Assembly: GCA_016840165.1 (NCBI GenBank)
Contig: JAEOSU010000092.1
Coordinates: 1 to 29,335, forward strand
Origin: Promethearchaeota archaeon
Lineage (GTDB): Archaea; Asgardarchaeota; Lokiarchaeia; Sigyniarchaeales; SOKP01
Direction of reading: 5' to 3'
DNA length: 29,335 bases
Part shown: piece by piece, positions 1-29,335 of the stretch
Position numbering within the stretch: the first letter of the stretch is position 1
How the letters are laid out: every line of letters begins with the position of its first letter
The notes under the pieces: generated by a model
Seen by the model: the letters and a program-made list of their open reading frames with translations, nothing else
Told to the model about the DNA's origin: nothing
Database searches by the model: none
Translations under genes and position numbers: made by a program

Positions 1-27
1 AATAAAAAAAAAAAGAAATTGGAATTA

Positions 28-1983
28 TTATACGTGTGCAGCTAAAGCGGTCATCTGGAACCATACAAGGATAACAGCAAACATTATTGAACTAAGATAA
101 ATTCTTCCTGTTTGGCGATAAAGATTTATACAAATAAAGTAGATTAAAGCTAACAATGGAATAGCACCCATCAATTGGACGACCATCATCCGCGTGGTAC
201 TACCATAAATCCAAGTTGGATCTGCAGTCGAGGCTACAGGTTGATCGAAAAACATCTGTGGTCCATATTGAATCGCTATACATGCTATTAAACCGCCAAG
301 CATCAAATACATATATTTGACCCACCAGACCGCATGAGTTACATACGTATTCTTATATTCCTTCATTCTAAGTTGTCCGTACATGAAAACTCCAGCATTG
401 AATAATGCGAAGAATAGAACAATTCCAAAATAAGGCCAGAAATAAACTGCGCGCTTTACACCATGGAATGGTTTCATAAAAGCCCAGAATCCACGAAATT
501 CAATGTTTAAGAATTGGGCTGACCAATATACAGATGCATACATAAATGCAAATAAAATGAAAGCTAGTAAAGCTGTTTTGGCGATGATTCTTGGATTAAA
601 AGCTGTAAATAGCTTTTTTGGTAAAGATAGGCCTTCTAATTCTTCCTTTTTGCTAAACGTTAAACCCATATCATAGAGTGAAATACTATCTCTACCCTTT
701 CTCCATCTAGTCAAGAGATACCATGTAGACCACAATACTACCATTAGAATTGCGTTCAGTAGGAACCAAACTGCAAAACCATTAGCAACCCCAAAAGGAA
801 ATACCGAAAGATCACCAATTTTTACATCAAATAGCCAGTTTTTGGCTGCACCACTATTACCATATCCAGAAGTAAAGTACCAGTAAGTATATCCACAGAT
901 TACAACATTTATCGTTGCTGCAATCCACCATGTGGACCCTTTAGTCGTTTGTATTCGTTCTGGCATTTTTTGTTTAACTTCACCGAAAAATTTCGTGTTC
1001 AATAATAGATAAGCTAATGGTAATATTGCAAGCATAGTACAAAAACACGCGATTAAACCAAAAACTTCAGTACCAACCCAAATCTGATTTGAAACATCTG
1101 CAATAGCCCAAGCCTCAGAGTAACTCATTCCCTGAAGTGCTTGAAGCATCCACGCAACAATCTCTGATGTGTGTTTTGGACTCATTGTAATATATGGATG
1201 AGTACCAAGATCATAAGCATGTCGCCTTGCAGAACCATTAGCAAAATCAGCAGGTCCACCCCAAAGGTTAAGATTCGTATCAACAGCAGCAGTACCAGGA
1301 GTTAAATGATATGTATTATCTATAACTACTAAGGATTCTGCTAATACCTGACTTGGACCTCTTCCTTCTGAGCCCCATTCTTCCCAAGCAGCCCATAGAT
1401 GAAGTATATTGTGATATTTTGGATCACCATAGCTTCCGTAGGCTGCATAAGATTCTGGAACGAAGGATTGTAACGCAAGAGCCCGGTGTTGAGGATAAAG
1501 CCCAGCAAGAATTACAGCCCTTATATTTCCAGCAGAGTGACCATAAATTCCTGTGTTATTTCCTTGCACAAAGGTTAAATTCATGAGAAATTCATACATA
1601 AGGGCATAACTACTAGGAGACGAATCGGTTGTATAACCACTTTGAGAATCTCCATGCCCTGCATAATCTACAGATATAACTACGAATCCTGCTCTCGCTA
1701 ATTCAAGTGCTGCTGGGCGTTGTACATCTTTGTCATTGTTAAAACCATGCATTCCTAAGATTCCAGGAGCTGGGTTAGCTGCGTCAACCCCAACTGGTTT
1801 ATAGAGCTTCCCTACAATTCTTAGTCCATTTGCATCAGTAATCTGAACTAATGAGACATCAACTTGTCCGAAGCTTGTTTGGAACCCCGAAGCCATAAAA
1901 GCAGAGAAAATAGTGACTGCTATTAATACAGTTAATACAATAGCTGGTTTATTTTTTCTATAATTTTCTAACAATTCTGTCAC
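28..1983 (-). CDS. Membrane-bound alpha/beta-hydrolase: N-terminal TM anchor, hydrolase domain, C-terminal multi-TM domain
   Basis: 651-aa ORF with GTG start. Contains an HGF oxyanion motif, 'GFVVISVDYAGHGDS' and the nucleophile elbow GHSAG. About 8 hydrophobic helices follow residue ~300. Confidence 0.8.
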   Translation of the reverse strand: MTELLENYRKNKPAIVLTVLIAVTIFSAFMASGFQTSFGQVDVSLVQITDANGLRIVGKLYKPVGVDAANPAPGILGMHGFNNDKDVQRPAALELARAGFVVISVDYAGHGDSQSGYTTDSSPSSYALMYEFLMNLTFVQGNNTGIYGHSAGNIRAVILAGLYPQHRALALQSFVPESYAAYGSYGDPKYHNILHLWAAWEEWGSEGRGPSQVLAESLVVIDNTYHLTPGTAAVDTNLNLWGGPADFANGSARRHAYDLGTHPYITMSPKHTSEIVAWMLQALQGMSYSEAWAIADVSNQIWVGTEVFGLIACFCTMLAILPLAYLLLNTKFFGEVKQKMPERIQTTKGSTWWIAATINVVICGYTYWYFTSGYGNSGAAKNWLFDVKIGDLSVFPFGVANGFAVWFLLNAILMVVLWSTWYLLTRWRKGRDSISLYDMGLTFSKKEELEGLSLPKKLFTAFNPRIIAKTALLAFILFAFMYASVYWSAQFLNIEFRGFWAFMKPFHGVKRAVYFWPYFGIVLFFALFNAGVFMYGQLRMKEYKNTYVTHAVWWVKYMYLMLGGLIACIAIQYGPQMFFDQPVASTADPTWIYGSTTRMMVVQLMGAIPLLALIYFICINLYRQTGRIYLSSIMFAVILVWFQMTALAAHV

Positions 1984-2185
1984 TTTTTTTAGGTATATTT
2001 GTATGATCTAAAATTTAATTATGTAGATCGATTATATATTTAAATTTCTTTATATTTAAAGCTTATTTCTTCATTGGGATTTTCTGGAATGATTGCCATA
2101 GTTGTCAAATAATTTTAGAAATATTTATAAATTCTAGAGTAGATTTATCAATTGATCATTTTAAAAATAATTAGGATGATTTAAG

Positions 2186-2419
2186 ATGAGTAGTATAACG
2201 ACAAAGTTTAAAGAAGCTTTTGAACTTGAGGAAGTTATTAGTATTTTCATGTTATGTAGCATTGCTGGGTCAATCATAATGTGGCTATTCTTTGTATGGT
2301 ATGGTACTGGCGAACATATCTGGGGTCCAACTGCCTTATTTTTGACTCTTGCGATACTTTTCACCATTTTAGCTCCGGTTTTCTTCATTTTCTTATGGTT
2401 CCGCAAAAAGAAAGCTTAA
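2186..2419 (+). CDS. Small 2-TM membrane protein (hypothetical)
   Basis: 77-aa ATG ORF with two hydrophobic helices and a basic C-terminal tail (RKKKA). Preceded by a TTTATAAA box near 2124 and AGGATGA, followed by a T-run. Divergent from the hydrolase gene. Confidence 0.7.
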   Translation: MSSITTKFKEAFELEEVISIFMLCSIAGSIIMWLFFVWYGTGEHIWGPTALFLTLAILFTILAPVFFIFLWFRKKKA

Positions 2420-2427
2420 AACTATTT

Positions 2428-2451
2428 ATATTTTTTTTTCCTTTTTATTTT
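2428..2451 (+). terminator. Archaeal oligo-T terminator after the small membrane protein gene
   Basis: TTTTTTTTTCCTTTTTATTTT about 10 nt after the stop. Confidence 0.45.
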
Positions 2452-2729
2452 GAGATTCAAATCTGATTAGAAGTTTATATCTCGAAGTTCAAAATCAAAT
2501 AGAATTGAATATTTTCCTATAATAAAATTAAGCAGCTCCATTATCATTATTCTTTGGATTTAGATTGAAATTTCCTTCTTGGATAGGTAATTTATTTTGG
2601 ATTATTTATCGCCTCTAGCTTGTGTTCTATGGTTCTTTTATCGCTAGGTTTGTATAAAAGATTCTTATTTTTTTTTGTTAAAAGAATAGAATTCAAAAAA
2701 GAAAATATTGAATTAAATAGTTCATAGGT

Positions 2730-4010
2730 TCAAATGGCTTTAAATAACTGTCTTAAAGCATAACTCATGATATATTGCTGAATTTGCCTTGTGCCTCCTC
2801 CAATCTCTTGTATCCTTGTAATACCTAAAAGATCATGCATAAGAGTATTATCACAGACTCCTGCACCTCCCATTAGGTTGGCACATTCATAAGCAACCCG
2901 TTCACTCAATTTTGCACTTACAGATTTTAACTGCGAAGCAGTTACTCCTAATGCTAAATTGAATTCCTTGGGAAGAGTTCCTTTTTCCTTCATTTTATTA
3001 TCTATTAATTGACACACATTTAATGCGGCTAGGGTTAAACTCATCGTTTCTGCCCATAGATCAGTAAGAGGAAAGCCAACTCCTTGAAACTTTAAGATCT
3101 CCTGATTGAATTGCTTTCTCATATTGACATAGATAAAAGCATGAGAAAGTGCATTCCAAGCTTCGGCAGCATTAAGAATAACGATTCCAAATCGCTCTAA
3201 ATTTAATCCCTCGAATAAGTGAGAGCGCCCCTGACCTGGTTCTCCCAATACATACTCAGAAGGAACTCTCAAGTTAGTTAATGTCTCTTTACCAATATAT
3301 AAGCGCGGAGTCCAAGGAATTTCCACTCGTTCTGCCTTCCATCCTTCCCATGATGTATCTATCAAAAATTGTCCCATGGTATTACCTTGATCTTTTTCTG
3401 AGACTGCATATAGAACCGCCCAATCGGCTTTAGGGCCGTTAGTTTGGTATATCTTGACCCCATTAAGTAAGAAGCTTCCGTCAGATTGCTTTTCGCAGAC
3501 AGTTTCCATATGAACAGCGTCAGAACCACGCTCAGGTTCGGTAATGCAAATGGCACCAATTTTTTTTCCAGTCACTAATTCTTCCAATGCTTTCAATCGA
3601 ATATCTACATTCTCGTGATGAAGCATTAAGGGATTGACTGCAAGAACAGTTGCTCCCATACCCATAGCTAGTTGTGGATCGAAAAAATCGGTTGCTAAAA
3701 TGCGCATAAACTCTGCAGTCATACCATATGGTTCAAAATCTAATCCAATTTCCTTAAAGTTATTCACTCGGGTTATAAGATTATGTTCACCAATTTCTGG
3801 GATCCAATCATAAAAATCTTCATTATGAGTGATATTATGTGTCCTTTCGAATTTTACATAGAATTTTTGTGTTTCTTTCAAGAAATTCATGTATTCTGGC
3901 TTCAAATAACTCATTAAACAGTAATTTAGAAACTTATAACGATTTTTCAAGGCTAGCTTTTCTAAAATCTCATCATTAATACATTGAATCTTTCCTTTTT
4001 GATTTTGCAT
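2730..4010 (-). CDS. Acyl-CoA dehydrogenase (isovaleryl-CoA/LCAD-type placement of the catalytic Glu)
   Basis: Motifs CITEPERGSD, LNGVKIYQTNG, RKQFNQEILKFQGV, GLNLERF and EIGGGTRQIQ. Confidence 0.92.
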   Translation of the reverse strand: MQNQKGKIQCINDEILEKLALKNRYKFLNYCLMSYLKPEYMNFLKETQKFYVKFERTHNITHNEDFYDWIPEIGEHNLITRVNNFKEIGLDFEPYGMTAEFMRILATDFFDPQLAMGMGATVLAVNPLMLHHENVDIRLKALEELVTGKKIGAICITEPERGSDAVHMETVCEKQSDGSFLLNGVKIYQTNGPKADWAVLYAVSEKDQGNTMGQFLIDTSWEGWKAERVEIPWTPRLYIGKETLTNLRVPSEYVLGEPGQGRSHLFEGLNLERFGIVILNAAEAWNALSHAFIYVNMRKQFNQEILKFQGVGFPLTDLWAETMSLTLAALNVCQLIDNKMKEKGTLPKEFNLALGVTASQLKSVSAKLSERVAYECANLMGGAGVCDNTLMHDLLGITRIQEIGGGTRQIQQYIMSYALRQLFKAI

Positions 4011-4103
4011 AATAGTTCATTTAAAAATCATATAATTTGTATTAGATAGTATCTAGCCTACAAATTTAAAATAGTTTGATAAAATTAAGAAAAAAGAAAA
4101 TAA

Positions 4104-5828
4104 TTATTGAGCCTTCTTTTCCTTGTCTCGAAGAGCTCTTTTTAATACTTTCCCAACGGCAGTGAGGGGCATTTCTTCTGTGAATTCCAATATTTTGGGA
4201 TTTTCATATTTTGAAAGATGTTCTGAAGCATATTTTTTCAAGTTTTCCTTGACCGAGTCTGTTGGTTGGATACCTTCTTTTAGTTGAACAATTGCTTTTA
4301 CTATTTCACTACCGGGACGATCAGCATCCGGTAATCCAATAATCGCAACTAATTCAATATCGGGATGTTTAGTTAAAACATCTTCAACATGAACACTATA
4401 TACCTTGTATCCACTTACTATAAGCATGTCCTTTGTTCTATCAACGATCCTCAGAAATCCATCCTCATCCATAATACCAACATCTCCCGTATGGAACCAA
4501 CCATCTATAATAGTCTGTTTATTAGCTTCGGGCTTATTATAATACCCTTTCGTGACTTGAGGCCCTCTACATATAATTTCACCCGGTTTTCCTAAAGGAA
4601 CTTGTTCCCCAGTATCGACATCAACAAGTCGTATATCAGTATCTGGCATAGGTATACCCACAGTTCCAATTTTTTTGGTTCCTCTATAAGGATTCATTGT
4701 CAAGATAGGAGAGGTCTCAGTCATGCCATAAACTTCTAGCACTTTATTTTCTGCATTTAAAGATTTCTCAAAGTCGCGTATTGCCTCAGCTGGAAAGGGG
4801 GCAGCTCCAGAAATATAAATTTCTATAGCATCTAAGGTTGATTGTGGTATTGATTTTGCTTTGGGATTATTTTTAATATTAAGATATAATGTTGGTACAT
4901 TAACTAACAAGCGAGGTACTTTTTCCTGCATCTCTTTAATAATATGTCCAGAATCTCGTGGATTTGCGATGAGGATTTGACCTGCACTAGCATATAACGT
5001 TACCATACTCATCGCAAGTCCCGCTAAATGAAATAATGGGAATGCAGATAAATTTACTTCGCCTTCTTTTGCTTCATATGTATCAATCCAAGTAAGAATT
5101 TGTATCGCATTGGAAATGATATTTTTATGTGTGAGTTCTGTTCCTTTCGGTAATCCTGTTGTACCTCCAGTATATTGAAGTAATGCTAAATCTTTTTCAA
5201 CATCAATATCAACATTCTTTAGATCAACCTCAGTATTCATTACTTCGAGAAAATCTATGACTTTTTTCCCTTCAAAGGGTGTCACCTTACCTTTTGGTAT
5301 CTTTTTCAGTAATTTTCCTAGAGTTACCTTTATTTTTGACAGCCCCATGAAATCTGAAATATTTGTTGTGATTACACATTCCAATTTAGGGACTTTATCC
5401 AATATTTTTAGTAAAACCTTTTCATAAATTGCATCTAAGGTAATGAAAAATTTGGCTTCACTGTCATTTAACTGATAGGCGAGTTCTGTAGGGCTTAAAA
5501 GAGGAGAACATCCAGAGGCAACACCTCCTGCCAATATAGTACCAAAATGAGCTACTAAGTACTGAGGACAATTTGCTAAATTAATTCCAACACGATCTCC
5601 TTTTTTTAATCCACTTTTTTGAAGAAATGTTGCGAAGCGATGAACTTTATCACGGAGTTCTTTAAATGTCATCTCGTTTTCCATGAAATAACTAGCAATT
5701 CTATCTGGAAATTTGCTCATTGCTTTATCAAAAAGAACTCCAAGAGATTCCGTCGGATATTCTAAATTCGGTTTTACATGGGAATCATAGGATTTAATCC
5801 ATATTTTTTTATCATAAGGCGATGAAAT
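4104..5828 (-). CDS. fadD: Long-chain-fatty-acid--CoA ligase (AMP-forming). Start probably ATT at 5828 (574 aa) rather than ATG at 5720.
   Basis: Motifs YTGGTTGLPKG, YGMTE, GWFHTGD, IVDRTKD and VGK. The frame stays open upstream of 5720 and encodes the typical FadD N-terminus (SSPYDKKIWIKSYDSHVKPNLEYP), with SD AGGTGG 6 nt before an ATT codon. Confidence 0.9.
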   Translation of the reverse strand: MSSPYDKKIWIKSYDSHVKPNLEYPTESLGVLFDKAMSKFPDRIASYFMENEMTFKELRDKVHRFATFLQKSGLKKGDRVGINLANCPQYLVAHFGTILAGGVASGCSPLLSPTELAYQLNDSEAKFFITLDAIYEKVLLKILDKVPKLECVITTNISDFMGLSKIKVTLGKLLKKIPKGKVTPFEGKKVIDFLEVMNTEVDLKNVDIDVEKDLALLQYTGGTTGLPKGTELTHKNIISNAIQILTWIDTYEAKEGEVNLSAFPLFHLAGLAMSMVTLYASAGQILIANPRDSGHIIKEMQEKVPRLLVNVPTLYLNIKNNPKAKSIPQSTLDAIEIYISGAAPFPAEAIRDFEKSLNAENKVLEVYGMTETSPILTMNPYRGTKKIGTVGIPMPDTDIRLVDVDTGEQVPLGKPGEIICRGPQVTKGYYNKPEANKQTIIDGWFHTGDVGIMDEDGFLRIVDRTKDMLIVSGYKVYSVHVEDVLTKHPDIELVAIIGLPDADRPGSEIVKAIVQLKEGIQPTDSVKENLKKYASEHLSKYENPKILEFTEEMPLTAVGKVLKRALRDKEKKAQ

Positions 5829-5862
5829 TTTTAACCACCTAATTTTAGTGCGTGTAGATTGA

Positions 5863-5881
5863 ATTTACAAAATTTGTAAAT
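5863..5881. promoter_or_regulatory. Perfect palindrome ATTTACAAA-A-TTTGTAAAT, a candidate operator at the predicted fadD transcription start
   Basis: 9-bp arms with a 1-nt spacer, about 23 nt downstream (minus strand) of an AAAG-TTTTATAAA BRE/TATA element at ~5904-5920. Confidence 0.4.
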
Positions 5882-5989
5882 ATCTTTAGTATTATTTTTG
5901 AAATTTATAAAACTTTCTTTCTTTTTCTAGAAAACAATCATAATGTGTGAGAAAATTGGATGAAATTTATATTAGAAAAGAAAAAAAAA

Positions 5990-7009
5990 TTAGTCAAAAT
6001 CAACAAGTATTTTTAATTCTTCATGAGGTGGATGACTTAATATTTCAAAAATCTCGGGAACTTGTGCTAATTTTATATGGTTCGTTATAATGGGATCAAT
6101 TTTAATTTTTTTTTGAGCAAATAAATTGATTGCTGTCTTAAAAATATCTTGATTATAGCTATATACACCACGAACAGAAATATTATTAGTCGTCATCATT
6201 AATATATTATCGATTTCAAATTTACTGGTATGCATACCAATAAGAGTGATCTGGCCTCCGTTTTTAATCATGTTTAATGCTGTTGCAAATGTTTCAGAAA
6301 GACCCACACAGTCGTACACATGATCAGGTCCAAGTTTATCTAATTGACGTACGATTTTACTCCATTGATTTGGTAAAAATACTTTATCTGCACCCAATGT
6401 TAATGCAACTTTTTGTTTCGATTCAACAGGTTCAAGAACATTAATCCTATTAGCTCCTGCTACTTTTAAGACTTGAATAATATACAATCCGATGGGCCCC
6501 GCACCAATCACTGCTGTATCCTGGCCTAACTTAAAACCAGATTGTTCAACAGCATAAAGAGCTACCGAAAGAGGTTCAACGCTAGCTCCTTCCTCATAGG
6601 AAACATTATCCGGTAAGATATGCACTCTTTCTGCTTTTACATTGATAAATTCTCTCATAGCCCCATGTTCTGTATATCCATATGCATGATTTTTTATTTT
6701 ACACATATTTTCAAGGTTATGACGACAATAAAAACATTCGTTGCAAGGAATTATTGGATTGACTGTTACTCTCATTCCAACTCTAATTTTCTTAACATTC
6801 TCACCGATTTCAACTATATCACCCGAAAATTCATGCCCAATTATTTTGCCTGGAAAATAAGGTCCTCCCATTTCGTAAGAGCACACATCGGACCCACAAA
6901 TTCCTACCTTTTTAACTTTAATTAAAACCTCATCTGAAGAAATATTAGGTTTTTCAAAACTTTCATCAATTATAATGCTTTCTTTTCCTTTAAAGACCAC
7001 TGCTTTCAT
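5990..7009 (-). CDS. Zinc-dependent medium-chain alcohol dehydrogenase (threonine/butanediol dehydrogenase-like)
   Basis: Motifs GICGSD and GHE, structural Zn site CxxCxxC-x7-C, Rossmann motif GAGPIG. SD AGGTTGA upstream. Confidence 0.9.
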   Translation of the reverse strand: MKAVVFKGKESIIIDESFEKPNISSDEVLIKVKKVGICGSDVCSYEMGGPYFPGKIIGHEFSGDIVEIGENVKKIRVGMRVTVNPIIPCNECFYCRHNLENMCKIKNHAYGYTEHGAMREFINVKAERVHILPDNVSYEEGASVEPLSVALYAVEQSGFKLGQDTAVIGAGPIGLYIIQVLKVAGANRINVLEPVESKQKVALTLGADKVFLPNQWSKIVRQLDKLGPDHVYDCVGLSETFATALNMIKNGGQITLIGMHTSKFEIDNILMMTTNNISVRGVYSYNQDIFKTAINLFAQKKIKIDPIITNHIKLAQVPEIFEILSHPPHEELKILVDFD

Positions 7010-7044
7010 TATTCAATCAACCTACAATTTTCCTAAAAAAAAAA

Positions 7045-8763
7045 TTAAAGAATGCCCATTGATGCCATTAACTTTGTACCGTCACTCATAGTTTGAGCAC
7101 TTTTCACATCAAGAATCGCGGGTTTATTTGAAGCTTTCGCTTGCTCTAATGCGGATTTAAGATCATTAGCATTGGTGACTACCTCTCCATAGCAACCAAA
7201 TCCCTCAGCACATTTCGCAAAGTTGAAATCGGGAAGATCAACGTCAATAAAATGTTTACTTTTATATTTATTTTGACAGGATTTAATCATACCCCATGAG
7301 CTATTATTTGCAATCACGAAGATAATGTTTTTTAATCCTAAACGCACAGCAGTTTCAAGATCTTGAACATTAAAGAGAAAACTTCCATCTCCTACGATAG
7401 TTATGACTTGCTTATCTGGTTTAGCGAGTTTTGCTCCAATTGCGTAAGGAATAGATGTCCCTAAATGTCCCATACATATCGAAGATAGTGTAGAAAGGGG
7501 TGGTCGAGGTTTGTGAAAATTTATCTGTTCAACTGTATAACATGCAATATCACCGCCATCAATTACCAAGATAGCATCTTCATCCATGAATTGCATTGTT
7601 TCATAGACTAATCTTTCAGGGATAATAGGGGTTTTATCTTTAAGGATTTTTTTGAAAAATTTCTCCTTATACTTTGCTCGTAAATCTTGGAGAGACTCTA
7701 ACCATTCTCGTTTTTCAACTCTCTCCGCTTTTTTCGCTTCTTCTAACATTTGTTGTAGATATAGCTTGCAGTCCCCTATGATTCCAAGTGTTATAGGTTT
7801 AGCTCGCCCAATAATATCAGGATCTATGTCAACCTGAATTAATTTCTGTGAATTTTTAAAGAATGGTTCATCTCCATGACCCATTGTGAATGAAAATTTG
7901 CAGCCTAAAGCTAGAACCACATCTGCTTGATATGATACTTCCTTCCCGAATCCTTGGATCGTCGAATCAATCAAACAATTTGAAGCATTTGAAAGTGTGC
8001 CTATTCCCATCACTGTAGTAATTACGGGAATCTGTAAATATTCAACAAATTCTTTAAGTTCATTCCATCCTTCTGATCGTGCTACTCCGCCACCAGAAAG
8101 GATTAATGGTCTTTCTGCAGACTTTAACAGCTTCAAAGACTCCTTTATAAGTTCTCTGTCAATTGCAGGCATTCCAAATGGACGATACATTTCTTTGGGT
8201 AGGATCTCTATATTTTCTTCTTCAATTTCCTCTAAAAATGCATCCTCATAAATTTCCAATAAAGCAGGTCCAGGTCTCCCTCCTGTCGCCGCACGAAACA
8301 CCTTATGGACAGCATCAGGGATTTTTGATAAATCCCGAATGCTTCTCTGATACTTGGTTATAGGTTTAAAGAGAGCCATTTGATCTAAATTACCTTGCAA
8401 TGTAAAAGTATCATCATATTTACTATTCACTTGAGGTACAATCGCAATAACAGGAATATTATCACTCCACGCCGCCCCTACTCCAGGTACAAGATCAGTT
8501 GCTCCGGGGCCGACAGTACCAAAACAGACACCTGGTTTATTTGTTAATCGTGCCCACGCATCGGCAGCATGAGCAGCACCTTGTTCATGACGGAACATAA
8601 CAGTATCAATTCCTTTTTCTCGTCCCCACTGATATATCGCATCAAACATGTTTAAAAATTGACCACCAATAATCCCAAACATGTATTTAACATTTTCTTC
8701 AAGGAGAGCTTTAACTAAAACATCTCCTCCCGTGATTTTAGGTTTTTGTTCCATATTATTCAC
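7045..8763 (-). CDS. Thiamine-pyrophosphate-dependent enzyme, acetolactate synthase / 2-hydroxyacyl-CoA lyase (ILVBL-like) family
   Basis: Motifs RHEQGAAHAADA, GPG, DGGD and the TPP motif GDGSF-x~23-NN. The start may be ATG at 8754. Confidence 0.88.
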   Translation of the reverse strand: MNNMEQKPKITGGDVLVKALLEENVKYMFGIIGGQFLNMFDAIYQWGREKGIDTVMFRHEQGAAHAADAWARLTNKPGVCFGTVGPGATDLVPGVGAAWSDNIPVIAIVPQVNSKYDDTFTLQGNLDQMALFKPITKYQRSIRDLSKIPDAVHKVFRAATGGRPGPALLEIYEDAFLEEIEEENIEILPKEMYRPFGMPAIDRELIKESLKLLKSAERPLILSGGGVARSEGWNELKEFVEYLQIPVITTVMGIGTLSNASNCLIDSTIQGFGKEVSYQADVVLALGCKFSFTMGHGDEPFFKNSQKLIQVDIDPDIIGRAKPITLGIIGDCKLYLQQMLEEAKKAERVEKREWLESLQDLRAKYKEKFFKKILKDKTPIIPERLVYETMQFMDEDAILVIDGGDIACYTVEQINFHKPRPPLSTLSSICMGHLGTSIPYAIGAKLAKPDKQVITIVGDGSFLFNVQDLETAVRLGLKNIIFVIANNSSWGMIKSCQNKYKSKHFIDVDLPDFNFAKCAEGFGCYGEVVTNANDLKSALEQAKASNKPAILDVKSAQTMSDGTKLMASMGIL

Positions 8764-8845
8764 GTTTTATTTTATTTTTTTAATTTATCCTATCTTTAGT
8801 TTTATTTGTATAAAAAATTAACTTCTAATCTTTATGATTTTTTTA

Positions 8846-9841
8846 TCAATATTGAAATTCATCGAGAGAAGAGACATACTCATTTAATTCAACAGGAATA
8901 GAGCGAAGTTTATTATTTTTTAAGTTTAAGATTTTTAATTTTTTCAAGTTTAGAATTGAACTCGAGATATGTTCAATCTCATTTTTACTTAAATCTAACT
9001 CTCGAAGGTTTATTAATGAGTATAGAATGTTAGGGATGATTTTAATACCGTTTGAGCTTAATTTTAGAACTTTTAAATGATTCAAATTTCCGATTGAAGG
9101 AGGAATTGCAGTAAGATCTTCAAATTTTACATCATATTGTTTATGTAGAGATAAAAAGGATGGTAAATCTTTGATTTTCCTAAAGCTTTCAATAATATCT
9201 TGATTCTTTTTTAGATAGAGCCAATTGTAAAAGGTGAAATATAATTTTTTTATGTGGTCATTTTTTATATTAATAAATGGTTTTAGAGATGGAATTTCTG
9301 CCATGTATTTAAAATATGTAAATGATTCATTTGATATCTCATAGCTTTTGATGTTTTTAGCAAATAGGCATTCAATATCCAAAAAAAACTTGGCTTCTTC
9401 TGGAACAACCCCCACATTATCTGCATAATCTAACAACCAATTTTGTATTTCGTTAATTATTTCATCAGAAGTTTTTTGATCATTAGATAAAAATAGCCTA
9501 ATGAGAGTGTTTAATACGACAGGAGAGGAATCATGTCGAATAGTCCATATTATTGCATCTTTACCATATTTAAGAAGAGATTTTGAGATTAGATCTGCTG
9601 CTGAGCTCCGAACAAACTGGTTTTCATCTGAGAGTAAGCATCTTTCAATCGTCTTGTATATAGTTTCTGCGTTTTCTTTTTGTAAACCTACTTTTCGAAT
9701 AGTTGCTATACATTCTCTGCGTAAATCAGGATTATTGCTTTTCTCAGTGAGCGAGATTAAAAGGTCCAATGCCAAAAACCTATTAATTTTTCCGCGGGAA
9801 AGGTCGATAAAAATTGCTTCTGGAGTTAAAGAGTCACTCAT
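8846..9841 (-). CDS. HEAT-repeat plus C-terminal leucine-rich-repeat protein
   Basis: HEAT-like segments (LLSDENQFVRSSAA, IRHDSSPVV) and LRRs (LKVLKLSSNGI, LRELDLSKNEI, LKILNLKNNKL). Confidence 0.85.
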   Translation of the reverse strand: MSDSLTPEAIFIDLSRGKINRFLALDLLISLTEKSNNPDLRRECIATIRKVGLQKENAETIYKTIERCLLSDENQFVRSSAADLISKSLLKYGKDAIIWTIRHDSSPVVLNTLIRLFLSNDQKTSDEIINEIQNWLLDYADNVGVVPEEAKFFLDIECLFAKNIKSYEISNESFTYFKYMAEIPSLKPFINIKNDHIKKLYFTFYNWLYLKKNQDIIESFRKIKDLPSFLSLHKQYDVKFEDLTAIPPSIGNLNHLKVLKLSSNGIKIIPNILYSLINLRELDLSKNEIEHISSSILNLKKLKILNLKNNKLRSIPVELNEYVSSLDEFQY

Positions 9842-9971
9842 TACTATTTTTGCTTGGAACCTATATCTTGAATAAGAGAATACTATTCTTGATGATTTAT
9901 ATAATTTTATTGAAAGATATTAGATAATAAAAAAAATAAAAAAATTATTGTAGATTATTGTTTTTTTGTAT

Positions 9972-10421
9972 TTAATCGTATCTCTTGCGTGTAAATAATA
10001 ACCAGAAAAAGCCTAATATACCTAACACGAATGCAACTATTGTAATATAATTAGGCCAGTAAGCTACGTCGAAGGATGCGGGATTAGCTATCCAACCTAT
10101 AATAGGTGATATACTGGTAACTGCCATGATGCTAAGAACTACTAAACTTATTCCTAGGGCATACTCCTCTTCCCTAAACATCCCAATACCTCCTATAATT
10201 GCCCAGAATCCTAATATTGCAGATATTAACCCTTGAGCACCAAAAAAGGTTAATGCAGAAGCTAAATCTGGATCAGTAGCAAAGTCGGAAAGCCAAGTTG
10301 GTACAACAATACCTGCCCATGCTAAGAATTGCATTGCAGCAACGAATAAAAAGACAAGCCCAATAATGATTAGGAGGATATTCAATAATTCATTTGAATC
10401 TTTTTTTTTTACTTCACTCAT
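9972..10421 (-). CDS. Hypothetical 4-TM membrane protein
   Basis: 149 aa with four hydrophobic helices. SD AGGTTGA upstream. Confidence 0.8.
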   Translation of the reverse strand: MSEVKKKDSNELLNILLIIIGLVFLFVAAMQFLAWAGIVVPTWLSDFATDPDLASALTFFGAQGLISAILGFWAIIGGIGMFREEEYALGISLVVLSIMAVTSISPIIGWIANPASFDVAYWPNYITIVAFVLGILGFFWLLFTRKRYD

Positions 10422-10659
10422 TGAAAATTCAACCTTTCTTCATTTAATATTAAATTAAATGTTAAAGAAGAAAAGATTACCCAGTTATATAAATTTAATT
10501 TATTTAGATTATGATAAAAATATAAAATAGATTCTATAATTGATAAGTCATCTCTTTATGGCAACTTTTATAAGCCTATAAATTAAATTCCTAAGTAGAT
10601 CTATTTATAAAATGCGAATAATTTTCCTACAAAGTTATAATTTTAAGAGAAAGATAAAA

Positions 10660-12198
10660 ATGAAAACTTACGAAGAATATGTCCAAGACTTGCTAAAAAT
10701 GAAACCAAACATCTACATCGGCGATGAGGTGGTTGGAAGAGATGATCCTCGAATACAAGGCGGCATGCGAATCATTAAAGAAACCTATGATCATGTGAAT
10801 GAGCCCGAATGGGAGGACGTTTGTACTGCTACAAGCCATATTACTAATAAAAAAATTAATCGATTTACCCATATTCACCAAAGCGAAGATGATTTACTGA
10901 AAAAACAAATGATGACACGCCAATTATGTCATAGAGTAGGCGGATGTATCCAGAGATGTATGGGGATCGATGCACTTAACGCACTATCAGTTGTCACCTA
11001 TGAAGTCGACCAAGCAACTGGGTCAGATCATTATCAACGGTTCTTAAAATATATGGAATATTTCCAAGAAAATGATCTTGTTGCAAGTTGCGCTCAAACT
11101 GATGCCAAGGGAGATCGTCTTAAGAGACCCCATGAACAAGAGGATCCCGATCAATATTTAAGAGTGATTGAGACCCGTGAAGATGGCATCATTGTACGAG
11201 GATGTAAGGTGAATATTACAAATACTCCCTATGCGCATGAAATGGTTGTGGTTCCTTGTCGATATATGGGTCCCGAGGACAAGGATTATGCGGTAGCATT
11301 CGCCTTACCTGCAGACTGGGAAGGCGTAAAACTCCTTACTAGGCCTGCGAATTTTAGAAAGAGTAAATTTTATGAAGCTCCAGGCTTAGAGATCGGCGAT
11401 GCTGAGACATTTATTATTTTTGATGATGTTTTTGTACCAAAAGAGCGAGTATTCTTAAATGGTAATGGAGATCCTAGGCAAACGCCTTATGCGGGCTTTT
11501 TGGCGCTAATGTTTGCTCATTATCATCGACATAGTTATACTGGGTGTAAGCCTGCGGTTTCTGAAGTCCTTGCGAGTGCTGCTTCGCTGGTAGCTGAATA
11601 TAACGGCATTGAAAACACATCTCATGCTAAAGATAAAATTTCACACATTATCGGAACCGCTGAACTTGTTTTTGCTGCGGGAGAATCAAGTGCGAAACAT
11701 TCGGAGAAGGCACCTTCGGGCACCCAAGTTCCTGACGAGATTCTTACTAATGCAGGGCGAAGATTGGCAGGAGAGATGATATATGAAGAATATAAAATAC
11801 TCTCTGATCTTTCAGGTGGTATAATTGCTACTTTACCGTTTGAAGAAACTTTTTACCATGAAGAAGTTGGTGAATTGGCTATGAAATATTTAAAAAGGAA
11901 TCCCCGAATAAAACCCGAATATATGCTTCGCTGTTTTAAAGGTATTGAAAATTTAGGTGTTTCTGATCTTGCTGGTGTAATGCAAGTTGCGGGATTACAT
12001 GGAGGAGGGAGCCCTCAGATGGAAACCATCACTATGATGATGCGTTATGATACTGAAAAACTGAAAGATATTGCAAAATATCTCTTTGGGATTAAATCAA
12101 AGTTAAATCCATATGAAAGACCTACAGTTACTCCTCGAAAACAATTGGAAAAGTTCCGTAAAGCAATGATAAGCAAAAGAGAACGAGAAAATCAATAA
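10660..12198 (+). CDS. abfD: 4-hydroxybutyryl-CoA dehydratase/vinylacetyl-CoA isomerase-like protein (HpaB/AbfD family; FAD and [4Fe-4S])
   Basis: Fe-S ligand motifs GGCIQRCMG and YHRHSYTGCK, plus TDAKGDR and HGGGSP. The family-typical N-terminus MKTYEEY favours ATG 10660 over 10612. Confidence 0.85.
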   Translation: MKTYEEYVQDLLKMKPNIYIGDEVVGRDDPRIQGGMRIIKETYDHVNEPEWEDVCTATSHITNKKINRFTHIHQSEDDLLKKQMMTRQLCHRVGGCIQRCMGIDALNALSVVTYEVDQATGSDHYQRFLKYMEYFQENDLVASCAQTDAKGDRLKRPHEQEDPDQYLRVIETREDGIIVRGCKVNITNTPYAHEMVVVPCRYMGPEDKDYAVAFALPADWEGVKLLTRPANFRKSKFYEAPGLEIGDAETFIIFDDVFVPKERVFLNGNGDPRQTPYAGFLALMFAHYHRHSYTGCKPAVSEVLASAASLVAEYNGIENTSHAKDKISHIIGTAELVFAAGESSAKHSEKAPSGTQVPDEILTNAGRRLAGEMIYEEYKILSDLSGGIIATLPFEETFYHEEVGELAMKYLKRNPRIKPEYMLRCFKGIENLGVSDLAGVMQVAGLHGGGSPQMETITMMMRYDTEKLKDIAKYLFGIKSKLNPYERPTVTPRKQLEKFRKAMISKRERENQ

Positions 12199-12203
12199 TT
12201 AAA

Positions 12204-12226
12204 TATTTTTTTAATTCTTTTTTTTA
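12204..12226 (+). terminator. Archaeal oligo-T terminator after abfD
   Basis: T-runs immediately after the stop codon, between convergent genes. Confidence 0.45.
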
Positions 12227-12229
12227 CAT

Positions 12230-13192
12230 TTATAAAAGACAAAGTGAAAACTTCTGTGTATCAGAGAGTTCTTTTAAGTGGATATCCGAATCATCTTGAA
12301 TAAATTGAGCGAGCGGGATACCTTTTTCGTAGAGTTCATTAAATTTATCGTAGAAGATTTGAAAGATATTTTTATTCCGAGATATATAAGATCCAATTAA
12401 TCGATTGGTAGGATCGAAACTCGGTTGTATTAATTCATTATCAGTAAGATTAAAGTTGCTGAAATCGTCATAAGTCACATGAACACTTATTGATTTAAAT
12501 TTTAAATCATATTGAAAAAGATGTTCGGTTAAAGTATCAAAGTCATGGCTTAATAATAACTCTTTTATTAGCTCAGCATTGAAAATAATCTGCATATTGA
12601 GATTTTTTAAATTATTAGAGATTTTAATCATACCTGTTCTCATAGAATTCTTAATTTCGACTGGTATATCCTTAGTTCCAAATTTCTTTATAGTTTCTAC
12701 TAATTCATTATCATAGCGTATACCTATTGCAATTTTACAAACTTCTTTACTTAGAAATGAATGATAGGTTTCATCTAAACTCTGTAAATTATATTTAATG
12801 AACTCGACAAATTCTTGGGTTATAGGTTCACCTAGATTAAAAATTTGAATAAACTCATCAACTGCCTCTTCTGCTTTTTCCTTTTCCTCTTGGAAAAGCA
12901 TTGTAAGCTCCTCGATCCGTCTATTAACGATTTTTTGCCATAATGGGATTATCGGAGTCGCTAAATGAATTTTCATTGGTCGATCATAGATTTGTACTAG
13001 TTCTAATTCATTTAAAACCGCACAGATCTTATATCCACGCTTTAATGTAAGATTATATTGGGCTGCAACTTCATTCAGGTTATCAATTCGTTTATTTTTA
13101 AGAAGATGATGATAAATTTTTTCAATACCCTTTTCTATTATCCCTATTGCATCGAATAAAGAACTAAGCGCCAAGAATTCTCTGTTTTCCAT
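12230..13192 (-). CDS. TrmB-family transcriptional regulator (N-terminal wHTH, coiled coil, C-terminal effector-binding domain)
   Basis: Pattern 'IGI..KIYHHLL....NEVA....LT....Y.....L.EL.LV...RP' followed by a coiled coil. The C-terminal 'NIFQIFYDKFNELYEKG' helix is typical of TrmB effector domains. Confidence 0.7.
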   Translation of the reverse strand: MENREFLALSSLFDAIGIIEKGIEKIYHHLLKNKRIDNLNEVAAQYNLTLKRGYKICAVLNELELVQIYDRPMKIHLATPIIPLWQKIVNRRIEELTMLFQEEKEKAEEAVDEFIQIFNLGEPITQEFVEFIKYNLQSLDETYHSFLSKEVCKIAIGIRYDNELVETIKKFGTKDIPVEIKNSMRTGMIKISNNLKNLNMQIIFNAELIKELLLSHDFDTLTEHLFQYDLKFKSISVHVTYDDFSNFNLTDNELIQPSFDPTNRLIGSYISRNKNIFQIFYDKFNELYEKGIPLAQFIQDDSDIHLKELSDTQKFSLCLL

Positions 13193-13200
13193 ATGATCAC

Positions 13201-13728
13201 CTACAATTCTGTTTTCTCTAAGGTTAATTCTGTGAGTACTTCGAACGTTTTAGTGACATTCTGACCTGTTTTGCTTGAAATCTCTCCAAATGAGGCCATT
13301 TTATGCTTTTCAGCTATTTGGATACCAAATTCTCTCGTAATTTCACGTTGTTCATCAGCCAGATCTATTTTAGATCCAACAAGCATAATTGGGATATCAC
13401 CTCCCTTTTTACGGACAATATTGACCCACTCGCTAATATTGTCAAGGGTTTGTGGTCTTGTAATATCATAGAGCAAAAAGGCAGCATTCGCACCTAAACA
13501 ATAGGTTGGTAAAAGAAATCTAAAGCGTTCCTCTCCTCCAACATCCCATATTTGTAGTTTAATTTTCTTTTTTTGTAATTCAACTAGTTTAACGTGAAAA
13601 TCGACTCCGATCGTTAACCGTTCGGAGGGATTAAAGATATTATAACAATATCGCTTAGTAAAGGACGTTTTACCAACCGAGGCATCTCCGAGCAGGAGTA
13701 CCTTAAACGTATAATCATATGCCGAAAT
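13201..13728 (-). CDS. Rab-like small GTPase, 175 aa (the ORF track shows only the C-terminal 91 aa). Putative ATT start.
   Basis: Manual translation upstream of 13476: (M)SAYDYTFKVLLLGDASVGKTSFTKRYCYNIFNPSERLTIGVDFHVKLVELQKKKIKLQIWDVGGEERFRFLLPTYCLGANAAFLLYDIT...SKID...SSK. G1-G5 and RabF-like motifs are present. An in-frame TAA lies at 13744-13746. Confidence 0.9.
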   Translation of the reverse strand: MSAYDYTFKVLLLGDASVGKTSFTKRYCYNIFNPSERLTIGVDFHVKLVELQKKKIKLQIWDVGGEERFRFLLPTYCLGANAAFLLYDITRPQTLDNISEWVNIVRKKGGDIPIMLVGSKIDLADEQREITREFGIQIAEKHKMASFGEISSKTGQNVTKTFEVLTELTLEKTEL

Positions 13729-13953
13729 TCCTATACCACCTTTTTATTTTGGTTAAACCTCAATTTTTAGGATCGAATTTTCTTAGTTTACTTAATAGAT
13801 ACCTAATCCTTCCTATTTCCAATAATCAAATAAATCCTAATCGATAAAATTAATATAATATTATAATCAAAAATGTCGTTTTTAATTCTTTACATTTTTT
13901 AGAATTAGCGAGAAAAAAAATAATTTCTATTGATAAAGGGCAAAAATAATATT

Positions 13954-14520
13954 TTATTGGGAGTGAAGGATTTGCTTTAAATTATCATAAATAACGGGAT
14001 TCAACTCTTTATCTAGATGTTCTCGAAGTTCTGAATCAATAATTGAATTATTTTTATGTTGACTTAAAAATCGAATTACACTCCACCGTACTGAGTCATC
14101 GGGATCTTCAATCAAGGGCAGTAAAAATTTAATGTATTTTGTATCGTTATTATCCGTTATTTTCATTACTGCTTTTGCACGAATGATAAAATCGGGATTA
14201 TATAATTCAGGTAATAGGTGATATTCAACCAAACCGTCCTCGGTAAAATTCAATATAAATTGAAATAATTCCTTTTTAAACTCATGTGCTTTATCTAATT
14301 CTTTGATGAGTTTTTTAATGGTTAATTGGGGGATCTTGTTACCAAGTTTTAGAAGACTTTCAAAGGAAATGAAGAAATTGTCTGATATATCATATTTCAA
14401 ATAATTTAATAGCTTTCTTATAATTTTGTCGTTCACTTTCGAGACTTCTATGACGTCCCAGTTGTCATGTTCTTTGATAGGTTTATTATCCCCCAAATAA
14501 TTCACGTTGTAGTTATCCAT
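13954..14520 (-). CDS. HEAT-repeat protein
   Basis: Repeats LYNPDFIIRAKAV, LIEDPDDSVRWSVI and LDKELNPVI. Confidence 0.8.
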   Translation of the reverse strand: MDNYNVNYLGDNKPIKEHDNWDVIEVSKVNDKIIRKLLNYLKYDISDNFFISFESLLKLGNKIPQLTIKKLIKELDKAHEFKKELFQFILNFTEDGLVEYHLLPELYNPDFIIRAKAVMKITDNNDTKYIKFLLPLIEDPDDSVRWSVIRFLSQHKNNSIIDSELREHLDKELNPVIYDNLKQILHSQ

Positions 14521-14595
14521 AATTTAAACTTTTAAAATTATATAAAAATTGGTGACTGCTTTTAATTAATTTATTATTAAATCGAAAATAAATGA

Positions 14596-14730
14596 CTAAT
14601 TTTTCACTGGGATAATTAGATATAAATATATTTTAAAAGTAAGGTATATATTTTAAGTATGAGAAAATTCTAACGTCATGTAGTGAAAATTATTCTTTTA
14701 GGCCTCATTATCCCAGTCTCCTAAAAGAAT
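14596..14730. other. Candidate structured intergenic/5'-leader element: hairpin 14692-14730 whose loop is complementary to 14606-14616
   Basis: ATTCTTTTAGG (14692-14702) pairs with CCTAAAAGAAT (14720-14730). Loop segment ATTATCCCAGT (14707-14717) is the exact reverse complement of ACTGGGATAAT (14606-14616). Confidence 0.35.
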
Positions 14731-14793
14731 TTTTATTTACGCATGAATTATTCATTTTATATTCTTTTTCATACATAAAAAGGTTAGATTTAA

Positions 14794-16233
14794 TTGAATG
14801 ATTTATTCTCAGAAATTGATGATATTTTCCATTCGAAATCTCTTGCAGTTTATGGTGTGAGTAGAAAAGGCGGTTTGGGAAATATTTTACTACAAGGATT
14901 TATTGATCAAGAATTTCCTAATATATATATTATTAATCCCAAAATAACTGAACCTAACGTTGAAATAATGGGAGTACCTGTCTTCTCAGATTTGAAATCC
15001 ATTGATAAGCCAGTAGATCTAGTTATATGTTCTACTCATCCTAAATATGTTAAGGATATCATTATTGAATGTGGTCAATATGGAGTAAAAGCAGTAATAA
15101 TTTTTTCAGCCGGATTTGGTGAAAAGGGAGAAGAAGGGAAAAAAGCTGAAGAAGAATTATTAGAAATTGCTCGAAAGTATCAAATGAGATTAGTTGGCCC
15201 CAATTGTATGGGATTTTATTGTCCAGAGACGGGTTTATCGTTCTTTCCAGCCCTACCAACAGAATCAGGTCCGTTAGGATTCATTAGCCAAAGTGGTTCA
15301 ATCGCTAATATTATGGCTTTTGTTTCAATGTTGAAAGGAATTCATTTCTCAAAATCTATAAGCTATGGTAATAGCATTGATTTGGGTTTCAACGATTTTT
15401 TAGAATACTTAGGTGTTGACCCTAATACTCATCTAATAGCATGTTATATAGAAGGTGTAAAAGATGGAAGAAGATTTATTGAATTAGTAAAAAAAATAAA
15501 CAAACCTATAATTATCTGGAAAGTTGGAGTAACTCCTGCGGGATCAAAAGCAGCTCATTCCCATACAGGATCTCTATGTGGAGATGATAAAATATGGAAT
15601 AATCTTTTTGATCAATATGGGGTGTTCAGAGTCTATAATTTGGAAGAAATGGTTAGCACGATCCAAGCATTCATCAACCCCATGCCCGTTAAAAATCGTC
15701 GAGTTGCTATCATTTCAGGACCTGGGGGCCCCGCAGTATCATCAGCAGATGCGTGTGAAATGAATAATTTAAAGTTAGCAGATTTGACCAAAGAATCAAA
15801 AATGAAGCTCAAAGAATTTATTCCTGAATTCGGCTCAAGTATGTCTAACCCTATTGATATAAGTCTTCAAGCAACATTTGATCCAATATTGGAAAAAAAA
15901 ACCTATGAAATCGTGGGAAAAGACCCTAATGTTGATATGATACTTATTTATTTGACTATGTTGACTCCCAGATATAAGGATCTGATAGAATTACAAGAAG
16001 AGATTTCCAAACCAGTCGCTCTTGTATCTGCTATAGACGTTAATGTCTCGGCAGATTCTTTTAGTAGTACGGTTAGACGTTCTTTTATACATATAAGAGC
16101 CAAAAAGGTTCCTGGTATCATAAAAGAAATGAATGAGAAAGGGATTTCAATACATCCAAACGAACATCTAGCCGCTAAAGCGCTTTATAATATTTATCGA
16201 TTTTATAATTTTAAGAAATATCCGAAAGATTAG
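14794..16233 (+). CDS. acdA: ADP-forming acyl-CoA synthetase alpha subunit (CoA-binding plus ligase domains)
   Basis: Motifs FSAGFGE, GPNCMG, SQSG, phospho-His motif SHTGSL, SGPGG and NPID. TTG start with AGGTT upstream. Confidence 0.88.
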   Translation: MNDLFSEIDDIFHSKSLAVYGVSRKGGLGNILLQGFIDQEFPNIYIINPKITEPNVEIMGVPVFSDLKSIDKPVDLVICSTHPKYVKDIIIECGQYGVKAVIIFSAGFGEKGEEGKKAEEELLEIARKYQMRLVGPNCMGFYCPETGLSFFPALPTESGPLGFISQSGSIANIMAFVSMLKGIHFSKSISYGNSIDLGFNDFLEYLGVDPNTHLIACYIEGVKDGRRFIELVKKINKPIIIWKVGVTPAGSKAAHSHTGSLCGDDKIWNNLFDQYGVFRVYNLEEMVSTIQAFINPMPVKNRRVAIISGPGGPAVSSADACEMNNLKLADLTKESKMKLKEFIPEFGSSMSNPIDISLQATFDPILEKKTYEIVGKDPNVDMILIYLTMLTPRYKDLIELQEEISKPVALVSAIDVNVSADSFSSTVRRSFIHIRAKKVPGIIKEMNEKGISIHPNEHLAAKALYNIYRFYNFKKYPKD

Positions 16234-16258
16234 TAAATGTCAATCGAAAATGATCAGA

Positions 16259-16663
16259 TTAATCTCCTTGAACTTGCACATATACACTTCTACTTCGGGG
16301 GCCATCGTATTCAGTAAACATAATTCCTTGCCATGTACCTAGCACGATACGATTATCGTGGATAAGGACCTCTAAAGAAGGACCAGTAAGACTCGATTTA
16401 ATGTGTGCATCAGAATTGCCTTCTAGATGAGAAAAACTTGAACTTCTCGGAATTAATTGTCCTAAAAAATTCACAATATCTTTCATAACTGCGGGATCGG
16501 CATTTTCATTGATAGTAATTCCGGCAGTAGTATGAGGCACGAAGATTCTGCATACTCCTTCTTTGATATTTGAATTCTTAACAATTTTTCTTATCTTATC
16601 TGTGATTTCTATTAAAACTTCTCGTTGTGGCGTTTTAACATTTAATTTTTGAAATATTATCAT
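16259..16663 (-). CDS. yjbQ: YjbQ/UPF0047 family protein (secondary thiamine-phosphate synthase)
   Basis: Motifs PHTTAGITINENADP, GNSDAHIKSSL and LGTWQGI..EYDGPR. Confidence 0.93.
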   Translation of the reverse strand: MIIFQKLNVKTPQREVLIEITDKIRKIVKNSNIKEGVCRIFVPHTTAGITINENADPAVMKDIVNFLGQLIPRSSSFSHLEGNSDAHIKSSLTGPSLEVLIHDNRIVLGTWQGIMFTEYDGPRSRSVYVQVQGD

Positions 16664-16702
16664 AAGCTTTTATAAGTTAATACAATATTTTAATGTTAAA
16701 TC
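16664..16702. promoter_or_regulatory. 39-bp bidirectional promoter region for two probably leaderless genes
   Basis: TTTTATAA at 16668-16675 (for the + gene) and TTAAAATA on the minus strand at 16686-16693 (for yjbQ), each 25-35 nt from its ATG. No SD on either side. Confidence 0.45.
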
Positions 16703-17332
16703 ATGAGTAAAACTATTGGTTCTGCTGCGTTATACAAGGAATATATGCAAAAAATAGGGGATAGATCGGAATTATTTGAATTATTAGGAAGTGAATATAC
16801 TATTAAAAGTGCTATATATCCCGGAAGTCATATCGATATCACTCCTTCACTTTTTTATTATAGAACGACATATATAGATAATTTTAAGAAAGCAGAAAAA
16901 TTCTTTGCAAAACCCGATTTATTAAACTATATAGTAAAAAACAAAAAATATGAAGAGGATCCAATTGTCAAGTTTTATTTTAAAGACTATCGCAAAGATA
17001 TTAATGAATTAGTCAAATCTTTCGATTTACTAATATCCCTTTATGCTGGTATTGTATCAAAATATTGTAAGAAATATTTAAAGCAAGGAGGTATACTATT
17101 AGTTAATAATTCCCACGGTGATGCGAGTATGGCGAATTTAGATTCTAACTTTAAATTAATTGGGATAATCAATAGGTCTAATAAGAAATTGTACTATAAT
17201 CAGAAAAACTTAGAAACATATTTTATCCCTAAAAAAGAACGTGAAATTACAGAAGAATATTTAGAAAGAACAATGAAAGGGATAGGGTATAAAAAAACAG
17301 CCAGCTTCTATTTATTTAAAAAAGTCATTTGA
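16703..17332 (+). CDS. Conserved hypothetical protein, possibly class I SAM-methyltransferase-like fold
   Basis: 209 aa. 'AIYPGSHID', 'FDLLISLYAG' and 'LKQGGILLVN' resemble MTase motifs I-III. Confidence 0.65.
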   Translation: MSKTIGSAALYKEYMQKIGDRSELFELLGSEYTIKSAIYPGSHIDITPSLFYYRTTYIDNFKKAEKFFAKPDLLNYIVKNKKYEEDPIVKFYFKDYRKDINELVKSFDLLISLYAGIVSKYCKKYLKQGGILLVNNSHGDASMANLDSNFKLIGIINRSNKKLYYNQKNLETYFIPKKEREITEEYLERTMKGIGYKKTASFYLFKKVI

Positions 17333-17340
17333 TTATTGGA

Positions 17341-18102
17341 TTAAAATTTTCCGTGTTTTGCTTTCCCAACAGTAAATTCTTTACTCCCCTCAAGGTATTC
17401 TCCACTTTCCAAAGTGTTAAGTCCAAATTCAAACTCAAGTTCCATTGCATCTTCAATGTTCATCCCGAATTGGGTATAAACTGAAAGACGATCATTTCGC
17501 ATGCATGTTGTAGGAAATTCTGCAATTTCTTTAGCTAACTGTTCTGCTTTTTCTCGTGATTGACCATTATCAACGAGTCGATTTGCTAGACCCCATTGGT
17601 ATGCTTCTTGAGCAGTTATTGGACGTCCCGTTAAGATCATATCAAGTGCACGGCTCATCCCAATCAATCGAGGCAGTCTTACTGTACCTCCATCAATTAA
17701 TGGTACCCCAAATCGACGGCAAAATACTCCAAAAATAGCTGTTTTTTCTACAACTCGTAAATCACACCATAGTGCAAGCTCCAAACCTCCTGCTACGGCA
17801 TATCCTGCAATAGCAGCAATTACTGGTTTGGTTAATAGCATTCTTGTTGGTCCCATAGGACCATCTCCATCTCTTTCGATTCTATTACCTCTTCCTTCTG
17901 AGATTGCCTTAAGATTTGCTCCAGAACAAAAATCTCCGTTTGATCCCCATAAGACTGCCACTAGAGCTTTATTATCCCTCTCAAATAGTTGAAATGCATC
18001 TACAAGCTTTCGAGCTGTTTCTCCATCTACGGCATTTTTTACTTCAGGGTTATCAATGATAACGGTAAATACTGGATAATTACGATCAATTTTTATTGAC
18101 AT
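17341..18102 (-). CDS. Enoyl-CoA hydratase/isomerase (crotonase) family protein
   Basis: Motifs FCSGANL, KPVIAAIAGYAVAGGLELALWCD and FGVFCRRFGVPLIDGG. ATG 18102 is preferred over the upstream TTG at 18126. Confidence 0.92.
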   Translation of the reverse strand: MSIKIDRNYPVFTVIIDNPEVKNAVDGETARKLVDAFQLFERDNKALVAVLWGSNGDFCSGANLKAISEGRGNRIERDGDGPMGPTRMLLTKPVIAAIAGYAVAGGLELALWCDLRVVEKTAIFGVFCRRFGVPLIDGGTVRLPRLIGMSRALDMILTGRPITAQEAYQWGLANRLVDNGQSREKAEQLAKEIAEFPTTCMRNDRLSVYTQFGMNIEDAMELEFEFGLNTLESGEYLEGSKEFTVGKAKHGKF

Positions 18103-18429
18103 AAGAAAATTAGAATTTTGAATCAAATAAACTTATATCAATTAAATTTATAATATCAAAAATCAAATTTCTATGATTAAATCTAAAAATTAGTGTTTTC
18201 TCTCTGATTAGATAAGTTTTATTATTTATAGAAAATAACTTTATAATCCGTCTTCCATTTTTTCTGATTAATTCTAATAAATCAACTCTTCTTTTGCAAA
18301 GCAATAGTATTAAAAAGGAATACTTTCACTACGTAGATATATTAACAGGGTTAATAAATAATCATTGAATTTTCTCAAGATAGAGTTAGAGAAATTTTTA
18401 GAACTGATAGGTAAAGGTGATTAAAGATA

Positions 18430-19038
18430 GTGAAATATTTAAATGTTCTTTCGGTATTAGCGATTCCAATGTTTTTATTAGGCTTAGCAATTGCACTTAT
18501 TATAGCTAGTCTCTTAGGAAATTTTAGTATTTTCTTTAATACAATAAGTGAATTAGGATCATATGCCCATACACCTTATCCAATAATAATTAATGCTACC
18601 TTTATGATTTCTCCTTTTTTTCTGTCTTTTTTCTTTCTGAAATTATTTAAAATAGTTCGTCATCATGTAAAAAATGATAAACATACCAATAATTTAACGA
18701 CATTTGGATTTTCTTTGTTCTGTCTTATGAATTTAGCTTTCATTTTTGTTGGTATCTTTAATGTTGATATCTCTCTTTTAATTCATTTAATTTGCACGAT
18801 TATCGTTTTTGTCCCATTGATATTCGGAGAAATTATTATGGGAGCAATTATCTTAAAAAAGAAAATATTTCATCCATATTATCCTCTAGCGATGATCTTT
18901 GGTCACTTCACGGTATCAATGTTTTATTTTGTAACTCAGGCTCCTATACTTGAGTGGATTGTATTTTTTGTATTAATGTTATGGGGAATACCTTTATCCA
19001 TTTTAATTGTAAGGAAAGATTTTGAACCAAAGATATAA
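18430..19038 (+). CDS. DUF998/Frag1-like membrane protein
   Basis: About 6 TM helices, 'NTISELG', 'VGIF' and a conserved His. SD AGGTGA before the GTG start. Confidence 0.72.
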   Translation: MKYLNVLSVLAIPMFLLGLAIALIIASLLGNFSIFFNTISELGSYAHTPYPIIINATFMISPFFLSFFFLKLFKIVRHHVKNDKHTNNLTTFGFSLFCLMNLAFIFVGIFNVDISLLIHLICTIIVFVPLIFGEIIMGAIILKKKIFHPYYPLAMIFGHFTVSMFYFVTQAPILEWIVFFVLMLWGIPLSILIVRKDFEPKI

Positions 19039-19115
19039 TTATATTCAAAATCTAATTAAAATATAATCCTATATCTCTAAATTTTAAAAAAAATAAACAA
19101 TAAAAAATAGTAATA

Positions 19116-20204
19116 TTATTTTTGATTGACTAAGTATTCATTCATTTCAACAAATGAGCTAGTTCTAATAAGCGCTGCTTTCAGGAATTGAAAACCTATA
19201 TCATATGTGGAACCATCCCCACCAATATGAATTACGTAGGGCACTTCTCCTTCGAAATATCCCTTTGATTTTAGGATTTTGTATGAAGTGCTAATTGCAT
19301 CCGCAATCGTAGCTCCTGATTCGAAAAGATGATGGACCCATGGAACTTTCCAAGAGGTTACGAAATCTTTGGAAGTTGATACCTCTGAACAACTAGTGTT
19401 ATTAACATAGATCATATTATTCCCACTTACCGCATAAGCTGCGGTAGCCATTTGGTTAAGTACCATTCCTGCCCCGCAACCTGGACATAGTCCATGGCCT
19501 GGAAGCAAGTGTTCTTGCGGCTCCAACTTCTTTCGATTCACTCGATAAATATCTATTGGTTTTTCTGCGCCAAAAGCTTCAATTAACTTTTTGAGTCTGT
19601 TATTCCTTAGTTCTGTTAAATGGATAATTTCATCGATTTCTCGTTCCAAGAATTTCGGTTTAAATAGATGCTTGAATCGACCCATTGATTTAAGATATTC
19701 TATGAATTTTTCTTTATCAACATCTAATCCCCGATAATAAGAGAATTTTAGAACTCCTTCTTTTACTCTAATAGTATAAAGAGGCCAATAACCACAATCA
19801 GTTGCCAATTTTGAAATAGCTAAAGCATCACTTGCCCCGTGTCTCCACCCTCGCATGCAATCTGAATAACTTTGAATGAAAGCGGAGCCATTTGTTTTTA
19901 ACGCTTCAGCAATTTTTCCCATGAAATCGTTAGGATATGCAGGATTTGCGGTTGCTAAAAAGAGTGATTTTGTACCGAAAAACGCGAACGGAGTCACAAG
20001 ATCTTGTTTAATACCAATTTTTCCCGGGATTTTCTCGCCTCCTGGGCCTGTTGTGGTACTGGCAAAGGGAGGGGTTCCTCCTGATTCTTGGATGCCCGTA
20101 TTCATAAAAGCTTCGTTATCATAATTAAAGAAAAGAACATTGCTTTTTTCGTCTTTCGCAAGAATATCTTCAAATTTTATTATATTCCGTTCTGGTTGCG
20201 ACAT
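19116..20204 (-). CDS. porB: 2-oxoacid (pyruvate/ketoisovalerate-type):ferredoxin oxidoreductase beta subunit, circularly permuted
   Basis: YDNEAFMNTGIQ, DCMRGW and GRFKHL come before GHGLCPGCG, NTSC and GGDGSTYDIG. Start ATG 20204 lies 1 nt after the porA stop, with SD GGAGTGG. Confidence 0.88.
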   Translation of the reverse strand: MSQPERNIIKFEDILAKDEKSNVLFFNYDNEAFMNTGIQESGGTPPFASTTTGPGGEKIPGKIGIKQDLVTPFAFFGTKSLFLATANPAYPNDFMGKIAEALKTNGSAFIQSYSDCMRGWRHGASDALAISKLATDCGYWPLYTIRVKEGVLKFSYYRGLDVDKEKFIEYLKSMGRFKHLFKPKFLEREIDEIIHLTELRNNRLKKLIEAFGAEKPIDIYRVNRKKLEPQEHLLPGHGLCPGCGAGMVLNQMATAAYAVSGNNMIYVNNTSCSEVSTSKDFVTSWKVPWVHHLFESGATIADAISTSYKILKSKGYFEGEVPYVIHIGGDGSTYDIGFQFLKAALIRTSSFVEMNEYLVNQK

Positions 20205-20205
20205 T

Positions 20206-21435
20206 TTAGCTATCCACTCCATAAAGTTTGTCTTTTTTCTCTCGAACGCCGAGATACATATATAATTTCCCTTTCATATCAGACACATTTTCCATTTTCT
20301 TTTTCGCAACGTCAAACTCATCTCTAGTCACGTCCCGTCCACCTAACCCAACGATAAAGCTTCGAAAAATGGTCTTAAGAGGGTATAACGCTGAGGCAAT
20401 GGTCATCGAAAATGGTGGGAGCATTCCATTCAATGAGTCTGATTTTTCTAAAATAATCAATTTCTCAAGATTGTGCTCCTCAATAATTTTTTGTAGTTCT
20501 AAGTAAGGGAATGGTCTAAAGGTTCGAATTTTAATCAGACCGATATCTTTATTTTTTGTCATCCAACTTACAATATTTCCGCACATTGACCCCATAGTAA
20601 TAAATGCTGTTTTCGAAGAATTATCTAAATTATACGTCTCTATCATATGATATTCTCTACCTGTCGCTTTTCCGAATTCCTTAAACGCATTCTGCATAAT
20701 ATTTAATACCGGTTCTTTTGCCTCATCAAGATTTTTTCTACCTTCCATAAAAAAGCTTGGAGTGACAATTCCTCCCCATGTTCCAGGATGTTTTGTATTG
20801 ATCGTATGTCTTGGCTTTCTTGGAGTTAGTTTTCGGACAATCTCATCAGGGATCAAGGTTAATTTCTGAACTGAATGCGAGATAATAAACCCATCATGTA
20901 CGAACATAGTTGGGAATAATGATTCATCAGAAATCATAACCGATAAAATAGCAGCATCGTAAGTTTCTTGGACATTTTCAGATACTAAAGTATTCCATCC
21001 CATTTCTGAGTTAGTTTCAGTAAATTCCCAAGAATTCCAAATTGAAAGATTAGGTGAGTTAAATGCTCGTGCTGAGATCATCATCGTTAATGGGACACGC
21101 CATCCAACTGCCATTGGTAAGGCCTCTGTCATAAGTAAATAGCCTTGAGAAGCCGTGGCAGTAAAAGTTCTTGCACCAACTGCGCAAGCTGCGGTAGAAT
21201 AAGAGATAGCTGCCAATTCAGATTCTACATTGACAAATGCAGCTTTTAACCTTCCTTGATTTACTACATCAGATAGACCCTCAACCGCTTGTGTTTGAGG
21301 TGTAATAGGAAACGCACAGATGACGTCTGGATCCGTTTGCGTAACCGCACCCGCGACAGCATAATTCCCTATCATGGTCGTAACAATTGGCTCTTTAATT
21401 TCCTTGAAAAATAATCTCATTGGTTCAATAGACAT
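20206..21435 (-). CDS. porA: 2-oxoacid:ferredoxin oxidoreductase alpha subunit
   Basis: Motifs FPITPQT, VESE, TATASQG, DGFIISH, RTFRPFP and GLGGRD. SD GGAGGT supports ATG 21435. Confidence 0.92.
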   Translation of the reverse strand: MSIEPMRLFFKEIKEPIVTTMIGNYAVAGAVTQTDPDVICAFPITPQTQAVEGLSDVVNQGRLKAAFVNVESELAAISYSTAACAVGARTFTATASQGYLLMTEALPMAVGWRVPLTMMISARAFNSPNLSIWNSWEFTETNSEMGWNTLVSENVQETYDAAILSVMISDESLFPTMFVHDGFIISHSVQKLTLIPDEIVRKLTPRKPRHTINTKHPGTWGGIVTPSFFMEGRKNLDEAKEPVLNIMQNAFKEFGKATGREYHMIETYNLDNSSKTAFITMGSMCGNIVSWMTKNKDIGLIKIRTFRPFPYLELQKIIEEHNLEKLIILEKSDSLNGMLPPFSMTIASALYPLKTIFRSFIVGLGGRDVTRDEFDVAKKKMENVSDMKGKLYMYLGVREKKDKLYGVDS

Positions 21436-21436
21436 A

Positions 21437-22450
21437 TTAATTACCTCCTTCCTGTTCTTCAGGCACTGCACATGCTGCAGGACCTTGTCTTAGTTTCTTA
21501 CTGATGGCATCTACCGGACATACTTCTAAGCAGTTTAAGCAGGATTTGCAATGAAAGTGGTCGATCCCTGCCATGTGCCATAATCCATCTTCTCCTTTTT
21601 TCCGTAAAATGGCAAAATCTGGGCAGATATACCAGCATTGTGCACAATCGGTACATTTTTCTTCATCCCAAATTACATCCCATTCGCCCCAGCTTCCTGT
21701 ATTTACTTGATCACTTCCCACATTTATAACATCCTCATCGCAATACCACACACCTGCAAGATCTAATTCCTTATATCCTGGTAAATCTAAATCCACTTGC
21801 TGCCATGGAACCTTATTATCAGTAGTAAAATCGGGATCTATTCCAATATCATACACGCATGTGTCCTCTACTGCTTGTTTAATAGCTTCAATATTAGTCC
21901 CAGCAATTTTCCCTACAAATCTACGCATAATAGCATCAGCCAATTCATCTACACTAAAGATATGGGATACTCTTATTAAAGCCCCTAAGATAATTGTATT
22001 CGTGATGTTTCTGCCTAAAATATCAAGCGCAATTCGAGTAGCATCAATAGTCGCGATACTTATATCCTTACGTCCAACTATTTGTTGAATAGATACTTGG
22101 TCTAATGTAGTATTTACTATGAGCCAGCCTCCTTTTGGTAATCCAGCAGTCACATCGATTTCTCCCAATAATGAAGGATCTAATACAGATACAAAGTGTG
22201 GAGAGTATACTTGTTCATTTGATCGGATGAGGTCTGCATTAGCGGAAAGCCTGACATAACTTTCAGTTGGGCTGCCCATTCGTTCAGCTCCGAATCTTGG
22301 CTGACATATACCATAGCCATAAAACGCTTCGACACATAAGTTTGAAGCAGTCACGCCTCCTTGGCCACCTCTTGCGTGAAATCGAAGATTGACCGTATTC
22401 TCTTTTAGAACTTCCTTGACTTTTTCCGGAGTTAACATTTGATTTTTCAC
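21437..22450 (-). CDS. porG: 2-oxoacid:ferredoxin oxidoreductase gamma-delta fusion subunit (2x[4Fe-4S])
   Basis: Gamma motifs RGGQGG, FGAERMGSP and NTIILGA. Delta motifs TGSW, CTDCAQCWYICP and CKSCLNCLEVCP. Confidence 0.9.
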   Translation of the reverse strand: MKNQMLTPEKVKEVLKENTVNLRFHARGGQGGVTASNLCVEAFYGYGICQPRFGAERMGSPTESYVRLSANADLIRSNEQVYSPHFVSVLDPSLLGEIDVTAGLPKGGWLIVNTTLDQVSIQQIVGRKDISIATIDATRIALDILGRNITNTIILGALIRVSHIFSVDELADAIMRRFVGKIAGTNIEAIKQAVEDTCVYDIGIDPDFTTDNKVPWQQVDLDLPGYKELDLAGVWYCDEDVINVGSDQVNTGSWGEWDVIWDEEKCTDCAQCWYICPDFAILRKKGEDGLWHMAGIDHFHCKSCLNCLEVCPVDAISKKLRQGPAACAVPEEQEGGN

Positions 22451-22664
22451 GTTGTAATTAGATTATTTATTTTCTTTATAGTACTTAGAGTAAAGTTTCA
22501 TCCAAAATTAAGCTTATCTATATAATCTATAAGAGTAGAATAAAATGAATGAAAGTTTGGAAAGAAATTTCAATAATAATCAAACAATCAAGTTTTTAGG
22601 AATTGCTTCTTTTTCAAGATCATTCAAGTTTTTGATCACCAAGCTTCTATAAGTGAATTAAGTA

Positions 22665-23981
22665 GTGTTGAAGTCAAACAAAAACAGGGTTAATGATAAG
22701 ATCACCCCTGATTTCATGCCAATGATCAGGATCGTTTTCTGGAATAGCATGGGGTTTTTCTTCTTTTGGTTTCTTGGTCAATTTGCAATTATTCAGCTTT
22801 TTGAAGCAACGCCAGCAGAATTAGGACTTTCATTTTCGGGGCAAACTTTCGGAGGTCTTTTAAGTGCTCCTATAGTCGGATATCTCACTGATAGAATGTC
22901 AAAAAAAATTTTAGTTTTAATTGGCAGTTTTGGCAGAGGGATTGCCTATATCGTCATGTACCTAGGTATTTTAATATCCTTATTACCAGTATTCGCATTT
23001 GGCTTGTTCTTTTTAGGGTTCTTCGTCGGTTTCTTTTGGAGTCCTTTAGATGCCCTCATAGCTCAAAAATCTCATAAAACATATAGATCCTCTGCATTTG
23101 GAATTCAAGGAGGCATGCTAGGATGGGGGAATCTTACTGGATCTGCCTTGAGCATATTTATTTTTCTGATAACAAATATACTCGTACCTAATAATGCTTT
23201 TTTAGTCTATAGTCCTCTAGTTTTATTTATGATTTCAAATGTCTACGCAGGAATAATATTCAATAAAAATGTGGATGAGGACTTAACTTATGAAATATAT
23301 ACTAATAATCTTTCTGAAAATGAGGAGATAACAAATAAAAATAAGGTAAAAATAACAGAATATGAAGAAACACATCAGGATACAAGAAAAAGTCTTTTAA
23401 ATTTCTACTTAGGATTTTCAATTTTAGTTCTGGCGATCTTAACGATCAATATAAATCAAACTATTGCACCCCCCTTTTTTATGTTATATCTGAATGATGA
23501 AATCGGTGTAGTAAATCCAATCGCAATCATGTTAATTTATCTTCCTTCTCAAATCATATCTTTATTATTGGCTCCAAAAATGGGAAAAATAGCTGATAAA
23601 ATAAGTCCTATTATTGGCATCATATTAGTAAGTGGATTTGGGGCATTAGTTACCTTTTTGATCATAAATAGTGTAAATGGATTGATGTTTGCAATAATAT
23701 TATTACTAGACTCTACATTCGCTTGGGCGGGAAACCTAATTATCCAAAACGTCACCAGTCGGATTTCTAAAATGCATCGAGGCAAGGTTTTTGGCTTAGC
23801 ACGATGGATGAGTTTTATTGGGGCGGTAATCGGCCCGCTTATAGGAGGATGGACCTATGCAGAATTTGGTTCCACCACTCCATTTGTAATTTCGATTTTT
23901 GTTGAACTTTCGGTTATTCCACTCTATATATCAGCCATCAAGTTCTTGAAACCTCATATGGCTGAAAAATTAGAAGATTAA
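22665..23981 (+). CDS. MFS transporter
   Basis: 12 TM helices in a 6+6 arrangement, motif A GYLTDRMSKK, and GKIADK. Confidence 0.9.
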   Translation: MLKSNKNRVNDKITPDFMPMIRIVFWNSMGFFFFWFLGQFAIIQLFEATPAELGLSFSGQTFGGLLSAPIVGYLTDRMSKKILVLIGSFGRGIAYIVMYLGILISLLPVFAFGLFFLGFFVGFFWSPLDALIAQKSHKTYRSSAFGIQGGMLGWGNLTGSALSIFIFLITNILVPNNAFLVYSPLVLFMISNVYAGIIFNKNVDEDLTYEIYTNNLSENEEITNKNKVKITEYEETHQDTRKSLLNFYLGFSILVLAILTININQTIAPPFFMLYLNDEIGVVNPIAIMLIYLPSQIISLLLAPKMGKIADKISPIIGIILVSGFGALVTFLIINSVNGLMFAIILLLDSTFAWAGNLIIQNVTSRISKMHRGKVFGLARWMSFIGAVIGPLIGGWTYAEFGSTTPFVISIFVELSVIPLYISAIKFLKPHMAEKLED

Positions 23982-23992
23982 TTTAACTAGCT

Positions 23993-24967
23993 TTATTCAA
24001 AATATCGTTTAAACGTTCTAGATATTAAAAAGTTAAACCATTGTTTATAATCTTCAATTTTAGCGCCTTTTAACAATTTAAGATCCCAAGAACCATCCTC
24101 TAATTGATAATTTTTAAACCAATCTAAAGCCTTTAAGATTTGTGGATGAGAGTTTTTGAATCCTATAAAATAAAGTGAATCTAAGGCAGAAAGTAAATCA
24201 GTAAACCAAAAGGGAAAGGTAAATTTTGTCCAATAACTTATATCACGTCGATCGGGATAATTATCACTCTCAAAAAACTTGGATAATAATAATTTACCAG
24301 CTGAGATAACTGAAGATTTATTTTGATATTTAGAATGAGCTGCAAATGCTCTTAGAACTACACCAGTAATCATATAAGAAAAGGGTTTAGTTCTATTTGG
24401 TTGAAGTACCTTTTTAGAATTAACTACGTCTTTATATTTCGCGTTGTTTGTCCGTATCGGAACAGCCCATCCACCATCATTTTGTCTCATTGAGAGGAGC
24501 CATTGAAGACCATTTTCAATATGATGATCTTCTTGATACCCAGTTTTAATTAGTAGTTCAAGAATAGCTGCTGTATAGTTAGGAGAGTATTGATTGCCAT
24601 ATATTCCTCGAATATCCCCTTCTTCAGTTTGAAAAGAAAAGATATAATTAGCGGCATTTTGAATAGAAGAATGTGATTTATTAAACCCAAATAATTCAGT
24701 TAAAAATCCTAATTGCCTATAAGTTTCTAATAAATTATAATTTTCTGGAGAACGGATATCTTTTTTACCCCCAGGATATTTCCATGACCCATCTTCTTGT
24801 TGCTTTTTTATTATTTTATAAGCATGTTCTGATTCCCAAAGCGTTTTCAATGGTCCTGGATTCACTTCTAGAAGATCTTTTTCTATAAAATAGTGAAGTG
24901 CACTACTCTTGGTTGATTCTAAGAAAGGTATAGGATCAAAATTCAAATATTCTTTCCATCGATTCAT
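23993..24967 (-). CDS. Prenyltransferase/squalene-cyclase-repeat (alpha/alpha toroid) protein of unknown function
   Basis: QW-type repeats QQEDGSW, QTEEG, RQNDGGW and QLEDGSW. SD GGTGA. Confidence 0.75.
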   Translation of the reverse strand: MNRWKEYLNFDPIPFLESTKSSALHYFIEKDLLEVNPGPLKTLWESEHAYKIIKKQQEDGSWKYPGGKKDIRSPENYNLLETYRQLGFLTELFGFNKSHSSIQNAANYIFSFQTEEGDIRGIYGNQYSPNYTAAILELLIKTGYQEDHHIENGLQWLLSMRQNDGGWAVPIRTNNAKYKDVVNSKKVLQPNRTKPFSYMITGVVLRAFAAHSKYQNKSSVISAGKLLLSKFFESDNYPDRRDISYWTKFTFPFWFTDLLSALDSLYFIGFKNSHPQILKALDWFKNYQLEDGSWDLKLLKGAKIEDYKQWFNFLISRTFKRYFE

Positions 24968-24987
24968 TTAATATTCACCACTTATTA

Positions 24988-25905
24988 TTAAATAAATTGT
25001 TTAAACCAGCTAATGGGTAGTTCATTTTCAATTTCTTTTAAAAAATTTGTAATTGATATTATTCCTAAATCTGAGATTATCCCTTCAATATACTCTGGTG
25101 GAGTGATATCAAAATAATAATTCTCAATGGAGAGTTTTGGATTATACTTATCAAATATTTCATTTTTAGGCTTCTTAACTATTTCTACGGGTAAATCAAA
25201 ATGACTTCTTAGATTGTATTTAAATGTATCTCCGATTGCATAGACGGGCTTTTTATTACTTTTTGCTAGTACAGAGAGTGGATACGTACCAATCTTATTA
25301 ATGATAGAACCATCTCTTAAGATACTGTCAATACCAATGAACACCATATCAATTTCATTAATAAATTTGCCCATGGCAGCATCAACAATTAAGTGAGTTT
25401 CATATTTCTCAGAAAGCTCTTGGGCTACTTTTCGACCTTCTAATTTTGGTCTTGATTCTAATATATATACTATAAAGTTAAGGTCTTTAGTTTTTAGTAG
25501 CAAGTTTAAAACCGTAGAGCTATAGGAAATTAACATAATTCTTGGTTCAGAAAGATCCATTTTAGTAAGGAGTGTTTTGAAATTTAGTTCCAATAATGAT
25601 TTTTTTCTTTTTTGCTCATCATAATAGCCTTTTATTGCATTAACTATTGATTCTTTTGTAAATTTATCTAGGGAGGTAATAATATAACCAATCGAATTGA
25701 TTAGAGGCGCCATACTGGGTCTCGCTTTAATGAATTTATGTGCTAAATCATAGAGCAATTCCTTTAAGTCCATATTAGGGCTTTCAATTAGGTTTAGTTG
25801 ATTTTGAATTATATTTATTGCTTTTAAAGCAAGCTCATTGGCTCCAGAGCTTGTATCACGTTTGAGCTCATCAATCTGCGAAATAATTGATTCTGGGATC
25901 TCCAT
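24988..25905 (-). CDS. eIF-2B alpha/beta/delta family protein (aIF-2B-like)
   Basis: Motifs SGA, RPSMA, SYSSTV, ESRPKLEG, GIDSILRDGSIINKIGT and FDITP. Confidence 0.88.
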   Translation of the reverse strand: MEIPESIISQIDELKRDTSSGANELALKAINIIQNQLNLIESPNMDLKELLYDLAHKFIKARPSMAPLINSIGYIITSLDKFTKESIVNAIKGYYDEQKRKKSLLELNFKTLLTKMDLSEPRIMLISYSSTVLNLLLKTKDLNFIVYILESRPKLEGRKVAQELSEKYETHLIVDAAMGKFINEIDMVFIGIDSILRDGSIINKIGTYPLSVLAKSNKKPVYAIGDTFKYNLRSHFDLPVEIVKKPKNEIFDKYNPKLSIENYYFDITPPEYIEGIISDLGIISITNFLKEIENELPISWFKQFI

Positions 25906-25958
25906 AATATTCTTAAATTAAGCTTTTTATCAAATTTAGAATATATTTGATTTTTTAT

Positions 25959-26459
25959 TTATTTTGACATCTTATCTGCGATTTTTACATAATCAGGAAT
26001 AAAATTAGTCTTTAACAGATTTGAGTTACCTGCAGCTATCAATTGACCATTCATATCAAATATTTCAGCAGTCATATGGATTATATTTCTTCCTTCTCTG
26101 ATAACCTTTCCGATAACCCGCACATTCTCTCCAACTTTTACTTTACCCAAGAAGTCTACATGAAAATCTATGCTAATTGGAAAACCTTCATAACCAAGGG
26201 TCGTGGAAGTTATTCCTATACAATCATCCATTAAGCCGCATTGCATCCCTCCATGTAATAAACCAGTAGGATTGGCCATTTCCGGACGAACGAGAAATTC
26301 CAATTCCATCTCCCCGCGTTTTACCCTAATTATTTTGTAATTCAACCATTTTGAGAATGGTGGAGCGGGAAAATCTTTCATTTCTTTTCCTTTGTAATCA
26401 TTAAATAGTTTAACCATTCTTTGGGAGCGCTTTTCAATCTTTTCATCTAATTTAGACAT
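25959..26459 (-). CDS. PaaI-family hot-dog thioesterase
   Basis: Motif NPTGLLHGG...MDD. Confidence 0.9.
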   Translation of the reverse strand: MSKLDEKIEKRSQRMVKLFNDYKGKEMKDFPAPPFSKWLNYKIIRVKRGEMELEFLVRPEMANPTGLLHGGMQCGLMDDCIGITSTTLGYEGFPISIDFHVDFLGKVKVGENVRVIGKVIREGRNIIHMTAEIFDMNGQLIAAGNSNLLKTNFIPDYVKIADKMSK

Positions 26460-26610
26460 GGGAAATTAGCTATATTTTATGATTTGTTATTGTAAAAGAT
26501 GTATTGCCGTTATTAATCATTGGTCTTATAAAACCTAAATTGGATTAATATAAACTATTAAAAAAATCAAGTATTTTACTAATCAATTAACCTTTACTAT
26601 TTCTGTTGAC

Positions 26611-28020
26611 TTGAATGTGAAAGATCTTTCCTTTATTAACGATATTAAATCTATGGCTGTCATTGGAACTTCTGCAAAGCGTAATTTTTTCTTTTTGAAA
26701 AATCATCAAGAAAGCTTTAAGGGATCCCTCTATGCGATCAATCCGACTGTGAAAGAGATTCCAGACTTTCCAAAAGAAAATATATATAAATCTATTAAAG
26801 AAGTTCCGGGAAAAGTTGATTTTGCTTTTATTACCGTTCCCGCTAAACAAGTATTACCTGTAATTGATGAATGCGTGGAAAAGGGAGTTAAATTAGTAAG
26901 TATCTTTACTGCAGAATTTTCCGATGCCGGTACTAAAGAGGGAATTGAATTAGAAAAAGAATTACTCACGCGTGCGGATAATAAAATTAGAATACTAGGT
27001 CCTAATGGGATGGGGCTTTTTTATCCAAAACTAGGAATAGCCTGGAGAGGGTTTTTCCCAAATACTCCAGGAAATATAGGTTTAATTGCTCAGTCCGGAG
27101 GGATGTGTAACATAGCGATTTATACATCTATGGAATTAGGATTTAACTTTTCAAAAGTATTTTCCTTTGGAAATGGTGCTGATCTAGATTTTGTTGATCT
27201 TCTTTATTTTTTAAGTAATGATCCTGAAACAAAGGTAATTTTACTTTATATTGAAGGAATTAAAGATAATCGTTTTGATGCCTTGAAAGAAGTTTTATCT
27301 CAAAATAAAAAACCAATCGTCGCCCTAAAAGGTGGCGTATCCGAAACGGGTTCAAAAGCGGTGAGAACTCATACCGCATCAATTTCAGGTAATAACAAAA
27401 TATGGTCTGCATTGTTTAAACAATACAATATAATTGAAGTTGACTCTTTAGAGCAGTTACTCTATACTGCTCAAATTATTGATTTTTATGGAGTTAATGA
27501 ATTTAAAAACGTAGCGGTGTTTAGTATTAGCGGTGGATACGGAGTTGTATTAGTGGATTTAATCGAAAAATATGGTATGAATGTTCCTCCCTTTAGTAAT
27601 GAGATTCAACTCAAACTTGATGAAAAATTCTTTATTAATGGCACCAGTTCGAATAATCCTCTTGATGTTGCCGCGCAAATGTTTCATAGTCACACGCTTG
27701 TTGAAATAGTAGATACCGCATTATCCGATAAGAAAATTGACACATTAATTATGGATATGCCAAGCTGGTATTTCGATCCTAAATATTACATTACTCGAGA
27801 TACGAATTTCAATGAGAATATAGAAAAGGTATTCAAACTTGGATTAAAACGTTATAAACCTCTATTTCCAATAATACAAGAGGCACATTGCCCAGAAGTG
27901 AGTATTCGAATAGCAAGGAAACTTAATCAAAATAAAATAGCTATATATCGAAATCCACTTGATTTCATTCCATTATTACCAAAAATTACTATCTATAAAA
28001 GAAAATCTCTATCAAAATAA
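26611..28020 (+). CDS. acdA: ADP-forming acyl-CoA synthetase alpha subunit (second paralog)
   Basis: Motifs GPNGMG, AQSGG, phospho-His THTASI, SISGG and NPLD. Confidence 0.88.
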   Translation: MNVKDLSFINDIKSMAVIGTSAKRNFFFLKNHQESFKGSLYAINPTVKEIPDFPKENIYKSIKEVPGKVDFAFITVPAKQVLPVIDECVEKGVKLVSIFTAEFSDAGTKEGIELEKELLTRADNKIRILGPNGMGLFYPKLGIAWRGFFPNTPGNIGLIAQSGGMCNIAIYTSMELGFNFSKVFSFGNGADLDFVDLLYFLSNDPETKVILLYIEGIKDNRFDALKEVLSQNKKPIVALKGGVSETGSKAVRTHTASISGNNKIWSALFKQYNIIEVDSLEQLLYTAQIIDFYGVNEFKNVAVFSISGGYGVVLVDLIEKYGMNVPPFSNEIQLKLDEKFFINGTSSNNPLDVAAQMFHSHTLVEIVDTALSDKKIDTLIMDMPSWYFDPKYYITRDTNFNENIEKVFKLGLKRYKPLFPIIQEAHCPEVSIRIARKLNQNKIAIYRNPLDFIPLLPKITIYKRKSLSK

Positions 28021-28058
28021 TTATTAAGTATATCTACAACTAATAATATGAGTCTACT

Positions 28059-28541
28059 ATGATAAGATCTAGTGTTATCTATGAAAATCGTTTTAAACTT
28101 GATATTGATAAAGCATTTAACCTCACGAATCAATGGTTAAATAGTCAATATAAAGCGAAAATAAAAAAATCTACCCCTCCATCATTTATTGAGGCAAAAC
28201 AAGGTACAATGATGGCAAATACGGGGCATGATCCAAATTGGAAAAAAAGGATTCGAATAAGTTTTTATCAATTAGAACAGAATAAGATTCTTATCAGAAT
28301 AGAAGCGATACCTCTTGCTCGTAATGTATTCAGGATAGAAAAATTAAAGCAATCATGGTATAATGGTCTTTTCAGTCATTTATTTTCCATACTTCAAACG
28401 GCTCAAGAACCTGAAATAAAAGACGAATCGTTAAAAAGAGATTTTGTAACAAGACCGGCAACTAAATACTGTTCAAATTGTGGAAAAGAAGTAGATAAGA
28501 ATGCAATAATTTGTCCCCGATGTGGCATTGACATTATTTAG
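28059..28541 (+). CDS. Hypothetical protein with C-terminal zinc ribbon
   Basis: YCSNCG-x8-ICPRCG at the C-terminus. Confidence 0.8.
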   Translation: MIRSSVIYENRFKLDIDKAFNLTNQWLNSQYKAKIKKSTPPSFIEAKQGTMMANTGHDPNWKKRIRISFYQLEQNKILIRIEAIPLARNVFRIEKLKQSWYNGLFSHLFSILQTAQEPEIKDESLKRDFVTRPATKYCSNCGKEVDKNAIICPRCGIDII

Positions 28542-29098
28542 GCTTTTTCGGAGTTAAAAAGAGACTTACTTTTATTATATAATTTTTTTATAAGAGTATC
28601 AAAAGCTTCAATAACTCCTTGTCCAGTTTTGGCTGAAGTTAGATAATACCCGAGAAAATTATATTTTTCAACGATATCTTGAATTTTATCTTTATTTATA
28701 TTATCATTATTTATCAAATCAACTTTATTGGCAAATAAAACTACAGGAATGTCCCCACAATATTTCATAAGTTCTTCATACCAATTTTTAATATGTAGAA
28801 AACTATCTCTCCCTAAATCATTTTCCTCAAGGCTAAATACGATAATACTTGCTCTACTTTCTTGAAAAAATAACGGATGCAAGAAATTGAAATCATCTTG
28901 CCCTGCGATATCCCAAAATATTAACTTAATGAAATCATTATCTACTTCTTTATCGTATCTCGAGAATTGGGCTCCGATGGTTTTTACATAATCAGTTTCA
29001 AATGTACCCATCGTATATTTCCTAATTAAAGAGGTTTTCCCGACCCCTCCATCTCCGATCATAGAGATTTTGAATCCAAATTTCTTAGATGAGGACAT
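28538..29098 (-). CDS. Rab/Ras-like small GTPase
   Basis: G1 GDGGVGKT, G2 TIG, G3 WDIAGQ, G4 NKVD, G5 SAK. No C-terminal cysteine. Confidence 0.93.
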   Translation of the reverse strand: MSSSKKFGFKISMIGDGGVGKTSLIRKYTMGTFETDYVKTIGAQFSRYDKEVDNDFIKLIFWDIAGQDDFNFLHPLFFQESRASIIVFSLEENDLGRDSFLHIKNWYEELMKYCGDIPVVLFANKVDLINNDNINKDKIQDIVEKYNFLGYYLTSAKTGQGVIEAFDTLIKKLYNKSKSLFNSEKA

Positions 29099-29169
29099 TT
29101 ATCTAAAAAGCGTATTAATAATTAAGTTTCAACTATAATGTAAATTTAGATTTTGTGGAATATAAATTT

Positions 29170-29335
29170 TTATTCATTAGATGAAATTTTCTCTTCAGAA
29201 GGAATGCTCTTCTCAATAAAAATTTTGTTTACCAATATATTTAGGGAAGGAATATCTTCGGTTTGAATAATTCTATTCGTTTGATAATAATACTGCAACG
29301 TCTGCAACACATCTTCATTACTTTCAATTTTGCTA
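29170..29335 (-). CDS. 3' end of a gene running off the window (partial, unknown product)
   Basis: Open frame from the window edge: SKIESNEDVLQTLQYYYQTNRIIQTEDIPSLNILVNKIFIEKSIPSEEKISSNE*, stop at 29170-29172. Confidence 0.55.
   Translation of the reverse strand, partial: SKIESNEDVLQTLQYYYQTNRIIQTEDIPSLNILVNKIFIEKSIPSEEKISSNE

Follow-up and report, generated by a model that had tools for sequence, protein, structure and literature searches.

A Rab-like GTPase gene of a Lokiarchaeial genome is probably translated from an AUU codon behind a Shine-Dalgarno sequence, a kind of start that recurs across the genome

Archaea are described to start translation at AUG, GUG and UUG codons (reviewed in PMC7531240 and PMC4705826). 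In bacteria, infC, the gene of IF3, and a few other genes start at AUU, according to one of these reviews (PMC4705826, citing Butler et al. 1987), and in eukaryotes initiation at near-cognate codons takes place under the control of eIF1 and eIF5 (PMC4705826). In the literature outside subscription journals, we have found no systematic report of ATT, AUU or other non-canonical starts in Asgard archaea or Lokiarchaeota, and one anecdote. [quoted passage not shown]

The gene for a small GTPase investigated in this study shares distinct features with each of these systems. As in the case of infC, the apparent AUU start is located behind a Shine-Dalgarno (SD) sequence, the weak codon is kept by selection and the genes starting in this way include that of a fidelity factor. 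However, the organism is an archaeon, the factor is aIF1, a homologue of eIF1, instead of IF3, AUU or AUA serves dozens of ordinary genes where bacteria have one or two, and feedback would be a candidate property. The resemblance to the Asgard tubulin concerns a eukaryote-like protein that, as deposited, is missing its first beta strand, which a start at ATT would supply, and a ribosome-binding site at a plausible distance. Whereas the tubulin gene belongs to another Asgard lineage and comes without comparative or genome-wide support, the ATT of the GTPase gene is backed by 59 orthologs, a selection analysis and a genome screen. Finally, near-cognate initiation in eukaryotes involves the same codons AUU, AUA, CUG and ACG and a homologous fidelity factor, but it relies on scanning from the cap and on Kozak context, whereas in the Lokiarchaeial genome it is a strict SD at a distance of 6–8 nt that positions the start. 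Taken singly, the GTPase gene has a near-cognate start of a known kind, while the lineage-wide, SD-dependent use of AUU and AUA in archaea, including that in aIF1, is a novel variation of it.

The window, the whole stretch of 29,335 nucleotides that was analysed, is one contig of a 3.6-Mb assembly of a Promethearchaeota archaeon, which consists of 105 contigs, has a G+C content of about 33% and contains 54 matches to small GTPases. On its minus strand, a full-length gene of the Ras/Rab type extends over positions 13201–13728, as defined by its translation, its match to the Pfam family Ras, its relatives in the PDB and its orthologs, and it comprises 175 codons followed by a TAG stop (13203–13201). 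In the direction of the minus strand, an in-frame TAA (13746–13744) closing the frame upstream is followed by the codons AAA GGT GGT ATA GGA, the inferred start codon ATT (13728–13726) and the codons TCG GCA TAT GAT TAT. The TAA is thus located six codons before ATT with five codons in between, and the translation from ATT begins with (I/M)SAYDYTFKVLLLGDASVGKT. Ahead of codon 85 there is no ATG, GTG or TTG in this frame. The first canonical start is a TTG (13476–13474) exactly 84 codons downstream of ATT, which is the head of a 91-residue open reading frame in the list of such frames, and the sole earlier CTG is codon 12 (13695–13693), located within the first beta strand. Re-reading of the sequence has in this respect borne out the original prediction, which had extended the 91-residue frame by 84 codons containing the motifs G1 to G3 up to the TAA at 13744–13746, had found no ATG, GTG or TTG between this stop and the TTG, and had placed the only CTG inside the first beta strand.

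The encoded protein matches the Pfam profile PF00071 (Ras) with 149 bits at a cut-off of 21.6 (E = 1e-43), with its residues 9–167 corresponding to positions 1–158 of the 162 positions of the profile. Its motifs G1 (GDASVGKT), G2 (the Thr in ERLTIGVDF) and G3 (DVGG) are all encoded upstream of the TTG at 13476. In a search of the PDB, the solved structures that match it best are those of Rab10, Rab8A and Rab6 (5lpn, 6zsi and 2e9s; E = 4e-38), with a Ras fold over the full length, and the best 60 matches all are Rab, Ypt or Sec4 proteins, the relation to Rab proteins being judged by these matches. Residues 3–173 align with residues 7–176 of Rab10, and since this alignment opens at residue 3 of the ATT-started protein, nothing is missing at its N-terminus. 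The motifs IGVDF and KLQIWD are read directly from the sequence, and we take both to resemble motifs of the Rab family. Despite the Ras fold over the whole length and the Rab-resembling motifs shared with the eukaryotic proteins Rab10, Rab8A and Rab6, the GTPase differs from them by a Glu replacing the catalytic Gln after DxxG (DVGGEE), by a G4 motif SKID (in GSKID) where Ser takes the place of the Asn of the canonical NKxD, and by a C-terminus (...TELTLEKTEL) that offers no Cys for prenylation or geranylgeranylation. The description as 'Rab-like' consequently stands with respect to the best structural matches and not with respect to the catalytic Gln and the prenylation cysteines at the C-terminus. 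The replacement of Gln by Glu after DxxG is common to 13 of about 43 small-GTPase paralogs in the genome, and this large subgroup may hydrolyse GTP in a different manner or need a partner.

The 16S rRNA of the genome ends with ...GGATCACCTCCT, and the sequence AGGTGGT at positions 13741–13735 on the minus strand is complementary to this 3′ end, with which it is able to pair over 7 bp including one G-U pair. Throughout the genome, confident ATG starts are preceded by a GGTG(AT) signal at −11 to −6, with an optimal distance of 7 nt between GGTG and start and a usual range of 6–8 nt. The initial description of the SD and start region has proven correct, and the distance between the GGTG core and ATT was measured as 8 nt, one above the genome optimum. 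This distance is also relevant for a start at another near-cognate codon, chiefly the ATA at 13734–13732, which would lead to a protein that is two residues longer. ATA is found at the homologous start codon in six orthologs and it is enriched genome-wide. However, the ATA at 13734 follows GGTG after only 2 nt, outside the range of 6–8 nt, the residues upstream of ATT are not conserved, and in the nearest ortholog (L013/L042, 93% identical), which reads TAA GGA ATT, the ATA is missing and the stop is placed directly before GGA ATT, leaving only ATT. We thus regard a start at ATA as very unlikely, in line with the rank below AUU that it had been assigned from the beginning. Other orthologs read TAA AAA ATT, TAA ATA ATT or TAA ATT, with the stop located 0–1 codons before ATT in several species, and since the stop is found right before ATT, nothing but this codon is available as a start.

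For a comparison of start codons, a first set of 22 orthologs from the same genus was followed by 61 related loci with one genome per species, 59 of which have a readable start codon. The codon homologous to ATT is ATG in 27 of these 59 species, ATT in 23, ATA in six, GTG in two and ATC in one, with one of the ATT copies starting one codon upstream. In a maximum-likelihood tree of the 22 same-genus orthologs, calculated with the start codon left out and rooted at its midpoint, ATT is present in both of the deepest clades, ATG occurs in three clades apart from one another, and ATA and GTG are additional states, with a direction of change that is inferred from the midpoint root. The variation is tied to the upstream sequence: GGTG is located at a distance of 6–8 nt in all 32 non-ATG orthologs versus 3 of the 27 ATG orthologs (the species being related, a Fisher p overstates the association), and it is placed at exactly 7 nt in 21 of the 23 copies with ATT. 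A start codon behaves in this way, unlike an ordinary Ile codon or a gene in decay, and the gene seems to have switched its initiation mode during evolution. The ATG orthologs mostly contain no GGTG at all, and their sequence 15–30 nt upstream of the start is AT-rich and TATA-like, which may mean that their leaders are short or absent.

We consider it highly probable that the gene encodes a functional GTPase of 175 residues whose translation would start at the near-cognate AUU at 13728–13726 under the guidance of the SD. The presence of ATG, GTG, ATA or ATC at this very codon in orthologs with the same SD geometry supports initiation at AUU, as had been proposed. In keeping with a near-cognate start, no canonical start precedes the indispensable part of the protein, 29 of the 59 orthologs carry ATG or GTG at the same place, the ribosome-binding site is at a working distance, and the sequence upstream of the first canonical start is under purifying selection.

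The source of the window is a metagenome-assembled genome with an estimated contamination of 6.3%, a property that would favour an error in sequencing or assembly concealing a true ATG. Assemblies from two other studies nevertheless agree at the start codon. A 2.6-kb contig from a soil metagenome is 95–99% alike along the whole stretch with 16 differences, and a 594-nt contig from sediment, obtained in a third study, is 99% alike over positions 13287–13880 with two differences, none of which in either contig is located at 13726–13746. The independent contigs X5 and X9, which are identical at the start codon, show ATT where ATG had been considered as a possible outcome of such a comparison, and in light of the ATT found at the same codon in 22 other species, the probability of an error is negligible. 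Sequences from another run (X3) match only in short pieces at 90–95% and are uninformative on the locus. A single contig from an RNA library (270 nt) covers only positions 13175–13444, ends short of the start, carries no information on strand or 5′ end and could originate from DNA carry-over.

The absence of a canonical start ahead of codon 85 and the 91-residue product that gene callers give for orthologs would also be compatible with a pseudogene that has lost its start, or with a gene that now makes just the 91-residue C-terminal fragment from the TTG at 13476. Against both stands the conservation of the N-terminal 84 codons, higher than in the rest of the gene, with a dN/dS of 0.023 for codons 2–84 among ATT and ATA copies (at saturated synonymous sites) compared to 0.068 in the C-terminal half. 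Equally, there are no stops or frameshifts in the gene in any of the 29 species carrying ATT or ATA. The 91-residue fragment would be devoid of the P-loop, switch I and switch II, and its TTG is not preceded by an SD. A fragment of a Ras-fold GTPase that lacks these three elements cannot bind nucleotide. With ATT present in 23 species and no sign of decay in these copies, it is not the case that orthologs uniformly carry ATG while this copy has lost its start, and both the pseudogene and the fragment appear highly improbable.

A comparison of ortholog upstream sequences side by side has revealed a TATA-like block TTGAGG(T/A)ATAAA, of which TTGAGGTTTAACC at positions 13751–13763 of the minus strand is the copy in the window. 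In orthologs of the SD type (L042–L099), this block, which also contains an SD-like GAGG, is located 13–20 nt upstream of the SD, and its centre precedes the start codon by about 27 nt. If it were a promoter, it would put the start of the transcript near ATT and leave the SD untranscribed. The AUU could in this case be used via a leaderless transcript starting at or near this codon, for which the conserved position of the block would speak, or it could be reached by re-initiation after a short upstream TTG...TAG frame. A frame of this kind, with 10 codons and a TTG start, runs in this genome from the upstream block to a TAG that ends 2 nt before ATT (stop at −5 to −3). However, its length and frame are both not conserved among orthologs, the perfect linkage of a GGTG at fixed spacing to non-ATG starts is not explained by a leaderless transcript, and AUG is the codon preferred in leaderless initiation (PMC7531240). 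We thus view these routes to AUU as unlikely and favour its use under the guidance of the SD. A genome-wide profile of upstream regions showed no sharp TATA signal. A stronger TATA-like sequence, AATTATATATATAAATAGG, located about 105–120 nt upstream, is common to several orthologs.

The GTPase gene is part of a conserved three-gene neighbourhood on the minus strand (12230–14520), which contains, in the order of transcription, genes for a HEAT-repeat protein, the GTPase and a protein of 320 residues. The first (13954–14520; Pfam HEAT_2, E = 6e-8) is located upstream of the GTPase gene in 42 orthologous loci. The last (12230–13192) starts 8 nt after the stop of the GTPase gene, which is overlapped by its SD AGGTGATC, and it directly follows the GTPase gene in 58 of about 60 orthologous loci. 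The overlap of SD and stop suggests that translation of the two genes might be coupled and that their products might be functional partners. The 320-residue protein belongs to no known family, with no Pfam family scoring above cut-off; its match to RAI1 remained below threshold and was not accepted.

The use of near-cognate codons extends beyond the GTPase. In a screen of the whole assembly, we have searched for GGTG followed after 6–8 nt by a codon at the head of a frame of 120 codons or more, with an in-frame stop at most 12 codons upstream and no canonical start within 10 codons downstream. The screen returned ATG 49 times, TTG 19, GTG 6, ATT 18, ATA 9, CTG 3, and ACG and ATC once each. Per occurrence, this amounts to 18 of 1345 for ATT and 9 of 1043 for ATA, compared to 14 of 25335 for 51 control sense codons together, which corresponds to an enrichment over these controls with an odds ratio of 24.5 for ATT (p = 1e-15) and 15.7 for ATA. 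Raw matches of control codons such as AAA and AAT nearly all have an ATG one or two codons further, unlike those of ATT and ATA. A second approach that does not depend on the SD concerns 346 N-terminal extensions, each with a length of 15 codons or more, which contain no canonical start and do not overlap with another gene. In 101 of these, the in-frame hexamer score exceeds 0.2 and the extension looks coding, compared to 7.4% of short intergenic frames serving as null. A codon with a properly spaced SD is ATT in 33 and ATA in 10 of the 101 coding-like extensions, versus 5 and 3 in 95 low-scoring ones. This suggests that approximately 75–100 genes, or 2–3% of long open reading frames, need such starts in this genome.

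A Pfam domain opens upstream of the first canonical start in the genes of a fadD-like ligase, RpoE′, aIF1, HisB, NAPRTase and a GFO/IDH/MocA oxidoreductase, and 3 of 47 small-GTPase paralogs have no canonical start before the P-loop. The fadD-like AMP-binding ligase is encoded in the window itself (4104–5867, minus strand), where an in-frame TAA (5867–5865) and a GGTG (5839–5836) precede the ATT at 5828–5826, with the GGTG at a distance of exactly 7 nt. The first ATG (5720) comes 36 codons later, and the Pfam AMP-binding domain opens four residues upstream of it. The gene of HisB that appears to start at ACG (contig C102, 138–749, minus strand) was not counted, as it is located on a contig of 2.2 kb and a second HisB has an ATG. 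Its ACG coincides exactly with the TTG or ATG of orthologs and is preceded by GAGGTGA at 7 nt. The second copy (contig C50, 7754–8353) is 78% identical and starts at ATG, and the ACG-started copy may come from another strain or be in decay.

The coupling of SD and non-ATG starts found in GTPase orthologs recurs in the unrelated RpoE′ (Rpo7; contig C27, 53369–53968, minus strand), a subunit essential to RNA polymerase, whose gene reads TAA ATT ATT TTT AAA with an ATT start. Among 29 orthologs read across the family, this codon is ATT in 11, ATC in one, ATG in 15 and TTG and GTG in one each. A GGTG at exactly 7 nt is found in all ATT and ATC copies and, in total, in 12 of 14 non-ATG versus 2 of 15 ATG genes. 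The orthologs with ATG, TTG or GTG mostly belong to other genera and mostly do not contain this GGTG.

The gene of aIF1/SUI1 (contig C49, 34396–34737, minus strand) reads TGA ATA AGG AGT ATT AAA GAC ... ATT TGT CCC and contains no ATG, GTG or TTG before the zinc knuckle. All 29 genomes sampled from the family share this ATT, which is ATC in two cases, together with the leader AAAGGTTGTGA, and in some of them a stop precedes it by one or two codons. A second family of the order carries TTG, GTG, ATA or ATG at the corresponding codon, and a third carries ATG. In Sulfolobus, aIF1 discriminates against AUU (PMC4705826). Since the factor rejects AUU elsewhere and its own gene starts at this codon, it parallels infC with respect to its start codon. 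[quoted passage not shown] When aIF1 from the ATT-using family was compared with that of two other families, the basic loop (DRRKWGR vs DKRKWGR) showed no obvious change that would explain a relaxed stringency.

In the mechanism that we propose, pairing of AGGUGGU with the 3′ end of 16S rRNA would bring the AUU into the P site with a spacing in the usual range of 6–8 nt, in agreement with the geometry of the site. The initiator Met-tRNA, with its anticodon CAU, would pair with the first two bases of the codon and tolerate the mismatch at the third, in the manner of other near-cognate starts, and the protein would consequently start with Met. Selection would keep the weak codon only in places where its weakness is offset by a perfect SD, with relatives devoid of GGTG carrying ATG instead, and the weak codon would either lower the output or make it sensitive to the level of aIF1. 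AUU would in this way serve as a normal mode of initiation for a few percent of the genes in this Promethearchaeota (Lokiarchaeial) genus. A search of the whole assembly with ARAGORN, with and without introns, revealed no tRNA with a CAU anticodon. The Rfam tRNA model detected only 20 tRNAs (20–22 with standard finders), none of them CAU, and patterns of the anticodon arm gave nothing tRNA-like. The tRNAs for the initiator, elongator Met and Ile2 are either unassembled or contain unusual introns, and the initiator, which was not located in the assembly, may be of an unusual kind.

The described starts have consequences for annotation. The eukaryotic signature proteins of Asgard archaea are catalogued from automatic gene calls that allow only ATG, GTG and TTG, and such calls reduce the Rab-like GTPase to a meaningless fragment of 91 residues. 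The expected truncation is found on record, where products of 91–92 residues starting with MLYDITRPQ... are deposited for orthologs. Roughly 75–100 genes per genome may be affected, including those of RNA polymerase subunit E′, aIF1 and metabolic enzymes, and a re-annotation that takes start codons into account is needed for gene counts and alignments in this lineage as well as for structure predictions and expression constructs. The routine use of AUU with a perfect SD at fixed spacing also constitutes a natural experiment on the trade-off between SD strength and codon-anticodon checking in a small subunit of the eukaryotic type, with the GTPase orthologs providing a clean series of interchanges between ATT, ATA, ATC, GTG and ATG coupled to the gain or loss of the SD. 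In the same way, the AUU start of aIF1 makes the long-discussed parallel between IF3 and eIF1 testable in archaea.

We also applied the screen for GGTG to a complete genome from a different family of the order, over its first 800 kb (G032:C1:1–800000), where it returned ATG 16 times, TTG 4, GTG 3 and ATA once. Within these 800 kb, none of 353 ATT codons was recovered as a start, compared to about six expected by scaling on the ATG count. ATT use looks concentrated in the family of the window, with most of it in its own genus. ATA starts are more widespread. [quoted passage not shown] AUU and AUA, and occasionally CUG, ACG and AUC, would in this scenario act as regular starts wherever a perfect GGUG is located 7 nt upstream, and the GTPase orthologs would record repeated swaps between an SD with a weak codon and AUG without an SD. 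In the genome of the other family, at least one ATA start is convincing, which is located on the plus strand (198102) behind GAGGTGAT and belongs to an FtsX-like permease.

Follow-up and report, generated by a model that had tools for sequence, protein, structure and literature searches.

The contig analysed here (JAEOSU010000092.1 of the Promethearchaeota archaeon assembly GCA_016840165.1; 29,335 nucleotides in all, hereafter the window) raises the question whether a gene with the motifs of a 2-oxoacid:ferredoxin oxidoreductase (OFOR) beta subunit in reversed order encodes a working enzyme, and what such an enzyme may do. OFORs carry the energy-yielding step in the current Asgard metabolic model (Imachi et al. 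2020, PMC7015854). An earlier note, made from the sequence alone, had described a 368-aa open reading frame (ORF) as a circular permutant, and both the ORF and every motif were found where that note had placed them: Y34-D-N-E...Q45, C122 within DCMRGW and G181-RFKHL-186, then GHGLCPGCG (C246, C249), NTSC (C278) and GGDGSTYDIG (334-343), with the chain ending 25 residues later.

The reversed order was recovered with sequence searches against both structures and profiles. Using phmmer against the PDB, the whole protein was matched in two stretches (2.8e-46): aa 28-199 corresponded to residues 118-282 of 9bt4_C (6e-26) and aa 232-353 to residues 3-115 of the same chain (2.8e-17); this places the cut past the post-GDG helix and ahead of the YDNE strand. 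The same reversed two-stretch pattern was seen with oxalate oxidoreductase beta (5c4i_C). The NCBIfam PorB model aligned in two pieces as well, profile positions 117-292 first and 4-122 second (1.1e-63); its score was 215 bits versus an equivalog cut-off of 405, and the beta is thus not colinear with the model at that threshold. Pfam TPP_enzyme_C matched aa 22-117 only (profile 68-150), with 23.1 bits versus a cut-off of 21.9; the GDG is situated 300 residues downstream, and a contiguous GDG-x(24-27)-N within one Pfam match is absent. The reversed match order that the earlier note had expected was thus obtained, far beyond chance, and its placement of the cut inside the GDG...N motif was borne out, between residues 115 and 118 of 9bt4_C. 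The swap of chain order in this archaeal beta subunit is real and confirmed. The parts of the gene and its operon are given in Table 1.

Table 1. Coordinates of the permuted beta subunit gene, its parts and its operon partners in the window
Feature	Position	Strand	Remarks
Permuted OFOR beta subunit gene	19116..20222	-	368-aa ORF, stop included
Probable true beta start	ATG at 20204 (M7)	-	362 aa; orthologue starts and sequence at porA stop
N-terminal lead-in, aa 7-27	20142..20204	-	Modelled short strand 12-16 and helix 17-21
Aa 28-199, back half of canonical PorB (9bt4_C 118-282)	19626..20141	-	phmmer, NCBIfam, VIA-align
Aa 200-231, join of old C-terminus to old N-terminus	19530..19625	-	Continued helix 193-217, strand 218-227
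Aa 232-353, front half of canonical PorB (9bt4_C 3-115)	19164..19529	-	phmmer, NCBIfam, structure alignment
C-terminal tail, aa 354-368, past the post-GDG helix; new chain end	19119..19163	-	
T-rich tract (runs of T6 and T8) directly after the beta stop	19086..19107	-	Sequence read
Alpha subunit gene, porA-type (POR_N and PFOR_II domains)	20206..21471	-	Likely start ATG at 21435
Fused gamma-delta subunit gene	21437..22450	-	POR domain aa 28-195 and 2x[4Fe-4S] ferredoxin domain aa 257-318

While the ORF itself stands, its start is probably the second ATG (M7), which sits one base past the porA stop and is used by most orthologues. The lead-in has no counterpart at the same position in canonical PorB. 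The back half, now first, contributes C122 as the fourth cluster cysteine, GRFKHL and, with N36, the YDNE..NTG.Q part of the ThDP/Mg motif, and the front half, now second, carries GHxxCxGC (C246, C249), NTSC (C278), the GDG (335-337) and the post-GDG helix. Of the linker of about 25 aa proposed earlier, the truly new part amounts to only about 10-20 residues within aa 200-231, since the canonical C-terminal helix extends to about aa 207-215. A scan for hairpin-type terminators found none downstream of the beta stop, where there are T-runs only; the T-rich tract is a possible archaeal oligo-T terminator.

The AF2 monomer model of the permuted beta reached pTM 0.86 and mean pLDDT 79.8; the lead-in was modelled as a block with pLDDT 94-96, and confidence was low in the active-site loops 38-49 and 57-71. 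By VIA-align, aa 28-199 matched PFOR, OOR and POR structures with Z of 11.8-13.7, and aa 232-353 were aligned with 5b47_B over 107 residues at an rmsd of 2.4; the sequential aligners Foldseek and VIA-align matched solved OFOR beta chains one half at a time. The high pTM and the separate fits of the halves suggest that the canonical ThDP site may be rebuilt from both, with D336 then close to N36. The model of the alpha plus beta complex gave an ipSAE of 0.81 versus 0.00 for the best control, a mark that 58 of 80 solved complexes and 2 of 110 mismatched pairs attained; the runs had at least 97% of contacts in common, and partner pLDDT was at least 86. In this model the predicted contact surface for alpha is supplied by the front half (aa 232-353); its post-GDG helix (345-353) lies against alpha 64-90, the site of the invariant ESE motif, and tail residues 357, 361, 363 and 364 contact alpha as well. 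As a prediction only, the permuted beta would form the PP:PYR interface with the adjacent alpha, and the good score of the pair may reflect likeness to solved OFOR complexes.

All four [4Fe-4S] cluster cysteines (C246, C249, C278 and C122) are invariant in 55 family members, a comparison extending down to 54% identity, and so are the ThDP/Mg residues G335, D336, G337, Y34, D35, N36, E37, N41, T42, G43 and Q45, non-contiguous in the chain; the cysteines and the two half-motifs are accordingly intact, as had been noted. Among permuted beta genes, pN was 0.035-0.09 versus pS of 0.4-0.8, and dN was far below dS in every segment. The dN/dS ratio was about 0.04-0.06 (0.06 in the least saturated pair), and about 0.15, 0.08 and 0.14 in the new segments (lead-in, linker aa 200-231 and tail, respectively); dS is saturated in most pairs, and these ratios are therefore rough. 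Judged from these sequence comparisons, the permuted beta is under purifying selection.

Within the window, there is tight coupling between the genes for beta, alpha and the fused gamma-delta. The canonical gamma-delta-alpha-beta order proposed earlier is kept, except that gamma and delta form one fused ORF and not two genes. Of 19 other loci compared, 17 have an alpha (67-93% identical) adjoining the permuted beta, two of them at a contig edge, and the full order is maintained in 15; of the remaining loci, three stop at a contig edge and one is without adjacent gamma-delta. In one genome the beta gene is unlinked. No conserved neighbours beyond the three-gene operon were found in distant genomes. 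It should be added that the window also has two genes for ADP-forming acyl-CoA synthetase-like proteins, and genes for an enoyl-CoA hydratase, a thioesterase and a divergent MFS transporter. The source genome encodes two further beta paralogues of canonical order (C96 and C104; P0121 and P0122), the permuted one being the third.

Both cultured Asgard archaea carry the permuted form, with orthologues DSAG12_00808 in Promethearchaeum syntrophicum MK-D1 and NEF87_002873 in Lokiarchaeum ossiferum. DSAG12_00808-00810 constitute an operon orthologous to that of the window; its beta shares 58% identity and aligns colinearly over aa 14-364, and therefore has the same permutation. This operon is listed as the MK-D1 pyruvate:ferredoxin oxidoreductase, with DSAG12_00808 as POR beta (EC 1.2.7.1) transcribed at 286 RPKM, alpha at 372 RPKM and gamma-delta at 314 RPKM (Imachi et al. 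2020, PMC7015854, Supplementary Tables 3 and 4). For the source organism of the window, no RNA data set was found among the public runs listed. It is treated there as an ordinary POR, and no mention of the permutation was found in the parts of that publication consulted. A full-text search of the literature, covering permuted OFORs, permuted ThDP enzymes and the locus tags, returned no description of the permutation. The earlier expectation that standard annotation would miss the gene held for the NCBI label ('hypothetical') but not for Prokka (VorB), KEGG (K00170), COG1013/arCOG01601 or IMG, all of which name a beta subunit; annotation misses the permutation, not the gene.

The permuted order was seen in all 119 full-length database relatives, and the earlier suggestion to look for it in other Asgard genomes proved fruitful, with a colinear permuted copy in 131 of 400 species genomes; these include five closed genomes and come almost all from one class. 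By family, the copy was present in 107/134 genomes of the source family, in 17/19 from three other families of the same order (f2-f4) and in 5/7 from three further families of the same class (f5-f7); outside class Lokiarchaeia, it was found in 1 of 239 genomes. The 27 genomes of the source family without a match include some that are 98-100% complete, so that certain lineages can do without the gene. In a Helarchaeota MAG, the permuted beta gene is split into two ORFs.

Taken as a whole, these data are best explained by a working POR/VOR-type OFOR beta subunit with a circularly permuted chain, to which we assign a probability of about 0.85. Invariant ligands, dN far below dS, the conserved operon, pairing with alpha in the model and transcription in MK-D1 strongly argue that the permuted beta is functional, as the earlier note had supposed. 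The subunit would comprise the ThDP-diphosphate-binding PP domain and the proximal [4Fe-4S] cluster. A short structured linker would join the old termini, and the new ones would be located in a surface loop between the post-GDG helix and the pre-YDNE strand; the folded domain would therefore be the usual one. The GDG residue D336 from close to the C-terminal end and the YDNE residue N36 from close to the N-terminal end would meet in space and hold Mg-ThDP, with C246, C249, C278 and C122 holding the cluster. Together with the adjacent alpha and the fused gamma-delta, the enzyme would convert a 2-oxoacid and CoA to acyl-CoA, CO2 and reduced ferredoxin.

Since the window comes from a MAG of 105 contigs with 6.3% contamination, porB pieces joined in the wrong order by assembly or binning had to be considered, but the chance of this is practically negligible: the permuted order occurs in both cultured organisms as well as in the five closed genomes, over 100 independent assemblies (NCBI, JGI, ENA and Logan) show it, and contigs from another study cover the join, start and stop at 100% identity (across the join, contig X6 record 17, positions 19413-19669, 0 differences). 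Misassembly is thereby refuted and the permutant is genuine. OFORs are dimers of heteromers, and the new termini are modelled at the alpha interface beside the cofactor site, so that one might imagine a 3D domain swap in which the GDG half of one beta is completed by the YDNE half of the second; this is quite improbable given the single compact unit of the AF2 monomer and the structured, conserved linker, and no data call for a swap. A similarly small chance is left for a decaying or non-catalytic paralogue acting as a scaffold or regulatory subunit devoid of ThDP binding. The two canonical paralogues, the absence of the gene from some near-complete relatives and the split Helarchaeota gene would fit such a role, whereas the invariance of all cofactor ligands, the low dN/dS and co-transcription at ordinary levels in MK-D1 (PMC7015854) point to a catalytic subunit.

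For the working permuted OFOR, pyruvate is the most likely substrate. Assignment by NCBIfam had to be rejected: all three OFOR sets of the source genome fall below every equivalog cut-off (the permuted set's alpha scoring 308 versus 550), and POR, VOR and OOR scores are close. It is unlikely, but by no means far-fetched, that the enzyme acts on another 2-oxoacid (2-oxobutyrate, branched-chain or aromatic, oxalate, glyoxylate) or runs chiefly as a synthase, in the reductive direction. Besides these scores, the long stem branch of the permuted clade (1.3 changes per site), the acyl-CoA-related and transporter genes of the window and flanks not conserved in distant genomes speak for this; on the other side, the best NCBIfam models for the permuted set are PorB and PorA_Arch, with the two canonical paralogues leaning to the VOR beta subfamily, the KEGG assignments are K00170/K00169, and the orthologue is taken as the POR by Imachi et al. 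(PMC7015854).

In a tree of de-permuted and canonical beta subunits, the permuted proteins formed one clade (SH-aLRT 100) placed within a polytomy, and the canonical paralogues of the source genome were not its sister. Nearest canonical matches, from Altiarchaeales (a fused 852-aa form) and Bathyarchaeia, were uninformative as to a sister group. By-eye likeness had made the tail and lead-in candidates for relics of the YDNE strand and post-GDG helix; a column-shuffle profile-profile test of both against the canonical GDG-to-NTG segment was not significant (z 0.2-0.7, p 0.25-0.45), in agreement with the earlier statement that no segment is duplicated. Among the best 150 representatives, no match with more than two stretches, as in a tandem-fused intermediate, was detected. 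Two proteins of about 190-200 aa (P0197 and P0209), considered as split-gene intermediates with the C-half only, are contig-end fragments, because other members of their clusters are full-length canonical proteins. The permutation would have arisen once, before the radiation of class Lokiarchaeia, and then been kept by purifying selection.

Compared with PorB of the four-subunit POR of Methanosarcina acetivorans (9bt4 chain C), both halves are homologous at about 30-40% identity, sharing the four cluster cysteines, the GDG and YDNE..NTG.Q residues, GRFxHL, the operon partnership with alpha, gamma and delta and, by prediction, the same alpha interface. In contrast, the chain order is reversed, and as a result each chain end holds one part of the linear GDG-x(about 26)-N motif; about 60 residues (lead-in, linker and tail) are extra, the score of the beta against the NCBIfam PorB model stays under the cut-off, and a single fused subunit takes the place of gamma and delta. 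The beta subunit of Moorella thermoacetica oxalate oxidoreductase (5c4i/5exd/5exe) was the second-best match by sequence and structure, in two reversed pieces, but differs in its canonical order and in its substrate, and there is no sign of oxalate use by the permuted set. The canonical paralogues of the source genome belong to the same family and alpha-beta operon type, but are only about 30-39% identical to the permuted beta.

A permutation that cuts the classic GDG...N ThDP motif and is yet selected class-wide shows the tolerance of the PP-domain fold, and offers a natural test case for how the placement of termini bears on cofactor binding and subunit assembly. It is owing to the permutation that a gene of central metabolism bears the NCBI label 'hypothetical' in hundreds of genomes. 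The permutation also provides a clean, synapomorphy-like marker for Lokiarchaeia and, as both cultured hosts exist, the enzyme can be purified and solved. More doubtfully, the permuted enzyme may be the main ATP-yielding entry of pyruvate or other 2-oxoacids in Lokiarchaeia, the class to which both cultured Asgard archaea belong. The shift of the chain ends to the alpha interface beside the ThDP site would then be adaptive and not neutral, altering the loading of cofactor, the assembly, the range of substrates or the sensitivity to oxygen relative to canonical POR; if so, it would be the first natural ThDP enzyme with a diphosphate-binding motif built from two chain ends.

At 19116-20222 (-) lies an ORF of 368 aa, and every motif from which the earlier note had recognised a circularly permuted beta subunit of 2-oxoacid:ferredoxin oxidoreductase (OFOR) with a split TPP motif was found at its residue. 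Searched with phmmer against all PDB chains, the protein matched PorB of the Methanosarcina acetivorans POR (9bt4_C) as two stretches in reversed order, aa 28-199 aligning with positions 118-282 and aa 232-353 with positions 3-115; compared with this chain, it carries the back half first and the front half second. The oxalate oxidoreductase beta chain 5c4i_C gave the same pattern. The reversed match order that the earlier note had expected of the two halves was also obtained with the NCBIfam PorB model (profile 117-292 first, then 4-122; 215 bits in total, below the 405-bit cut-off), while Pfam reported only a partial TPP_enzyme_C domain (aa 22-117). The two-piece reversed phmmer and NCBIfam matches therefore place the cut between the post-GDG helix and the strand preceding YDNE, where it had originally been proposed.

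Features of the permuted beta subunit, its operon and the surrounding genes
Feature	Position	Strand	Remarks
Lead-in	aa 7-27		Modelled short strand and helix; block pLDDT 94-96
Canonical back half	aa 28-199		N36 of YDNE, NTG.Q loop, C122, GRFKHL
Long helix, then strand	aa 193-217, then 218-227		Helix overlaps end of back half
Canonical front half	aa 232-353		C246, C249, C278, GDG 335-337, helix after GDG
C-terminal tail	aa 354-368		15 residues
Alpha subunit gene	20206-21471	(-)	Upstream of beta; POR_N and PFOR_II domains
Fused gamma-delta gene	21437-22450	(-)	One 337-aa ORF; POR domain (gamma) and 2x[4Fe-4S] (delta)
ADP-forming acyl-CoA synthetase alpha-like gene	14794-16233	(+)
ADP-forming acyl-CoA synthetase alpha-like gene	26611-28020	(+)
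UPF0047 (YjbQ-like) gene	16259-16663	(-)	2.5 kb from operon
Enoyl-CoA hydratase gene	17341-18126
MFS transporter gene	22665-23981		Divergent from operon
Thioesterase gene	25959-26459
Permuted beta of genome G279 (locus L022, G279:C1)	4549-5610

Translation likely starts at the second ATG (M7, 20204), since most orthologues begin there and this ATG sits one base past the porA stop; T-runs lie directly 3' of the beta stop codon. Part of the long helix corresponds to the canonical C-terminal helix, and the genuinely new linker therefore comprises only ~10-20 residues. The alpha ORF as listed begins at GTG; every orthologue begins at an ATG 12 codons further in (MSIEPM..., 21435), two bases past the gamma-delta stop, and 21435 is the likely start.

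The AlphaFold2 monomer predicted with the family alignment reached pTM 0.86 and mean pLDDT 79.8, its weak segments being the active-site loops. Each half was placed on solved OFOR beta chains or PFOR domain VI by Foldseek and VIA-align: the back half with Z 11.8-13.7 and rmsd 3.0-4.3 over 174-189 residues, the front half on 5b47_B with rmsd 2.4 over 107 residues. The complex predicted with the adjacent alpha subunit scored 0.81 (best control 0.00). Of 80 solved complexes 58 attained this value, against 2 of 110 mismatched pairs; at least 97% of contacts were common to the runs, and partner pLDDT was 86 or more. In the predicted interface, alpha 64-90, with the invariant ESE motif, forms the surface against which both the post-GDG helix and the new tail pack. 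As OFOR complexes have already been solved, this alpha-beta result is to be read as likeness to them, not as proof of binding.

The same permutation was present in 119/119 full-length relatives (identity down to 55%) retrieved in a large protein search of NCBI, JGI, ENA and Logan assemblies. In a six-frame search of 400 Asgard species genomes, in line with the earlier suggestion to look into other Asgard genomes, 131 carried a full-length colinear copy, carriers amounting to 107/134 in the window's own family, 17/19 in other families of the order, 5/7 in the rest of the class and 1/239 outside it. The sole out-of-class match (G075:C23:1999-2799) is a fragment at a contig end, 82% identical, from a bin of 5.9 Mb that is 8% contaminated, and probably represents mis-binned DNA rather than transfer or a true occurrence. 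Five carriers are single-contig genomes; exact look-up identified three of them as Promethearchaeum syntrophicum MK-D1 (DSAG12_00808, QEE14985.1), Candidatus Lokiarchaeum ossiferum (NEF87_002873, UYP46588.1) and Candidatus Harpocratesius repetitus. The junction coverage asked for in the earlier note came from a 257-nt contig of an unrelated study (X6 record 17, 19413-19669), which spans the entire linker with 0 differences; other public contigs span the start and the stop. Relatives with the same order of halves, single-contig carriers and this independent contig exclude misassembly; what the gene encodes is a known enzyme subunit in a genuine, conserved, circularly permuted form. It should be added that in one Helarchaeota MAG the permuted gene appears as two adjacent ORFs, P0274 (223 aa) and P0275 (104 aa; ACTSR3_09440/09445), a split due either to a frameshift or to faulty sequencing.

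Across 55 aligned family members (identity down to 54%), the four cluster cysteines were invariant, as were G335, D336, G337, Y34, D35, N36, E37, N41, T42, G43 and Q45. Non-synonymous divergence among close relatives was 0.035-0.09 with synonymous sites near saturation, and dN/dS was 0.06 in the least saturated pair; under the same near-saturation, the lead-in (~0.15), linker (~0.08) and tail (~0.14) are each constrained. The gamma-delta/alpha/beta order was kept in 15 of 19 other loci examined, three of the remainder ending at a contig edge and one being without adjacent gamma-delta. In the closed genome G279 beta is unlinked, and its cognate alpha (61% identical) lies ~0.54 Mb off. The L022 frame has no ATG, GTG or TTG ahead of the conserved lead-in (ITIEEM...) and may use a non-canonical start codon, as had been suspected for other genes of the window.

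For phylogenetic placement, permuted proteins were de-permuted, aligned with proteins of canonical order, and formed one clade (SH-aLRT 100, stem of 1.3 changes per site). This clade lay in a polytomy and did not have the genome's own two canonical paralogues as its sister group. The simplest reading is one old event before the class radiation. Circular permutation usually proceeds by duplication with truncation of the ends. No significant relic of duplicated ends was detected in the permuted beta, no tandem-fused intermediate among the best 150 representatives (at 50% identity, out of 1.8 billion proteins), and no true split form was found. Canonical order was seen in 135 of these representatives, and permuted order only in some fragments and a single full-length cluster, P0124 from Helarchaeota. 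By score, the nearest relative in canonical order was the Altiarchaeales cluster P0128, a long fused protein of 852 aa labelled 'hypothetical' at NCBI, with its beta part at ~550-852.

Pyruvate is our best guess for the substrate: the best NCBIfam models were PorB for the permuted beta and PorA_Arch for its alpha, both below cut-offs, and for the two canonical beta paralogues the VOR subfamily was slightly favoured, also below cut-offs. The two acyl-CoA synthetase-like genes of the window, together with its enoyl-CoA hydratase, thioesterase and MFS transporter genes, fit acyl-CoA metabolism, an arrangement not kept around the operon in distant genomes. Some UPF0047 members are annotated as secondary thiamine-phosphate synthases; the proximity of such a gene to a ThDP-enzyme operon may be a coincidence.

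Full-text literature searches uncovered no account of a permuted OFOR or permuted ThDP enzyme, and no mention of the swapped order was noticed in the consulted passages and tables of Imachi et al. 2020 (PMC7015854). There, DSAG12_00808 is listed as Prokka 'VorB' (COG1013, arCOG01601, K00170) with an RPKM of 286, next to 372 for DSAG12_00809 (alpha) and 314 for DSAG12_00810 (gamma; Supplementary Table 3), the fused gene being entered as 'delta/gamma subunit'; Supplementary Table 4 assigns DSAG12_00808-00810 to pyruvate:ferredoxin oxidoreductase (EC 1.2.7.1) in the '2-oxoacid/pyruvate degradation' step. These tables therefore show transcription of the permuted family in a cultured organism and its existing classification as POR. 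The subunit is known, and its permutation appears to be undescribed. The earlier note spoke of a genuine, functional permutant; its functionality is very probable, judging from the invariant ligands, the low dN/dS, the kept gene order and the models.
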